This document shows positions 1 to 12,975 of a stretch of 12,975 bases of DNA, piece by piece. Source of the stretch: Vitrella brassicaformis CCMP3155 (lineage: Eukaryota; Protista; Chromerida); the NCBI GenBank assembly GCA_001179505.1, contig CDMY01000886.1, forward strand, positions 1 to 12,975, given 5' to 3'. The notes below the pieces were generated by a model. It was not told the origin of the DNA. It was given only the letters and a program-made list of their open reading frames with translations, and did no database searches. A program made the position numbers and the translations under genes. Position 1 is the stretch's first letter, and each line of letters starts with the position of its first letter.

Positions 1-505
1 TCGCGCTCAGCAGCCGTCTGATGATCTTGGGGAAGGGGATGCGCTCCTCTCCCTGCCGGAGCCCATGCTTCGACAAGTTGAGGTAGCCCAGCAGATGCTC
101 GAACCGCCAGCCGGACGGCCCTGGTGCTGCGCCTTTTGCTGCTGAGCGGAGTGCCTTCGCGAGCATCTTGGGTGGGACGTCAAGTGCCTCGGGCTCCACG
201 TTGACGTCCGGCTTGGTGACGGGCGTGTTGCGTGAGGGGTGGAGGGCTTGCAGCTTGGCGTATGTCTCCTCCGTGGCTGGGGCGACTGGGGTGGAGTCCA
301 GCTTCTTGGCCGCTCGTGTGAATTCCCCAAGCTCCACTAGCCGCTTGGCTGTCATGAACGCCCTCTGCGTTGCCGTGTCGTGGGTGGGGTGGGCGGGTGT
401 GGGGTGGATGGCCGGTGTCGTCTCGGTGCTCTTTGGTGCGAAATCGGCTCCCTCGCATAGCAGCAGCTCCCATTCCCCCTCCCAAAACAGCCGAAATCTA
501 TTGAC
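1..505 (-). mobile_element. CRE-like (RLE-class) non-LTR retrotransposon ORF fragment: region immediately N-terminal to the RT core, open to the left window edge
   Basis: A minus frame missing from the ORF track (no stop before the edge) is open from 505 to 2. It reads VNRFRLFWEGEWELL...RAFMTAKRLVELGEFTRAAKKLDSTPVAPATEETYAKLQALHP...MLAKALRSAAKGAAPGPSGWRFEHLLGYL. The R..F..G.W..L, LV..GE...A...L and LRSA..G.APGPSG...EHL blocks are typical of the pre-RT region of CRE-type elements. TGA at 508-506 bounds the frame. Confidence 0.85.
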
Positions 506-603
506 TCACTGGGGCCGTCGATGATGATGCAATCGTCGTCGTGGTCTGCATTGCCGTCTCCGTCTCCCTGCCCCTGCCTGCCGTCATGCACCTGTCCACT
601 CAC

Positions 604-891
604 GCCGTCGTACCTTGATGCAAGTTGCTCGGGGGCCTCGTCTACGGCAGCTCGTGAGATGTCCGTTGCAATAGCGGCAGGACGGAGGAGAATTTCATGC
701 TGCTGCATCGCATCCAACAACTCCAGAGTGCACTCTTCTCGACAGGAGGGGCATGTTGAGTGGCGGGTCAGCCAGCGTTCCACGCACTGGCGGTGGAAAA
801 CGTGCTGCTCGGCACAGGGCAGGGTGATGAAGTCGAGGCGCTCGCCGCGTTCTTGGCAGATTAAACATTCAAGGTCCTCGGTTGCCATTGG
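604..891 (-). CDS. Exon encoding a RING-H2 (C3H2C3) zinc finger, putative E3 ubiquitin ligase domain (domain 742-867)
   Basis: CLICQERGERLDFITLPCAEQHVFHRQCVERWLTRHSTCPSCR gives C-x2-C-x13-C-x3-H-x2-H-x2-C-x10-C-x2-C with the conserved Trp. Flanked by acceptor tctcag (893-892) and donor gtgagt (603), both phase 0. Confidence 0.92.
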
Positions 892-1215
892 CTGAGACGT
901 AACACATCCATGGAAACACCAGAAAAGAAACAGACACACCTTTCCTACTTCGGTCTGATCGCCACGACTGCCAGCAGTCTCGGTAGTATCCTGCACGTTG
1001 CCCTACAGAGAAAGAAAGTTGCAGAGCGCATGCATATTCATAGTGGCACACATCTCATCCCTCGTCCACTCAGTTGTTCACCTGCTCTTCATCGCTCAAA
1101 CTCCGTCCCGTCGCGACCGTTGGGTTCTCGGGCTGTGTGGTTTCATCACGATGCCCCTGCACAGAAAGTTTCGGAGCGCATTCACAGTCTCACACATTCT
1201 CTTTCTCATACTGAC

Positions 1216-1598
1216 ATGGCGGCGAAAATACAGCTCCGGCTCCAAAAGTTCATCCACATCATCATCTTCTTCATTCTGCTGGGTTGGCTCCTCTCTCTGC
1301 TGCTGCTGGCGCTCCAGCCGAACAATGAGAGGTACAAGCTCCTCTTCGTCGTCCTCGCTGCTCTGCGAGTCGTCTTCGTTGACAAAATGATGCTGTTGTT
1401 GAGTGTCCGGCTGCTGCTGCTGTGGCGTCTCGTGCTGCTGCTGCAGTGTCTCCTGCTGCTGTGGTGTCGCCTCGCCATACACAAACTCCTCGCCATGCGC
1501 AGCTGCGTCCTCCGGCTGGTCTTGGTATGGCGTGTCGTTCCCTGGGGCTGCCTCAGAGAAGCCATCCTCATCTTCGTTGTCCATCTGCATTCTCGGGC
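1216..1598 (-). CDS. Exon encoding an acidic, Gln-rich disordered linker between the OTU-like and RING domains
   Basis: MDNEDEDGFSEAAPG...QQQETLQQQHETPQQQQPDTQQQHH...EDDEEEL...EEDDDVDELLEPELYFRRH. Acceptor ttgcag at 1600-1599 follows a (GT)12 tract; donor gtcagt is at 1215. Confidence 0.65.
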
Positions 1599-1608
1599 CT
1601 GCAAGCAC

Positions 1609-1632
1609 CACACACACACACACACACACACA
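1609..1632 (+). repeat. (CA)12 microsatellite, intronic
   Basis: Direct read of the sequence. Confidence 0.95.
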
Positions 1633-1699
1633 TCCCACAATGCCTCTATGTCTTCTCTCTATTTTCCTCTACTTCCAAGTTGGGATGCTTGAAAGCCGC

Positions 1700-2170
1700 C
1701 CTCGCCTACGAGCCCCATCCAATGGCCGCCAGTTGTCAATACGTCGAAACTCACGCCGCTCGTTGACGGGTTTTCGACGTGCCGAAGGGAAATCGGCACC
1801 CTGCTGCTTCTTGAATAGACAGTTGTGCCCGACGAAGCTATCTCTTGCTCGTTCGCTAAAATGTAGACCCGCCCACGCACCTCTCGCATTCGGAAAAAGG
1901 CGATCATCTCCGTCACCGTCAACGACGCCCCGGGAGTGCTCATGTACGCGAGATACTCAACAAAGGACAGCCCCGAGATGTCCAGGTGCTCGGGAGGGAG
2001 ATGCGCTTGGCCGTCGGGGCTCTCGACCTCACACAGCGGCAGGAAATAGTCCGGGTTCTGCCGCATGTAATCCACAATCTCGCTCCGAAGCTGTGTCTCT
2101 CCGCCGTTGCAACTTCACTGAAGTTCTGGCACAGGGCCGCAAGACCATACTCTCCCGCTCCTGGCATGTC
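1700..2170 (-). pseudogene. Degenerate OTU-like (ovarian tumour) cysteine protease/deubiquitinase domain with a frameshift
   Basis: DMPGAGEYGLAAL aligns with the OTU motif xxPGDGNCLFRAL, with Tyr (2149-2147) at the catalytic Cys position. A frameshift lies at about 2094-2114. Then QLRSEIVDYMRQNPDYF...SFVEYLAYMSTPG...EMIAF...RVYIL...ISLRH...GGHWMGL matches the OTU helical core and His loop (His at 1724-1722). Confidence 0.6.
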
Positions 2171-2469
2171 GATGGCACGAAACAACTCGCCGCTTTGGTA
2201 GTCGACGGCCCTGTCGCGTACAATTCTGCCGATACTGACGGCAGGCAAGCTTGGTGGTGGCACACCTCCTACAATCACACACGAGACGACGTGTCCTTTG
2301 CAAATCTATCTTTTTTGTCACTTCTGGCGCACTTGTTTTTGCTTGTGGTGCTGACTTCCACCCCGTCTTCTTCGCGGTGTGTAACGTCTTTCGTACTGTC
2401 CCTGACATGCAAAGACCAACGGTATCCACAAGTGCACCAAATCGATTCAACTTACATCTCTGTGCGTAC

Positions 2470-2829
2470 CTGTCTTCGGTTTTGATTTCGGTGTCTCTTC
2501 ATCCTGCCCGCCTCTGTCTCTGCGACGACGGCGGGTTGATCGTGACGGTGACGGTGGTGGCGGCGGAGGTGGTGGTGTTGGAGGCGGCGGGACAGACGGT
2601 GATGGTGTCGACGGCGAAGTCGAATCATTTCCACCTGCAACACACAGAATATATCGCCAGCACCCGCAGATGTACACACAAATTCGCTGTCCCGTACTTG
2701 AGTGTGGCGCCTTCGCTTTTGCTTGCGGTGCCCCAGTCTGCGATTCAGAGGACGCGGGCGCCTTTGCCGAGGGCGGAGGCGGAGGTGGAGGCGGAGGCGG
2801 TGGTGGCATCGCGTCACTGTCGGATTGCG
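2470..2829 (-). CDS. Two exons (2829-2698, 2634-2470) encoding poly-proline/Ser-rich linkers
   Basis: MPPPPPPPPPPPPSAKAP and SPSTPSPSVPPPPTPPPPPPPPSPSRSTRRRRRDR, joined by the phase-1 intron 2697-2635 (gtacgg...ttgcag). Confidence 0.6.
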
Positions 2830-2892
2830 CTGCGGAAACGAAGAGACACACAATACTAGGCGTGTATGGCCTTGTCTCATATTAGCTCTCGC

Positions 2893-3519
2893 CTGCTGTA
2901 GAGGACCGCGGCATAAAAGTTTCCGGCGCTGCGACCTTGACGGGCGGCGGCTCATATGTGGCTCGCGGCAGGCCAACGATAGGGTCTCCCTTACGGCGCG
3001 GCAGTCGCAGGGACGAATCGACGGGGTCAAGTCGGATAATCTTGTGCTTCTGGATGCGGGTGTCGATCCCCCCGTACTTGAATTTGTAGTGGTCGTCGCC
3101 CTTGGACAGCGTGCGCAGATCCACTCCCATCTCGTTCACGCGACGACAAAACTCACGCGCCTTCACAGATGCACGAGGCAGCAAAACAGACAAAAAACAA
3201 GTACAAAGAGACATCCCTCTGTAATCGATCAGCTCACAAATGGGTAGAGCAAATCGATGGAGACGCGGTTCTCCTGCATTGCCAGACGGAACTTCTCGTC
3301 CGCCAACACACCATACATGCGCGTGCTCACAAACACCTCTCCCTCTTCCGGCTTGTTGCGCGCCTCGTCGTACGTGTCTCCATACGTGAAGTACAGCAGC
3401 GTGACTTCTGCCACACCGGCGCGAGTTATCTGGCATGCCGGACAGCCCTGGTCCGCCTTGTTCTTGATCGCTTTGTATGGGCGCCCATCACACGCATGTC
3501 CTGTGCAGGTCGGCTCAAT
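2893..3519 (-). CDS. Two exons (3519-3238, 3160-2893) encoding a Cys/His-containing globular region of unknown family
   Basis: IEPTCTGHACDGRPYKAIKNKADQGCPACQIT...IDLLYPF|AREFCRRVNEMGVDLRTLSKGDDHYKFKYGG..., joined by the phase-0 intron 3237-3161 (gtgagc...gtgaag). Confidence 0.6.
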
Positions 3520-5358
3520 CTGGAGCACAAAATGTTCATCAAACAGACACACTGCAACTCGCCAGAAACCAAATCGATCATCGACATTACCTCGATTGCT
3601 TTCAGATGGATGCGTTGGTTGCAAACACTGACATTCGCGTCGCCTGGACCGTGAATGGGCGCTGGATGCACAGGGGGTTTTGCAGGACAACGGGGATAAG
3701 AGGGTATCTTGTCTCCACTACAGGTGTGCTGCGAACAGCAAATCCAATCCAATTAAAGCTGCGACAGACCTCGCGTATATGTGTATGTGCATTCTTACTC
3801 GTCTTTCATGTGTGAGAATATCTTTGGTGCACAAAGAATGCAGTCGTCGGACAGCATCAGTCGACTGTGTTCGAGTCTGGCGTAGTTCATGAGGATTTTT
3901 AAGTCCTGGCGCCCTCCGATTGCACACAGATTACCTGACCAGATGCCGTCGTGATGCTACAACCAAACAGACGCCAACCAACCAACAAACACCAAACACT
4001 GGACATCCAAGAGACCCTCCTTTCGCTTACGCCAGAAAATTCATATATGTATCCGACGCAGCGTTGCCTTTGAGGTCTTTCAGACCATACTGCTTCGTCT
4101 TCTGTAAAGGAGTCACACGCTTTGTGTGCACCCAGCAGCAGAAGAGGAATGTGTGTTTGTAGTCAAATGTTGGGTCCTCATATCTTGTGAGGCTCATTTC
4201 CTACTGCCAGCGTACTGCGCTCGACTCGTCTCCATTCGCAGACAACCCCAGCCTTGCGTAGATCCTGTTCAGCTGTACCTCTGTCGAATCGTTACTTCCA
4301 GTGATGTCCCGAAACGAATGCGCCGACTGCAGACCGGCACGCGACAACGGCCGCTGACGTGCGACTCCGCTTGCTGCTGCTGTTGCTGCTGTTGCTGGGT
4401 GCGCTGCATGTTGCCGTACAGTGTGTGCATTAGCCGATTCCACAGCCGAGCTAGGGCGGCGTCGTACCCACGTTGTTGTTCGCTTGTGTTTGAACCTAAA
4501 GACCATACACAAACGCACACACGCAAAGACACACAGCCACAAGCAATAGAAACTGACTGTGTCGCTTTCCTGACTGCCCGAACGCTTCTCCACTTGACGT
4601 TCCACTCGCGTCTCGCTGGTCATACAATTGCACTTCGCGTGCAATCACCCACGAGTACATCCGGTTGATCGGCTCAAAGCACACGGTCTCGAAAAACCCA
4701 CATGTGTACCTATTCCCCACGCGGTCGAGGTGCAGCGACAGCTCCAACATCCATCGGTGAAGACGACCCACGATTTTCGACACAATTCGGAATGCCTTCA
4801 ATGGAAAAACACACATCCAATGCCGCCACCACCACTCTCATTCATGTCTCGATACCGTGAGAGTCGCTTGAACGCTCGCTCTATCCGTCTGAGAGCGATG
4901 AAAGGTATTTCGAGTCGTGTACAGCCTGTTCCACCCTCCAGACTGCTGTATCTGAATACAGAGCCACAGAATGCATTCTCGCCTGCGAGACATAATGAGC
5001 ACTCACCATAAACGGTGCATGCGAATTCTGCCGGATGTGCATGTGTGACAGTCGTGCGCTGTGCACACGTACTAAAGGCACGTGCAGTGCACCCATCACA
5101 ATATTTCCATTCGTGCTGTGCATCAGTTTGTTCCACATTCGAGAAGTGAGCTTCAGCACCTGCAATGGCCAACATGTAAGGTCGTATACAGACTTTGTAT
5201 TCAACTCACCTGCTGCACGTAAGTTTTGCAGATGTTGCCGTGCATCGCATGCATCTGACGGTTGTGCTGTCGGCGGTGACGTCGGTTGTAGCGTCTCACC
5301 GCTCGCAGCGCTCCTTGAATCCTCTCCAACTCTACATACACAACGACACGTCACTTTG

Positions 5359-5378
5359 TCTCTCTCTCTCTCTCTCTC
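5359..5378 (+). repeat. (TC)10 microsatellite, intronic
   Basis: Direct read of the sequence. Confidence 0.95.
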
Positions 5379-7116
5379 TTTGTCCCACCTCGCATCTTGA
5401 GGGTGGCCTCATATCTCACTAAGCAATCCACTCTGCCCACCACATGCAGAAGGATAGACACCTGAAATTCACATACATACACACGCACGTGCGCACAGCA
5501 TGGCCATGCACACACATGTCGCGCCGAGTGTGTACAGTGAATAGCTGGAGATCCTCAAACCACTCGACCCCCCAAGCCACCGCGACCGCAATCGACAGAC
5601 AGAACTGACACATAAAAATAACGAGATGCCATGACGTGCGAAAGTTCTTGTCTCAACACACCTACCGTCAGAGCATCGAACGGTTTGAAATAATTCAGGA
5701 CTCCCAGGAGGGCGAATTATACGATGAGTCCTCCGATGCTTTCCGTCGCTTCATAACCAAACAACGACCCCCACCCTACCATCCAAGCTCCCAAACATAG
5801 AAGCGCGACAATCCCAATCGTCCGCATCCAGAAACCACTTAGACTGGGCAGCAAGACACAATTTTCCTCAGTCTCCCATCTGTTTTCTTCTTGCAAGTGT
5901 ACAGGAGCATTACTTTTCCGTTCGGCGCTTACGCTTTCTCGTCCATGGCCCGTTTTCCTTCTGGAGCGTCCATCGACGCATTCGCTTCTCGTACATGAGG
6001 CTCGAGCGCCAGCTATCGTCCGTCTCAAACTGTACGCACAATCATTCCAACACACACCAACACGCAAACACGATTACACACAAAGACACCATGTGTCTCC
6101 CCTCCTCTTTCGACGTCTTCCTCCATGTGTCTCACCATTTCGTGGTCCTCTAGGTCGCTCTGGTTGTCGGTGGGTGGGCTGGTGTTTGTTGCGTTTCGAA
6201 AGAACGCCTCGGCGCCCTCTGTGTTGTCCGCATCTGTGACGATATACGATATCGCCGATATCTGATGACCACACATATGATCGACAATTCCTGCCGCTTC
6301 GGTCACCTCCATCACCTGTCTCCGTACCAAATCGGAGTATTTGAAACATGTACCATTGTCTTCGCACACGATCGTGCACAGAAGGTCCAGACCATCTTCC
6401 TGCACACAATGTCATTTCCCTTCCTCCTCGCATCCCTTGCCTTGCTGCGTACCATATCGAAATACGCAGGAGTCGAAAAATCAAAGTCGTCCCACATGGT
6501 TGTGGTCGTGAGGGGGCTGTCGGTTGATGGAACTAAAAAGCCGCAGATGTCTCCACCCTGAAAATGCACCTGATATCGGGCCACACAGGCAAAGAGCAAC
6601 ACAAAACGTACGAACCGACGCAGAACTCATCTTTTCGTCTCTTCTCTGTCCGACAGGTGAGGGCCCCATAAAGATCCACCCCATACCTGCCATTCGACGC
6701 TTGGCACAAGTCTGTCGGTCGCTCTCATGGCGAAGACCACCACAAAGGCCACCAAACAAATCATCCACATCGCCTCTTCCTTCTCTGACAACAAACACAA
6801 CCTCCTCGGTCCTTAAACACTAGACAGGAACAGATTGCCAAGCATCATCATCAATCGTTCATTCATGAGCATTATCGGCCAATCAGCCATGAACAATTGT
6901 CCGTCGAAGTTTCGAAGAAGGTTCGTTCACGTAAATCAACGTTGTCCGCTCGCATCGCAATGCAGAAAGCAACAAACTGCCACATGCAACTGTCAACCGG
7001 AACAGCTTCCATGCTCGACGCTCCTCAATACCCTCGGCAGCTTGTTCAGGCCCCCATTGCGCCCCCTGCCCCCCGTCTCCCGACCTACATTTTACGGAGC
7101 CGTTTCCTAAAGACAT

Positions 7117-7170
7117 GGCAAACCCTAATTTGACCCAAGGCAAACCCTAATAGAAAAAACCTTTTGACCC
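7117..7170 (+). promoter_or_regulatory. Tandem telo-box-like motifs: GGCAAACCCTAAT x2 (7117-7129, 7139-7151) and TTTGACCC x2
   Basis: A 13-bp exact direct repeat with a 22-bp period contains AAACCCTAA, the reverse complement of TTTAGGG-type telomeric units. An opposite-orientation TTTAGGGT lies at 7358-7365. Confidence 0.6.
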
Positions 7171-7212
7171 TACGAGTTCGTATAGCCGAGTATATTTTTT
7201 ACACCTCCAAAC

Positions 7213-7243
7213 GCGACCGCCTTCGGTTCACGGGGGCGGTCGC
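7213..7243 (+). other. GC-rich 13-bp stem-loop
   Basis: GCGACCGCCTTCG-GTTCA-CGGGGGCGGTCGC: 11 Watson-Crick pairs plus 2 G-T pairs, with a 5-nt loop. Confidence 0.85.
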
Positions 7244-7612
7244 TCTTACACGAAAGACGGCCGGCTGGCAGGGGGACAAGAAGGGCTGCAAGCGGCCGCT
7301 GACCGTAGCGAGCTATGCGAGCTAATTAGATGTTGGTGTGTTCACTTTGTGGTGGTGTTTAGGGTAAGATTGTCCGTGTGTCCATGCGCTGGGACGGTCG
7401 ATTACATGTTCGCATCTAAACTATTGACAGCAACGATCAAAGCATTCGCTACCTACTCAGGCTCGCCCACCCACCCACCCCCTGCAATCAACGAGGGTGG
7501 AAAGGCCCCCGCTCTAGCAACAGCCCCTCGGCAAAACCCGCCCTCTCCTGCCCATTCCACCTGCTTCCCCGCCACGCCCTGCTCCGCACCATGTGTGCGT
7601 TGGACCTGGACC

Positions 7613-8454
7613 TATTTAGCAGTCGATGAAGCTCGTTTAGTTGGCTACGCAAGAATGAAACTCGGTCCGCTGGCTAAGCAGCCTTATTCATTGGTTGGTC
7701 AATTGGATGGCGAAGTTCAAGCTCTATTGCCCCTGACGACACCCTGGCGAACCATTATTGTCGCAAGGAGCCCGGGAGAACTATTGGAACGCAACTACTT
7801 AATCCTGAACCTGAATGACCCTTGCGCGCTGTCCGACACGTCCTGGATTCGGCCCGGTAAAGTGCATCGTGAGATAACTCTAGCAACAGCAGGAGAAAGG
7901 CATGCGTCGATTTCGCCGCCGCAAACGGACTGCAACATGCAGGCAACATGTCGAGTTTGATGCGGGCTGGTATGGAAACGAGGATTCTCTTAAGTCCCCT
8001 GCCACAACCGTATCAGTCGATCCGAAACGGTCTTTGGGTCCGCTCGATCTCCTCGAGGTCATTGAATACGCCCAGCAGCGAGGGATCGGAATCATTCTCT
8101 ACGTCAATCGACGAGCCCTAGAGCGGCAACTCGACGAGATACTTCCGCTCTTTGAGAATCTCAATGGGGTGTCATTGGAGTGAAATATGGATTTGTTCAA
8201 GTTGGCTCGCAACGATGGACAAGCTGGTTGCACAAAGCGGTTCGCCAAGCAGCTGAACACCGCCTGATGGTCGACGTGCATGATGAATATCGTCCAACCG
8301 GCTACAGCCGCACTTATCCCAACCTGATGACGCAAGTGGGAATTGGGGGCGACGAAAGCAGCCCCACAAACAAACAAAACGCTGACTATCCTTTTTACTC
8401 GCATGTTGGCCGGAGCTGGGGACAACACGATCTGTTATCTTACCTCGTGTGGCC
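7613..8454 (+). pseudogene. Glycoside hydrolase family 97 (SusB-like alpha-glucosidase family) fragment, bacterial type, intronless, with at least 4 frameshifts
   Basis: Reassembled across frames: YLAVDEARLVGYARMKL...TPWRTIIVARSPGELLERNYLILNLNDPCALSDTSWIRPGKVHREITL..G/KACVDFAAANGLQH/VEFDAGWYGNE...VDPKRSLGPLDL.EVIEYAQQRGIGIILYVNRRALERQLDEILPLFE/WGVIGVKYGFVQVGSQRWTSWLHKAVRQAAEHRLMVDVHDEYRPTGYSRTYPNLMTQVGIGGDE/LFTRMLAGAGDNTICY. Frame breaks are at about 7896, 7939, 8160 and 8378. Both termini of the enzyme are missing. Confidence 0.92.
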
Positions 8455-9099
8455 AGTTTCTTCATGTGTGCAAACTTCATAAGCACCAGGATGACCCGCG
8501 TGAGCTTTCACCTTGGTGACGAATACGTCAGGATCCGACCGTGTCTCACCTTTGTATACTGACTTTCACACTGTATGGCGAGCACTAAATTATGACTATA
8601 TACTGAAGATTATAGACGAAGAGAATGTTGACGAATACCTCGCTTTGCGGTTTTGAAAGTAAACCAAAAAACGGCTTGGGAACTCAGCCATCAGTGCGTC
8701 ATGTAATTGTAATGCATCGGTCCCTTTGAGGGAGTGATACGAGCCTCACTGGGGCGCAAAGTCCGGCTCCAGACGAGACGCCAGCTATCGGCCACCTATC
8801 GGCCGTCTTCGAGCCCCTTCACGCCCTGCCCTGCTGGCGCACACACATTGAGACCGGTCTCGTCCAATCCGTCGGTCACTGATCCAACTTCGGACACCTT
8901 ATGTTGTGAACTATCAATCGCGTGTCTGCTCCTGATTGTGGCTGTTGGTGTGAAAACAAGACCCCCTGACGCTTTTCTGCATACAGCTGAAGTTGAGAAG
9001 GATTATTAGTTGCCTCAAGTCAACGCTTCGGACCAGGTATCATGTCAATGCCTACGACGGTGCTGACAAGCCTGCACGCTGTGTCACGTCATAGTTTAG

Positions 9100-11414
9100 T
9101 CAGCACGTCTCACTTCACACGACGCCCAGACACATACGCCAGTCATGTAAGTGCAGTAATGAGTTGAGTGAGGCGACTACCTGTTCCATCGCATGATCAG
9201 TGACCATTCTTCCATACTGCTCACTGTGGACGGCTGGCCGTCCTGGAAGGTCTGCCCTCGGTCTTCCTGAAAATACCGAGGGTCGGCATTGCCAAACAAA
9301 ACAGGAAACCTGCGACAATGCCGAGACACCAGAAAGAAGAAGACGTCTTTTCTGCAATTGATGAGCGATCTTCACTACACCTGTGAGGGTTGCACTTGAC
9401 GAACCATGGCAGTTCTCTCCGTTTTAATTTATCATACTTCTCACCCAGCTGATTGAGACATACAGCGGTCGGGGGCTCTACATTATGGCACAATGGCATA
9501 CTCACCTCATGTTTTCGCTCATATCGTCCTTTGTTAAGAAACTGTCGCGAATACCCCTCTGTGTACAGTCTCCTCTGCGCCCACACCAGTCGAGCCGCCA
9601 TCTCATTGAACAGCGCTCGAGGCGGCTTCCATGACGGGCTTCTAGCTGTAGCCAAATTGGCAAGGCGAAGAGCCTCCAAGTCACGCAGGCCAGTGTCTGA
9701 CATGATGCTTCTGATGAGCTATTGGGAGACATTCATGTGTCTGCTCACCTGAAAGCGGTTTGTTGAGATTGGCTTGCAAGTCGGACGGGAGCTCATCAGG
9801 CGGATCTCCAAAGAGAGCATCGGCCATGCACGACTCGCTGCGCAAGATGCGACCCCTGCTGTCACCATAAGACGAATCTGAGATCGAACACAGCGCATAC
9901 GTGAGAATGGTTGGCATTATCGCCCATACATTTGACGAAAAGGAACGGGATGAAGTTGTAGTCTGTAATGTGCCAGCTGCAATGGAAAGAAAGGGGCTAT
10001 AGTCAAGCATCTGAACGGTACGTCTTCATACCCTCCGTAGAGCTTCGGCTGCACTTGTCGGCGGTAGAAGTACATTCGGCGGCTCCTGACCATCTCAAAA
10101 GGCTGCAAGAGAGAACACTCGACCGGAACTGGAATGTCTCAGTACCGTTCCTACCACTAGCATGCCTCGAGGGGCTGACGCATGTGGAAGACGGGAGATG
10201 AGAGGCCGCATATCCATCATTTTGGTGAAGACGATGTTAAAGTTGCCTGCCCAGCTGATGAGAACAAGTGCAGCATCCTGAAGAGGTTTGGTCAGCTCAC
10301 AGTGCTTGACCAGCTTCATCACTTCCCCGGCAGGAATCTTCCAGAGGGCACAAAGAGACATGGTCAATGACCGTCAACTGTGTCTGTCATGGCACCTCAT
10401 CTGGATCGCTCATGAAGACTAGGTCTTCGGGGAGGCTGACATACTTGTGATCCATTTCCTCGTTGAGCTGCAGAAACCTCTTCACGATCTCGTTACGGGC
10501 CCACATCTGTGGTTCCCAGCAGTCCTGGCCGTCTTCTTGACAAGCCTTGCTGTTCTCATATTTTCTGCGCATCACTGATTCCGGCAGCTCTATTGAGATG
10601 ATTCGATCTCGCAAGTCACCAAACCTGATAACAGCCATCCAATCACCCATCGATGACGTGCCATCTATCGTCTGTTTGACCATTCAGGGTCTTGCAGCGC
10701 CCGGGTCATCAAGAGAGGCTTCGAACGCCCTGTGGAAGTCATCCGACTTTCGCCAACGACAAACCAGTCGACTGCGTGGCGCAACTCGTTGAAGCGCACC
10801 TCCGCCGTATCTGAGTGTGAACAGTAGAATCGGATCCATTCGCCCACACACAGACAGAATCTCACCCAGGTCAAAGCCAAAGTAAAACATATCGACCATT
10901 TTCCGCGGTCTGTCCAATCGTTTGCCCGACAGGAGCCCGGTGTGCCTGTCATTTGCTGTGCAGTCATCGTCGCGTAGTTCAGTGTAGCTCGATGGAGCCG
11001 CACACGTGACGTTGATGGGCACGGCAGGGGCGGACAAAACGTACGTGGACAAAGCGTCGATAACTCTTTGTCGCATTTCTGCAGACAAACAGTGTAGTTT
11101 CCATTTGACGACACACGGCACAGGCCTTTTGCAATCTTACGTCTCGGTGCGTTGGGCTGGCTGGGATGCTTGGGGACGTCACCGAAGTCGAAGGCCATAA
11201 GGGCGCCAACTAGTGAAGGGACGAAAAAAGCAGATGCTGCACTTGTTGGCGACGTTTCATCAGTGGCAAGGGACCTAAAAGACACGATTGGCGTTTGCGT
11301 GCGGAGAAGGGACAGGAGAGAAGTGTTAGCAAGGAGCAGTAAGACTGCCATAATCGTCAGGAAAGCAGTCATGGTAAGGACACGGGGGGATGAGGAAAGC
11401 CTCGGGATTGCCAT
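9100..11414 (-). CDS. Glycosyltransferase family 17 (beta-1,4-mannosyl-glycoprotein GlcNAc-transferase, GnT-III/MGAT3-like), multi-exon type II membrane protein; both ends uncertain
   Basis: An N-terminal signal anchor (MTAFLTIMAVLLLLANT) is present. Splicing intron 10865-10811 gives RKMVDMFYFGFDL|DTAEVRFNELRHAVDWFVVGESRMTSTGRSKPLL. Further motifs are W..QMWARNEI, DLVFMSDPDE|IP..VMKLVKHC (DxD-like) and ELPWFVKCNPH|RFPVLF, all typical of GT17. Confidence 0.82.
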
Positions 11415-11663
11415 CTGAGAATCGGTGGCCGTCCGTGTAACTCACGAGTGAATGTATGAAGAAGGGGTGAAAGAAAAGTGTTAGCAAGGAGGAGTAAGAG
11501 AGCCAGGAGAGTGAAGGAAGCAGTGAGAATAAGTAAGCGAGGGACTCCAGAGAATGCAGTTGAAGCCGCCATAACAATTCAGGAACCGAATGACGTGTGG
11601 TACACAGCCGGGTACAGTTAGCAAGAAGGAGTAAGACTGCCAGAGTCGTTGGGAAAGCAGTCA
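11324..11663 (-). repeat. Three imperfect copies of a 48-bp core (11324-11371, 11479-11526, 11616-11663), each encoding a hydrophobic signal-anchor helix
   Basis: All share GTTAGCAAG.AG.AGTAAGA..GCCA......GAAGCAGT.A-like sequence and translate as MTAFLTIMAVLLLLANT, LTASFTLLALLLLLANT and (M/V)TAFPTTLAVLLLLANC. Confidence 0.85.
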
Positions 11664-11794
11664 CGAAAATTAAACGGGGAGCGTTGGTGCAGAGAATTTG
11701 GGCGTCAAAAAACTGTTGCCCTTCCTTGATACGAAGTGATGCTTACACGAACTTCGTCACCCATTCTACTTAAGCGGCCGAGGAGAGTGATAAG

Positions 11795-12118
11795 TTGGCG
11801 ATCACGAGATACAACAATATGCACAATATGCACAACTTGTCTGTTCGCATTCTGGCTGAGGCAGATGTTCCTTCAAATGTGAAGGTGTCTCTGCACAGCC
11901 TCGGCATCACCCCAGCCGACGACAACCCCAACAACCAGCGGATGGACATCCACGGCGTGATCGACGGCATTGACTACTTGCTCGGTGTCTCACCATCGCC
12001 CACCTGCCGCCCTGACAACTCCCCCATCCCCTTCCACCGGACACTCAATCGGCGGAGTGCACAACTCCCGGGTGGCAAGACGGTGCAGCTTGGAGAGAAA
12101 GACAAGATCGAGAAGTAA
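11795..12118 (+). mobile_element. Degenerate restriction-like endonuclease (PD-(D/E)xK) C-terminal fragment of a CRE-like non-LTR retrotransposon
   Basis: ITRYNNMHN(dup)LSVRILAEA...QRMDIHGVIDGIDYLLGVSP...RRSAQLPGGKTVQLGEKDKIEK* matches the RLE pattern RHN..V..L...RMD....LLDVT..P...A...G.A...E..K..KY. Lesions are H to Y, D to G, Y to stop, and a 9-nt tandem duplication at 11815-11832. Confidence 0.7.
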
Positions 12119-12302
12119 GCATGAGGTGAATTCATGCTTTCTGGCATGTACTCGCGCGTGCAAGGCCCCACTTTGCCTGTCTTCCCCTCTCCCCAGCACA
12201 ACGAGTCTTCAGACGGCTTTCCAACTGCGATTTGCACCAACGTGCGACTGCCATATTGTCTCCTACCTATGAACATTGATCCATTGAAGCTTGTTTTTTG
12301 AA

Positions 12303-12332
12303 GCCCCCTCCCTCATTCAAGGGGGAGGGGGC
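12303..12332 (+). other. Stem-loop with a 10-bp perfect stem
   Basis: GCCCCCTCCC-TCATTCAAGG-GGGAGGGGGC. Confidence 0.8.
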
Positions 12333-12550
12333 GACATTGCATGGTCCGCAAAGACATCTGACTTCACACGATGTGCATTGACTGCAATCACCCATCAAAA
12401 ACAGTCGATTCTCGGTTTCTGGACCAGTCCTACCGCTAATGACTGAGTCCTCTTCATCCGCTCCCCGAAATACAGTCAAATCGTTGTGGCTCTTGCATCC
12501 TCCCTTTCACGAGCTACCCTAAAGCTCAGCCCGTAATTCGCTTTCTTGGC

Positions 12551-12584
12551 AAACGGACTTCTTCTCAGCGTGAAACGGACTTCT
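12551..12584 (+). repeat. 12-bp direct repeat AAACGGACTTCT x2 (22-bp period)
   Basis: Copies at 12551-12562 and 12573-12584. Confidence 0.85.
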
Positions 12585-12975
12585 GTGCTATGTGAACTCA
12601 TCGGATGCCTCAGATGACTCAGCTGACCATCCTGTGAGTCACCAATGGGCCTTTGCTGCCTTTCAAGCGCGAAGCCACTGCTCTTCCGTTCATGTCATCG
12701 TGGCTCAAGCTCGGTCACGCACTGCCAGGTCGCTTTTTCGTCGCAAAATCGAGAATGCTTCATCTCAGAAGATGACAATCAAAATGTCTGTCTTTCTCCG
12801 TGGAGTCACTCTTTCATTTTTCCGCTCTTTCACAGAGGGGTGCTTCATGTGTTTTGCGGTCATTTTGAGCCATGAAATGGTCGCTTTGGATGGCTGATGA
12901 GTGAGTGATTGGTTTATGCGGTTCATTTTGCTCGTGAATGGAGTGATCGGGATGGGCTGATTCTTGACAGAACAT

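Follow-up and report, generated by a model that had tools for sequence, protein, structure and literature searches.

The start of contig C886 of Vitrella brassicaformis CCMP3155 raises the question of whether a RING-H2 zinc finger is spliced there, in frame, onto the reverse transcriptase (RT) of a retroelement. The window analysed here is the whole stretch formed by the first 12,975 bases of this contig, and its start falls within the element because the genome assembly breaks in this repeat. The initial annotation had read five successive introns on the minus strand (1215-1133, 1081-1003, 948-892, 603-546 and 509-365) and had proposed that they produced a spliced RING-H2/RT chimera, either a domesticated RT or a retroelement that contains introns. 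At the sequence level this reading was correct: the five intervals are GT-AG and phase 0, the exon translations hold, and the GTGAGT donors at 603 and 509 as well as the acceptors ggcaatgcag and ggcaacgcag are present. We consider it very probable, though, that the locus represents the sense insertion of a 5′-truncated LINE into the last exon of a RING gene, giving rise to a read-through RNA and to no RING-RT fusion.

The genome searched was the 72.7-Mb assembly (1064 contigs); host exons were searched separately and reading frames were followed exon by exon. RNA evidence was provided by run X4, in which the locus is represented by a minus-strand spliced contig of 4975 nt (record 11). This is an assembled contig and not raw reads, and its splice evidence is limited in that contigs lose rare isoforms and hide transcript ends. 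Within the analysed stretch the X4 contig presented six joints, all of them CT..AC on the plus strand. Runs X3 and X5 retained the introns at the same intervals, as expected of DNA, and X4 accordingly corresponds to cDNA. All runs possibly come from one culture strain, and their agreement is then not fully independent. The introns supported by RNA are the following:

2697-2635, minus strand: intron, the seventh with RNA support, placed from a located loose end
2469-2402, minus strand: intron, X4 joint
2332-2269, minus strand: intron, X4 joint
1672-1599, minus strand: intron of 74 nt, phase 1, holding a (GT)n run, X4 joint
1215-1157, minus strand: intron of 59 nt, phase 0, acceptor tttctgtgcag, X4 joint from 1216 to 1156
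1081-1003, minus strand: intron of 79 nt, phase 0, X4 joint between 1082 and 1002 with GT..AG at that place
948-892, minus strand: intron of 57 nt, phase 0, X4 joint between 949 and 891

Two of the five introns first proposed, 1081-1003 and 948-892, were thus recovered exactly. The outermost kept its donor at 1215 and lost its acceptor, since the X4 contig joins at 1157 and not at 1133 (the joint is listed as 1155/1215, with the cut at +1), a change that keeps the intron in phase 0 and gives the exon 8 more codons. The remaining two, 603-546 and 509-365, were unspliced in X4. Further upstream, intron 1672-1599 links an exon with an OTU-like domain to an acidic, Q-rich exon, and in record 11 of X4 position 1672 (record position 4042) adjoins position 1597 (record position 4043).

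A separate observation concerns the two neighbouring phase-0 introns of this region. Intron 1215-1157 with exon 1156-1082 aligns, acceptor to acceptor, with intron 1081-1003 and exon 1002-949, and the mean column identity between these paralogous units within 1215-949 is 73%. Judging from this alignment, a unit of one intron and one exon seems to have been duplicated in tandem, and this would be the reason why two phase-0 introns follow each other.

The fusion to RT depends on the two intervals that lie closest to the contig end, and both have a different make-up from that of an intron:

603-546, minus strand: claimed intron 4, exonic, crossed by the X4 contig with no joint
509-365, minus strand: claimed intron 5, composed of 10 nt of host exon (509-500) and 135 nt of element ORF2 (499-365)
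891-500, minus strand: host part of the terminal exon, one open frame encoding a RING-H2 finger and a 78-codon tail

The terminal host exon contains all of claimed intron 4 as well as the 36-nt micro-exon that had been placed after it. From 891 to 470 the X4 contig is collinear with the genome, a stretch that includes 603-546, the GTGAGT at 509 and the border between host and element. When the joints 604 to 545 and 510 to 364 were sought in all X4 contigs, again assembled contigs and not raw reads, neither was present, so the spliced 510-to-364 product that had been suggested as a check did not appear there. Base composition also set these intervals apart: the RNA-supported introns (n=6) have 44-47% GC and 9-13 pyrimidines in the 17 bases before the AG, in contrast to 66% and 62% GC and 4 and 8 pyrimidines for 603-546 and 509-365, respectively, which are purine-rich at this position. 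Read in the RING frame, 603-547 shows a codon-position GC of 84/44/67, similar to that of the neighbouring exons and coding-like. As for claimed intron 5, the RT-like sequence noticed inside it (RFRLFWEGEWELL) is indeed element ORF2 sequence, and ORF2 continues uninterrupted across this segment in other copies and in P0001, a 1017-aa protein that was called independently.

The alternative that survives best is exonisation, that is, a minor isoform using the GTGAGT donor at 509, with or without removal of 603-546, and the AG at 365, so that the RING-H2 finger would be fused to ORF2 from residue 119 (RAFMTAKR...). We regard it as quite unlikely. Its sites are canonical and in frame, the host transcript does run into the element in sense, and rare isoforms are invisible in contigs. 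However, its joint is absent from the X4 contigs even though six other joints of the same transcript were seen, and the two intervals differ in composition, as described above, from the introns of the RING gene. Moreover, an in-frame path is easily found: among GT..AG pairs of 40-400 nt leading from the RING frame to the RT frame free of stops, we counted 104 single-intron and 9,886 two-intron paths, the proposed one among them. Because about 10,000 such paths exist, an in-frame connection between RING and RT can be attributed to chance. The acceptor at 365 lies within conserved ORF2 coding sequence common to all copies and encodes ...DTATQ/R... in every one of them, and the two claimed acceptors, one in host sequence and the other in a conserved codon string of the element, resemble each other by coincidence. 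It is very unlikely that the OTU-like/RING-H2 gene and the sense-oriented LINE form a chimera, spliced or read-through, at low frequency and that such loci are snapshots of the 5′ capture of ubiquitin-system modules by the LINEs of this alga, an idea to which the weakly RING-like finger in the ORF1 of the family lends itself.

The sense insertion of a truncated LINE, which we favour, is supported by the place at which the homology between the window and the other copies of the element ends. The relevant features are:

1-499, minus strand: 5′-truncated copy of a multi-copy RLE-type non-LTR retrotransposon, covering ORF2 residues 74-239
499-500, minus strand: host/element junction, the 5′ end of the copy, spanned by contigs of X3 (470-1054) and X4 (470-891)
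354-352, minus strand: TGA stop of the host RING frame, reached after 49 element codons that are not in the ORF2 frame

Positions 1-364 of the window gave at least 10 genome matches with 96-100% identity. With 300-1700 as the query, other copies matched 300-499 alone, and 500-1700 had no other match in the genome. At the boundary the other copies share the upstream sequence ...GGAGAAAGTGGGAGCGG/AGATTTCGG..., and the window reads ...CCCCAGTGAGTCAAT/AGATTTCGG..., in which the part before the border is unique host sequence. The other copies go on upstream of 499, where their homology to the window stops, and the window copy is therefore 5′-truncated at this position. Its 166 codons correspond to residues 74-239 of P0001, with 93% identity and free of gaps. 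The RT domain of P0001 (RVT_1) occupies residues 260-461, and therefore the window holds the N-terminal region before the RT, with an APGPSGW motif, and not the RT core. The copy would be a young one, and it lies in sense orientation relative to the host gene.

A 5′-truncated copy of an RT element had been offered in the initial annotation as a fallback, and in this form it stood: the element is multi-copy and the copy is truncated at 499. Two of its details did not. Landing just after an intron donor fails because the GTGAGT at 509 lies within an exon that is transcribed straight through, and the X4 contigs gave no evidence for the use of an acceptor supplied by the element. A further check that had been suggested, the co-occurrence of RING and RT in several copies, showed the opposite, namely a junction that is unique in the genome and a RING gene that is single-copy.

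A contig that ends within a repeat could also have been misjoined, the more so as the scaffolds that carry this repeat contain many 300-N gaps with fragments stacked between them. Such an assembly artefact is nevertheless highly improbable, since the junction was recovered both in a DNA contig of X3, which belongs to another study, and in the RNA-derived X4, each of which spans it. The host-side 23-mer at the junction occurs once in the genome, and the X4 contig extends 30 nt (one k-mer) past the junction before its assembly graph breaks off at the repeat. A loose end corresponding to the empty site was sought in four runs and none was reported. In the search for a target-site duplication, none of 30 inspected 3′ flanks of the family started with a convincing repeat of ...GTGAGTCAAT; the 3′ junction of the window copy itself lies beyond the contig end.

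According to the reading by sense insertion, a dispersed and transcribed RLE-type LINE inserted in sense into the terminal exon of a gene that is present once, is rich in introns and encodes an OTU-like domain and a RING-H2 finger with an acidic linker. We infer that 5′ truncation occurred during target-primed reverse transcription; the copy lacks about 2.6 kb, namely all of ORF1 together with 73 codons at the start of ORF2. RNA of the host gene is spliced at the genuine upstream introns and then passes unspliced over the junction into element sequence. The RING frame would thereby gain 49 out-of-frame element codons, and translation in this frame would end at the TGA at 354-352. The RING frame is open, unspliced, from 996 to this TGA (ORF 996-352), and a stop at 508-506, immediately before the junction, closes the ORF2 frame. 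Past the RING finger the host frame stays open for 78 codons, as far as the junction, which makes it most likely that coding sequence rather than a 3′ UTR was cut by the insertion. Beside this, the TGA at 354-352 shares bases with the first in-frame ATG that is left in the ORF2 frame (ATGA, 355-352). Stop/start overlaps of the ATGA kind are linked to reinitiation in some LINEs; the one at this locus is probably due to chance.

What kind of element entered the gene was deduced from its other copies. Its layout was taken from L084, a gap-free and nearly full-length copy of 5453 nt from another assembly, together with L020, the longest copy in the present assembly. The family measures about 5.5 kb and consists of a 5′ UTR, ORF1, an overlapping ORF2 and an (ACC)n tail. 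In L084 a 652-aa ORF1 overlaps an ORF2 frame that is open for 1146 codons. The first reading frame is located as follows:

L084 46-2001 and L020 4162-4800, outside the window: ORF1, with an N-terminal Cys/His finger and, after it, a long basic stretch of low complexity

The Pfam model RVT_1 matched ORF2 of L020 with E=1.3e-16 and P0001 with E=2.4e-16. In P0001 it was the only Pfam match, with no AP endonuclease (Exo_endo_phos), and the RT starts at about residue 237-260. On the C-terminal side of the RT, ORF2 carries a CCHC motif (CSCG..H..LCC) and the motifs RHD, E, IDLYW and DVTI. These nuclease-type motifs, candidates for a PD-(D/E)XK restriction-like endonuclease (RLE), align with the RLE of R2 only in a second HMMER stretch that is not significant, and they matched no Pfam family. 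PDB matches at E below 1e-4 were R2 proteins only (9nl3, 9dou and 9nl2; E=5.5e-06 to 1e-05). The 3′ end of the family reads ...CTTACCCTTAACC(ACC)n and occurs at least 55 times in the genome; the (ACC)n tail that follows ...GGACAATCTTACCCTTAACC varies in length. Flanks were unrelated at all 30 inspected 3′ ends and at all five full-length 5′ ends, indicating that insertions are dispersed and not site-specific. An Rfam scan of the 5′ flank of the full-length L020 detected no RNA gene, and some subfamilies have other 5′ modules. Altogether, these sequence features point to a dispersed, young LINE of the RLE type (R2 superfamily), the RLE being recognised from its motifs.

The family also appears to be transcribed. 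Word depth in X4 was 78-987 for the element part and 18 for the host gene (4 to 55 times), which suggests transcription from many copies, contig depth being a rough guide. In the genome, the scaffolds that bear the family (C559, C744, C822, C526 and C790; L020-L024 and L038-L048) show element fragments between 300-N gaps, often at contig ends. A tandem-repeat gene considered on C744, C822 and C559 was rejected, as its copies are split by the 300-N scaffold gaps; because of these gaps, the apparent tandem copies and the long ORFs that cross them are assembly artefacts. Outside this assembly, P0006 and P0007, from other NCBI/ENA records, are 41% and 36% identical to ORF2 over the full length, and more distant relatives with 24-30% identity come from metagenomes, so that the lineage reaches beyond the Vitrella element family. 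The element proteins are labelled "unnamed protein product" in their source records and a full-text literature search retrieved no paper on non-LTR elements of Vitrella; the RLE-type LINE family of this alga appears to be undescribed.

The ORF1 of the family has a finger of its own. Its pattern, C-x2-C-x13-C-H-x3-C-x2-C-x12-C-x2-C, is invariant in four copies with 76-94% identity. It scored below threshold against RING models (E=0.005-0.09), and its Atlas neighbours belonged to RING families (0.90-0.91). An AlphaFold prediction of the finger, built from four near-identical copies, reached a mean pLDDT of 60.6, with one of five models above 45, too poor for searching. BLASTP of this finger against the host RING-H2 gave E=0.06. 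By its pattern and these scores the ORF1 finger would be weakly RING-like and unrelated to the host RING-H2. An intron-bearing retroelement or domesticated RT gene in which OTU/RING exons natively precede the RT could invoke this weakly RING-like finger, but we give this idea almost no credence, since window 500-1700 is single-copy with no close OTU-like/RING paralogues, full-length copies have a different, unrelated upstream sequence and ORF1, and the RT frame is stopped at 508-506, at the junction itself.

The gene that received the insertion was characterized exon by exon, and its two recognizable domains are in different condition:

870-739, minus strand: RING-H2 (C3H2C3) zinc finger, Pfam zf-RING_2
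2268-1673, minus strand: exon with an OTU-like domain split by a frameshift, stops in all three frames

The RING exon (891-604) matched zf-RING_2 in Pfam with E=1.4e-11 and 44.9 bits (cut-off 27.3) and zf-rbx1 with E=3.3e-08. The pattern CxxC..C-x3-H-x2-H-x2-C..CxxC at 870-739 corresponds to a predicted E3 finger. The gene is single-copy, and neither the OTU-like nor the RING pieces have close paralogues in the genome. A word search with the 214-aa RING ORF, within the length window of the tool, retrieved no relative at E<=0.001 and no annotated model of the RING locus. The OTU-like exon is interrupted. Its N half lies in the frame of the upstream exons, contains PGAGEYGLAAL, with Y at the Cys position, and runs into a stop at 1942-1940. 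The C half lies in the RING frame, which in the upstream direction is open no further than 2117-2115, and the frameshift that separates the halves is located near 2095-2117. Neither half matched the Pfam OTU model, and a genome-wide Pfam OTU search yielded 8 sites, none of them in the window; Atlas, a language model, placed the features of the C half in OTU clusters (0.93, with 194 shared features). An OTU deubiquitinase whose catalytic Cys and His share a reading frame was considered and rejected, given the lack of a Pfam match, the Cys-to-Y change and the location of the halves in different frames.

Over the OTU-like exon the X4 contig is identical to the genome with 0 gaps. As the RNA contig carries the same frameshift, the locus would be a transcribed pseudogene, or only the ORF from the ATG at 2066-2064 would be translated. 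Both the frameshift and the insertion indicate that the OTU-like/RING host gene is probably decaying, and it may be a transcribed pseudogene.

We compared the family with known systems. RLE LINEs comprise the clades R2, R4, Dong, CRE, HERO, NeSL and Utopia (PMC5678591). The Vitrella family shares with R2 and other RLE LINEs an RT that is not preceded by an N-terminal AP endonuclease and is followed on its C-terminal side by a CCHC motif and putative nuclease motifs (RHD..E..D..D-V-T), as well as 5′-truncated copies and R2 proteins as the best matches among solved structures. It differs from them in being dispersed with unrelated flanks and not site-specific, in its two overlapping ORFs and variable (ACC)n 3′ tail, and in an ORF1 that has a RING-like finger and a long basic stretch of low complexity.

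The CRE clade (CRE1/2, SLACS and CZAR of trypanosomatids) inserts into spliced-leader RNA genes. An RLE-type architecture and a protist host are common to this clade and the Vitrella family. In contrast to the clade, the 3′ flanks differed in 30 of 30 cases and the 5′ flanks in five of five, and the 5′ flank scanned with Rfam held no RNA gene. The description of the element as CRE-like thus holds broadly, for a restriction-like-endonuclease LINE, and no further, because the site-specificity by which CRE, SLACS and CZAR are defined is not found here: insertion at spliced leaders does not agree with unrelated flanks and with a copy located in a protein-coding exon.

In mammals, sense insertions of L1 in terminal exons truncate host ORFs and give read-through chimeric transcripts. 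The window locus resembles these insertions in that the copy is 5′-truncated and in sense, the host transcript enters the element, and a new out-of-frame C-terminal tail derived from the element ends at a premature stop. It differs in its chromerid algal host, in the RLE type of the element and in the additional frameshift in the OTU-like exon of the host. The locus therefore requires no new mechanism. What had been read as a five-intron fusion of an E3 with an RT reduces to three real introns and two chance GT-AG pairs around an insertion, and for annotation this means that gene models splicing from 510 into the repeat are not trustworthy. At the same time, the analysis outlines a family of RLE-type LINEs, recently active and transcribed, in a chromerid alga.
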